Assembly: GCF_006345805.1 (NCBI RefSeq)
Contig: NC_042997.1
Location: 18,786,001 to 18,850,000 of the forward strand
Reading direction: 5' to 3'
Source: Octopus sinensis
Taxonomy: Eukaryota
DNA length: 64,000 bases
The position numbers and the translations under genes are program-made. The notes below the pieces were generated by a model. That model did not search any database, was not told the origin of the DNA, and saw nothing but the letters and a program-made list of their open reading frames with translations. Below, piece by piece: positions 1-64,000 of the stretch; within the stretch, counting starts at the first letter, position 1, and each line of letters opens with the position of its first letter.

Positions 1-585
1 ATCTACTCCATTTCAGTAAAGAACAATAAGTATGTGATGATGTAGGGATAACAAGCATATAAGTGTTGTTACCAAGCTAAGATGTAGTGTTCAAATCCTG
101 CATGTGATGTTACAACATTTTTCCATCTTATTCATTGATATCATTAAGTATATAATACTATAACTTGAATACTGTGTGGACTTAGATTGCAGTTGATAAA
201 TCAATATCATGTTAAGGTAGCTATTTAATTAAAGAGCTAATTTAAGTGGTAAAGGGTTGAGACATTGTTTCATTGTAGTGGTTAACACAACTGTATAGTT
301 TACAGTAGTCATGGTGTTTGAATTCCACAGGTGATGCTACAAAATGTTTCCATCTTATGTACGTGTGTATGTATGTGTATGTCATTATTCAGTTTTATGT
401 CAAGATTTCTTGCAAATAGAGAGAGCCTGTTTCTAACCAAGATCCAAGGCATCTTTATTGGAATTTCAACAACATAAACAGAGTATTTTTGTATGTATAT
501 ATGCACACATGCAAGTTTGTATGTTTTGTTTTATGTATACATTCTCATGCATATACTTGCATATCTAGACATGCTCATATATACT

Positions 586-862
586 TAAAAGATAAACTTC
601 TGGAAAACTTTACAGATTTTTATAGTTCCAGTGATGGATTGGATCTGTAATCTTCAAATCAGCTTTCTCCTTTCTGGTTTTAAGAAGCCCAACTTCTCAA
701 GATCAATACTTAGGCACTTTGTGTTACATGTCTCAGTGCGCCAATGAGTACAGGTATAACTTGAATTTGTAATCTGAATGGAGTAACTGCAAATTTCTCA
801 ACAGTTCAGCATAGGTATTTTATTTTCCCCTGAACTTTAGCTTTATGTTAATATACATGTTA
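586..862 (-). mobile_element. 3' remnant of a restriction-like-endonuclease (R4/NeSL-type) LINE
   Basis: Minus-strand translation gives YAELLRNLQLLHSDYKF...RLQIQSITGTIKICKVFQKFIF*, typical of an RLE-LINE ORF C-terminus; frameshifted. Continues upstream at about 1270-1600. Confidence 0.7.
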
Positions 863-864
863 AC

Positions 865-1266
865 ATGTGCCAGTGGCATGTAAGAGCACCCATTAAACTC
901 TCAGAGTGTTTGGCACTAGGAAGGGCATCCAGCTGCAGGAACCATGCCAAATCAAACTGGAGTCTGATGCTAGCTTCCAGCTTGCCCTGGTCAAACCGTC
1001 TAACCCATGCCAATCATCATCATCATCATCATCATTTAACGTCCGCTTTCAATGCTAGCATGGGTTGGACGGTTCAACTGGGGTCTGGGAAGCCCGAAGG
1101 CTGCACCAGGCCAGTCAGATCTGGCAGTGTTTCTACAGCTGGATGCCCTTCCTAATGCCAACCACTCCGAGAGTGTAGTGGGTGATTTTATGTGCCACCG
1201 ACACAGGTGCCAGACGAGGCTGGCAGACGGCCAGTAGATGTTAAATTAGGATGATAATGACGATGC
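865..1266. mobile_element. Two RTE-LINE 3' tails, one nested in the other in opposite orientation
   Basis: 865-1012 is the RTE tail in + orientation, 1013-1232 is a minus copy starting with (CAT)n, and the rest of the + tail (gatgttaaat...gatgat) follows. Same sequence as the tails at 10535, 47638 and 55352. Confidence 0.8.
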
Positions 1267-1269
1267 TGG

Positions 1270-1600
1270 ACAGCTGATTTCCACAACTGTAGTTTTTGTT
1301 CTGTATCCCAAATCATTATGTCGGGTCTATTGTTTTTACATTTTATTAAGGTTTTTCACTGGGATATTCCCCCAGTATTCCTCTTTAGTATGAATGGCTT
1401 TGGTTTCCACCATATTGTGGGTTTTTATTTCTTTGTCCTTGGGGGTTATCCATCTGATGGATCTCGTTATACAGTGTCCTAGCTGCAACATCATGTCACA
1501 TTGGTAGATAATACCATGATGATATTTTCGGACACCTGCTTATAATCTGGTTGATACCTTGGGTGTTAACACCACAAAGTCTGCATTGGTTGTCACATTT
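1270..1600 (-). mobile_element. RLE-type LINE remnant (endonuclease region)
   Basis: Minus strand reads KCKNNRPDIMIWDTEQK, containing the NRPD motif of PD-(D/E)xK restriction-like endonucleases; degenerate. Confidence 0.7.
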
Positions 1601-1627
1601 TTCTGCTTTTCCTGCATTTGTATGTAT

Positions 1628-1981
1628 GTACGTATGTTCTTACTCACAAGACCTTCGGTCATGAATGACCATGGGATTGCACCTAGAAAGTTACTCTCCG
1701 AGGCAGAAGCTTGGGCAAAGTTGTTTGTGGAAGGCCAGCAGTCTCCCATGCATACCGGCCTCCCCTCTCCACACCACTGATGTTATCCAAGGGAAAGGCA
1801 AAGGCTGATACAGCTTGGCACCAGTGTTGTTGCAACTCATTTCTACAGCTGAGTTAACTGGAGTAACGTGAAATAAAGTGTCTTGCTCAAGAACACAACA
1901 CACAGCCTGGTCTGGAAATCAAACTCATAACCTCACGATCATAAGCTCGACACTCTAACCACTGAGCCATGAGTCTTCACA
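1628..1981 (-). mobile_element. tRNA-derived SINE with CORE-like segment
   Basis: Minus strand begins with A box tggctcagtggttag and a degenerate B box gagtttgatttcc, then ttgagcaagacactt...cagctgtagaaatgag; the head is shared with the copy at 24738. Confidence 0.75.
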
Positions 1982-2490
1982 AGACCAAGTGCACCAATTA
2001 TTATTGGTATAAATGTGAATTTATAATCTGGATATAGAAGCTGGAGTTTTCAAAGCAGTTGTTTTTAGTTACCCTCTTTCTCTTTGATTTTCAAAGAGAT
2101 ATTCACATCAGCAGGACAGCTGTCCTCTATGACAGTACATAATTTTTCTTGTCTGTCACAAACAACAATATCCGGCCTGTTCTGTTTACGTTTGACAGAT
2201 GTCTTGATGGGAATGTTCCACCAGTATTCCTTGTGTTGATGTTTGTGTATGTATTCAATAACAAGGGGAATATCTATATTTATTCCAGAATATCTATATA
2301 TTTATTTTGAGTGTCATTATATATTGTTTTTGCAATATCATCGGGTTGCATAGAAAAGTAGAATTTCTGATGACATTTTTGGGCAGCTGCTAATCACACG
2401 TGTGTTGTATTCCACAGAAATATGTCATAATCTACATTTTCCATTGCATCTTTGAGCTTCAAGGACTTTACTGTCTCTTTTCTTTAATAA
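1982..2490 (-). mobile_element. RLE-type LINE remnant (CCHC knuckle plus endonuclease)
   Basis: Minus strand reads CNGKCRL*...THVISSCPKMSS, then KEYWWNIPIKTSVKRKQNRPDIVV...SCPADVNI...LQLLYPDYKFTFIPIIIGALG; contains stops and frameshifts. Confidence 0.8.
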
Positions 2491-2594
2491 GTATTTCATA
2501 TGTATGTAAGAACGTATGCATTATGTACATATGCATGTATGCACGTGTGTGTGTATGCATATACATAAGTATGTATTATGTACATATGTAACTT

Positions 2595-2986
2595 TATAGG
2601 TGCAGGAGTGGCTGTGTGGTAAATAGCTTGCTTACCAGCCACATGGTTCCAGGTTCATTCCCACTGTGTGACATCTTGGGCAAGTGTCGACCAAAGCCTT
2701 GTGAGTGGATTTGGTAGACGCAAACTGTAAGAAGCCCGTCGTATATATGTATATGTATATATATGTGTGTGTGTTTGTGTGTGTCTGCGTTTGTCCCCAC
2801 AACATCACTTGACAACCGATGCTGGTGTGTTTACGTCCTAGTAACTTAGTGGTTCAGCAAAAGAGACCTATAGGATAAGTACTAGGCTTACAAAGAATAA
2901 GTCCTGGGGTTGATTTGCTCGACTAAATGCAGTGTTCCAGCATGGCCACAGTCAAATGACTGAAACAAGTAAAAGACTAAAAGAGT
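2595..2986 (+). mobile_element. tRNA-derived SINE, dominant family (family A), near full length
   Basis: A box tggctgtgtgg, B-box-like ggttcattccc, internal (TA)/(TG) microsatellite, 3' stem-loop cagtca-aa-tgactg and a (gtaaaaga)n tail; more than 10 copies in the window. Confidence 0.9.
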
Positions 2987-3899
2987 ATATGCATGTATGT
3001 ATGTACATATGCATGCATATATATATAAGGATGTATATGTACATATAAGGATGTATTATGTACATATGCATGCATATATATATAAGGATGTCTGTATATC
3101 TGCAGTGTGTATATGTGTGTGTTCATAAAAGAATTTAAGAGATCCAAGTCTGCCAAGTCTATCTGTGGAGGCTACTAACAACCTCTTTTTCTTTTAATAT
3201 TCAGATTTGATATTCACAGTTTGAGTTGCTTCATTTAGGTCAGCATTTTCTAATTCATCTTTATTTCTACTATTTCCATCTAATCATCACTCTTAATGCA
3301 TGCATCATTGCAACCAGACTACCACACCAGGACACCATATGCTTTCATTGTCTAGAAACACATTTTCTGGATAACTATATGTGCAGTTGCAGCAGTGTTG
3401 TATGAAGTCTTTTACTTCCACTTTCACTTTCTTTCTCTCCATTCTTTCTCTTTTCCCACTCTCTCTGTATTCCTCTTTCTTGTCAAGAATATATTCACAC
3501 CAAGAAAGGTGAGTAACGCAAGAAACTTTTCCATACGAGTGTCAGTACTGCACATGATCATGTGTGTGTGTAAGTGTGTAAGTGTGTGTGTGTGTATGTG
3601 TGTGTGTGTGTATGTGTGTGTGTGTGTGTGTGTGCATGCATGTCTGAGAATGCATATATCTGTGTGTGTACGTGCACATGCATGTGTATACATATGCAAC
3701 AGACCCCTACAAAGCTTCTGTCTACCAAATTCCATTCTAAAGCTATTGGTCAGCCTAAGGCTATGGTAGTAGACCAGAACCAAGTGTTGCACAGTGGGAT
3801 CAAACTTAGAACCACTTACTAAAGATGAATTAGAAAATGCTGACCTAGAATGAAGCAACTCAAACTTACTTGTTGAGTGAAGATCTTGTGCAGCATATA

Positions 3900-3988
3900 A
3901 ACATACAAACATACATACATACATACATACATACATACATACATACATACATACATACATACATACATACATACATACATACATACAT
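3900..3988. repeat. (CATA)n microsatellite
   Basis: Directly visible tandem tetranucleotide. Confidence 0.95.
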
Positions 3989-4002
3989 GCAAAATATATA
4001 TA

Positions 4003-4394
4003 TTACTTGTTTCAGCTATTTGACTGTGGCTGTGCTGGAGCACCGCTTTTAGTCGCACATATCGACCCCAGGACTTATTCTTTGTTAGCCTAGTACTTAT
4101 TCTATCGGTCTCTTTTGCTGAACAGCTAAGTTATGGGGATGTAAACACACCAGCATCAAGCAATGTTGGGGGAACAAACACAGACACACAAACATATATA
4201 CACACACACACACACATATATATATATACGACTGGCTTCTTTAAGTTTCCATCTACCAAATCCATTCACAAAGCTTTGGTTGGCCCGAGGCTATAGTAGA
4301 AGTCACTTGCCCAAGGTGCCATGCAGTGGGACTGAACCTGGAACCATGTAGTTCGTAAGCAAGCTACTTACCACACAGCCACTCCTACACCTAT
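4003..4394 (-). mobile_element. SINE family A, full length
   Basis: Reverse complement of 2595-2986. Confidence 0.9.
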
Positions 4395-4404
4395 ATATAT
4401 ATAT

Positions 4405-4628
4405 TTTTTTATTATTTTTTTTTATTTATCTAGTTTCAGCTCATGAGCTGTAGCCATGCTGGGGCACTGCCGTTTGGTGTTGCTACATGATTTTACTTCG
4501 CGAATGCTTTTTAGCAATTGACATTTGGTGCATGAGAGAGTTTGATGCAGCTGCACCAAATTGGTTCATCTGGGACACCTGACAGGAAGAGATCCAGTTT
4601 TATTTTAAAGACATCTGCATCCAACCCA
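4405..4628 (-). mobile_element. 3' end of a CR1/Jockey-group LINE
   Basis: Minus strand reads DADVFKIKLDLFLSGVPDEP...AAASNSLMHQ, followed by the tail gccccagcatggctacagctcatgagctgaaac and an A-rich end. Confidence 0.65.
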
Positions 4629-4843
4629 TATATATATATGTATATATACATACACTCACACACACACACACACATATGTCCAGCAGTTGCCTGTATGGAA
4701 AACAGATGTTAAATGATGATGAACGATGATGATATATCAGCATATCTGTATATACACATACATTATAGATTCAAATATCCATACATGTATATATATATGT
4801 GTGTGTGTACATAATTATACGTATGTGTATATGTGAATATGCA

Positions 4844-4892
<49 letters not shown>

Positions 4893-5018
4893 GTATTTAT
4901 ATATATATATAAATATATACATACACACACATATATATATGCATACATATATGCATATAGATATATGCACATACACTCGTTTATTAATAAATGTATATAC
5001 ATTCATAAATACATGTAC

Positions 5019-5049
<31 letters not shown>

Positions 5050-5629
5050 TATATATTTATATTTTCTTATATACTCATGTATATAAATAAATAATAATAA
5101 TAATAATTTACCTCTGTACACATGGGAAAAATTTTCTTTTAGACATGTATCATTTAAAACATGACTGTGTTCCAGTTTTATGTTGCTTTTTTTTATTAAG
5201 GAATTTGCATTGTATTTTGCTAGGATATAGTTTACATAACCCTTGACTTTTACTCTTTTTTTAAAATTATATCTGAGTTATAACAATATGGCTGGGGGAA
5301 ATTATCAACTAAATTTTTTTATATCAAACTTTACTTAAAATTTTTTTATCCTCGTATAGTAACATTTTCTTGTTCTACATACATTGGCTGATGATGACAC
5401 ACAGGTATTCCTATATTCCTGTATGAAATGTATAAGATCTATAACTTTGTACTTTTGCATATGTATGTATAAATGAATTGGTCATCTGTTTTTAGTTTGG
5501 GGTTTGTAATTGAATTTGATATTTTTCGAACGAAATTATACACCCATATATGTAACATAAATGTGTATACATATAATATGTATATATACATTTATGTTAC
5601 ATAAATGTATATATATGCCACAATGATAT

Positions 5630-6357
5630 CAACTCAGAAATGCACCACATCCTGCATATACTGAACCCAAAGGCACTGCAATCCCAGAGTCACAGACAGT
5701 AAGAGACTTGGGGATCAGTATGTATAATAATGAATTATTCCACTTACCCATTACTAAGATGGGAACAACGAGTAGACAGTCGACAGGATGGATACTAAGG
5801 TCCTTTAGGGCAACAGACCAAGAGTCATATTGGCCCCATGAAAGACCTTTGTTCTTAGCCACCTGGACTATTGATATCAGCTGAGGTCTCTGCATTGTGT
5901 CGAACTAACTGTGAAGTTTGAAGTGATCAAACCTTATTACACTAAAACGATTGCTACAGTACAATAGATGAATTACTGGGGGAGGCTAAAACAAAACTAC
6001 AACTTTGCTCCCTGGAGTGAAAATGTGAGATGTATGTAATAATTTACATGTGGAAAATTCTGGAAGGGCTAGTTCCTAACTTCAGCATCAAGAGTTATAG
6101 AAATGCCCATACTGGACACCACTGTATAGTAACAAAAGTACTGTCTGCTCTGTCTAAAGTGAGAACCAGGTACCGTAACAGCTTGGGGTTCAAAGGCCCA
6201 TAGCACAATACCAGATGAATGAACATCTCAGCATGAAATGCAGATGAGGACAGAGGTGTTAAACTCCCTCATATACAAAATGACAAAATGCACAAAGTAG
6301 TGGAGTTGCTCCAGCATGACTGCAGGGGCATAGCTGAAAGACATAAAAGAAATAAAT
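5630..6357 (+). mobile_element. CR1/Jockey-group LINE 3' remnant
   Basis: Reads SQTVRDLGISM...GWILRSFR, then YWGRLK and IPDE...NSLIY, ending in the tail gctccagcatgactgcag...ctgaaa. Confidence 0.7.
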
Positions 6358-6361
6358 GAAA

Positions 6362-6362
6362 A

Positions 6363-6393
<31 letters not shown>

Positions 6394-6422
6394 TGTATGC
6401 TTATATTTATATATATATATAC

Positions 6423-6497
<75 letters not shown>

Positions 6498-6528
6498 CTG
6501 CTGCTGCTGCTGCTGATGATGATGATGA

Positions 6529-6592
<64 letters not shown>

Positions 6593-6612
6593 CTGTTGTT
6601 ATTGTTGTTGTT
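6362..6612. repeat. Compound microsatellite (GT)n(AT)n(GAT)n(GCT)n(GAT)n(GTT)n
   Basis: Directly visible. Confidence 0.95.
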
Positions 6613-7674
6613 AAGCAACAAGACGGGTAAGGGTGATTAAGTGATGGTCTAGGGCTTAGGGGCAGGAGACCCCAGACCTTGGAAAAAAAAAATTTTGGTC
6701 ATCTTGTTGTAGTCGAGGGCTCTTCGTTGATGCCTGACACCACTGGGAGGTGGTCCTCGAAGTTGCTGGAAATGGAGATCTCCAGGTCCAAATTCTTGAA
6801 CGGCTGCTGCTGCTGATGATGAGGATGATGATGATGAATAGGATAATATTGATATAAACACACACATATTTACATACATACATGCTTAAACACACACACA
6901 CACACACACACATGCATGTGTACCTATAGCTGAGTTTTATGCATCTTCTGCTCTGTTGTGGTTTTCTTTATAATGTCTTCATGTATTCGATAAACAGAAT
7001 GTTCTTAGTTTATGCAATTGAAATTAAGTACAATTTGTCTTTAAGTGTTTATAGTTATTGTACTGAATATCTTTTGGTATTGTATTATACTTTAATCTAC
7101 TAATTCATGTATAGATGCATAATTGATCACTATGAATTAAATGAATTAATTTATTTTTGTAGGTTTTCAAATTTTCCTAGAAGAGAATCTAAATGCTGTC
7201 TGAGTAGTGATTTTAGATATGACTACATTTGTGCTGAAATTTGCAATCTTATAGCTACTAATCAAGACTGGAAGCTAGACAGATTCATTCAATAAATTTT
7301 CTAATCATAGAAAGAAAGACGATATTCTGTGAAGCATAATTCTCATCATCATCATCATCATCATTGTTTTAACATCCAATTTTATAAGCTTGTATGTGTT
7401 AGAAATTATTGATGTACATAATCTATGCCTGGATGCCCTTGCTGTTGCCAACTCATAGCTGTTTTCATGCTAGCTGATATTTGCCTGTGCGCAGACATGT
7501 TTTTATAAAATATTGAAAGTGAATGACACTGCTTCAACAACAGTGGCACTTATTTACAACTATCACAAGATATCAAAACAAGAAGACGCAAAAACATTTA
7601 TATTCACACTTATTTACACTATACATATGTTATATATGTGTGTGTGTGTGTGTGGTGTGTGTGTGTGTGTGTGC

Positions 7675-7862
7675 ATATCACATGATCACATGACTGACCA
7701 GGCTATCAGATGTTGCTACACATTGCTGGTCACAATGTGCTTCGCATTGTTTTAGCCTTCAAACGACGTCCCTCCCGCCCCACCGCTGGCTAAGCGAGCA
7801 GGCCAACAGAAGAAAGAGCGAGAGAAAGTTGTAGCGAAAGAGTACAAAAGGGATTGCTACCA
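7675..7862 (-). mobile_element. SINE fragment sharing its body with 17869-18183
   Basis: gagagaaagttgtagcgaaagagtaca is the reverse complement of tgtactctttcgccacaactttctctc at about 18020. Confidence 0.6.
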
Positions 7863-7925
7863 TTATTCAATTTGGAAAGGAAGGCACTAACCAATTCATC
7901 AACAGGTACTTAGCCATATGCTTAC

Positions 7926-8790
7926 AACTCTAGATCTGAAAATTTCAGATCTAGAGTTCAGCAGTGAGTTAGAGGTCTTAGATCTCAAAAGGATGTCAGT
8001 TCTTTCAGCTATGCATAACTTACATATTTTGATCTGTTAAGATATGGTGCGGATTTTTTGTCTATGTTCCATTTTATTGTATGTAGTGTGGTGTTCAGTT
8101 CCAAACCCCTTATTTGGCTAGCCAACTTAGTAGCTCTACTTTTGTCCCTGTGTTGGAAGGAAGATATGTGATCAGCACACTGATTTTTAAATTCACTTTC
8201 ACATAGTCTGATATAGCTCTTCTTATCATTGCTATAACTTCTACTTCACATATTATAGATTTAATCATACAGTGGTTGTTAAGTGGACAGGTTCTTGGGT
8301 CTTGATAATTACAATTGGCTCTCGGTTTTGGTCTTGTGTAATGATACTCTTCATATTGGGACAGCAACTAAATGAAAATTTCACTGAACACCTGTTAAAT
8401 ATTTTCTGTACCAGCAATTTTCTGGAATATGTTTGTCTAAGAGAGACAGGAATCTTCTACCTATGTTAGTTTTACATTAAGAGAAAAGGGTGGGGTGAAC
8501 CAAATTGTTTTCCTAGATTTATTTTTTGGCTTATTATTATTATTATTCCAATTAATATTAGAAGAGTTATATATTAATTTATCCTTAATGTCATTATTGG
8601 CTAGGGCATTGTTGTAGTAGGAGGCTGCCTTCTTGAAAATTTCTTTTGAGGAAGAGAGGTTAGAAACTCTGTTACTAATGTTAGTTATTAGGTTTCTAAA
8701 TACTGCAGGAGCTTCACAAGAATGCTCATGTATATAGGAAAGTTTCTCATTAAGCTTATGGTATGGTTTATAAGGGTGAGTTCAGGTCAG
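7926..8790 (-). mobile_element. Penelope-like retroelement remnant (RT C-terminus, linker and GIY-YIG endonuclease)
   Basis: Minus strand reads YKPYHKLNEKLSYIH...RVSNLSS, RKTIWFTPPFS...TNIGRRFLSLLDKH...IFNR, NCNYQDPRTCPLNNHC, SYIRLCESEFKNQCADHISSFQH...TKLASQI and LLNSRSEI. This is the motif order of PLE linker plus GIY-YIG; frameshifted. Confidence 0.85.
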
Positions 8791-9430
8791 TTAGGCCCCA
8801 AAATCACAGTCGCTACTAATCTGTCTAAAGTTGAATTTTTTAGATGTTTTCCGAGGCCAGAACTCCTCTTCTGAATAGTGTCCTAGTGTTGTATGATGTA
8901 ACAGTAATGTGCATTTAGTTGATTTATATTCAATCAATTGCAGTATCTGTTCATCCATTCATTCCTATGCAGCTTTGATTGAGGTGTCACCCATGTGGAT
9001 GGGTGAAGCTTGTCAAGTAATCAGTTAACTAGCTTAGTACCACTGGATTACTTGACAAGTCTATATTCAACTCTGCATTAGATAATACCTGATGAGCATG
9101 AGCATTACATAATGCATGATGTAATCCATAATATTGTATTATGCTTACAGTAGATAATGATTCTAAGTGAAACAATTGTCACAAAATTTAAAACAAATTC
9201 GCTTGTTTCTTACTATCATTATTTCATTGCACGCCAGGGTTTCTACTATTTATCAAATTACTGTAAACAATTTGAAATACAAATTACCTAATGACAGTGA
9301 CTGGTTTTCATTGTTGCTTTAAAACTGATAATGGATTACTACACTGTCTGCTCGGTGTGATTGCGTCTAGCTAACCACTGGCATGATATAAGTTAATATG
9401 CTTTAATTCTTTATGAATCCTACATAATCG

Positions 9431-9507
<77 letters not shown>

Positions 9508-9572
9508 TCAATAATTTCTAACACATACAAGCTTATAAATTGGATATATACACATATACATCATTATCTACT

Positions 9573-9779
9573 GGAGGTGTAGGAGTGGCTGTGTGGTAAG
9601 TAGCTTGCTTACGAACCACATGGTTCCAGGTTCAGTCCCACTGTGTGGCACCTGGGCAAGTGTCTTCTACTATAGCCTCGGGCTGACCAAAGCCTTGTGA
9701 ATGGATTTGGTAGACAGAAACTGAAAGAAGCACTTCGTATATATGTATGTATATATATATATAATATATATATATATAT

Positions 9780-9810
<31 letters not shown>

Positions 9811-10018
9811 GTGTGTGTATATGTTTGTGTGTCTGTATTTGTCCCCCCAACATCGCTTGACAACCAATACTGGTGTGTTTTCGTCCCCATGACTTAGCAG
9901 TTCAGCAGTACTAGGCTTACAAAGAATAATTCCTGGGGTCGATTTGCTCGACAAAAGGCGGTGCTCCAGCATGGCTACAGTCAAATGACTGAAACAAGTA
10001 GAGTAAAGACTAAAGAGT
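9573..10018 (+). mobile_element. SINE family A
   Basis: Same head, internal microsatellite and tail as 2595-2986, with a small internal deletion. Confidence 0.9.
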
Positions 10019-10493
10019 ATATACATACAGACAAAGACTGTAGATGAAAGAAATACAAACTTGCTCACACAGTCACACACAGATATACACACATTCGTAC
10101 ATGCATAATGAGTTTCTTTCAGTTTCCAACGACCAAATCCAGAGTTATAGAGGAAAACATTAGTAGAAAGTGACATGTAGTGAGAAAGAACTCAAACCCA
10201 TGTGACTGGGAGGCAAATGCCATAAATTACTCAGCACCAATGATAACATTTGTATATATATGAGTGTATGTATGTGTGTGTGTATATGTGAAGGTGCATA
10301 CATCCACATGTACACACATTAATATGCATGTATATGTGTGTGTGTGTATATATATATATATGTACATATATATATACACACATTATATATATACATATTT
10401 ACATTTATTTTATATATATATATATATATAAAACACACACACAATCTTATATATAATATATACACAGACTTGTTGTTATGCATGTATGTGTAA

Positions 10494-10532
<39 letters not shown>

Positions 10533-10534
10533 AA

Positions 10535-12221
10535 TCATCATCATCATTTAATGTCCGCTTTCTATGCTAGCATGGGATGGACGATTTGACTTCAGGACTG
10601 GCGAACCCGATGGCTGCACCAGGTTCCAATCTGATCTGGCAGAGTTTCTACAGCTGGAATCCCTTCCTAATGCCAACCACTCCGAGAGTGTAGTGGGTGC
10701 TTTTATGTGCCACAAGCACGAGGGCCAGTCAGGTGGTACTGGTAACGGCCATACGGAAATGGTGTTTTTTACATGCCACCCGCACAGGAGCCAGTCCAGC
10801 GGCACTGGCGTTGAATGTTTTTCATGGGTCACTGGCACAAGTGCCAGTAAGGCAACGCTGGTAACGATCATGCTTGAATGGTGCTTTTTACGTGCCACCG
10901 GCACTTGGTAACCTAGGTAAAAGAAGCTATCAACTATTTCTAGCTTTTCACCCTGGAACGTAGCGGAAGTTCTTCTCTGCTCATTTTCAGTATTTATTGC
11001 TCCTGAGCATCTGCCACATACAAAAACTATCTTTCCATTTAGCCTTCCTTTGATATTGCTGCACTTCTTATGTGTCCATAGCTTACATTGGGTACATCTT
11101 ATAGAGTTTCTACCTATGCCTTTTCTACAGATCAAGCAGGGCTATCTACCTGAAGGGATTTGTGGTTTGCCTGCCTTCCAACTTATTAAGACTTTGGTTT
11201 TAGCTAGGTTGACTCTAAGGCCCTTCGATTCTAATCCTTGTTTCCACACCTGAAACTTCCCCTAAAGTTCTGATAGTGACTCAGCAATTATTGCAAGGTC
11301 GTCAGCATAGAGGAGCTCCCAGTGGCATCCTGTCCTGAATTCTTCTGTTATTGCCTGGAGAACTATGATAAATAGGAGGGGGCTGAGGACTGAACCTTGG
11401 TGGACCCCTACCTTTACCCAGAATTTTTCACTGTACTCGTTGCCAGCCCTCACCTTACTAACAGCGTCCCTGTACATGGCTCGCACAGCACTCACTAACC
11501 ATTTATCTATCCCTAGTTTCCTCATTGACCACCAGGTAAGTGATCAGGGGACCCTGTCAAAGGCTTTCTCCATGTCAACGAAAGCCAGGTACAGAGGTTT
11601 ATCTTTGGCAAGGTATTTCTCCTGCAGCTGTCTTACCAGTAATATAGCATCAGTGGTGCTTTTCCCTGGTACGAACCCAAACTGCATCTCATCTAAACTG
11701 ACTCTCTCCCTAATTAGTTGGGCTATGATCCTCTCCGTGACCTTCATTACCTGATCGAAAAACTTGATACCTCTGTAATTTTTTCTACCTAAAGCATCAC
11801 CTTTTCTTTTGTAGCAGTTGACTATGGTGCTGCTACACCATTCATTGGGTATGACTCCTTTGTGTATCACCTGGTTAACTATACAGGTGACTAGGCTATA
11901 GCCGACAATGCCAGATATTTTGAGCATCTCTGCAGTGATTCCTGATGGGCCAGGGGCTTTCCCTGTCTTCATACTCTTAATTGTTTTATCTACCAAGGTA
12001 CTGTCAACTTGGATAGCTGGTCCCTCTGTTGGGTCGACACTCAGCAGACTCTCTTTCTCCCATTCATTAATTCATTTTCTTTATTGGGCAACCTTTCATA
12101 GTGGCGTCTCCAAACCTCTCTCATTGCAGCCTTGTTTAGTGCAAGTGAACCATAATCCATACAGACACATTTCTCTCCTACAACATCATGAGTCTCTCTC
12201 ACACACTGTCTTGCAACGTGA
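10535..12221 (-). mobile_element. RTE-clade LINE, 5'-truncated, with frameshifted reverse transcriptase
   Basis: ORFs 11544-11996 (KAPGPSG, NYRGI, QFGF, KAFDRVP), 11262-11525 (GVHQGSVLSPLLF, LLYADDL) and 10548-11135 (Cys/His finger, VDSFFYLG); (GAT)n tail at 10535; internal deletion near 10905. Confidence 0.92.
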
Positions 12222-12263
12222 AATATGTATATATATATATATATATATGTATGGATGTATGTT

Positions 12264-12330
<67 letters not shown>

Positions 12331-12939
12331 ATGCATAAATACACACATATTTTCATGGATATTTTCTTTATATGGGTATATTCGTAATATTGGAACACAT
12401 ATATTCTAAAAATAAAAATTTGAGAGATTCACTGTAGTTCTATCGAGTATTTAGTTTTTAATCAGAACTCATGCATCTTCCACATATGAATGTTGAATAA
12501 ATATCAATTTTTTATTGATTTACTATTATTTTAGTTTCAAAAGTAGTGTAAAAAAAGAAAATGTAAAAGCAACTAGGCAGTGATGAATATGTATGTTTAT
12601 ATAAACATCTATCTATCTGTCTGTCTGCATGTCTTTATGTCTGTCTTTATGTCTGTATGTATGTATGTATATAATGCATATTATATATATATATATATTG
12701 CATACATAAACGCAAACACTCACATACATATATGTATGCTCTGGCACTTGTTACCATCATTTTTACCTCTCTTCCAACTACTCTTGTCCACCCACATATA
12801 ATGTGGTGGTAGCCATGTTTCTCTTCTATAACAGGACACCTGTGCTATTCTCTCTATCATGCTTCAGCCTTCAATAGTGGCATAAAGTCACTTTCTCCTC
12901 TTTAAATATACTTCCACTTAATCAAGGGGGCTTTTTTTC

Positions 12940-13178
12940 TAATTTTGGCTTTGTTTCATTGTCTTGGCAGTTACTTGGAGATCTTACAAGTACTAGTAGC
13001 ACAAAGATGCACCCAGTACACTCTGTAAAGTGGTTGGTGTTAAGAAGGTATCAAGCCGTAGAAATTGTTCTGAAGCTGACATTAGGGCCTGATGTGGCTC
13101 TGCAGCTCATTAGATCTTGTTGAGCCATTCAACACCTGCCAGCATGGAAAACAGAAATTAAATGATGATGATGATGAT
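12940..13178 (+). mobile_element. Degenerate RTE 3' tail
   Basis: Ends in gccagcatggaaaacagaaattaaatgatgatg, like the other RTE tails. Confidence 0.6.
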
Positions 13179-14710
13179 AACATATAGGTGCAGGCGAGGG
13201 TACATTGTTGAGAAGTTTGCTTTCCAGCTTCAATGTTTCAGATTCTTCCCCCTGCACAGCAACTTGTTTAAAGTGTCTTCTTGTATAGCACTGGTCCTAC
13301 AGTGTTCTTGTGAGCGAATTTGATGGTGGAACCTGAAAGAAGTCCATCATAAATATGAATATGTGTATATGTATGCATATGTATGTATGACTGTTTGTTG
13401 CATTTGGACTCTATATTAAACGAGTGCTACAAATGTGTGGTCGTCACTTCTGGCAACAAATCATCTGCTCACTTTATGCCTTTGATTCTGAATGAAATAA
13501 TGGATCACTTATTAGAAAAATAGGTAAGAATTAGTGACAAGAAGAGTATCAGTTATTGTAAAACAAAGCCTTGATAATATATTCATCTAACCCATGCTAG
13601 TATGAAAAATGGGCATAAAATGTGCAAATATACATTCCATCTGTATGTTTATGCATACACAAGAATCTTGTCTATATTGTTATTCTTAAGATTAATATTT
13701 TTTGCTTATTTCATACAAAGATATATCATAGTCCTAAATGATTTTCAATTAATTGTTGAGTACTGACTGAGAACAAATGCCTTTATTAAATGAACTGATA
13801 TGTGCTTTGTGGGATTCATGATTGTTTGGGGGACAGACATAGACACAAAAACAGACACACATAGATGCATACATACATACATACATACAAACTTACATAC
13901 ATACATACATACAAAGTTACATACATACATACATACATACAAACTTACATACATAGAAATAGACCATACAGAGTAGGGACAAAGATTGTGGTCATTAAAA
14001 AATTCGAGTAAGTATATATATATATACAATGAGTTTCTTTCAGTTTCTGTCAACCAAAGCTTTGGTTAGCCCAGGGCTATAGTAGAAGTATGGATGTATA
14101 GTGGTGTAGATTAGTGGAGGTATGAGGTATTGGTTTGGGTATATGGTTGTGAGGGTGAATGTGTGCAAGAGAATATAGATATTGGTGAAGTAAATGGGTT
14201 ACCAGGAGCAATGTGGAAGCTGTAATTAATGTATGTGCGAGTGTATGGCAAAATTACATGTGTGTGAAGCATTTTTTGGTGAAGAGGTGTGTTTAAACTA
14301 AAATATGACGAGACAGGAAAAGAGAAAAATATAAAAATTCTGAGACGAAAGAAATTGGTAAAATGTATCAAGTTTGGTACAACACCCTCACCTTCACACA
14401 CATCTATTCCACTCTACTTGCATATGAGTACACATCTGTATGCATATACTCCACTATATTACAATTATCACTTCCCCTTAAGCCCACTTTTAGACATGCA
14501 TACACCCCTACACACTTCGCTCTCCATCCCTTCTTCACAACATTCCCACCTGATTTCTAACCTTTTCTCTAGTTTTGTTCTGTTTTTCCCTTTCCATAAA
14601 AGCTAAATCTTCCTTTATGTTGCCCCTTTCTGATGTGCTGTTTATTGTATTTACACTATAAGTGTGTATGTATATGTATATATGCATATGCATATATATT
14701 TTTATATATG

Positions 14711-14744
<34 letters not shown>

Positions 14745-14777
14745 TATATATATATATAGTACATATATATATATATA

Positions 14778-14808
<31 letters not shown>

Positions 14809-14809
<1 letters not shown>

Positions 14810-14990
14810 GTTGGAATTTACAAAAAAAAACAAACAAATCAAAAGACGAAGACGGGTGAGTAAACAACAGACAGATGTATTAGTTTAACGCTCAGGATGT
14901 GAGGAAGTCTTTTACATTTCGAGCTTATGCTCTTCAACAGAAAGGAACACAGAAATAAACAGAAAGAGAAAATAAAATAAAATAAAATAA
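14809..14990 (-). mobile_element. Short TA-flanked non-autonomous element with a hammerhead-like variant core
   Basis: Minus strand has ctgttgaa-gagc-ataa-gctc-gaaa-tgta; the downstream part (cctgagcgt...aatac) resembles 50620-50818; flanked by (TA)n. Confidence 0.5.
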
Positions 14991-17045
14991 ATTAAAATAT
15001 GTATACGTACATGTATACATGTATGTGTATATGTGCCTATGTATGAACACATGCTATGTCAGCCTTGCTCCTCAGTCAACAGCTGATGAAAATATATGGT
15101 GACCTTGTTTATATCGTTCTATGTGTTTTAGCTGTTGGCCATGCTTAATTTTTCTTTCATTTCATGTTTCCAAGACTGAGTGATTTCTCCTGCTATATGA
15201 CAATTGCTCCTGTAATAATAAATGGTGCACTTTACAAAACACCCAGTTAGCTGAAATATATTGGAATTTCCACACACATTGTTGACATTCAGACAAAGGC
15301 CATCCTGAAGATGATGATGGTGGTGATGAAGATGATGTCAATGACAAGGATGTTGCCAAAAAACACGACAATGAAAATGATGATGATGGTGATTTTTATT
15401 TTCCCAAGGAAGATGAAAATGATATGAAAATATAGGGTAAAAATATTGGGTTGTTTTTGGTTTACAATTTAATTTTGTATCTATAGATAGTCTTTATTCT
15501 AAAAATACTTTACAATGTTTTTCTATATCTCTGTTCAGTTGCTAGACAGACATTCTTCTGCTGTGCCAGAGGACCAGAATATGAAATAGTTTCTGATTTA
15601 TTCACTTCTAGTTTATAGGAGACATACTGTGTCTTACTACCCTACTTTTAATTCCTAGTTCAAAGAAATTATAAGCAAAAGTTCTCTGTACTGTCAACAA
15701 TATCTTGTTATTGTTTCATGTATTGAAACTTGTTGAAGCTAATCTTAATAATTTGCTTAAGTTTCAAAAGTAAGTTATTCACTTTTTCCCTCATTGATTG
15801 ATGTTCATTTTTTTTGCTTTTTCCTTTTTGCTCAAAGCTTCCCTACAACAGTCTCAACAATTTTTTTTTTTAGAAATAACAACAAAATAGAGAAATAAAT
15901 AAAAGAAATATATCCAGACATTTCCATTGATATATTGATTGTGCTTGAGAAAGAAATTGAAGAAAAATAAACAAAGACAAAATTAAATAAAAAGTAATGT
16001 AATTATGCATACTTATTTCTAGGTTACCATATTTAGCTTCAAGAGAATTGTGGAGAAAAGTTGTGCATAAGTAGACATTAACACAAAATAGTGTTTAGGG
16101 TATATTTACATCTAAATTTGTACATTTTGTAGCTTAAGGTATAAGTTGTTAAAAATTCAGTAATACTTATAAAGATAAGTATGTTTAAAGTTAGATAAGT
16201 ACATTTAAAAAAAGAACATTTCCATAAACTGTTTTCCAATAGATGCGTGTTTTTCTTATAACTAATGACCACTGATAGCTTGAGAATCATAATAAAATAA
16301 ACTGCTATGTGTTTATAACAATATTTTCTTTTAGATTAATAAGAAAATGAATGTATACTCACATAAAAAAAATACATATATGAAACAAGTTTTATGGTGT
16401 TACATTTTCAGGTTTATTTTCAAATTTAAATATTAGTTCATTTGAAGTAAAAAGGAAATAAAAAAGTTTCTGATATTTTACAATATTTTTTTGACTAAAA
16501 TGGAAATTTTTATTGAAAAATGAATAATATGCTACAATTTAAAGTAAATAGAGAAATTTGTCAACAGGCAAAATAACAAAAATGTGTGACAAGCAAATAT
16601 TCTTATTCTTTAATTTTCTTTTCCTTTCTTTCAATCAGTTGACTATGGCGATGCTGGAACATTACTTTGGAGGGCTTTAGTTGATCATATTGATTGAATA
16701 TTTATTATGTCTGATATATATCATATCAAACTTCATTTTTTGATCTGTTAAGTTATATATCGGCAATGTTTGTGAATGTAAGGTGGCAGGTGCACAGACA
16801 CATATGCAAACACAAACATGTAAGCACCCAACACTTGCAAACACACACACACACACATATATGACAAGATTCCACACAGTTTCCATCTGTATTTCACTTC
16901 ACAAGACATTAGTGAACCCAAGTTTATATTAGAGATACTTGCTTAAGATGTGAAGGTGTAAACCAAGCCTGAAGCCACATTTTTGCTAAGCAAACTTCTT
17001 AATAACAAACCAATGCCCAAACATAATAGCTAAAATTACTTTAGT

Positions 17046-17457
17046 AGGTACAGGAGTGGCTTTGTGGTAAGTAGCTTGCTTACCAACCATATGGTTCCAG
17101 GTTCAGTCCCACTGCATGGCACCTTGGGCAAGTGTCTTCTACTATAGCCTCGGGCCGACCAAAGCCTTTTGAGTGGATTTGGTAGGCGGAAACTGAAAGA
17201 AGCCTATCATGTATATGTATATATGTGTGTGTGTATGTTTGCGTGTCTGTGTTTGTCCCCCCAACATTGCTTGACAACCGATGGTGGTGTGCTTACATCC
17301 CCGTAACTTAGCGGTTCAGGGAAAGTGACAGATAGAATAAGTACTAGTCTGACAAAGAATACATCCTGGGATCTATAAGCTTGACTAAAGGTGGTGCTCC
17401 AGCATGGGTGCAGTCAAATGACTGAAACAAGTAAAAGAGTGTAAAAGAGTAAAAGAG
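17046..17457 (+). mobile_element. SINE family A, full length
   Basis: Matches 2595-2986 along its length. Confidence 0.9.
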
Positions 17458-17868
17458 CTATATTTTATACCTCAGTCAAAAAGAATGCTCTTCTCCGTGG
17501 CATTGGCAGCCTCCTCAAAAAAGATCAGATTAATGCAGAATATTTTCACTTTATACATTTATAATCGGTATCTGCAGGAAAATATGGTCAGTGAGGGATT
17601 AAGCTTTTGAAGAAAAATATGTCTTTCTCTTTGCTTCATGTTAGATAGATAAGCAGATAATTATCATGAAAAGCATCCAGCTTTCAAACTCTTTTAGTAA
17701 GTTTTTTCAAAATGCCTTAATTTACAACATATGATATGGAGCAATAGCAATAATATCAACATTCTATTTTCTTCATGCTATCTAAACAACTAAATTATTG
17801 TCATGAAAAGCATTTAAAAGTACAGCTGTCACTCAGAAGCAATTATGACTAGGTAACATATATTGTAA

Positions 17869-18183
17869 GTGGAGGCATAATGGCCCAGTGGTTAGGACAG
17901 CGAACTCTCGGTCGGAGGATCGTGGTTTCGATTCCCAGACCGGGTGTTGTGTGTGTTTATTGAGCAAAAACACCTAAAAGCTCCACGAGGCTCTGGCAGA
18001 GGGTGGTGGTGACCCCTGTTGTACTCTTTCGCCACAACTTTCTCTCACTCTCTCTTCCTGTTTCTTGAGTAACACTGCGATGGACTGGCGTCCTGTCCAG
18101 CTGGAGGGAACACATATGCCATAGAAACCAGGAAACCGGGCCCATGAGCCTGGCTAGGCTTGAAAAAGGCGACAAAAAAAAAA
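17869..18183 (+). mobile_element. tRNA-derived SINE (family B)
   Basis: A box tggcccagtggttagg, B-box-like gtttcgattcc, then gcgatggactggcgtcctgtccag...gaaaccgggccc and an A tail. Confidence 0.85.
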
Positions 18184-18622
18184 ACATATACTGTAAGTTC
18201 ACTAATTTTTTAGGTACCCATACAGTTACAAGCAGACACAAACACCCAATGGATCCTGCTATGCTTGACCCCGTGGAATATTCAGGCTGTGACAGCTTGA
18301 AAGCACTGAGCTGGTACCTTCTATTTATTACACAAGAATTAAAGAAACTGAAGTGGAACATTGTGGGGATTTTAATTCATCCAGAATAAACATGCTTTTT
18401 GATTGATGCTCTAACAACTTGTCCAATATATCGTACTCAAGCTTTAAAAATTTTCATCTGAAATATTTTGAGATGTCTGAATTTGTAGTCTGTTGTATCT
18501 TATATTAGCATGAAAAAATAAACATAAGTTGATAAAGATACTGTAAATGCCTTCTGAGAACAAGCACAGGCTTGTTCTAATCAAATATGATATATATATA
18601 TGTCTGTGTCCATATATATATG

Positions 18623-18667
<45 letters not shown>

Positions 18668-18708
18668 GATGAGTGTTAAAATATCTTATTGACGAGTTTC
18701 ATTTCTTC

Positions 18709-18796
18709 ACTTCCCTGAAGAGAAGATTACATTATTTTACACCATTTATTCCTTTTGAATAATGTCAGTGAAATCTTCGAAACATGTGTTGGAAGT
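18709..18796 (+). ncRNA. Type I hammerhead ribozyme motif (cleavage triplet GUU)
   Basis: acttcc-CTGAAGA-gaagatt...aatcttc-GAAAC-atgt-GTT-ggaagt: stem I 6 bp, stem II 7 bp plus acattatt/aataatgt extension, 2-bp stem III. Confidence 0.75.
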
Positions 18797-18834
18797 AAAA
18801 GTATTTGAATTATACCTGTGTTAAACTCCATTTA

Positions 18835-18956
<122 letters not shown>

Positions 18957-21403
18957 TTATATATATATATATATATACATATACACACATACACACACAT
19001 ATATTATTGGCTAGCTGGAGGGACAGAGAGATGGATGGACGAAAGGGTATTGAATGCATGGGATGTGCAAGGCTGATCTTAGGTTACAGAACTTTACAAA
19101 AGGGTAGCAAAGGATTGTAATAACCAATGTGGTACTGTACTGAAGAAGAAATGTCCAACTCTTGCCAACACGGAAAATGATTGTAAACTGACGAACACAT
19201 AAGTATGTATGTATGTATGTATGTGTGTATGTATGTATGTATGGGTGTGTGTGTATGTTATATTTGTATGTGTATGTACGTATTCATGTATGTACATACA
19301 TACATATATATATATGTGTGTGTATGTATATATGTATGTATGTATGCGTGTATGCTTATGTATGTATTCACACGTGCACACATATTTATGCAGAGAGAGA
19401 GAAAGAGATACAGAGTGTATACAGGCTTGAAGGTGACTGTATAATTAAAAATAATATTCTAAACATATAATTACTTACACGTGTACATGAATATGTTCTT
19501 ATTGATGTCTTTGTATGTGTGTATGCACATGTATATGTATGTCTGCATCTTCCATTCTCTTAGGCAAATCTTATTCAGGCTTAACTGATTTAATTTTATG
19601 TAAGCTCATGAAATAATATTTTTACTTTCATTTACATATGCAATTTTCAGCTTTTTAATTAAATTGCTTTCGAGTGGCAATATTATTTATTTAAATATAT
19701 ATAAATGACATATATCACATGAGTGGCTTTTAAAGTTATTTTTAGTGAGCAAAATAAGTGGCTTTATAATAAGAGCAGAGAAAATTTTTACAACACACAC
19801 ATCCATATAAGTATGTGTGTGTGTATGTATGTATGTATATGTATGTGTGTGTGTGTGTGTGTATGTGTGTCTGTGTGTGTTTGTGTGTGTGTGTATAACT
19901 ATATATTCCCCTTTTTGGTTTAGCAATCATTATCACCCTCCTCCTCCTCCTCCTCATCATCATCATCATCATCATCATCATTTTCATCATCTAACATTTG
20001 TCTTCTAAGCTGATATGATGTATATATGGGTTGCCATGATGAAAGTCATTTCTTATTGGGTGCCAATGTTCTTAGACTGGTACTTGAACATGTTATTTGG
20101 GGTGAATGATCTTCCTTTCATGACCATCTTTACAATGTACAATGGGTGCATTTTTCTTTGCTGCATACACTACACATCATTATCTAGTTAATGATTCTCT
20201 ACATATTCTCTCAATCTATTTGAAATAACAGTCAAATCACCTTTTTAAAAAAGAAACATGTTCAGGAATTTAGTTTGAAGTATTCTGCGCCTGGCAAGGA
20301 GAAAGAAAAAACAGGATGTTCAAGGCTGGAATGTTTTTGATCAAAAGACATCTCAGTGGTAGATGGCCTGAGGCTTAACAAAACATGGTAGTTATTTTAT
20401 GAAATTAAAAAAATCATACTGAACTTGTTCTCAGGATGTAGCAGAATGGAATTAAATCCTGTGAAACATTGATGTCTCTAGTAGCCCAGTGCTCTTCATA
20501 AGTTCATCTAAGAACTTGTACTTCCTCTATTTCATTATCTATTTAACTATGTCAAACATTGGTTCTGTTCTCCTATTTCTTGTCAAAGGTTGGCACTTTA
20601 CAAAAAAATTATTGATTTCTTCTTTCTTATTGAGACATATACAAAATAGAATAAGAAATGCCATGTCTGGTATAACTTCTATTTTCATGACTGTAAATAT
20701 AATATCTATATATTTGATAAAGTTGTTTATTAAACTTGCCTTTTTCTTTCATTGCACACTGAGAAGTGAATTCTTAAATAAATAATTTTGTGGTTTCTTT
20801 AATTAATTATTTTAGTATTGATCTAATAACAAATCTTATTTAGCTTCGTTTTGTTTTTAATTTTGTCTGACAGTTGTTACTTTTCTTCTCAAAGTATTTC
20901 TACTACATGGAAGTTGATTTTTTTTTAATTCGTATTTCTTAATCTTGTTTCAACTTCAGCAACCATTTTATTCCAAGCCATACTTCAGTGATATTGTTTC
21001 TATTTCCTTCAGGAAATCATCTCCCTTACTTTCCTGGTAATCCAAATTTCTTTTTCTATCCTTTTCATTGTGTCCTAATTAATTTATGTATCTATTTATC
21101 TGTATTATTTATATTTAGTAGTTAATTTTAGAAAGACTGTACATTTTTTCAACAAAGTTCAAGTATTATCTATTTATCTTCTTTAAGGTTTCTTTTATTT
21201 CAAATGTCTTCTCTATATCAAGCTTCTCTGTAGGTTTTATATTTAATATCAGTTCATTTCTTTTTTCTCAAGTAATTCAACAAGTTGACCTCTTTCTACT
21301 GTCAGAGAAACTGCATGACTTACTGTTTGTCATTTGCTGTTCAGTATTTATCTTGATTCCAAGAGCTGAAAACAATTGTGCCCTACTTCAATCATTACTG
21401 AAG

Positions 21404-21450
<47 letters not shown>

Positions 21451-22558
21451 CGTGTGATTTGATTTGTTTCTGCAATAGCTTTGACTGACTGTTGTAGTTG
21501 ATACACTTTTCTTAGTAAATCTACTTAACGTTGTCAATATTGTAGGAAATTTCTTCAAGTTTGTTTCTTTTATTTTCAATGATTCAAGAGATCAATATAA
21601 TTTCATTTTCTTTTTATTTTCCTACAATATTTTAATTTTTAATTTTCTCTTACTTTATTTTCAGCAACTATAGGTATTTGGGTTCCTTTCTCTCTGTGAT
21701 AATTTGTTGGATAGTTTTGAATTTAATTCAATTGATTTATATCTAAGTATTTCTATGTAGTTCTTTATATTATTTAAACTGAAAGCAAAAATAAGCAACA
21801 TCTCAGACCAGAAGTCGTATTTTCTGCTTTGATTTCTTGTATTTGATTTGATAAACTTTACTCAAAATAAAAAGTGTTTTTTTCTCTGTATTAAATAACT
21901 GTATTATTTTTAACTTTTGCTAATTTCTTTTTCATGCAATCACTCCAGGTCTGTTGTGAGGCCTATTGTAAGCATTTACACATGACATTTGGATTGCTTA
22001 TTTCTTTAAGACAGAATTTTTTTTTTACCATAATTTAATTTATATTCAGAATTAGTATCTACTTTACAATTCTGTAAAGAAAACCAAAGCAGTATGCCGT
22101 TATCACAAATATAGTTAAACATATTTAACCAGATATGAAATCAAGACTTGCTAGTGTAAATGAGCACTGCCACAATTCAATCCCTGAGGATTCTAAATTG
22201 ATCTCCCATTGAGAGAAATCATTTTCCAGTTCACAGTTATGATTTCAATAACATTCATATGTTTGTATATCCATTAAGTAAAATATTATGATATATGATG
22301 ACTCCAGTACATGAAAGAAAACATATCAAAACATTTCAAAGTACATTTGAATAATCATAAAAAATTCCTTCTTAATACAAATGTATGCATGCCTCTGCCA
22401 TGTTGGGAATAGATGCAACTTTATTTATGAAGTTCTATCAATCTGTCTATCTGTCTATCTATCTATCTGTCTGTCTGTCTGTCTGTCTGCGCTGCCTGTT
22501 TGTCTGTCTGTCTGTCTGCCTGCCTGCCTGTTTGTCTGTCTGTCTGTCTGCCTGTCTG

Positions 22559-22611
<53 letters not shown>

Positions 22612-22895
22612 GCATTCATCCATCCTTCCATCATCTATCAATCCATCCATTCATCCCTCTTACACACTCTCTCACTCTCTCTGTTTCTACACACACACAC
22701 ACACAACGTGCACGCACATTATTTAGATATATGGATATTTACATTTTTCTCTGTATATTGATGATTACTATAAATAAGGTAAATCAAAATTAAAATGGAT
22801 CAGAATATTTTTGTTTCATTGATGATAATTCTATAATCATCAAAATGTAATTTTATATATCAATGATTACAGAAGCTTTATTTTGTTTTCAAGTG

Positions 22896-22985
<90 letters not shown>
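22896..22985. repeat. (GA)n microsatellite
   Basis: Directly visible. Confidence 0.95.
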
Positions 22986-22988
<3 letters not shown>

Positions 22989-23099
22989 TAATATCAGAAA
23001 CATTATCAAGAATACAGAAATAAATATCTAGAAATAAATCAACACGTACTCAGAGAAAATGAATGCACTGAAACAAAATACGAGTATGCATATATATAT

Positions 23100-23159
<60 letters not shown>

Positions 23160-23197
23160 CATACATATATATATATATATAATATATATATATATAT

Positions 23198-23246
<49 letters not shown>

Positions 23247-24094
23247 GATATATATATGTATATATATATATGCATATAACATCTACGCATTTATTGCAGA
23301 AATATAAGTATTTATGTGAATGCATACATTATCTGATTTAATAGCCTAGACAATAAAACCTTATGCAAAGTTTAAAGAATCAGAGAAAACACCAGAAAAT
23401 TGCTGCCTTGTGAAAACTGCATCTTTCAAATGTATGATTCCTTAAAGAAATTAGTGCAAACCAACAAATCTTGCACAAGAATGAATTGAACATTGTGTCT
23501 GTAAGGAAATATTTGTAGGCTATGGTGAAGAAATGTAGACTTGATAAAGCATTTCTCATGGTTAGTAAAGAAAAGAAAATCATCATAATATATGTGTGTG
23601 TGTAGTAGGATGGTGAGAGGGGGTGTCACAGAGAGACAAGGGATTCTATGCTAAGAGAAGTTAAGCTTCTTGTCAGCTTTTCACTTTTTCTTCATTTTTC
23701 AATTCTGTCATCTTTCATTCTTATCTTTTGGTTTCCCCGTTGCTAATTGCTAATTTCTCAATTATCACTTCCTTCTACCTGTTCATTCTTCCTGTTCTTC
23801 ATTCCTCCCAACTTAGCTTAACATCTCTTAGCATAGCATCCCGTTTCTCTCTGACACCCTCTCTCACCATCCTACTAACAGCATTACCCTGTTGTCTCTC
23901 TGTACTAGACTACAACTATGATGCCTGAGATACACCAATACTTTATTACATTCTAAGACTGATGAAAATAAATATTTGCTAGGTGTGAAAAGGATATAAA
24001 ATGATATATATATATATGAATGCCTATAATCAATTAATGTAATATTCCTTATTTATTATTTATTGTAGTCTATGGTCAGTTAATATTTAAGATA

Positions 24095-24499
24095 CTCTTT
24101 TATTTTTTTACTTGTTTCAGTCACTTGACTGCGGCCATGCTGGAGCACTGCCTTTAGTCGAGAAAATCGACCCCAGGACTAATTCTTTGTAAGCCTAGTA
24201 CTTATTCTATCAGTCACTTTTAGCCAAACCGCTAAGTTACGGAGACGTAAACACACCAGCATCGGTTGTCAAGCGATGTTGGCGGGGGGACAAACACAGA
24301 CATACAAACATACACACACACACGCACATATATATGACAGGCTTCTTTCAGTTTCCATCTACCAAATCCACTCACAAGGCATTGGTCGGCCTGAGGCTCT
24401 AGTAGAAGACACCTGCCCAAGGTGCCACGCAGTGGGACTGAACCCAGAACCATGTGGTTTGTAAGCAAGCTACTTACCACACAGCCACTCTTGCACCTA
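24095..24499 (-). mobile_element. SINE family A, full length
   Basis: Reverse complement of the family A consensus. Confidence 0.9.
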
Positions 24500-24737
24500 G
24501 AGATAGTCAATATTATTTTATCATGTTGCTTTTGGATCCCAAATCACTCATAATCATCCAGAAGCATAACTTTTCATCTCTTTTTTTCCCCCCAGAGCTG
24601 ATATTTCCAGGATTAGATTATTATCTTTTGGTATTTTCTTTTTCTAAAATGGTTAGTCATGATTTGAGAGAAACTTAGCTGATACTTTTAGTAAGTTAAT
24701 CATTTATGTACATTTCTAGTTGCTTTATACTACTACA

Positions 24738-24997
24738 GTGGAGGCGCATGGCTTAGTGGTTAGGGTGTCAGCATCATGATCGTAAGATTGCGGTTTTGAT
24801 TCCTGGACTGGGCGATGCATTATGTTCGTGAGCAAAACACTTCATTTCACGTTGCTCCAGTCCACTCAGCTGGCAAAAATGAGTAACGCTGTGATGGACT
24901 GGCGTTCTGTCCAGCTGGGGAACACTTACGCCATTGAAACCGGGAAACCGGGCCCGTGAGCCTAGCTAGGCTTTAAAAGTGCGCTTTTTTTTTTTAT
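24738..24997 (+). mobile_element. tRNA-derived SINE (family B variant with CORE-like segment)
   Basis: A box tggcttagtggttagg; CORE-like segment shared with 1628-1981; 3' part shared with 17869-18183. Confidence 0.8.
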
Positions 24998-25600
24998 ACT
25001 ACTACATCATGTTTGTCTAGAGAGTAAGTTTACATAATATCACTTAATTTTTGTGCTGAATAACTTGTCTGAGTTTAGGAGTCCATTATTATGTTCCATC
25101 ATAATACTCTCTATTACTTTCATTATTTGTTTTTTTATTAATATTTTATTCTGAAGAGGATGGACTTTGAGATTGGTTGATGTTCGTCCTAAAATTCTGC
25201 AAGTAGATGTCTGTAGAGAAAAATTGTGAAAAAGCCAACAAACAAATTTCTTCATGATTGCATACCCAGTTGGTTCACCTTTAATTCATGCATTGCCACC
25301 TAAAAACAGGAAAATGTATTGGATGCTGTAGTTCTAAATATGCAAAAAGATAGACTGCTCATGGCTGGAATGCCTTTAATTATAGGTGTGCTTGATTAGG
25401 GTTGACTTAATGTTAAACAAACACAACAACGAGAATGGGGATGAACCAGTAAGTAATTCTGTTTGCTAGGTTTAAAAAGCCATATCTTTCTTAAGTCACA
25501 GCTTAACATTGTGCAAGAAGCATTGGCTCATCTAGTCCTAAATACATTGTGCCATGGTCATGCTAGAAGACCTTTAATTTGAGCTAATCTGTATAAAACG

Positions 25601-25604
<4 letters not shown>

Positions 25605-25632
<28 letters not shown>

Positions 25633-25716
25633 AAGAAGAAGAAGAAGAAGAAGCTGATGGTGATGGTGATAATTGTGATGATGGTGATGATGATGATGAT
25701 GATGATTGTGATGATG

Positions 25717-25770
<54 letters not shown>

Positions 25771-25822
25771 GTGATGATGATGATGAGAGGAGGAGGAGGG
25801 GGATGAATGAAGGGAGGGAGGG
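25605..25822. repeat. Compound (GAA)n(GAT)n(GAG)n microsatellite
   Basis: Directly visible. Confidence 0.95.
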
Positions 25823-27105
25823 TAGTTAGCAGCTATTCAAAGCTGTAAATAGTTTCATACCCCTAAAAGAAAAACCAAAGTTTTACACATCTACTACTGT
25901 CAATCCATTGACATTTACTGTTCGTTATCGCCATTCCGTACATTGTAATTAGTTGGTTTTACTATTTTTGTTTTCTTGTCATAGTTGTTAAGAAGTTACC
26001 CATGTCCATCTGGTTAAAATGCTCATTTTGCAATCCTGTGGTTCTATATGTGATCTTATTGCATAGCACATTGAGAAAGAGCCTTGTACCTTAGACTCAA
26101 ATTGGCCAAATCCTTTTAGTACAGTTTTGCAGATGGAAGCATTGCAGTTAGACACTACATGTTTTTGGGTAATAAGCTTAATCTATGGCCCAATGATACA
26201 CCAACAGCTGACATTTGGATAAGATATACTTGAAGAATTCTGCTATCATTTGAGTGGATGCTAAGCCCTAGTTTATTTATTATTTAGTAATATCCTGGGT
26301 AAAATTCTAATTTATTACAGAGACTCTTTCCTTGCAAAAAAATCTGTTTATCAGTTTTATAAAATCGCCACATCTTATGGAAATAAAATATATAACCTTA
26401 TAGAATTTGCTTATACCTAAGTAACATGGCTTAAGAAGTTCAATATTATGACTATAACATTGAAACCATGCTGGTAGAATGATGCAAACTGACTATTCCT
26501 TGGTCGCAGTGGTATATCATGGTTATTGACACAATTTCTCTCCTGTGCTATCATGCTGAACATACTGTGCTAAAAAATAAACATGATATCGCCCTTGTTT
26601 TTAAGTGTTTATTAGTAGGTTTAAAAAGAAATTATGATCAGATTGTATCAGAATACTCCAAGAACTGGATCATAAAGAAAATCTGTTTCTATTTATATAT
26701 TTTCAATAAAATAATACATATAACTTAATGAACACAGGATGTGTGCTAGTGGAATGTTACTCATCCTTAACTCGTCATATTCCCATTATCCTGCCATGTA
26801 CCCAGTGCAGTCTCAGGAGAGAATAAGGTGTGGTGTGTGTAGAGCAATCTCAGAACAACTGTCACAGCAATTTATAATTAGAGACAGAAAAATTAGTTTC
26901 CCATTATGATCCATTATTATTTTATTGAGTTAGCTTAATGTTTATGATGAATTTTGTCTTTGGTAGGTGAACAGCACACATCTAGGATATTCAGAGAAGA
27001 TGTACTTGTTTGGTTGGTTGTATGGCACAATTTGAGTTGGTCATTCATGATATGCATAATGAGAATTTATGCCCAAATTTTTTTTTGTATTCCTGCTTTT
27101 AAGCA

Positions 27106-27310
27106 CATCATCATCATCATCGTTTAGCATGGGTTGGACGATTTTGACTGAGGGCTGGTGAACCAGATGGCTGCACCAGGCTCCAATCTTGATTTGGCAG
27201 AGTTTCTACAGCTGGATGCCCTTCCTAATGCACACCAATCTGAGAGTGTAGTGGGTGCATTTTACGTGCCACCAGCATGGGGGCTAGTGAGGCGGTACTG
27301 GCAACGAGCC
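27106..27310 (-). mobile_element. RTE 3' tail fragment
   Basis: (CAT)n followed by gcatgggttggacg...ttctacagctggatgcccttcctaatg. Confidence 0.8.
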
Positions 27311-28166
27311 TGGATCACAAAAGTTGAAATGTAGAAAAATTCTTTTTTGGAACTGGTTCTCGAAGTAAATGTAAAGCTTTAAATAATAACATATAAATAT
27401 TAAGCTTAAAAAGCTCTTTTGCACAGAATACCAGTCATATCTACTGTGTGAGTTCATGTCCTATGGGTAACCTTTGATGTTTTCTATTCAAAAGGATTTC
27501 CAACCGAATATCTACAGGCTATTATTTATAACTTTATATGCATTTCAAGAACCAATTCCAAAAAATGAGATATTCCATGTTCTCTTGAATGTTTATAGAT
27601 TCTTATGACGTCAAACTGAAATGTTTTAACATCACAAAATTTCATTTCTCTTCACATCTATCACTTATCTTACTTTAGGAAAATATTGTTCATCATTTTT
27701 ATATTATTCTGCATTTTCCTTTTACATTCTAAAAATACCACACTATTTTCTTTAAGTCAAGGAAGAATTTGTTTTATGTACTCCACACTCACACTGAAGC
27801 TTGAAGTACATTGTATACATTGAACATATGTTGATATGCTTCAACTATCATGAAATGCAGTATGAATACAATGATAGGAAAAATCATGTTGAATTTTATA
27901 GCTATTATTAAAACTTATTGCAACATGTTCACAATGAGTAAAAACCAACATTTTTGTTATTATTTGTAACTTTCACATGAATGTTTTTTAAACAAAGCAT
28001 TTCAGCAGTATGATTACCTGAAAGGTGGAGTATAAACACGTTATCGTACCATGAAAGTAGAGAGGGTGAAGAAAAGAAAAATCAATGAAAGAGATGTGAA
28101 ACACAGAAAATTATTAACCCTTCCAATCAATATTTGTCTTGGAAAATAAGGTAAATGGTGATGAAT

Positions 28167-28167
<1 letters not shown>

Positions 28168-28223
<56 letters not shown>

Positions 28224-28298
28224 GTGGTGGTGATGGTGGTGGTGGTGGTGGTGGTGGTGGTGGTGGTGGTGGTGGTGGTGGTGATGGTAATGATGGTT
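28168..28298. repeat. (GAT)n(GGT)n microsatellite
   Basis: Directly visible. Confidence 0.95.
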
Positions 28299-29713
28299 GA
28301 AAGTTAAATAATCATTTCTGTCAGTTCTTTTTCTTCACCTTTCAAGCTCAAATGTATTTTTGAACTTCTTATGCTTAGTCTTCTTGTTTCTCACCTTCCT
28401 GTGGAGGGTGATGGTATTTCACTTCCCTTGTCACGGTGATGGTGCTCAGGTGCTATTTCGTTAATTAAGAATCAAGATCCATTTTACTTAACAAGTAGTC
28501 TTTAGAGTTGATACAATCAAATCTTGTAGTGACCTAATTAACATATCAAATTGACTAATTCACATGCTAAATAGAAAATGCTCCACTTAATTTATTAAAT
28601 TATCCTTCCTACTGTGACGTGTGAAATGAGATCCGTCTGTTTAATTTTATCCACTAATAAAGCTATGCCATTAGAGAACTGTGTGAAAGCTAACCATCTG
28701 GGAAGTTTCCTTTCACATAAAATGATTCATTAAATTTGATATTATGTTATCAGTTTACTATCTCTATAACACTACTTCTACATTAAATTAAATAATCTAT
28801 TTTGTTTTTACCTGCCCACAATTGTTAATGCAATATTTGCTTTGCCAGTCACTTCCAATTTTTTCTTTAATTTTAATTTTGCCATTGTAAAGTTGTGGTT
28901 GCTAATGAGAATGTTATTTTACATTCTTTGGCATCATTGTTCTGTTTTGATACTTCTACATTGTTTTTAATTCCATCTCCAGAAATTTCTCACTCATTCA
29001 TTCCTTGATACCTTTTCAATTCTAATAACTCTCGTAACCAATCAAATTCCTAGAAGCGTTTTTGTTTATAAGAAAAACCGCTAATAAATTTATTTATTCA
29101 AAGTCTTTCTCACATCTAAGTGCCTCATGTTAAGTCTGTCAAGAAGATTACAGCTCTAAAGATTATGGCACTAAATCTCAATTCTTAAGTTGTCTACAAC
29201 TAACTCAAGCTTCACCATAGTAGAGCACAGCAACCCATGTTCTGAAAATCTCCCTCTGATTCTTAATTTGCATTCTTTCACTGAATTTGTGTTTTAGATT
29301 GTCAAGTGAAACATCATTGACTTTTCTTGTGCGAGAGCAGTTGATATTTGTATTATTGCTTTCTTAATAAATGAATAATTTCCTTTTTAATTTTATGTAT
29401 CAGTTAGTTGCTGGAGGTTACCCTAATCTAAGAGTAACATGTGAGGCCTTTTTAAAAAAATCAGTTAGGCCTTAAATATATCTTCGTTAATATTATACAC
29501 ATAACTGAGGGCTTTCAGAAAAGGTATTACAACTATTACATTATATATAAAGGCACACACACACATGCACATGCAAACACACATGCATGTATACATAAAT
29601 ACAGATGCACACATACACACACACATACTCACACACGCATGCACATACATACATGTATATGTGTGTGTATGTGTGTGCATATGTGTATGTGTGTGCATAT
29701 GTGTATATGTTTT

Positions 29714-29820
29714 CTGCTACATTTGTTTCATTGTTTCATTAGGAGTTTTTATTTTAATATAAACATATACAATTAATTAGATTGTGTAATACGTAATATA
29801 AGTCCCAAATCATCAGGCAA
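29714..29820 (-). ncRNA. Type I hammerhead ribozyme motif with long stem II
   Basis: Minus strand: ttgc-CTGATGA-t-ttggga...tcctaa-t-GAAA-ca-atgaaacaaa-tg-TA-gcag; stem I 4 bp, GUA triplet. Confidence 0.55.
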
Positions 29821-30894
29821 TCAGGTAAACAGATGAGCGATGTCTTATAATCAACAGATTATCAACAAGTGAAATTTCTAATCAGAATAGCAACATTTAC
29901 GAAAATTAAGGTCAATTTGTCCTCTGAGCAGTCACACAAGAAACAATGGTTGAACAAGGTCGTAAATGTGAAGTCAACTGGAGTATCAAGATCTATAACT
30001 ACATAATTAATCTAAATAACCTCACCCACAAAGGTGAATAGAGGCAGAACTCATCCGATATAGTTGATGGTAAGCGCTAAGCAAACATTAATCAAGACAA
30101 GTTCAAAGGTAGTCATGGACAATATTCTCAAAACCCATTTATTGTATAATTGGTATTGTTTTAATTCACTGAAATTAATCATGCTAAAAGTGGAGAAGGG
30201 AAAACAGATAAGGAAAAGGGAAAGAACTAATGGAACAAAATAAACTAAATGAAGTAGAGGGGAAAAGAAGAAAAAGAAAAAAGGGAGAGAGAGACAGATA
30301 GAGAGAGAGAGAGAGAGTAAAAGATAGAGTGAAAAACTAGAGAGCGAATTGGTCAGGACTGTGACTGGAGGGGTGATTGGTATTAATGAATAAATAAATG
30401 TGTGCCTTAAAATAACAAAATTTTTGTAAGTAACACTGTATGCTAATTTAAAAGTATAAATTTATAAATTTAGGAGTTCCTGAACATATGAATGTAGAAT
30501 AGGGAAATATTTAGGTATCATTTAATTATTTAGGAAGAATTTATCAGTTGGAAAGTCAGTTCTTATTAGAGAATGTAAATCAAAACTAATAACCCGGTAA
30601 ATAAGTAGAAAGTCGTTAACCTAATGTTTATATTGACCAAAATTGTCACAATATTACTTAGAATAAAGTAAGTCAATCAAAATTATACAGTTCGGTAGAT
30701 ATCCAAAACATAACCTAATGATTAAAAAATTATTTCGGAGTAAGCAAGGAAGTGTTCAAAGAGTTTATACGAATTATGAAAGTTATAGAGATCATAACAC
30801 AATCAATGTTAAGGGAATTTATTGGACAACATCACATAAAGAATTATAATGTTTGTGATTAAGGAGGATGATGCATTCATTATAAAGATATCCC

Positions 30895-31074
30895 TATAGG
30901 TGTAGGAGTAGCTGTGTGGTAAGTAGCTTGCTTACGAACCACATAGTTCCGGGTTCAGTCCCACTTCGTGGCTCCTTGGGCAAGTGTCTTCTACTATAGC
31001 CTCGGGCCGACCAAAGCCTTGTGAGTGGATATGGTAGACGGAAACTGAAAGAAGCCCATCGTATATATGTATAT
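30895..31074 (+). mobile_element. SINE family A, 5' half (interrupted in its microsatellite)
   Basis: Head and body run up to the (TA) tract; the 3' half resumes at about 32437. Confidence 0.88.
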
Positions 31075-31595
31075 GCTTGACTAAGCCACCTAACGAAACG
31101 ATTGGTCAAAACGTTGATGACGTCACGTTACGCTGGACTGACCACCTAACAGGTGATATAAAACCCAAACAATTCACAAGGTTCACCAGAACTATCCAGC
31201 GAACACCGACCAAAAGTCATCACAGTTGCTCAAGGTAAAATCTAAAATGAATTCCTTGCTCTTTCAGGAACATCAATTTTTTATATTGACTGCATATCAC
31301 CACTTTGATCTATCTTTTATATTGAATGCATATCACCACTATGAACCACTGCATCATACTCTTTGAACATATAGCATGAACGAACTCACTTCACTATATA
31401 TGAACTTTTGATGCCTGACTCTATTGTATGTTATAAATGAATTTTTTATATTTGATAGCATGAACTATCTTTTTTTATATATAACTTTTTTTGATAAGGT
31501 TCATCATTTCAAGAACCGAAACATGTTATAATGTATATATAAAAATTAAAAATTAGTCTAATATAGCAGCATTTTCGAACTTCATTTTTTACAAA
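31075..31595 (+). mobile_element. TA-inserted pLTR-like element with promoter motifs and a degenerate hammerhead
   Basis: ATTGG at 31101, TGACGTCA at 31118, TATAAAA at 31157; tTGATAA-ggttc...gaacc-GAAA-catg-TT at 31491-31527. Confidence 0.55.
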
Positions 31596-31611
31596 TATAT
31601 ATATATATATA

Positions 31612-31822
31612 TATTAATAATAAATATTAGGGAATAAATCCAAACTTACATGGAAAAATCAGATGAAGAAGTTAGCAGGCATGAAACGATCGTATTGTGA
31701 TATTAATTATATTTTTTTAATAATTTTGTTATATATTTAAATAATATAAATTAAATAATCTTATGTATTGGCTTAAGTTTTTCATTGTTTGATTTGCCTA
31801 ATAGTGGTTTTGTCTCTAATTA

Positions 31823-31830
<8 letters not shown>
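31612..31830 (+). mobile_element. Short TA-flanked element retaining the 3' half of a hammerhead
   Basis: ggcat-GAAA-cgatcg-TA at 31678-31694 (palindromic loop); the 5' core is missing. Confidence 0.4.
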
Positions 31831-31873
<43 letters not shown>

Positions 31874-32013
31874 GGGTGTGTGTGAAGAATATATTAATAA
31901 AAGGAATTCCAACCTTGTCTGATTTTCACGTTTTATTTACAATCTTATAATGATATAAGATAATATAATATAATAAAATAAAATAAAATAGAATGTTAAA
32001 TGTTCATTCTGAT

Positions 32014-32058
32014 TGAACTAGTACTTTCATGCATTAAATTCTGCAATCTTCAGATTCA
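32014..32058 (-). ncRNA. Minimal type I hammerhead ribozyme (mirror copy)
   Basis: Minus strand: tgaat-CTGAAGA-ttgca-gaatttaa-tgcat-GAAA-gtac-TA-gttca. Confidence 0.75.
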
Positions 32059-32135
32059 TGTAGTAGTGGTGACAGTCATGCTTCACAATTTTTGACAGTC
32101 AAAAATTGTGAAGCATGACTGTCACCACTACTACA

Positions 32136-32180
32136 TGAACCTGAAGATTGCAGAATTTAATGCATGAAAGTACTAGTTCA
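32136..32180 (+). ncRNA. Minimal type I hammerhead ribozyme
   Basis: tgaac-CTGAAGA-t-tgca-gaatttaa-tgca-t-GAAA-gtac-TA-gttca: stem I tgaac/gttca, stem II tgca/tgca, 1-bp stem III closed by a palindromic GTAC loop. Confidence 0.8.
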
Positions 32181-32299
32181 ATCAGAATGAACATTTAACA
32201 TTCTATTATTTTATTTTATTTTATTATATTATATTATCTTATATCATTATAAGATTGTAAATAAAACGTGAAAATCAGTCAAGGTTGGAATTCCTTTTA

Positions 32300-32340
<41 letters not shown>

Positions 32341-32361
32341 TATAATATATATTATATATAT

Positions 32362-32436
<75 letters not shown>

Positions 32437-32443
<7 letters not shown>

Positions 32444-32885
32444 GCATTTTTGTGTGTCTGTGTTTGTCCCCGTAACTTAGCGCTTCGGCAAAAAAGAGAC
32501 CAATAAAATAAGTACTAGGTTTAGTATAAGTCCTTAGAGTAAGTCCTGGGGTCGATTTGATCGACTAAAGGCGATGCTCCAGCATGGCCACAGTCACATG
32601 ACTGAAACAAGTAAAAGAGTAAAAGAGTAAAAGAGTAAAGAGCATATATATGTATATATATATGTGTGTGTGTGTATATGTTTGTGTGTCTGTACATGTC
32701 CCCCAACATCGCATGACAACCAATGCTGGTGTGCTTATGTTCCTGTAACTTAGCGGTTCGGCAAAAGAGACCGATAGAATAAGTACTAGGCTTACAAAGA
32801 ATAAGTCGTGGGGTCAATTTGCTCGACTAAAGGCGGTGCTCCAGCATGGTCACAGTCACATGACTGAAACAAGTAAAGAGAGAGT
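32437..32885 (+). mobile_element. Two tandem 3' halves of SINE family A
   Basis: 32437-32642 and 32645-32885 each run from the microsatellite to the gtaaaaga tail. Confidence 0.88.
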
Positions 32886-33228
32886 ATCCTAGAACTAAAA
32901 TAATATCATAAATACTGTAAAGTATATATTAGTCATTAGTATTGGTTGCTAAAGCTAGGGTGGATAAGGCATGTTAGTATATGAACCATTACAACGATAA
33001 TGATATTATGATAATCTATGCTACATAAAAATGCTTCAAGAATCTTATTACTAGTGATAAGGTCTATAGATACTTATAGAACGTCCAGGAAAAACTAGAG
33101 AATCAGTTTGAAGAATAAAATGTGGACATTTCATCCTTAGTTCATCTGATTTCTAGAAATTCTATACAGCTGCAATAACAACTATATCTATCACTAACAA
33201 ATAGCTTAACAAATGCCTTGCAATACTT

Positions 33229-33236
33229 CATTATTA

Positions 33237-33304
<68 letters not shown>

Positions 33305-33700
33305 ATTTATGGGATTTTCTTCTTCTTTCAAATTTGCTTCCATTTCTTGCTGAGTGTCTTCCCGACTCCTAGGGCAAAGAAACTCATAGTATACATTGGT
33401 AGGCCATTAAACTAAACTCACTCGTTCGTTAATTTTTTTTTTTTTGATAGAAATAAAGTTAAATTAAAATACATGGGTAGTAATAGTTCTCACAATGCTC
33501 TTCTCAATACATGTGATGTACCAGTTAAGACAATCTTTTACACTTCTTGCAGGGATAGTAAGCCAGGGATCATTCTCATATAATTTTCGGTTCCCTTCTT
33601 GATCATTCCTACGATCACTGGTATTGTAACCGCCTTGAGATGCCACATTTTCTCAATTTCAATGAGCAGGTCTTTATATTTTCTGAGCTTGTCAAATTCT
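33229..33700 (-). mobile_element. R4/Dong-like LINE 3' end with (TAA)n tail
   Basis: Minus strand reads EFDKLRKYKDLLIEIEKMWHLKAVTIPVIVG...QEV*KIVLTGTSHVLRRAL*; the 3' UTR matches 41145-41220; (TAA)n at 33229-33300. Confidence 0.85.
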
Positions 33701-33701
33701 T

Positions 33702-33728
<27 letters not shown>

Positions 33729-33766
<38 letters not shown>

Positions 33767-34260
33767 GAAAGATTCTCCTCAGATAGTTCTTTATTACCGG
33801 TTATTCTTTACTTGAAAGCAGACAACAAATCACCAAAGGTTTCAAGTAGTACCATGTCCTGTGACTCAAAGAGACAATACTCTCTTTAGAATGTGAGCTG
33901 TACCCAACAATGCTGTCTTCTGGATCACCTCCAGCCTGATAGCAGCTCCAATATTCTTAATATGTTTTTTAGATCCGTTGGAAATTGCTCCTAATGTTCC
34001 AATTACCATCGCTATTACCACTTCATTATTATTTCTTGGATTATCTAGAAAGTAGCACTCCATTACAACCACATTCATTTCTTTCGTCCACTTTTTAGCA
34101 ATTGTTTGATGATGATTAGACCCACTCTGTTCACCCATGGGGCACAGCTGGGTGAGAGTTGTTCCAGCCTCATTCACACCGTTCTCATTTCTATTTTTAT
34201 TTGATATTTCAGCACTCATGATGAGGGTAAGTGAATTTTATGTTGCGCAACCACCAGTAT
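33729..34260 (-). mobile_element. Internally deleted R4/Dong-like LINE
   Basis: ORF 33866-34219 joins an N-terminal KWTKEMNVVVMECY motif to C-terminal VIGTLG...QKTALLGTAHILKRVL; ends in (TAA)n. Confidence 0.75.
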
Positions 34261-34301
34261 TCAGTATTTTTTTTTCTGGACACCATCACGGACAGAACCA
34301 G

Positions 34302-34397
34302 AAAATTAATCAAAGGACATACTAAGTATGTCTACCTGCTGGAAATAACAGTCAAAACTCTTGTTAGACATACTTAGTATGTCCTTTGATTAATTTT
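34302..34397. repeat. Perfect 33-bp inverted repeat with 30-nt spacer
   Basis: aaaattaatcaaaggacatactaagtatgtcta (34302-34334) and its exact reverse complement (34365-34397). Confidence 0.95.
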
Positions 34398-34839
34398 AAT
34401 CCTTCAGCTATTTAATGCTTTTTGGGACCTGCAATCACCTATATTATTGATTCTGTTATTGTTATTTTTAAAATTGTTACACTGGATAAAGAAAGAGTTA
34501 TGATATCTTTACAAATTAAATTTTTCATGATCTATTTTTCTCATGAATTGTTTGCTCTGTATATATGTATATATATATATATATATATAAGTAAACCATA
34601 GGGGGTCTACTTCTAGCATAATGGATGTCCACTTAGTGGTCATCCCTCTTATATGTATATATATATATATATATTTAGAGAGAGAGAGAAAGAGAGGGGT
34701 AGATAGATAGATAGATAGATAGATAGCTAAATAGATAGATAGTTAAGTAGATATTAGGGCGAAAGTTGACAGATTGAGTTCTGCCAAGTAGATTGCTGCA
34801 ACTTTCATTCTTTTCAAGGATTGTCTGCCTGTTTATCTC

Positions 34840-34937
<98 letters not shown>

Positions 34938-34952
34938 ATCTATCTATCTATA

Positions 34953-34991
<39 letters not shown>

Positions 34992-35379
34992 GTCTACATC
35001 GTATGTATGATGTACATGTGTATGCACAAACATTCATACAAACATACATATAATATTTGTGTGTTGAGGGTGGGTTGAGGAAGTTAATGGCATATACAAT
35101 TGAAAAAAAAAAAACAGTGAATCAGTTCAAACTTCTTGTACTTGAAATCAGAGTGTTTATATTTCTTTACGTGTATTTATGCATATATATTTATCTAACC
35201 ATGTATTAATGTTTGTTTGCTCTGATATAAAAGAAAGAACTTGTAAAAATCTCAGAGAAATGAAGGACTAACGTCTAAAACATTAAAGTACTTTTATCTT
35301 AAATGAAGCATTAAACTAATACCATATTTGTCAAACTTTATTCTTCCTGTATTGTTCTTTTTATTATTTATTTTTTTTA

Positions 35380-35421
<42 letters not shown>

Positions 35422-35854
35422 TATATATATACATATATATAATATATATATGTATGTATGTATGCATGCATGTATGTATTAAAAATTTTATTATTATTTA
35501 TTGTAATAAAATTGAAATAAATGGTCTTGCCCTGAGATTTTCATCAGTTATGACTCAGTTAGAAAATTCTGAATGTGTTTTGTAATTTTTATCGCTGGAC
35601 TTTATAACATTAGGGTGACTTACGCACATACATACACACACACTTTCTTATACATTCTGTAGATATTGCAGGTTTAGAGCATACATACTTTCACAGTGAT
35701 AGCCATCTGTTATGATTCAGTGAACAAGGTTTTATAGTGGTTTTTCAGCTAACAGTACTGAAATGCCAACTAAACAAATTTTACTTATGAACATACGTAT
35801 TTATTCTGCATACAGTCGTCTGCTGAGGATCTTGCAGTATTAAGCATGGAACAC

Positions 35855-36250
35855 AGCTGTGTGGTAAGTAGCTTGCTTGCCTACCACATAGTTCTTGATT
35901 CAGTACCACAGTGTGGCACCTTTGGCAAGTGTCTTCTACTATAGCCTTGGGCTGACCAAAGCCTTGTGAGTGGATTTGGTTGACAGAAACTGAAAGAAGC
36001 CTGTCGTATATATGTATATCTCTTTACTCTTTTACTCTTTTACTTGTTTCAGTCATTTGACTGCGGCCATGCTGGAGCACCGCCTTTTTAATCGAGCAAA
36101 TCAACCCCAGGACTTATTCTTTTGTAAGCCCAGTACTTATTCTATCGGTCTCTTTTGCCGAACCGCTAAGTAACGGGGACATAAACACACCAGCATCGGT
36201 TGTCAAGCAATGCTAGGGGGACAAACACAAACACACAAACACACACACGC

Positions 36251-36283
<33 letters not shown>

Positions 36284-36364
36284 TATATATATATACATAC
36301 ATATATACGACGGGCTTCTTTCAGTTTCCGTCTACCAAATCCACTCACAAGGCTTTGGTCGGCC

Positions 36365-36365
<1 letters not shown>
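35855..36365. mobile_element. SINE family A 5' half (+) abutting an inverted family A copy (-)
   Basis: 35855-36018 is plus and 36021-36365 is minus. Confidence 0.88.
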
Positions 36366-36404
<39 letters not shown>

Positions 36405-36586
36405 ACTTGAAGGTGCTATTTTTCACCCTCATTTATTAATTTAATCTTTTTGGCATTAATTGCTATGCCCACCAATATTATAATATGTCTAATATGTGTT
36501 AATATATTAATATAGTCTTATAATATCTTATTGTATTATATATATATATATAAATAGACAGATAGATAGATATACATATGTATATA

Positions 36587-36642
<56 letters not shown>

Positions 36643-36679
36643 ATATAATATATATACATACATACATACATATATATAC

Positions 36680-36900
36680 TTATTCTTTTATTCTTTTACT
36701 TGTTTCAGTCATTTGACTGTAGCCATGCTAGAGCACTGCCTTTAGTTGAACAAATTGGCTCCAGGACTTATTCTTTGTAAATCTAGTACTTATTCTATCA
36801 GTCTCTTTTGCCAAACTGCTAAGTTAGAGGGACGTAAACACATCAACATCGGCTGCCAAGTGATGGTGGGCGACTAACACAAACACACATACACACACAT
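36680..36900 (-). mobile_element. SINE family A, 3' half
   Basis: tacttgtttcagtcatttgactgtagccatgc is the reverse complement of the family A tail. Confidence 0.85.
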
Positions 36901-37053
36901 GCCTGCAAACATAGACACACACACATTATATTATATCATATTATATTACATACACACACGTACACCTGTTCACACACATATTTTAGAGTATTATAGTTTT
37001 CATGAAGCTCTGTTTCATTATTATAAATGCCCTTATTTATCTTTTTAAAAACC

Positions 37054-37275
37054 TAAACAATGCAATTTATAAAAATAATAATTTTACCTTAGGACTTCTT
37101 TTTCAGGGAATCTTTGGAGAAAAGGTGTTGTAAACTGACTTCTAGAAGATAGAAAAATCAGCTAATCACACCTATTTTCCAAAGATTACTTGAAGAAGGT
37201 GTTCTAACCTGAAATATTGAAATACCAATTAAAACCATAAATATCTGAATTATTTATATAACTTGCATTGTTTTC
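37054..37275. repeat. Imperfect palindrome, possible decayed MITE
   Basis: aaacaatgcaa/ttgcattgttt ends; inner aatctttggagaaaaggtgt pairs with acacctattttccaaagatt. Confidence 0.6.
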
Positions 37276-39084
37276 GCTTAAAAAATTATAATAATTAAAT
37301 ACATACATGCATTTATGCTGCTAGTTAATATGAGTAACGTATATGATATATATTTCTGTGAGTAACAAGAAGCAGAATACAAAACTAGATAGATTTAAAT
37401 AATTATGATATTATGTTTCCCAGCAAGCTTTTGTTGTTGCTTATATTATTGAGTTTTATCTGTGAAAAGGCCTACAATCATAGGCATTCTAATCATGACT
37501 GATTTGTTTTAGTATGTCAGGGTCTACAATATTCAATGGGTCTTTTTCATTTTTAAGATTATATGGTGTGATTTGAAGGTGATTTGTCTATTATTTCTAG
37601 CAGGATCAGCAACAGAACAGAAGATTCCTCACTGTTTCATGCAAGCATTTATAAAAAGGTATGTTACTTTTGTAAAATTTCTTCTAACATTGTGCTGTGA
37701 TACTTTACAGAGAATGACTGGGTGTATATATATATATATAGCATAACACTACATCTCATGTAATAACACTTTCCTGTCAGTTGTTGGCAATCTTCCCAGA
37801 ATTTTTATTTGATCTTCTCTGACATCTTACAATGGTCATCTTGGAGTAGAGTAAATCAATTTGAATGAAATTAGGTCTTTTTGCTCATACATTTTAAGAA
37901 ATTACTTTCTATCTTTTGGTTTTTATGATAATTGAGGCTTTCAAGTAGAAGTCTAATTACAAATTCCAAATTTTTTCACAGATTCCTGACTGGTATGTCT
38001 ACAATTGCAGTTCTTCCATTGCTTGTGGAGAAATACTTCAATAAGAAGATTATAGTCAGCTTCTTGGCAATGGCAGCTAGTTAGTAACCCTTCTTTTAAC
38101 TCTTGGACTCAAGCCTCTTTTTAAACCCAGATAGTTTATTTTTCTATCTGCTGACTCTTTTTTTTATCTACTATTTTATGTATGGTCCTTAATAACATAT
38201 CTACATTTCCCCTTTTTTTTCTGTTTCTTTTGATAATTCCCTTCCTGAAATGAGACAGATGTCTATTTTTTTTTTTTTTTTCATTAAAGGGGCCATCACA
38301 TTAATTTGAATAATAAATCAACAAAATAATCATTATACCAAATATTAGTGAAACAACTTTGTATACAAATCTTACAACAATTGAACAAAATTAAGAACAG
38401 ATGAGAAAAGTAGAAATAAAGGAATAAAATTAGCTGGAAAATGATACATATTTTAAGAAGTCATATCATTATCTTAATCATAACATGTAACCTTGATTTC
38501 CATGGCATCATTTTGCTGCATTTTAAATAATCAAGATGTTTTCAGATCTACTTTTCTTACAGCTGATTTATCATATAAAAATATACACTCTACTTTGGTA
38601 ATTTTCTGCTATTTTTTCAGAGCAGGATTTTTGTATATAGAAAACTTGATCTTGAAGTTTTGTCAAGCTTCATTATTGAATACACATCATTGTGTTGTCA
38701 TGAGATTTTTGCTTATGAAAACAAAAAGTGGCTTATATAGGTTATCTAATAAATAACATGTTTTTTATTATTCTTCAGGTTAACTAAAAGCTGAGATAAT
38801 GTACTTGGATTTTATTTATGAATTAAAAAGAATGCTAAACATCTCATCATTTTCAGGTCAGTTTCCGTTTATAATCAAGTCATTTCTGTTGTGGTATCTT
38901 TTTTTTTATTATTATTTGGTAGTAATTGACTTGGGTATGTGGAGTATCACTACTTAGACCACAGTCATTGACATAACACACAACATGCAATGAGATACAC
39001 ACTCAAAATGCATGAGCTGAAAGGCTAATAGTTTGTTTACCCTGCTCTTGCAATTTTCTCCCCTCTTTATAGCTGCATTGTTAA

Positions 39085-39368
39085 CTGTTGTTGTTGTTGT
39101 CCTTCTTCTCTTCTTCTTCTTCTTCTTCTTCTTCTTCTTCTTCTTCTTCTTCTTCTTTTTCTCCTTCTCCTTCTCCTCCTCCTCCTCCTTCGTCTCATTA
39201 TTATTACATATAGTAGTAGTAGTAGGAGGAGGAAGAAGAGGATAGGTGGAGTAAGCGGAGGAGTGCTGTTGTTGCTGCAGTTGATATTATCATCACCACC
39301 ATCATCCTCATCATCCTCATCAACTTCATCATCATCATCATCATTGTTTGCGTTGTCATCATTGTTGA

Positions 39369-39400
<32 letters not shown>

Positions 39401-39420
39401 CCATTAATCATCAACAACAT
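39085..39420. repeat. Compound trinucleotide low-complexity tract
   Basis: (GTT)(CTT)(CTC)(TAG)(GAG)(CAT) runs. Confidence 0.9.
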
Positions 39421-40329
39421 CAGCAACATTGTCATTCTCATCAGTTTAACATTCGGCATGGAATGAATTAATCAGGAATACAATATTTTTCCGAGCATCA
39501 CACTCCAGCCTCATTTTTGTCTGGGAGGCCTAACATGATAATCAATATATTACCAAAAGTGATTAAAAAGTCAAAACAAGCAAGCAAGTAAAAATGCAGA
39601 TAACGACTAACTCATTATGGGTTTGCATAGCCAGCTATTTAGAAACTACAAGTTTACAATAATGGCTCTGTTAGGTCTTTGACAGAAAATGTCTGAACAT
39701 TTACAAGGAAAGGCATTTTCTCATTTATCTTCTTTTGATGTACACTGAACCAAATTTAATTTAAAAGATGTCTGTCTCATTTGTCACCTTTACTTGACTG
39801 AATCTTGGTAATTTACATCCACCACCACTACCACTACCTCTACCAACCATCAAGAAAGTCTGGCATATGCCTATTGAATCAGTATCCAAATTTCTGTCTG
39901 ACTCATTCATCTTCCAAAACCGAAGCAAGTAAATGCAATCTCTCATTGAAAATAAAAGACACCTCTTAGGGGACGTACATTCATATTTTCTTAATCCTCA
40001 GGCACAAGGCCTATTCATGCTGTGAGTCATCACACTGCCTTCATATTACCTAATAATTTCTGCCACTCAATTTATGCCAGCACGACTGGCCTTGTGTTAT
40101 CTTAAATCATTAAAATACCAGCACCTTTGTAGCATGTTTAATTAGTCCATCAACATGGGGTCCCATCAGGTCATTGTTATGGTTTCTTAATGCATTAGAA
40201 TTGTTCACTACCCTGGAATTATTACAGTGTAAACCAAGTTAGTTCCATAATAGATAGAATAGTTTTAATGGAGATCTATCATGATAACAATTTGTAACAT
40301 TGGCTCAAGGCTTAAAATTATAGTTTTTT

Positions 40330-40379
<50 letters not shown>

Positions 40380-40829
40380 CATGTGTAACATGCTGCACTT
40401 GATTAAATCAAACCCATGACTTAATTGATATTCTACTCTATAAATACAAGGAGGGTAAAAGGTATATTTCGGCCAACACAATTTGAACTCTGAATATAAG
40501 TAGCTGAAGTTAAATACTGCATGACATTTTGCCTGTCTCTCTCTCTCTCTACCTATTCTATTAATCAGCAATCTAAATCTGTTTTAGCTGATATGATAGA
40601 ATTGATATCTGCTTAATAGTTGTTTCTTTTATCATTGTTTATTGTTATTTACTATCCTATATATTATCAAATACCCAAGATAATTAAGATCACTTACAAG
40701 TAAAAATGTATTTCATAGTCAATTGAATATTTATATATGCATATACACACAAGCATGCACATATTGTTGTTGATATTCAGAACAATTTCTGTAACTCTTC
40801 AATGAATTATGCAATGTACTAAGACAAGA

Positions 40830-40889
<60 letters not shown>

Positions 40890-40959
40890 TCTGCTACTGC
40901 TACTGCTACTGCTGCTGCTGCTAATAATAATAATAATATAATAATAATAATAATGGTAC

Positions 40960-41226
40960 TGACACCTATTTGAAAATGATACCAGGAAGTGCAAAAAATT
41001 GTGTTAACTGGAACAACTCATGTACTGAGAAGAGCATTATCGCTGTGAAAGCAACATCCATTCGTGAATTTATTTATTTATTAATATTTTAAATACATAT
41101 TTTTCCAGTGAATTTGCATGTGTAATCTAGGAATGCATACAATGAGTTTCTCTGCGCTAAGTGTATGGAAAACACTCGGCGAGAAATGGAAGAAAATTTG
41201 AAGAAAGAAGGAAAAAAAATAATAAT
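40960..41226 (+). mobile_element. R4/Dong-like LINE extreme 3' end between (TAA) repeats
   Basis: Reads QEVQKIVLTGTTHVLRRALSL*; the 3' UTR is homologous to 33310-33385; (TAA)n upstream at 40922-40953 and taataat downstream. Confidence 0.75.
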
Positions 41227-41227
41227 C

Positions 41228-41430
41228 CTTTTTACTATAGGCACAAGGCTTGACATTTTGAAGGAGGGGGCCAGTCGATTAGATCAACCCCAGTATGCAA
41301 CTGGTACTTAATTTATTGACCCCGAAAATATGAAAGCAGGTCTACCTTGGTGGAATTTGAACACAGAATGTTAGGATGGACCAAATGCCACAAAGCATGC
41401 TAATGATTCTGCCAGCTCGTCACCTTACTA
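41228..41430 (-). mobile_element. SINE family C
   Basis: Reverse complement of the 43390-43625 family (gagctggcagaa...ttcaaattcc...ggggtcaataaattaagtaccag). Confidence 0.75.
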
Positions 41431-41499
41431 ACAATACAAAGACAGATATAAAGGGTTGGGATTTGCATATAATGGAATGATAAAATGAAAAGTATACAT

Positions 41500-42272
41500 A
41501 GTGTACCTTAGAAGAAAGGAAATATATATAGTATACGACACTAGAGAAAGGGGGAAAAAGTGATTATGATGGGATCACCCTGTTATAGGAGGACCTCTAA
41601 GAATACTCAAGGAACCCCACCATCCAAAATCACCCTCAATACCAAAGACAAGAGCTCTCTCTAACTTCTTACTTCCAGCTCACAGGTCTACGCTGAAAGT
41701 GGTGCCATCCACTCTTGCCAGTTTAGCAACTTTCACCCACCTTTTCATAAATTCACTCAAGGACAGGACCTCCCTCTGTACCCTCACTTACCTTTCCAAG
41801 AGACTCTTGAAAGCATCAATGAGGGCTTTACCAAAGAGGAATGTTTCTGCCCTCATTCATTTCAGCCTCGTCCACCAGAAAACCTCTTTCATCACAGCCA
41901 CCAGAAAAAGAAATACTGCCTTGTCAGCCCAAATAAAGGAGGGTGGCAGGGAAACCATCATTATGGACTCAGCTGACAGACGGATATATCCTACATGAAC
42001 AAATGCATGCAGAATGGTTTCTTCACTCAGTGAGCACCACGGACAAACCTGTCTGACAGCATATCTGTGCCTGTAGTGTCTATCTTGCACCGGTATCAAT
42101 GCCAAGCCAAAAACATCTGGAAATTATCCATAACAGTCCCCGACCAGAATGGACTTGCCAGTTCATTTACGTCGACGCCTTGGGTCTCCCTGAGGACGTC
42201 GTTGCATTTCCCTGCTACTAATCCTCTGTAAATATCTAAAGTGGAACATCTACCGACCCTATTGCCCGACTA
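41500..42272 (-). mobile_element. L1/Tx1-like LINE 3' remnant
   Basis: ORF 41857-42105 has LIPVQDRHYRH...CPWCSLSEETILHAFVH (C-terminal zinc knuckle) and KEVFWWTR. Confidence 0.7.
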
Positions 42273-42342
42273 GTGTTTGCTGTCCTGTTTAACTACTATA
42301 TATGTATGTATGTATGTATGTATCTATTTATCTATCTATCTT

Positions 42343-42418
<76 letters not shown>

Positions 42419-42458
42419 CCTGTCTATCTATCTATCTATCTATCTGTATACACATACA

Positions 42459-43336
42459 CACAGAGGGGGCAATAGGTAAATTGTTGCCAGTTTATGATCT
42501 TGATTTTGTGTATGCACATTGTTTTTGATTTTGTCAACTACACAGTATAGTAGGGTTAGTTGGGCACTGTCTGTGAGAAAAACACCACAAGGATGCAATT
42601 CACTCTGCCAGAAATTTGGAAATGACATGCTGTACTGCTTGGCATTCATGCTGGAAGCTCCAGTATAAACATTTCAGAATGTTTAGGTGTCAATATGAGG
42701 ACAGTGCATGTACCAGGAGTGATAAAAATCAAACATCCAGTTAGCATCATGATGTTTGGAGTGATCACTAGTGATGTTGACGTTATACCTCCATTCATCT
42801 TCCCAACCGACCTCAGATTCAACACAGAGGTCTAAATCAAGTGCCTGGATGACGTAGCACTGCTCTGGGTTAAGAGGGTGGCTGCTGGAAGAACCTATGT
42901 CTGGCAAAAGGACTCTGCACCATGCCACACAAGCAGGAGTATCTGGTCTTGGCTATCAGACAATTTCTGCAACATCACCCCTAATATCTAGCCACCTAAC
43001 TCACCAGATTGCAACTCCCTTAATTAGTGTGCATGGGGTGCAGCTGAGTGAGAGACCAACAAAACTCCCTGTAACACCAAACATGAACTGAAGGCAAGGA
43101 TTATGGCAGCATACACCAACTTAAACAAGGAGGCCATGCAAAAGAGTTGCAGGAGATTCTGAAGTCATCTGGAGACCGTGGTTGAAGCCAATGGCGATTT
43201 TATTGAATAAATTTACTCATTAGTATTTCAAGATATTTTAATGTAATTTTAGTAAATATCATATTATTCTTGGATGTCAGTGTTATTTTCATTTCTGCAT
43301 AATTCAGACAACAATATATTCACTGCATCCAGTGTG
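42459..43336 (+). mobile_element. Tc1/mariner (maT/DD37D-like) transposon, internally deleted pseudogene
   Basis: Reads KHPVSIMMFGVITSD...YVWQKDSAPCHTS...PPNSPDCNSLN...VVEANGDFIE*, with in-frame stops; degenerate TIRs at both ends (cacaga...aaattgttgcc / gacaacaatatatt...cagtgtg). Confidence 0.85.
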
Positions 43337-43389
43337 CATGTATGTGTGTCTTCATGTTTGTGTCCATTCCCCACCACATGACAACTCGA

Positions 43390-43625
43390 AGGTGGCGAGC
43401 TGGCAGAAACGCTAGCACGCCGGGCGAAATACTTAGCAGTATTTCGTCTGCCGTTACGTTCTGAGTTCAAATTCTGCCGAGGTCGACTTTGCCTTTCATC
43501 CTTTCGGAGTCGATAAATTAAGGACCAGTTACACACTGGGGTCGATATAATCGACTTAATCCGTTTGTCTGTCCTTGTTTGTCCTCTCTGTGTTTAGCCC
43601 CTTGTGGGTAATAAAAGAAATAGGT
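43390..43625 (+). mobile_element. SINE family C, inserted in an older family A-like 3' half
   Basis: ggcgagctggcagaaacg...gagttcaaattc (B-box-like)...gcctttcatcctttcggagtcgataaatt; family A-like sequence lies on both sides (43337-43389 and 43626-43735). Confidence 0.8.
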
Positions 43626-45319
43626 ATTGATTTGGTTATGTTTATATAACTTAGCAGTTTGTCAAAAGAACCGATAAAACATGTACCAAACTTTAAAAAG
43701 GTACTGGAGTCAATTTGTTCAACTACGAAAACCTCCACCTCTAACTTTTATTTTTTAATATTTATTATTGAAACAAAATTTATGATAACATAAATATGGC
43801 AACATACTAACAAGTTTAAACCACATCTATATCTACTGGTTACAGCTCTTCCATTTCATTTATTATATTGATGTTTTGAAAAACCTTTATTTCTTTTTTT
43901 AATAAATTTAAAATGTTATGTCTGTGTAAGAAAACAATAATGAAATCAAATAAAGATGAGTGAGTCAACTAAAATAATAGTTGTAACTATAAATGCAAGA
44001 AATGGTTGGTGTATATGAATGTAAATGAGGGTGTTTTGAAACTATATAGGAGTGTTTGTAAGTGAATGTATCAAACAGTATTCTTTTATGAGAATGACCC
44101 AGGGAAAAAAATCAAGAACCGCAGTAGGAAAACCATGTAGTGATCCAAGAAGTTTATTTAATTCAAATTAAACCCAGTGTTTTGAGAAATAGTCATTATC
44201 TTAATGAAAGACATGGAAGATAACCTGAAAATTTAGACTAATTTAAATCAATTCTACCAAAGATCAAAACTCCTTTAATATTGCATTCTATTCTTTTTTA
44301 TTCTTTTGGTTGGCCCGAGGCTATAGCAGAAGACACTTGCCCAAGGTTCCACAGAAGGGGACCGAACCCAGAACCATGCGGTAGGGAACCCAGCTTTTTA
44401 CCACACAGCCATTCCTGCACCCATATCCAATTAATTTTAATTAATTTTAATTTTCTCATCTTTCTTTTTTGACTAAAATAGGTTAAGTTTCATAAATATA
44501 GGTTTAATGTGAATAAATTAAAATTTCCTCTAGCCTTATTACATCATGTAATACTTTAAATTATTCGTTTATAATACATATTTGTGTACAGCATACACCT
44601 GTAATTATGGGCAACAAAATCCCAGAAAATATTTCTCATGCATTATACACACTAACTGTTTTTAGCAACATGTTTGATTATAATAGGAGTGTTTAACTAG
44701 ATTTATTATAATTGCTGTATCAAATTTGTTGAAAAATTCATGCATCCTAAATGAAGTAAAAAATATAAATTTGAAAGTGACTATTGAGCTTTATAGGTGT
44801 AGGTTAGGCTGTAAAGTTTATGTGGAAATTACATGCATATGTTTTTCATGAAAATATTTTGTATGATATATAAATACAAAATATATTGTTCATTTTAAGG
44901 CTAAATCAGGTGACAATATCCATGACCTTTCTGCAAAGCTTTTGAAATTAGTAGCTATCATCAGACCAGAGATTTAACATAAATTTTTGCCTCAGGGTGG
45001 AGTACACTTACGGTGCCCAACAGCTAAGTGGTGATGTTAATGGGATGGGTTAATCAAACACAAGAGTAGGTACGGTTCATAAGCAGATTCAGCCAACCAG
45101 TTTCACTCACAAAGCTTGGATCAATGTGAGACGGTGTGTGTGAAATTATTTTCACAAGGACTTATACAGCCGGATCAAGACCAGAAACAATAAACAGGTA
45201 TATTACTTTAAATGAAGTAGGTACTTTATGCATTATATTACAAATATCTCTCCACTGCCCTTTTGGTATATCATGACACTTGATAGAAAGTTTTGTATAT
45301 TCAATATTTATAGTACACA

Positions 45320-45535
45320 AGGCAGCAAGCTGGCAGAAACATTAGACCGTTGGGAAAAATGCTTCACTGTATTTCATCTGTCTTTACTTTCTGAGTTCAA
45401 ATTCCACTGAGATCAACTTTGCCTTTCATCATTTTGGGGTTGATAAATTAAATTCCAGTTGTGTACTAGAGTTGATCTGATCAACTGGCCCCTCCCTAAA
45501 AATTTTGAATCTTATGCCTAGAATAGAAAAGAATA
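45320..45535 (+). mobile_element. SINE family C
   Basis: Homologous to 43390-43625 and 41228-41430. Confidence 0.75.
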
Positions 45536-45770
45536 TTTATAGTGCACATATTGTATTGAGTTCCAACTGCTTTCTGTCCTAATATAATACAAGCTCACTT
45601 TCTAAATATTGCTTCAGTTTGTGCATTCTATAACTGAATATTCATCTACTTCTCATTGCATTGCTCTTTTGTATGATTTTACTGTCCACCACTATTCTGG
45701 GTGTGTGACATATCAGTAGATCTTCAAAAAAAGCCACTCACAAAGCTTGGATCATACAGCCATTCCTACA

Positions 45771-46173
45771 TAGACGTAGGAGTGGCTGTGTGGCAAGTAG
45801 CTTGCTTACCAGCCTCATGGTTTCGGGTTCAGTTCCACTGTGTGGCACCTTGGGCAAGTGTCTTCTACGATTGCCTCAGGCTGACCAAAGCCTTGTGAGT
45901 GGATTTGATAGATGGAAACTGAAAGAAGCCCGTCATATATGTGTATATATGTGTATGTGTGTATGTATATGTTTGTGTATCTGTGTTTGTCCCCCCAACA
46001 TCGCTTGACAACCAATGCTGGTGTGTTTACATCCCAGTAACTTAGCAGTTCGGCAAAAGAGACTGATAGAATAAGTACTAGGCTTACAAAGAATAAGTCC
46101 TGGGGTCGATTTGTACGACTAAAGGTGGTGCTCTAGCATGGCCACAGTCAAATGACTGAAACAAGTAAAAGAG
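45771..46173 (+). mobile_element. SINE family A, full length
   Basis: Matches the family A consensus. Confidence 0.9.
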
Positions 46174-47004
46174 CAAAATCACAAATAAAAACTGGTCATT
46201 TGCTTATGAAACTTCCAAAATATAGAAAATCCTTATACTTCAACCTCAATGGCTATATTAGTAAATATGATTATAATTAAAGCTCTGATGACCAGCCAGT
46301 CATACACAAAGTGTTTTTCTACAGTTCATATCTTGTTTATAGACTCTTTTAGCTAAAATTATTATCACCTGAATCTAATTATCTGAGCACCTAGAAAATT
46401 ACAGAAGATATGCTTTGCCATATCCTACTTAAGGGATTTTACCCTTGTCTCACTTAAAAAATGGTGAGTTGTCTGTAGTATGATATCCTAGTACAAATTT
46501 AAACTTCCTCTTAAACCAAATTCTGTCTTGTATATAACACTCTCTACTACCTTCATTCTCTGTAAATTCACCTTTCCTGTAATTTTCCTTTTAATTTTGC
46601 AACAATTATCATTTCAGACTTGATTAACTAAAACATAAATATTATGAAGATGCCTAAATTTTGTAATTTTGTTATTTACAACATATTTTGTTATTGTAAT
46701 TTATATTGACAAAGAAATAGAAGTTATTGAAATGGAAAGACAATTTTTACATTTTCTATTGAATAATTTATGTCAGCTTAGTTCCATACATAACATAGAT
46801 AGTGAAAGCATTATTATAAAACAACAACCAGCAATATCCACTGCGTCAGCCAGTTTATTATCATTTTTTTTTGACACAACACTTTCAATCCAATTTCATA
46901 GAAGAAAATGGAATTCCAAGATGCTAGAGATTTAAATAAGCAATAAATAGTCAGAGCCATTAGAGTATTGGATAGAAAGCCTCTTTGTATATATATATAT
47001 ATAT

Positions 47005-47076
<72 letters not shown>

Positions 47077-47161
47077 TATAATTGTTAAACAGGACATCAA
47101 ACATTAAGGCAAGGCAAAAATCTCAAGTCATATACAATATTATAACAGGAAGAAATTCAAA

Positions 47162-47218
47162 ATCTTACAGCTGTTCCAGGGATATCCTAGAGTATGGAAT
47201 ATTCTGTCATCAGAGACA
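47162..47218 (-). ncRNA. Hammerhead motif, mutated copy (GGAA instead of GAAA)
   Basis: Minus strand: tct-CTGATGA-cagaatattcc...ggatatccct-GGAA-cagctg-TA-aga. Confidence 0.55.
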
Positions 47219-47470
47219 AATCGAGGAAAAAATATGGAATACTGACATGGATATACTCAGGATTGCACCTAAAGACTTACACACATGGATATATGCAGGA
47301 TTGCACCTAAGGACTCATGCTTTCATTTCAATAACTTTGGAAAGCTGAACTATGAACTTTTATGTCTCTTTTCTTCTCTCTTTCCATCTCCTTATTCTTT
47401 TACTCCCTTCCTCTATGTTATCATCTTATTGATATATACCATTCTCATTTTCCATATTTTTTCCCCAATT

Positions 47471-47527
47471 TGTCTCTGATGATGGAATATCCCATACTTG
47501 AGGATATCCGTGAAACAGCTGTAAGGT
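47471..47527 (+). ncRNA. Type I hammerhead ribozyme motif
   Basis: gtct-CTGATGA-tggaatatcc-catacttga-ggatatccgt-GAAAC-agct-GTA-aggt: intact core, palindromic CAGCTG, GUA triplet, short stem I. Confidence 0.75.
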
Positions 47528-47637
47528 TTTTGAATTTCTTCCTGTAATAATATTGTATATGGCTTGATATTTTTGCATCACCTTAATGCTTCACATCCTG
47601 TTTAACAATTATATATATATATGTGTATATATATATA

Positions 47638-50574
47638 TCATCATCATCATCATCATCATTTAGCGTCCGTTTTCCATGCTAGCATGGGTTGGACGGTTCA
47701 ACTGGAGTCTGGGGAGCCTGAAGGCTGCACCAGGCCAGTCAGATCTGGCAGTGTTTCTACAGCTGGATGCCCTTCCTAACGCCAACCACTCCGAGAGTGT
47801 AGTGGGTAATTTTATGTGCCATCGACACAGGTGCCAGACGAGGCTGGCGAACGGCCACGCTCGGATGGTGTTTTTATGTGCCACCGTCACAGGTGCCAGA
47901 CGAGGCTGGCAGACGGCCACGCTCGGATGGTGTTTTTATGGGCCACGCTCGGATGGTGTTTTTATGTGCCACCGACACAGGTGCCAGACGAGGCTGGCAG
48001 ACGGCCACGCTCGGATGGTGTTTTTATGTGCCACCGACACAGGTGCCAGATGAGGCTGGCGGACGGCCACGATCGGATGGTGTTTGTTACGTCCCCAAAG
48101 CACGGAGGCCAGTCTATGCGGCACTGGCTACGGCCACGTTCGGATGATTTTCTTGTGTGCCACCGGCACTGGTACCACAAAGATACAAATTCCATTGATG
48201 TTCATCTATTTTGATTTGTTTTGATTTGATTTTCACTTGCCTCAACAGGTCTTCACAAGTGTCATAAGAAGGAAGGTATGCACAGGTGGACTGACTACGT
48301 CCCAGGTAGGGGCCACGGGTTATGGCCTGACTAGTCTTGCCGGGTCTTTGGATGGTGTTTTTATGTGCCACCGACAGAGGTGCCAGATGAGGCTGGCGAA
48401 CGGCCATGATCGGATGGTGTTTGTTACGTGCCCACAGCACGGAGGCCAGTCGATGCGGTACTGGCTACGGCCACGTTCAGATGGTTTTCTTGTGTGCCAC
48501 CGGCACTGGTACCACAAAGATACAAATTCCATTGATGTTCATCTATTTTGATTTGATTTGATTTGATTTTCACTTGCCTCAACAGGTCTTCACAGGTCTT
48601 CACAAGTGTCACAAGAAGGAAGGAAGGTATGCACAGGTGGACTGACTACGTCCCAGGTAGGGGCCACGGGTTATGGCCTGACTAGTCTTGCCGGGTCTTC
48701 GGTTGGTGTTTTTATGTGCCACCGACACAGGTGCCAGATGAGGCTGGCGAACGGCCATGATCGGATGGTGTTTGTTATGTGCCCACATCACAGAGGCCAG
48801 TCGATGCGGTACTGGCTACGGCCACGTTCGGATGGTTTTCTTGTGTGCCACCGGTACTGGTACCACAAAGATACAAATTCCATTGATGTTCATCTATTTT
48901 GATTTGGTTTGATTTGATTTGATTTGATTTGATTTTGATTTTCACTTGCCTCAACAGGTCTACACAAGTGTCACACACTTGCCTCAACAGGTCTTCACAA
49001 GTGTCATAAGTGGGAAGGTATGCACAGGTGGACTGACTACGTCGCCGGGTCTTCGGATGGTGTTTTTATGTGCCACCGACACAGGTGCCAGATGAGGCTG
49101 GCGAACGGCCACGATCAGATGGTGTTTGTTGTGCCCACAGCATGGAGGCCAGTCGATGCGGTACTGGCTACGGCCACGTTCGGATGGTTTTCTTGTGTGC
49201 CACCGGTACTGGAACCACAAATACAATTCCATTGATGTTCATCTATTTTGATTTGGTTTGATTTTCACTTGCCTCAACAGGTCTTCACAAGTGTCACACA
49301 CTGCCTCAACAGGTCTCCACAAGTGTCACACACTTGCCTCTGCCTCAACAGGTCTTCACAAGTGTCACACACTTGCCTCAACAGGTCTTCACAAGTGTCA
49401 TAAGAGGGAAGGTATGCACAGGTGGACTGACTACGTCGCCGGGTCTTCGGATGGTGTCTTTATGTGCCACCGACACAGGTGCCAGATGAGGCTGGCGAAC
49501 GGCCACGATCGGATGGTGTTTGTTGTGTCCACAGCATGGAGGCCAGTCGATGCGGTACTGGCTACGGCCACGTTCGGATGGTTTTCTTGTGTGCCACCGG
49601 TACTGGAACCACAAAGATACAAATTCCATTGATGTTCATCTATTTTGATTTGGTTTGATTTTCACTTGCCTCAACAGGTCTTCACAAGTGTCACACACTT
49701 GCCTCAACAGGTCTCCACAAGTGTCACACACTTGCCTCTGCCTCAACAGGTCTTCACAAGTGTCACACACTTGCCTCTGCCTCAACAGGTCTTCACAAGT
49801 GTCACACACTTGCCTCAACAGGTCTTCACAAGTGTCATAAGAGGGAAGGTATGCACAGGTGGACTGACTACGTCGCCGGGTCTTCGGATGGTGTCTTTAT
49901 GTGCCACCGACACAGGTGCCAGATGAGGCTGGCGAACGGCCACGATCGGATGGTGTTTGTTGTGCCACAGCAAGGAGGTCAGTCAATGCGGTACTGGCTA
50001 CGGCCACGTTCGGATGGTTTTCTTGTGTGCCACCGGTACTGGAACCACAAAGATACAAATTCCATTGATGTTCATCTATTTTGATTTGGTTTGATTTTCA
50101 CTTGCCTCAACAGTCTTCACAAGTGTCACACACTTGCCTCAACAGGTCTCCACAAGTGTCACACACTTGCCTCTGCCTCAACAGGTCTTCACAAGTGTCA
50201 CACACTTGCCTCAACAGGTCTTCACAAGTGTCATAAGAGGGAAGGTATGCACAGGTGGACTGACTACGTCGCCGGGTCTTCGGATGGTGTCTTTATGTGC
50301 CACCGACACAGGTGCCAGATGAGGCTGGCGAACGGCCACGATCGGATGGTGTTTGTTGTGCCCACAGCACGGAGGCTAGTCGATGCGGTACTGGCTACGG
50401 CCACGTTTGGGTGGTTTTCTTGTGTGCCACCGGCACTGGTACCACAAAGAATACAATTCCACTGATGTTCATCTATTTTGATTTGTTTTGATTTGATTTT
50501 CACTTGCCTCAACAGGTCTTCATAAGTGTCACAAGAAGGAAGGTATGCACAGGAGGACTGACTACGTCCCAGGT

Positions 50575-50579
<5 letters not shown>
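47638..50579 (-). repeat. Hierarchical tandem array derived from an RTE 3' UTR
   Basis: RTE tail with (CAT)n at 47638, 62-bp units (47811-48080), then about 7 units of 300-440 bp containing a variable number of 33/39-bp subunits. Confidence 0.92.
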
Positions 50580-50619
<40 letters not shown>

Positions 50620-50623
<4 letters not shown>

Positions 50624-50813
50624 CGTGTGTACCGTTGGCGATTTGTTTTCCTCTGTCTTCCCTTCTCTGGATCTTTCCTTCTCCTATGTTTCCAACAAAG
50701 AGCTCCGCTCAAAACGTTAAACCCTCCTTCTTTCCTTCTTTCCTGAGCGTCCAATAATACTATATTTGTTCCACGTCCTTGTGTTGTGTTTTTTTGTGCT
50801 TTCTTGTTTGGAT

Positions 50814-50818
<5 letters not shown>
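50620..50818 (+). mobile_element. Short TA-flanked element with a decayed hammerhead-like core
   Basis: gttt-ccaacaaa-gagc-tcc-gctc-aaaa-cgtta-aac; the differences from a core are CG>CA-type changes; related to 14809-14990. Confidence 0.45.
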
Positions 50819-50886
<68 letters not shown>

Positions 50887-50891
50887 GTATG

Positions 50892-50922
<31 letters not shown>

Positions 50923-50963
50923 ATATATGTATGTATATATATATAAATATATATGTATGTATG

Positions 50964-50995
<32 letters not shown>

Positions 50996-52174
50996 CACAC
51001 ACACACAAATATACACACCTATATACATTTAGATACATGTAGATATACACATATATTTATATATATGCATAAATGCATACACATGCATATGTACGTATAT
51101 ATACATTTGTATGTATGTCTACATATATATACATGCATATATGCATGTAAAAATATATAAATGCATGTATATATATATATATATAAATATATATATATAT
51201 GCATTATACATAGATACAGACATATATACATATATATGTGTGTGAGTGTGTCTATGTGTAAACATATATATATTCTCATATATGTGTGTGTATATATGTG
51301 TGCTTATATGTATGCACACACACACACATACTTATGTTCACTCATATATGTTCACATATATCTTGAAAAAGCTATAAACCATATTTTACCAAAGAAACTG
51401 TAAATGGTTTCATGGAAAGTAATAAAGTATGTTTTAGAAATGCAAGGTGATGCAGAAAGTGAAAACAATTACCAAAAAGTGTATGGAAATACATTTGCTT
51501 AGAGTCGTTTAAACACCGAGAGAATAGTCAATAAATTCATAGGAAAATATATATTCACAAACTGGAAATGGTGATTTTCTTAACTTTCTTCCTTTTTATT
51601 TGGTTTTTATTTATTCATTCTTTTTACATTCATTTTCTCAACCAGACTACAGTCTTGTTTGGTGATGTATTCAAAGTATACCCTACAAAAACTTGATTAC
51701 TTAATAGTAAATGCTATGTTTCTATTTTATCGACCCAGTTAAGGTTTACACATTTCGTGGTACGTATGGTAATGATTGTCCTTTTCAGATATATTTACAC
51801 AGACAAATGCATTAAACAGATATTATTTTGTACAAATATTATATAATGATATGTATAAGCCAGTCACGATATTCCAAAGGTCTATGCATATAAAATGCTA
51901 CACTTAAAACATTTAGTACTAAAAATTGAAGGCTATGAATAATCTTTAGAATCGATGTCTGTTTTTGTGCGTGTATGGTTAAGATATAATGGACTGCTTA
52001 TTACATGCATCTATACTTGCACAAAATCATTTATTCACACATAGAGCAATATTTTGCATGTATATATTTGTTCACATCTTTGTGGATGCATGTGTGGGAC
52101 TGTGTATATATGACTCCGTATTATTATTAATAATGTACACTAAAACATGTGTAGAAGTATGAAAGTATAAATTA

Positions 52175-52344
52175 TAAATTGAAACACCATTTTTAGTAAG
52201 TTGGCATTTATATGCAAAAATATTACTGAAATAGAAAATTAAATTATTCTGAGGCAGTGCTTTGCCTGAAGTAATCAAATGAAAATGAACAAAACCTAAG
52301 AAAGCCTAAGAGCTTCATTAATAATAAGAACATTTTTATCTTGT
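52175..52344. repeat. Segment with an inverted paralog at 61396-61560
   Basis: For example ctttgcctgaagtaatcaaatg versus catttgattacttcaggcaaag; roughly 80% identity by eye. Confidence 0.9.
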
Positions 52345-52968
52345 CATACATTTCTGAAAAGAGATAAAGAAAATAATATAGAAAATATTAGCAGACTTAG
52401 TTAATAAAATTCAAAAAATTATACAAAATGACAATTAATAAAATATTTAAAAAAAAAAAAATTTAAACAAAATGGCAATGTAATTTTCAGCAGCTGAAAG
52501 TAACTAAAACTAAAAAGAACTGATTGTCTTGAAACAGCAGAAAGTATTTAATTGTAATATAGTATTTTCTTTGTTGTATTTATAATTAAGATGAAACTTT
52601 TTAACAGAAAGAAAGTTTAGCTTACTTCATTCCTGAAAGTACAGGAATTGGAATATTACTGAGAATTTATAGTGAAAATTAATATTTGAAGTTGTTAAGG
52701 TGGCTGGATAAAAATCAAATAAGTAAGATGTTTTCTCAATACTCGATGAAATTTTATTTAACTATCCATGGAAAATCTCATGCAAAATGATACCATTGTT
52801 ATTGTAATCTACAAATTGTAACCCACCTCTGAAATTTCTCCTTTATCCATTGCCCCTTTGGCAGATGAATTATGGCTATTATTATTTTATATCTATACCA
52901 AATCTTACTATTTTTAACTCTACCTTGTTCCTTTTTGTGTTCTTTCTCAAATCCTTTACACAAGAAAA

Positions 52969-53379
52969 GGCGTAAGAGTGGCTGTGTGGTAAGTAGCTTG
53001 CTTACAAACCACATGGTTCTGGGTTCAGTCCCACTGCGTGGCACCTTGGGCAAATGTCTTCTACTATAGTCTCAGGCCAACCAAAGCCTTGTGAGTGGAT
53101 TCAGTCGACGGAAACTGAAAGAAGCCTGTCGTATATATGTATGTGTGTGTGTATATGTTTGTGTGTCTGTGTTTGTACTCGCCAACATCGCTTGACAACT
53201 GATGCTGGTGTGTTTACGTCCCCGTAACTTAGCGGTTCGGCAAAAGAGACCGATAGAATAAGTACTAGGCTTACAAAGAATAAGTCCTTGGGGAGATTTG
53301 CTTGACTAAAGGCGGTGCTCCAGCATGGCTACAGTCAAATGACTGAAACAAGTAAAGGAGTAAAAGAGTGAAAGAGTAA
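52969..53379 (+). mobile_element. SINE family A, full length
   Basis: Matches the family A consensus. Confidence 0.9.
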
Positions 53380-54388
53380 GAAAGGGAATACAATAATGTG
53401 AAAACCAGCAGGCGGCTCATTGTTTGGACTGTTCCACTGCCACAGAAAAGAGATTCTGCATTATTTTCCCATTTCCCTTTGTAGATTCTTGTTTGACCAA
53501 ATCCAATATGGAGTCAATTAAATTATTTCAACTCACTCTATATAAATTCCAAGCTATTCAACACATTTTAAGTTGGCTCCATCTTCATACATATAGCATT
53601 GGTGGAATATTTATCAGCCTTTGCTTTCCAACATATGTATGCAAGTAAATTTGTTGGAAGCATATATAGTAACAGGAGTCACAATGAGAATTTTTGTTGT
53701 GAATCCTGTCAGAAATTTCTGCTAACATTAATTTTAATCTTCCATGACAATCGTTCAATTTCTTAAGGTAAAAAAGATATATTCCAAAAAGTCTCTACTC
53801 AGAATTTTTAATTCTATCTTTTAAAGTGTATGCTTTTCATAGTTTATTTATTTATTATTGGAGACCTTTCTCATTTAATCTGTCCTATTGTTTTAGTACC
53901 GGAGCAGCTACATTTTTACTTTTCTAATTTCATGCTTTCTGTGCATAAAGCATGTTGCAATAGATGTAAATAAAAGATGGGATGGTCATGGCTGTAATGG
54001 CTTTGATGATAAGAAAGCTCGATAAGACATAACTCGAGCTAAACAATAATGATAACAGGTTTGTTTTAAATTTTGATTTCATTCTTCTGATCATTGCAAA
54101 CAGTTAAATATGAATTAACTGATAAGATTTTAATCAAAATATTTGTCGTGAACACAAGCAAAAGTTTGAGACAGAAAAGTTCCATAAGCTTTTGTCAAGA
54201 CTTGAACTCATGTATTTATTGTTTGCAATATAACCATATTAGCCATTATACTTCAGAACATCTCCAAATCCATTAACACACATTAAAAACTATAAATTAT
54301 GTTTAGTTTTTCAACTTTATCATTTTATCATCTCAAGATAAGTGATCAGTCTTCATCAGCTACTTAGTTCTAGGAGAAGAGTGAGGAA

Positions 54389-55350
54389 CATCATCATCAT
54401 CATCATTTAACGTCTATTTTCTATGCTGGCATATGTTAGATGGTTTGACTGGAACTGTCAAGCCAGAGAGCTGTACCAGGAGCTAGTCTGATTTTGGCTT
54501 GGTTTCTACAGCTGGATGCTCTTCTTAATGTCAACCACTACAAAAGTGTAGTGGGTGGTTTTACATTTCACTGGCATTGTCCATGGCTACAATTTCACTT
54601 GGCTCGATGTCTCTTCTCAAGCACAGCAAATTAAAAAAGATCTTGGTCACTTGTCCTCATCTCCATGAGATCCAGCATCTAAAGATCATGCTTCACCACA
54701 TCATCCCATGTCTTCCTGGGTCTAACTCTTCCACAGGTTCCCTCCACAGTCAGAGATCAGCACATCTTTATACAGCTGTCCTCGACTATATGCGTCCCAT
54801 GACCATACCAGTATAGCCTTCTCTCTTGCACACCACATCTGATGCCTCTTATGCTCAACTTCTCTTTCAAAACACTTACACTCTGTTGTATATGCATACT
54901 GGCATTGCACTTCTAGCAAAGGGTACTAGCTTCATTTCTTTCAAGCCTTTGCATATCCTCTGCAATCACAGCCCATGTTTCAATGGTGTGTAGCATGGCT
55001 ATTTGCACACAGGCATCATACAACCTGCCTTTCACTCTGAGGGAGAGTTCCTTTGTTACCAAGAAAAGTAGAAGCTCTCTGAACTTTGTCCAGCTTATTC
55101 TTATTCTCAGGGCCTCTGCCTTCACTGCTGACTTGATCAGTTAGGTAATGGAAGCTATCTACTACTTCTAAGTATATACCCCTGTCCTTTGATGAAGCAT
55201 ATTTTCTGTACATTTCTAGTGTTTACTGTGCCTTTTCTTCATATCAAGCAGGGCCAACACCTTGAAGGGATCTGTGATTTGTCTGTTTTCCTACTAATAA
55301 GACTTTGGTTTTGCTAAATTAACTCTAAGGCCCTTTGATTCCAGACCTTG
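54389..55350 (-). mobile_element. RTE LINE 3' remnant (post-RT region)
   Basis: ORF fragments EVVDSFHYL and WTKFRELL...LSLRVKGRLYDACV...ETWAV...LERNE; (GAT)n tail. Confidence 0.85.
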
Positions 55351-55351
55351 C

Positions 55352-56525
55352 TTCATCATCATCATCGTCATTGTTTAACGTCCACTTTCCATGCTGGCAT
55401 GGGTTGGACGGTTTGACTGAGGGTAGGCAAGTCAGAAAACTGCACCATCTCCAATCTGATCTGGCAAAGTTTCTACAGCTGGATGCCCTTCCTAATGCTA
55501 ACCACTCTGAGAGGGTAGTAGGTGTTTTTTACATGCCACCAGCACGATGCCAATCAGACAGTACTGGCATCGACCATGCTTGAATGGTGCCTTTTACATG
55601 CCACTGTCAAAGGAGCTAGTCAGGTGGCATTGGTAATGACCACGCTTGAATGGGGCTTTTTATGTGCCACCAGCACAGGACCAGTTGGGTAGCACTGGCA
55701 TTGACCACACTCGAATGGTACTCTTAAATGGGCTGGTTATGCCGTACTGGCACAGGCCATGGTTATGGTCTCACTTCACTACCTGGGCCTTCTCAAGCAC
55801 AGCATATCTCCAAAGGTCTTGGTCACTTGTCATCGCCTTCGTGAGGCCCAACGTTTGAAGGTCATGCTTCACCACCTCGTACCAGGTTATCCTGGGTCTA
55901 CCTCTTCCACAGGTTCCCACTACTGCTAGGGTTGACACATTTTCACACAGCTGTCCTCATCCATATGCAAGATATGACCATACCAATGCAGTCGTCTCTC
56001 TTGCACACCGCATCTGATGCTTCTTATGTCCAACTTCTTGTATCACCTGATTGACTATACAGGTGACTAGACTATAGCTGACACCGCCAGATATTTTAAG
56101 CATCTCTATGGTGATTCTTGATGGGCCAGGGGCTTTCCCTGTCTTCATACCCTTAATTGCTTTATCTATCAAGATACTGTCAATTCGGGTCACTGATCCC
56201 TTTGCTGGGTCAACAGTTGGCAGACTCTCTTTTTCCCATTCATTCTCTTCATTTAGCAACCTTTCATAGTGGTGTCTCCAAGTCTCTCTCTTAGCAGCCT
56301 CATTAAATGCAACTGAACCATCATCCATGTGGACACATTTCTCTCTCACAACACTGTCTTGCAACACGAAACACTTCAAGTCTCTTGTCCTCATGATGTA
56401 GAACATTGGCAGTTTTTATCTTATCTGTTTCTCCTCTGGCTAAGTAAACCTGTCTCCTAGCCTCTCTTCTGGCAATCTGATACAATTCCCTGCTACCACC
56501 GTTTTTCTAGTCCTTCCATGCCTGA
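55352..56525 (-). mobile_element. RTE LINE remnant with the RT core deleted
   Basis: ORF 55957-56406 (WRHHYERLLN...KAPGPSRIT...VNQVIQE) is fused to C-terminal sequence; (GAT)n tail at 55352. Confidence 0.85.
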
Positions 56526-56719
56526 AATTTATTACACATTGTAATAGAACCAAAAAGTCACTATAACAGAAATCTGTGCTCATTTCAGGATGGTTTGCTA
56601 GTGGTCAGCATGTTCATTAGTTTTATGTTCTGTGAGAAAATGTGGATTCTATTCTGTAAGTACACTCAGAAAAATCAATCTCCTTAAGTGCATAAATCAT
56701 TCTTAAATTTAAATCAATA

Positions 56720-57190
56720 AGTTATACAGTAAGATTGTTTCTTAAAATAGCTCTAGTTTAGTCTCACGTGAGACCCCCAAATGAAATATTGCTCTCACAT
56801 CTGAGACAGTGCTGCTGCTACACACACAGACTTTCTATGTCAACTCTCAGAAATGGGACACTTGTCTGATTGGCATAAATTTACTCACAGACATACTTTC
56901 ACCTCTGATCATAGGTGTGACATCTATTCTCTCTCTCTATCTTCTTTGAAGCTGACTGCACTCATACCACGTCCACTCAAGTGTCCCCATTTGACACATC
57001 ACTCTTCTTCTCATTACCCTTTCTAAGTTCAGCCCCTTGGACCTTACACTAATTATTATGCCTAGTATTTACATCTCAGAATGTCAACCTACTGGGTTTG
57101 CCTTACTGCTCATATCTTTCCTACCAGTGTTAACTTAGAAAATTTCAAGAGGAATGTTAATGACATAGATTTCATCAGTTTTAGATGGCC
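56720..57190 (+). mobile_element. Highly decayed CR1/Jockey-group LINE 3' remnant
   Basis: Reads SHVRP...MKYCSHI*DSA and W..L...IFPTSVNLENFKRNVNDID. Confidence 0.5.
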
Positions 57191-58292
57191 TGCAAAGACC
57201 ACAGGTATTCCTTCCTTCAGATCAACATATGAAAGCCAAAACCAAAACCAAAAAAAATCTTCAAAAACAACATTGTATTTATGACTCATATTGACAGTAG
57301 GTCATAATATGAATCTTAGTAATTCATTACATCAACATAATTTACTTCAAGGAAATCAAACAGTAAACGAGTTTTTCCCTGTTTAGACATTTCACAAATA
57401 CTTAAACTGGCCAAGATATTATATAAATTGTCTATATTAGATACCTTTAGGTTGGTTCTAATAAAATAAACTTCATTATGCAAATACTGCTTTTGTGTAG
57501 CTCCAGGTCAGAACTATTCTTGAAGGCATGTCAATAGTTGACCATCCTATATTTTTGTAGACAGATTATCTCCAAAAGTGATTTTCAATGTTTCTTAAAA
57601 TTTTAAGATAAGGTGTAATTTCAAGAAAATTTTCATGCTAGCACTATGTCAAATATCACATGATATCATCCAGGATTTTGCATGACATAGGTTATTGTGA
57701 TTTTGCTAAGGTTTAACATTTAAGATGATTTATCAAGCAGTAATTTCAAATGTTTGGGAAACTTTTAATTTCTTTATAAATTCAAAGAATGAGGTACCAC
57801 ATTTTTTGTTTTGATTCAGAAAGGAATAGTTATTAACAGTTAAACTGATATGTGAGGAAAGAGGCTAAGGCTATGTGGCAAGTGAGATTTGAGAAGGAGG
57901 TATAAAACTTTGGGATAAGAATAGGTGAATGTTTGGGGTGTGGAATGAAAGATCATACAGAAATTATTTCTTTACTAATACAATTTTATTATAGAGTACA
58001 AGAGCTTCAATTGTTTCCATTGCAGTTATTTGTATAATTTTCAGGAGTTTGCTTCAGTTCTGCTTGATTGATATTTAATATAATCTGTGAGAAGTTATTG
58101 GTGGCAGAATAGAAGAGTTTTGTGTTGTCTTTACTTACTAGTTTGAGGTATTTGGATTTAGGTTGAAAATGTTTTTGTAATAGACACAAGAAAGTCTTTT
58201 TATGGCAGACTGTATGAAACTATATTCTCTTTTCTTTTTCTATTTTTTGGTTGAAGTTTCGATGTTTCTCTAGTATTTTATTTTTTCTATGT

Positions 58293-58777
58293 ATTTTAAA
58301 ACATCTTGCTCTCTCTCTCCTCCCTCTCTCTCTATTTCTTTCTTTCTCTTTCTCTCTCTCTCTTATTGTTTTTTGCTGACATCTCATAATGAATTGATAA
58401 TTTAATTGCAAGAAAATAAAGCAATTTAGGAGTCAAATTATGAAGACTGAGTATACATAATCAACAAGCAGATGGTCACAATTTGAACACTTCAAATAAA
58501 TTTTTCACTAGATAAGAAAATACAATAGCAGCTATATTGTCTTTTCTTTATCTGGGATATGGTGCCATATATCTTAAATGTATCCAAAAGATTTATTCAT
58601 TATTTTGCTGTATTACATCCTTCATAAGTAGCATTTATCAATTGCTATGAGTAGAACTTTATATGAGAGTAGCAAATATGCTGTGAGCTGGATGAGTCAT
58701 CAATCTATTGCACAGACAACATTATGGTATTTGTTCTGAATTTCTGTGCTCTGAGTGCAAATTTCACTAAGGCCAGA
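58293..58777. repeat. Left arm of a ~485-bp inverted duplication
   Basis: Reverse complement of 60522-61082 with few mismatches. Confidence 0.95.
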
Positions 58778-59246
58778 CTTAAAACTTTATTGTATTTAAA
58801 ACTTTATTGTATCAATGTGCATATTCTTCAGTAATAACTTCCTTAGATGATAATTCAGAAATTCTTGTGAATATGCTGTTGATGAGGTTATAAAAAGTTT
58901 CTTTGGGTGGTTAGAGAAGTTGTTTTATGTAGTTAATTATTTTAGAGTGTTTTTTTTTTTTATATAAGAGTATTCTGGTGATCGGACAAAAAAATTTCTC
59001 ATCGAATTTCCTTACAAATTGTGAATCCCATCTTATGTATCCTATTCTTTTGATAAAGCCTTCCTTCTTATAGGAATATAATTAGACAGAGTTTCTTTCT
59101 TTAATTGAACAAACCATCTGATAAAAATTGAAGTCAAAGCCTATTTGATCTTCACAAAATACTTACCATGAGTTCTATGAAAATTTGGGATCCATGGTAT
59201 ATACTATTTCTAAAATAAAGTAGTAGAGGTAGTGGTGGTAGTAGTG

Positions 59247-59280
<34 letters not shown>

Positions 59281-59643
59281 ATATACATTTATGAGTTCAA
59301 GAAAATTGTGTAACTTCATTTCGTCTGTCAACAATTTTTTATACTAATACCTGGCAGCCAGTAATTGAAAGTTTCTAGAAAACTTCTGATAAGGAATCTT
59401 TGTCATCTTGCTGAACACACCCAAACTGTAAATATATACCATCTAAACAGTGTATATATCTCCAGAATTAACTTTAGATTCATTCTTGAATGATAAAGTC
59501 TCTAAATAACTTTGTTGTCAAAACTCGATTCTTACTTTATAATTATATAGAAATAAATAGTGCCTCAGGGTGTTGTATCAGTTATTCCTAACAGAAAAAG
59601 ACTGTCTTCTTTTGGTTCAATCATGCTCTAATTTCTGCCAAAC

Positions 59644-59686
<43 letters not shown>

Positions 59687-60521
59687 GTAATTCTTACAGA
59701 TATATGAAATAGAATTTTGTTGCAATGGTTTGTGACTAGTGTAGCCAGAAGCACATAAAGGAATATATTGTTCACACAAAATTTGTGTTTGATAATGATC
59801 GAAAATCAAAAATAATATTTTTTTGATATTTCTTTTTTATTCTTTTTTATATATTTTCTTTTCAGAAAATGACAGTAAATAATCTTTGGAAAATTTGAGA
59901 AGTTAATGAGAATAGGCTAATATTACTTACAGTGTTTACTATTTGTACAAGTTTAGACAGATTTAAAAACTAATTCTATGTAGGAAAATATATTTACTCT
60001 CAGTTACAAAAGAAGAAAAAAAAATCTAAGATAAAACATAATATATGATCAGGCCTCAGATGACCATAATTTCAACTTTTATTTGAATTCCCCAGAAATC
60101 CAGAAATTCATGTGTAAATGATATCCTGAATGATATTTTGGATGACAAAAAAAACCCCTTCAAAAAACAGATTATGTGTGCTAGATGGCAGAGTAATTCA
60201 AGTCAGCTACTCATAATCACATTTGACCATGCATTCACGCACTTGCACAAGTATGTGCAGGCCTTGGCATGATATCTTGAGTAAGAGCAGTAGCTGCTTG
60301 TGCATGGAAATCTCTCTTTCCAGGTACCAATGTTTATCCAAGGAAAAAAGCTGCTGATTTGAACTGTCACTATTTGGCACCTATACTGTTACAAGCATGT
60401 AACCGAAAGTAAAATGCCACAACAGCTTCAACAAGTCAGACTGCTCAACACTTTAACAGTTCTGTCAATTCACTACTCTGGATTGTTACCTTTTTATGAT
60501 CCTCAAAAGATGAAAGACAAA

Positions 60522-61082
60522 TCTGGCCTTAGTGAAATTTGCACTCAGAGCACAGAAATTCAGAACAAATACCATAATGTTGTCTGTGCAATACATTGAT
60601 GACTCATCCAGCTCACAGCTTATTTGCTACTCTGATATAAAGTTCTACTCATAGCAATTGATAAATGCTACTTATGAAGGATGTAATACAACAAAATAAT
60701 GAATAAATCTCGTGAATGGGATATACATTTAAGATATATAGCACCATATCCCAGATAAAGAAAAGACAATATAGCTGCTATTTCATTTTTTCCTTTTTTT
60801 TTTTTCATTTTATCTAGTTTCAGGTCACGAGCTGCGGCCATGCTGGGGCACTGCCATTGTGTTTTCTTATCTAGTGAAAAATTTATTTGAAGTGTTCAAA
60901 TTGTGACTATCTGCTTGTTGATTATGTATACTCAGTCTTCATAATTTGACTCCTATATTGTTTTATTTTCTTGCAATTAAATTATCAATTCATTATGAGA
61001 TGTCAGCAAAAAACAATAAGAGAGAGAGAGAGAGGGGGGGAGCGAGGGAGGGAGAGAGAGAGAGAGCAAGATATTTTAAAAT
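60522..61082. repeat. Right arm of the inverted duplication, with a ~75-bp LINE-tail insertion
   Basis: The insertion at 60783-60858 is absent from the left arm and is flanked by ctgctatt/ctgccatt. Confidence 0.95.
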
Positions 61083-63169
61083 CAAACTGACTATTCAAAC
61101 ACACTTAAATATTCACCTTGGGTTAAAAGTCCAAACCATTTAACCACTCTAACATCAAGAATGACAGAAAATAAATTTGACTTTCAAATAGAATTTGTCA
61201 TTTATCATACACACACATATACACAAAAAAAAAAAATCCGTGTTATAATTAAGACTGTTTTTATGTTCTAATATACTGTTCTTTTACAGCAAAGTTATTG
61301 AAAACTTACATAATTTCTTACAAGCAATTTTCTTATTTAGATATGTCTACAAATATTTTATATGTTTTATTTACTCTTTTTTCACAAATATAACAGAAGA
61401 TAAAGAAATTCTTATAATTAATGAAGCTCCAAGACTTTCTTAACTTTTATCCATTTCCATTTGATTACTTCAGGCAAAGAAATGCCTCACAATAAGTTCA
61501 TTTTCTATTTCAGTATTATCTTTGCATATAAACTTGCTATAACTGACGTTTCAATTTATGTTTTCATATCTTTACCTATGTTCAATTACAATATCATTAG
61601 CATTATACGTAATTCAATTTATATAGCATTCTTCTCAGTTATGTACTGCATATGTATGAAGTCTAGGATACTTTTAGGAAATAAATGAAGATGCTCAGAC
61701 TGAGAACCAGATTACAAAGATGCCCTATAAAGCCCTCAACATATATTTTTTTAAGGTTTTACATCCATATGTTTATTATTTCAGAGTTTTTACCTTTTTC
61801 TTTCTTTTATTTATTGGATTATGACCATGCTGTGGCACCGTCTGCATGGACAAGGACTTTTAGTTACCCATATGAACAGTGTTTCTTTGTGGAGCACTTT
61901 CTCATAATTTTGATACTCAGCAAAGCAACTCAACCCCAGTTCATAATGGTAAACATAAATACAGACATGGCTTTACACAAACACATCAACACCATCATCA
62001 TCATCATCATCATCGTCATCATCATCATCATCAGTAGCAACAGTAGTACAGCAGTATTTTAGCTTAGTTTTTAAATTTGGATGCCCTTTCTATCATCAAG
62101 CACATTATAAAATATCCTGAGTGCATTTCACCATGGTAACAGCTCTAAATCTTTGGTCATGTTACAATCATGACCCTATGCTATCTTCACTTAATTGTTA
62201 TCCCCTTTACTGAGTGTACTGGATGCATTTCATTATGACACAACACCTTCTAAGACTAAAAAGTTCTCACTACCTTATGCTGAGTCCATTTGCGGAATAC
62301 AACATGACCAAGAGGGTGAATAGCAAACGGAGTGATGGTAGGAGAAACTAGGGTGCATGTAGGGGAAAGGAACATGTATATGGTGGTAGAGACAGAGCTG
62401 TAGGGGTGTGGAGGTGGGAATGTTGGCTGTTAGAATAAAAAGGATGATGATTGGGTGTATTAAGCAGAGGATAGTAGGAGGGTGCTCGAATACAGGGAAG
62501 TCCAGGTCCATACCCCATTAAAGGAATGGTATAGTCCAGTGAAAGGAAAATGGAGAAATGTTTCAGAGAAAATACGGTTAGATAGGTACAATGACATCCC
62601 TACATAGGAAGAATGACAGTGAGTAGGAGAAATTCACTAGTATCTAAAAAGGTGGATAGAAGACAAGGTAAGCTGACAGTGATAGGAAGGAGAGTGACCC
62701 AGTAGAGAGTGCTAGAGCAAAAGATTGATAAAGAGAGATGAGTGGTCAAAAGATGTGAGAATGGGGAGAAGGCATTATGAGACTGGGCAGGCTGTAGACG
62801 TAGAGTCAATGGGGAATGTTACATGGCACTGGCCTGAGGGTCTGAGGGCCAGTCAAGCAGCACTGGCATCGACCATGCTTAAATGGTGCTTTTTATGTGC
62901 CACTGGCATGGGACCAGTCAGACAGCACTGTACATAAAAGAGGTGAAGTGGAGAGCAACAGTGTAATTAAACTGTGGGTGAGAAATAGGGATATGATGTG
63001 AATTATTAAGGATAGAAATGATGATAAGTGACAGAGATGAAGGTCAGAAGCATATAGGGGTGGATATAATGAGTGACAAAAAGGTGATGGATTATTGATG
63101 GTAGATATGAGAAGATATTTAGGGGAAAGACGTGTTCAATGGAAAATGCAGTGGTAAGAGATAAATTTG

Positions 63170-63372
63170 CCACAAGGGCAGCAGTTTTTGGAGAGGGGAT
63201 GAGTCAATTACATTGACCCAAGTGTTCAACTAGTACTTATTTTATTGACCCTGAAAGGATGAAAGGTAAAGTTGACCTTGGAAAAATTTGAACTCAGAAC
63301 ATAGCAAGAGATTAAATACTGCTAAGCATTTCTCCCTGCATGCTAACGATTCTGTCAGCTCGCTGCCTTATA
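63170..63372 (-). mobile_element. SINE family C
   Basis: ttgaccctgaaaggatgaaaggtaaagttgacc...tttgaactcagaac...tctgtcagctcgc. Confidence 0.75.
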
Positions 63373-63619
63373 GTGGTAAGAGATAATGATGAGAATGTGG
63401 GACATGTGACAAAGGAAGTGGTTGAAAAGCAGGGATAACTAGCATCATGACAGAAGGGATGGAATATGTGCAGTTCTGCTCTAATATAATAACAGCAGCT
63501 GAGGCAATAACATCATAGTGAGAAGGGTGGAAGAGGGAAGGGTTTTATGAATATGAATTATTGTTGGGAAGGCTTGAAGGGTAAAACTTGGATGTGAGGG
63601 CTTAGACATTCACGATTTG

Positions 63620-63870
63620 TATTTAAGAACTCAAGGACAGTAAATTATCAATCAACTCAGACTTTTGTCATCTCCACTCAGTCTCTGAGCTCAGTCTTCC
63701 CAGCTTTGCTCATGTCATTTTGGGTTTCCCTCTACTATAAGTTCCATCCATTTGTAGGGCACGTCTATATGCAGCTGTTTTCATCTATACACATCACATG
63801 ACAATATCAACACAATCTTCACTCCTGCACACCTTTAGTTATATACTCAGTCAGGTCTGATATGGGCTAA
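63620..63870 (-). mobile_element. Decayed RTE C-terminal fragment
   Basis: Minus strand reads KGVQE*RLC*YCHVMCIDENSC, resembling the RRLRWYGHVMRM motif. Confidence 0.5.
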
Positions 63871-64000
63871 AGAACAGCACCTACAGAATTAGAAGAATCA
63901 TTATTTTATTCTCTGTTCAGTCATTTCTCTGTATGATCATTTACAATTCCCTATTTCATTGATGATAATTTGTTTAGCCATTATAACACAATGCCTTTTT

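Follow-up and report, generated by a model that had tools for sequence, protein, structure and literature searches.

Head-to-head pLTR stubs of a Penelope-like element in Octopus sinensis and their probable origin by twin priming on a single RNA

Insertions of EN+ Penelope-like elements (PLEs) with inverted pLTRs have been described as a head-to-head inverted, 5'-truncated copy with a tail of ~30 nt at one end only and a short palindrome at the junction, and they are accompanied by TATA/Inr-like pLTR motifs, partial tandems, a (TA)n target and a minimal pLTR hammerhead (PMC3846280, PMC8557442). Inverted pLTRs, one-sided tails and junction palindromes are as such PLE traits already described. 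Self-priming is the published proposal for the head-to-head junctions (PMC3846280), and two papers state the origin of inverted pLTRs and one-sided tails as an open question (PMC8557442, PMC11167929). A PLE of the anole, Poseidon_Ac (PAc), for which a dimer is predicted, cuts and extends both strands in vitro, with reverse transcription (RT) starting at two internal sites that bound the tail and with an uncleaved RNA as template (PMC11167929). The palindrome analyzed here shares all the listed traits of the inverted-pLTR insertions. It differs in that each arm is a stub consisting of pLTR sequence alone, that no ORF separates the arms and that both stop at one fixed point.

The window is the whole 64,000-nt stretch of Octopus sinensis contig NC_042997.1 that was analyzed. 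It contains a near-perfect inverted repeat with arms at 31889-32096 (208 bp) and 32098-32308 (211 bp) and a single A (32097) between them. Two substitutions and one 3-nt indel distinguish the arms. Two (TA)n arrays (31823-31872 and 32303-32441) bracket the palindrome, and a target site duplication is unreadable inside them. A sequence-only reading had described a young but real 420-bp palindrome. We recovered the arms, the 1-nt spacer and the (TA)n setting, and the structure is real and young; only the left boundary had to be corrected, to 31873. The left arm reaches this position with a 17-nt, internally deleted remnant of the family's ~27-nt tail, while the right arm carries no tail. A search with 140 of the 255 filtered reading frames of the window found no host gene around the palindrome, which may still lie in an intron; these frames matched RT-related proteins only, besides two weak sub-threshold matches on one low-complexity frame. 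The features are the following.

31823..31872, no strand: (TA)n target, left flank
31873..31889, minus strand: remnant of the PLE tail, of whose ~27 nt an internal deletion has left 17; absent from the right arm; its end is the putative outer priming site
31890..32096, minus strand: left arm, pLTR copy from the putative transcription start to the putative inner priming site
32014..32058, minus strand: minimal type I hammerhead whose stem I contains a U.G wobble; cleavage predicted at 32019/32018
32094..32100, no strand: centre GAC-A-GTC, where the 5' ends of two copies are joined at the putative transcription start; identical centre at 40 loci
32098..32308, plus strand: right arm, pLTR copy without tail; its end is the TTAATATAT microhomology to (TA)n
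32117..32123, plus strand: internal GACTGTC, a possible pairing partner of the RNA 5' end in a small 5' hairpin; used as the junction instead at 4 loci
32136..32180, plus strand: minimal type I hammerhead motif with a palindromic AGTACT stem III; predicted cut after 32175
32303..32441, no strand: (TA)n target, right flank

By sequence comparison, the palindrome consists of two head-to-head pLTR stubs (the ribozyme-bearing end) of a PLE, each arm corresponding to the terminal ~215 nt of a 4,261-bp element with RT and GIY-YIG domains. The earlier suggestion of an inverted pLTR structure is thus right. When 103 nt of the right arm served as query against the genome, 1,339 candidates resulted; 40 of these were scored. 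Many copies run upstream through a ~400-nt untranslated region into an ORF with both domains. Over 547 aa upstream of the same arm sequence, GIY-YIG (E 5.4e-5) passes the curated cut-off, which RVT_1 (E 2.7e-6) narrowly misses. The translations contain a DKG motif, a C-x4-C-x2-C linker and a C-terminal endonuclease of the CCHH type, with CxxC between the GIY and YIG equivalents and two histidines downstream. A protein search returned 3,196 of 8,000 scored candidates at E<=1e-30, with the same domains in the top matches; the nearest named proteins among the 8,000 are from bivalves (53-63% identity). Several PLE-like matches (P0008, P0010, P0012, P0054, P0072, P0103, P0112) are filed under bacterial gill-symbiont assemblies and are probably host DNA within them.

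Partial tandems with a spacing of ~4,261-4,285 bp occur on contigs C4, C2 and C17. In these, the boundary ACAGTC is followed by the hammerhead (+39..+83), an AT-rich stretch, TTAATATAT, the AC-rich tail of ~27 nt, another short TA run and, ~290 nt away from the boundary, an ATG. This order matches that of the arms, which identifies them as the pLTR end and the extension of the left arm as the PLE tail. Both 3' ends of the copies coincide with short TA runs of the element. With a single ORF for RT and GIY-YIG, partial tandem pLTRs, a one-sided tail and a minimal type I hammerhead, the parent has the hallmarks of an EN+ PLE and is, judged by its sequence motifs, of the Neptune/Nematis type. Like Neptune/Nematis PLEs as characterized in PMC8557442 (CX2-5CxxC linker, CCHH GIY-YIG), it combines a C-terminal EN, DKG rather than DKT/DKA, the linker and (TA)n targeting. 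At two loci of the family, L175 (G000:C2:152087500-152095000) and L174 (G000:C15:4780000-4789000), head-to-head arms of at least 2.6 kb carry a tail on one arm only, and L175 retains an open frame of 673 aa.

The hammerhead motif on the plus strand (32136-32180) comprises stem I TGAAC/GTTCA, CTGAAGA, a stem II of four pairs, GAAA, a one-pair stem III GTAC within AGTACT, and TA. That on the minus strand (32058-32014) is the same except for a C>T change that leaves the wobble in stem I. The earlier claim of a minimal, PLE-type, type I hammerhead on each strand of a pLTR sequence thus holds at both positions. A motif scan found both cores, together with one unrelated motif at 47476 as the only other in the window. 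An Rfam scan returned no hammerhead family at E<=10 and only chance miRNA-like hairpin matches below their gathering scores. Isolated arms fold no better than shuffled sequences (z +0.3 to +0.5), which is expected because the motif is minimal with a one-pair stem III, and which counts neither for nor against a ribozyme.

In the sampled genomic copies the motif is intact in 56 of 97 arms, carries U4C in 19 and another single change in 2, and has no match in 20. Changes at the level of lineages concern loop II, outside the motif, and U4. A subfamily that includes tandem copies (L171-L173) has U4C in the core (CCGAAGA), on both arms at L191, L193, L194, L198, L210 and L219.

The same reading had also proposed that, in a transcript crossing the palindrome, ribozyme folding competes with a long hairpin. 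The hairpin is indeed predicted to be strong (-310 kcal/mol), but a balanced competition is not, since the predicted fold leaves none of the ribozyme stretch unpaired, and the stretch is paired already when transcription is just past it. According to the folding model the competition is one-sided, the complementary arm being transcribed first in either read-through direction, and the predicted ribozyme would be masked. A dimer route has been described for weak type I hammerheads (PMC7229834, PMC6155905), yet a dimer in cis is not available because one palindrome transcript carries a single sense ribozyme. If crossed by host transcription, the dozens of near-perfect ~430-bp hairpins could act as sources of dsRNA.

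Non-LTR retrozymes resemble the palindrome in being short and non-coding, with a type I hammerhead and an origin from PLE pLTRs, but form head-to-tail tandems that are cut to monomers at the ribozyme (bioRxiv 10.64898/2026.07.22.740005; PMC7229834). The octopus arms are head-to-head, end away from the cut site and carry one sense ribozyme per strand, and we rejected an assignment to the retrozymes.

To define the boundaries of the copies, a 23-nt sequence immediately 3' of the ribozyme cut served as anchor; it has 647 exact matches in the genome. Our sample consists of the 80 loci that contain 97 of the first 100 matches in genome order (three on C3 were left out) and was drawn blind to upstream sequence. 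It yielded 107 5' ends, 51 of them within -4..+11 of the centre base and 8 in +12..+82; none of the 107 lies at the ribozyme cut (+74..+84). One apparent ribozyme-cut template, L104, was discarded, as it reflects a later insertion with an (AACT)n end. A different element with such an end is found inside the pLTR near ACTA sites at both L104 and L211. Solo copies have the same 5' end as palindromes. When 61 solo junctions (from the first 100 of 170 rows) were searched for a copied cap G, ACAG/ACGG was preceded by an additional G 7 times, by a C 10 times and by an A twice, a pattern that does not demonstrate such copying.

A TATA-like box is located 30-32 nt above the boundary: of 36 read-through copies, 34 have TATTTAW exactly at -32, and CCAAT occurs near -120 and -140. 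From the clustering of 5' ends and from these motifs we infer a transcription start at the boundary, and the lack of ends at the cut suggests templates that were not cleaved by the ribozyme. Although CTACAG at the boundary resembles a splice acceptor, the ends include ACAG, and splicing therefore does not define the boundary. The palindrome is devoid of the CCAAT/TATA-like region present in read-through copies, as expected if copying stopped at the putative start. By analogy with Drosophila Penelope, for which an internal promoter has been reported (PMC2377424), the palindrome may contain an internal promoter.

The sequence-only reading had suggested counting palindromic against solo copies across the genome. 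Of the 80 sampled loci, 27 are head-to-head pairs (20 short ones and 7 that reach upstream sequence or the ORF), 48 hold solo copies and 5 show partial inversions; no tail-to-tail pair was found among the 100 listed anchor places. The exact centre of the window palindrome is common to 40 loci on many contigs, with a centre base that is always A or T though any base was permitted. The palindrome might be an assembly fold-back artefact, perfect palindromes being a known type of assembly error, and the window locus is known from this assembly alone. Tc1/mariner transposons have TA targets like these flanks, so that a TA-targeting MITE with long terminal inverted repeats could be considered as well. 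Both explanations are extremely improbable: the arms differ and only one carries a tail, and the same design recurs at the 40 loci. Moreover, the family is present in independent runs, and in contigs of two of these an opposite-strand joint likewise lies at the -2 boundary (a match at the level of the family). A MITE in particular would have transposase-derived terminal inverted repeats with symmetric ends; the arms instead derive from an RT element, and the two ends of the palindrome are unlike each other.

To score the tails, 38 exact-centre loci were analyzed, of which 30 remained after 8 with one arm lacking a recognizable 3' end had been dropped. Exactly one arm is tailed in 28 of these 30 (P 9e-7), one locus having two tails and one none. 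The same holds for 25 of the 27 pairs of the unbiased sample, which has 8 loci in common with the exact-centre set. The two-tailed L183 and L201 (no tail, duplicated flank) look, from their sequences, like fold-backs at the DNA level. The centre base points towards the tailed arm in 14 loci and away from it in the other 14.

These counts bear directly on self-priming, in which antisense RNA or the first cDNA would fold back at the 5' palindrome and copy itself before the hairpin integrates. This hypothesis is already in print (PMC3846280) and has attractive aspects: the junction is a short palindrome, a cDNA end can snap back on the internal GACAGTC (-5.0 to -6.4 kcal/mol), and the arms have haplotypes in common. 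Since the centre base marks the template arm, and a copied arm cannot gain a tail that its template lacks, self-priming as formulated in PMC3846280 is contradicted for half of the loci: in 14 of the 28 one-tail loci, including the window palindrome, the tail is on the would-be copy. Self-priming could be reconciled with these loci if the centre base had somehow flipped following integration. The snap-back-type junction at the internal GACTGTC is also rare (4 loci), and the tail again lies on the would-be copy in 2 of the 3 scoreable cases. We thus regard self-priming as unlikely.

In none of the 27 pairs is a start-bounded arm joined to a long arm, against 10.4 such pairs expected. The arms diverge by 1.4% within a locus as compared with 3.2% between loci, and arms of one locus have private variants in common. 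The lack of mixed long/short pairs, the low divergence and the common private variants indicate that both arms usually derive from the same template segment. They speak against two independent RNPs acting at the two strands of one cut, for which ~10 mixed pairs would be predicted and which would not give a haplotype and private variants common to most arm pairs. In favor of such RNPs is L208, where the arms differ at three linked subfamily sites and where, from this pattern, two RNAs or a later conversion were involved. The related idea that the tail stems from endonuclease resolution, and not from a second priming site, can draw on PMC8557442, in which it is attributed to EN-mediated resolution of an intermediate, but the RT start sites observed in vitro match the tail ends (PMC11167929). 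We consider these possibilities quite improbable.

The junctions themselves vary among loci. Among the 20 short head-to-head pairs, the exact centre is present in only 8 and the others show varied junctions; several subfamily haplotypes include both orientations of the centre. Together with the solo copies that have the same 5' end, this fits palindromes that are built anew at insertion. The sequence-only reading had instead proposed an orientation-independent, non-autonomous unit that is transcribed from either side and re-mobilized whole. The exact centre common to 40 loci would be accounted for by such a unit, a one-tailed master copied between TA runs would keep the one-tail pattern, and L188 and L190 have one arm asymmetry in common, which copying of a palindrome could explain. 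This proposal is nevertheless not supported: the upstream promoter region is absent, the RNA of the unit would be the hairpin described above, both polarities within several haplotype groups would demand many masters, and neither the varied junctions nor the identical 5' end of solo copies is expected. Its probability is as low as that of two RNPs. At several junctions (L211, L201, L120, L127, L006), the filler is a repeat of the element's first 10-25 nt, and that of L211 joins at the internal GACTGTC, as if RT had annealed anew once it was at the RNA 5' end.

The palindrome was thus probably made in a single insertion, by twin priming on one uncleaved RNA. A Pol II promoter in the pLTR (CCAAT boxes, TATTTAW at -32) would start the RNA at ACAGUC, and the protein of the element would nick both strands of a (TA)n array. 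The two 3' ends would then anneal to the two short UA-rich stretches that flank the ~27-nt RNA tail, and because the priming sites flank the tail, one cDNA would be tailed and the other tail-less. Both cDNAs would pass the uncleaved hammerhead and run to the RNA 5' end, resembling strong-stop products, with one displacing the other. The 3' ends of the two cDNAs would be the same and self-complementary, reading ACTGT, or GACTGTC with a copied cap G, and could pair across a T.T mismatch, leading to GAC[A/T]GTC. The predicted duplex of these ends is weak, at -3.2 kcal/mol without the cap base and -6.0 with it (a cap-derived C). Alternatively, one RT could jump onto the other cDNA; the polarity of the centre would be random either way. 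Priming at the downstream pLTR of a tandem transcript would give the longer, ORF-containing head-to-head copies. The product would be a promoterless dead-end copy with a masked ribozyme. Several copies counted as solo (L072, L094, L111) have inverted stubs of 10-25 nt of the other end type, as expected if the second cDNA aborts. Against the scheme speak the weak duplex, the unlike haplotypes of the L208 arms, the fold-back appearance of L183 and L201 and the asymmetry common to L188 and L190.

The chemistry for this scheme is supplied by the in vitro data on PAc, which resembles the octopus element, as far as the latter can be read from its sequence, in the cutting and extension of both strands, the two internal RT starts bounding an AC-rich tail and the uncleaved template (PMC11167929). 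The two differ in that the ORF of PAc starts inside the hammerhead and the octopus ATG follows the tail, and in that PAc priming is reported without target homology, whereas the octopus starts lie at TA runs matching the target; the latter difference weighs against the scheme.

In L1 twin priming, reportedly described by Ostertag and Kazazian in 2001, both target strands are said to prime on one RNA and the cDNAs to be joined by microhomology. The second L1 primer reportedly lands far upstream and yields an inversion, while the octopus primers would be only ~27 nt apart and yield an inverted duplication.

More generally, we lean, with some reserve, towards the view that the palindromes record the PLE reaction itself, in which an RT-endonuclease dimer uses each strand of a single (TA)n cut as primer at one of the two tail-bounding sites of one RNA, and two strong-stop-like cDNAs ending at the capped start join via their self-complementary ends. 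If true, one scheme would cover inverted pLTRs, one-sided tails and PLE junction palindromes, and would replace antisense self-priming. Start-site-bounded twin priming was not found in the literature searched; supplements and subscription journals were outside its scope, and absence from print is not established by it. In this young, high-copy family, self-priming and twin priming can be told apart by counting tail side, centre polarity and arm-length pairing across the genome, and an in vitro assay can be designed around its putative exact positions of RNA start and priming.

The window contains further repeats. A second, older head-to-head pair of an unrelated family (47080-47612) has 87% identical arms, a ~210-nt spacer and both outer ends in (TA)n. 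Its hammerhead motif at 47476 (plus strand; CTGATGA...GAAA) has a palindromic ACAGCTGT stem III, and by these sequence features the pair is probably another PLE of the same design. An inverted pair at 58293-58780 and 60519-61082 (91-93% identical, ~1.7 kb apart, without hammerhead motif) possibly represents the ends of a DNA transposon. Nested tandem arrays with units of 62, 88, 351 and 394 bp, derived from a common interspersed repeat, occupy 47810-50533. Unrelated non-LTR reverse transcriptase fragments are located on the minus strand at 11265-12071 (RVT_1 E 6e-10 at 11265-11543) and at 55957-56415.

Follow-up and report, generated by a model that had tools for sequence, protein, structure and literature searches.

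We find that the 531-bp inverted element at 47080-47610 of the window (the whole 64-kb stretch of DNA that was analysed) is embedded in a (TA)n run; it is likely the decayed remnant of one Penelope-like element (PLE) insertion, the PLE being probably of the Hydra type on the grounds of the comparison given below. An earlier note on this DNA had argued that an architecture occurring twice, here and in a palindrome at 32 kb, points to a mechanism rather than to chance; our analysis supports the PLE-type class of mechanism that it had in mind. That class is already published for PLEs (PMC3846280, PMC8557442, PMC4209133), and the two examples in the window amount to a pair of PLE families behaving in a way that is common for PLEs. 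Because no reverse transcriptase (RT) or endonuclease sequence survives, it is on non-coding anatomy that both the PLE identity and the clade are based: the element resembles a Hydra-type PLE end, which is not proof of membership in the Hydra clade.

The features of the element and of its surroundings are collected in Table 1. The two arms are inverted to each other (BLAST E 3e-52), and their global alignment showed 140 identical positions of 160, with 13 transitions, 7 transversions and 1 gap. Both arms place the identical terminal nucleotide against the TA run, their outermost 15 bp are identical and (TA)n flanks the unit on both sides, as expected from the earlier description of ~160-bp inverted arms in (TA)n. 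The left array is the likely insertion target, and any TA target-site duplication would be masked by the flanking (TA)n. The side of the left arm that touches the left (TA)n would be its 3′ end, and the right arm would be the 3′ end of a longer copy. Each arm carries an outward type-I hammerhead motif, so the outward-pointing geometry described for the 32-kb palindrome is found here too, and the sequence is, as stated before, unrelated to that of the 32-kb arms (42 of 300 shuffles score as high). Neither further copies of either arm or of the spacer nor a direct arm copy or direct pLTR tandem was found within the 64-kb window, and the element has neither a 30-40-bp tail nor a junction palindrome; the direct pLTR tandem and the tail are described as optional PLE features (PMC8557442). 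The common repeat that begins past the right (TA)n also adjoins the LINE remnant at 10.5-12 kb.

Table 1. Features of the inverted element and of the surrounding window (strand given where assigned).
Feature	Position	Strand	Basis or description
Broken LINE	10551-12071	-	RT + PHD domains (Pfam); database proteins are up to 63% identical
Hammerhead-like motif	31491-31600	+	U3-A8 core variant, 5-bp stem II, palindromic stem III
Degenerate hammerhead	31660-31823	+	8-nt palindromic stem III; one mismatch in the core; (TA)n follows after 134 nt
32-kb palindrome	31888-32306		Arms 99% identical, no spacer, hammerhead
Left (TA)n array	46988..47080	.	TRF period 2, 47 copies
Left arm, short inverted copy	47080..47239	-	BLAST + global alignment
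Left hammerhead motif	47162..47217	-	Core at 47213; A13G at 47176; stem II disrupted
Spacer, 210 bp	47240..47449	+	No other match in window
Two 38-bp tandem units	47245..47320	+	47245-47282 / 47283-47320, 32/38 identical
Pyrimidine-rich stretch	47346..47449	+	53 T, 5 G in 104 nt
Right arm, ends against right (TA)n	47450..47610	+	BLAST + global alignment
Right type-I hammerhead motif	47472..47527	+	Descriptor, folding
Right (TA)n, then end of common repeat	47610..47638	.	
Complex satellite	47640-50560		Periods 62, 351, 394, 437 bp; between two (TA)n runs
Second related LINE fragment	55960-56415	-	By eye
~2.8-kb inverted-arm element	58293-61082		~490-bp arms, 91-93% identical, TTAA-like flanks, no hammerhead
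Other inverted pairs	2595-4395, 23603-23877, 35950-36364, 44305-45889		

The hammerhead motifs were assessed with a strict descriptor (core, stem I of at least 3, stem II of at least 4, palindromic stem III), which gave 3 matches in the 64-kb window: one in the right arm and one in each arm of the 32-kb palindrome. As a null, 300 dinucleotide-matched Markov windows yielded 24 matches, 2 of them with a palindrome of at least 6 nt and 0 with one of at least 8 nt. A PLE-type insertion rather than chance is the best reading. The right motif has every core base (CTGATGA at 47476, GAAA at 47512), and the descriptor confirmed, together with UH, the intact CTGATGA/GAAA core that had been reported for this arm. 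Its stem III is the 8-nt palindrome ACAGCTGT, stem I has 4 bp, two of them G-U, and stem II is long and bulged (z -3.31; 0 of 200 shuffles as good); the cut site is predicted after 47523, and the predicted cut in each arm lies ~86 nt from (TA)n. In the left arm GGAA does replace GAAA, as the earlier note had read it, but the damage is wider than that one changed base (47176), since stem II is broken as well. Compared to the right stem II (-9.8 kcal/mol), the left one has a folding energy of -2.0 kcal/mol, and 45 of 200 shuffles are as good, that is, the stem fails. The left hammerhead is predicted to be dead because of A13G and the low folding energy of its stem II, and the left arm gave no descriptor match even with one core mismatch permitted. 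Rfam gave 5 matches at E<=10 for 47400-47600, and neither these nor the best 150 of its 176 for the whole window include a hammerhead, an outcome that speaks against the reading. In prokaryotic genomes a gapped hammerhead pattern of 23 bases had 0 matches, as expected of an animal repeat.

Folding suggested that the right motif would act, if at all, as a dimer. The monomer has a hammerhead fold of -4.3 kcal/mol compared to an optimum of -13.5 kcal/mol, while in the dimer fold two right motifs pair through the intermolecular 8-bp palindrome with stem II kept (stem I lies outside that fold). This agrees with the published observation that PLE hammerheads with a palindromic stem III need a dimer to cleave (PMC4209133), and since such ribozymes need a dimer, a cleavage assay on the monomer 47460-47535 would probably give a false negative. 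The G10.1-C11.1 pair typical of PLE minimal hammerheads is absent, which speaks against a firm assignment to a clade, and T precedes the GAAA position in both arms. A transcript that reads through the element from either side is predicted to fold into a hairpin of ~160 bp (energies of -225 and -250 kcal/mol, with z of -18.7 and -22.3, and for both directions 0 of 100 shuffles as stable), which would bury either ribozyme. Because opposite strands bar one shared RNA and the read-through hairpin would bury the ribozyme, the hammerhead pair is probably a by-product and not a working unit, and the element now probably does nothing as a ribozyme. Cooperation of the two ribozymes in cis was considered and rejected, given the opposite strands and the dominant hairpin.

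The claim that this element is older than the 32-kb palindrome is supported by the arm differences, which number 20 of 160 here and 2 of 206 there (Fisher P = 5e-6), and by CpG decay; the spacer-less 32-kb palindrome may have been homogenised, and hence look younger than its true age. CA versus TG accounts for 3 of the 4 adjacent double differences between the arms, a number given by 0 of 20,000 simulations. The CA/TG doublet is the mark of one CpG decaying on opposite strands, and its share of the double differences suggests that the arms began nearly identical and then decayed in place. The observed/expected CpG ratio is 0.33 in the window, 0.14 in the element and 0.65 in the satellite next to it. 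The hammerhead columns have not been conserved better than the others (9 of 56 differences versus 12 of 105 elsewhere; P = 0.46), so that this column comparison of two arms gives no sign of selection on the hammerhead core after insertion. For an octopus host, and if the calibration of PMC13282606 holds (a distance of 0.09 for 25 My), a per-arm divergence of ~0.04-0.07 would correspond to roughly 10-20 My. Octopus transposons are reported as unmethylated (PMC9476566), and the CpG decay of the element would fit a methylated gene body in octopus. The Pfam scan covered 127 of the 279 high-complexity frames of at least 55 aa in the window, and none of these was identified as a host exon.

No PLE origin can be recognised in the spacer, which is likely either sequence from further upstream in the longer right copy or DNA that was captured; the two Pfam-scanned frames that cover it gave no match. 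The tandem duplication described for it is present, with a period of 38 bp and not of ~35 bp, and its units begin 5 nt past the inner end of the left arm; their divergence resembles that of the arms (Fisher P = 0.60). The pyrimidine-rich stretch shares a T-rich strand bias with the right arm. We also considered the spacer as the end of a PLE ORF, in view of the peptides WIY, IAPKD and CRI, which faintly recall PLE endonuclease C-termini, and dropped this candidate, for which the spacing is 7 nt too short and frameshifts are required.

PLE ORFs encode an RT with a GIY-YIG endonuclease at the C terminus, and the Hydra clade has the motifs RWK, DKT and CxCX5C (PMC8557442). The 531 bp contain no ORF and neither a PLE RT nor a GIY-YIG, and the search for a parent PLE ORF gave 4 matching frames among those scanned, all LINE-type (RVT_1 twice, PHD, zf-RVT) and none of them PLE or GIY-YIG. 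Hydra-clade PLEs are described as having canonical hammerheads and, in almost all families, as lying in (TA)n (PMC8557442), where our element is also inserted. We compared it against the 25 Hydra-clade families with a hammerhead in the table of that paper, counting Penelope-13_HM, which is listed twice, once. By our own count of that table, the distance from motif start to 3′ end is 87-210 nt in 23 of the 25 families, and it is 158 nt here when the sense orientation is defined by the hammerhead itself. A T before GAA is found in both arms, as in 17 of 25 families. The right arm and the 32-kb arms have a T on either side of the stem II base, as do 14 of 25 families, a likeness that is weakened because the T after the right core sits in a CA/TG doublet and is probably a product of CpG decay. 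An acag..ctgt stem III occurs in 4 of the 25. Exact searches gave 0 matches both for 5 short motifs (2 from stem III, 3 from the arms and spacer) in the PMC8557442 supplement, where line breaks can hide matches, and for the 2 stem III motifs in one supplement of PMC4209133.

The arrangement of the arms speaks for a PLE. Inverted 5′-truncated copies are often found at the 5′ end of PLEs, and Penelope-13_HM has such a copy, with hammerheads on both strands (PMC8557442); here the arm geometry places an inverted copy next to the 5′ end, and this copy would be the truncated one. Opposite-strand hammerhead pairs 100-700 bp apart were reported in 2014 and attributed to truncated PLEs (PMC4209133), and a supplement legend of the same paper describes a 5′-truncated PLE with a second, opposite-strand hammerhead at its 5′ end. 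Head-to-head pLTRs were the most frequent inverted arrangement observed in PMC3846280.

From the geometry, identical ends, motifs, divergence and CpG pattern observed here, we infer how the unit formed. Reverse transcription likely started twice at one 3′ end during a single insertion. The GIY-YIG endonuclease would have nicked both strands of the self-complementary (TA)n, and each nick would have primed cDNA from the same start point, with the copies pointing inward. Both cDNAs would have stopped early, at ~160 and ~370 nt, and their 5′ ends would have been joined, slippage leaving a 38-bp duplication where they meet. The product would be a long copy (spacer and right arm) plus a short inverted copy, the arms of which would afterwards decay in place, mostly at CpG. 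A purified PLE protein is reported to cleave and extend both target strands, favouring DNA that is AT-rich, to begin reverse transcription at identical sites on either strand and to be predicted as a dimer (PMC11167929); that protein is of the Poseidon clade, whereas our element is likened to Hydra. Within the PLE reading we give two-ended priming somewhat better than an even chance, and a fold-back of the cDNA somewhat less than one.

Fold-back, which across all readings we hold to be a serious possibility but not the probable one, keeps the same PLE origin: the cDNA or an intermediate would have paired with itself inside the arm and copied the arm out to (TA)n, with the spacer remaining as the loop. 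Fold-back accounts for the identity of the outer ends as well, and it fits the spacer-less 32-kb palindrome. Self-priming has been proposed for head-to-head PLE inversions, although the published model relies on junction palindromes and the arms here are 210 bp apart (PMC3846280). Patchy similarity just inside the arms is reached by 67 of 2000 shuffles at 25 nt, but it is weak at 15 and 40 nt (141 of 2000 and 204 of 2000), and at these three lengths it neither supports nor excludes fold-back.

We consider it unlikely that the whole arm-spacer-arm unit is a 'retro-MITE', a multicopy non-autonomous hairpin family copied by PLE proteins in trans. The precise, symmetric ends would suit such a family, and there is a description of unrelated DNA that had been captured between pLTRs and was mobilised in trans (PMC3846280). 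However, the unit is a single copy within 64 kb, its transcript would be a very stable hairpin, and the decay of its arms gives no hint of selection. The literature searched gave no retro-MITE family, with the pLTR-bounded captured DNA of PMC3846280 coming close. If true, retro-MITEs would be two inverted PLE ends misfiled by repeat annotators as DNA-transposon MITEs.

An origin as an ordinary DNA-transposon MITE, with 160-bp TIRs, a TA target duplication and a hammerhead acquired by chance or capture, appears very unlikely. The element is indeed short and non-coding with terminal inverted repeats, the outermost stretch of its arms is perfectly matched, and a TA duplication is possible within (TA)n. 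Against this origin, its termini to our knowledge match no end motif of a DNA-transposon superfamily, a motif of the quality of the right arm, which moreover has a PLE-typical distance and orientation, is missing from all the null windows, and the other inverted-arm element of the window (58293-61082) has no descriptor match and lies outside (TA)n. MITEs are defined by many uniform copies and a partner transposase (PMC8969392). Equally improbable, a single ordinary PLE insertion could have gained its inverted arm later at (TA)n by a host template switch during replication or repair, and a switch in (TA)n, which is self-complementary and fragile, would also end at TA, but this requires two events where one explains a junction duplication about as diverged as the arms, and all 3 strict hammerhead matches in the window sit in inverted pairs.

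The window also holds other motifs and repeats (Table 1). The motif at 31491-31600 is possibly a third PLE end; it lies ~70 nt before a TA run, its stem I is too weak for the descriptor, and its U3-A8 core variant has been described (PMC4209133). Together with the degenerate hammerhead at 31660-31823 and the 32-kb palindrome, it likely forms a cluster of PLE ends in one TA array. The left arm of the 32-kb palindrome has ~16 extra nt before (TA)n (31873-31888), a possible PLE tail. The element at 58293-61082 looks like a derivative of a TIR DNA transposon, with one arm interrupted by another repeat, and the inverted pairs at 2.6-4.4 kb and 36 kb are opposed copies of a common SINE-like repeat without a hammerhead. 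The satellite at 47640-50560 is the expanded end of a common repeat resembling 10519-10800, beside the LINE remnant. Among the at least 120 matches listed for a search with the neighbouring RT protein, only an animal LINE family appeared, and the 3 matches with a name come from a sea slug, a catfish and a clam-symbiont assembly.

The architecture is already established for PLEs, the locus is a decayed example of a published layout, and a single locus matters little. The route by which PLEs make inverted insertions is nevertheless named as unresolved in PMC8557442. In short inverted remnants such as the 47-kb element and the 32-kb palindrome, the PLE inversion step has left a natural record, and the junctions of such remnants across the genome could separate two-ended priming from fold-back. 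They also carry a practical warning, since such PLE remnants resemble MITEs and Rfam overlooks their hammerheads.

Among named systems, TIR-transposon MITEs (PMC8969392) share with the element its short length, lack of coding sequence and inverted ends, whereas its arms bear a ribozyme of the PLE type, placed as is typical of PLEs. Non-LTR retrozymes (bioRxiv 10.64898/2026.07.22.740005) are likewise non-coding, derived from PLEs and equipped with a type-I hammerhead, but they are described as head-to-tail tandems with same-strand ribozymes, whereas the two ribozymes here are on opposite strands; identity with them was rejected, as there are no head-to-tail units with same-strand hammerheads. 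The head-to-head pLTRs of Adineta vaga Penelope elements (PMC3846280) are truncated copies with inverted repeats of ~180-220 bp that sometimes enclose unrelated DNA; a tail, palindromes at the junction and target duplications of 8-10 bp are frequent in their insertions, and our element has no visible trace of these. The dual minimal hammerheads of truncated PLEs in Schistosoma mansoni and others (PMC4209133) lie on opposite strands at the spacings given above, compared to ~260 nt between cores here, and share the short stem I, the long stem II and the palindromic, dimer-requiring stem III, although our element lacks G10.1-C11.1 and its stem III is longer. Compared to the Hydra-clade PLEs (PMC8557442), the element lacks an ORF and any motif match to the published consensus set, its stem II is longer, and its stem III is an 8-nt palindrome that is perfect and lacks an extra base in the loop. 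It shares with them, as exemplified by Penelope-13_HM and Hydra-1_Obim, the (TA)n target, the hammerhead near the 3′ end, the T before GAA and, for some families, the acag..ctgt stem III, and with Penelope-13_HM in particular the 5′-truncated inverted copy that places hammerheads on both strands.
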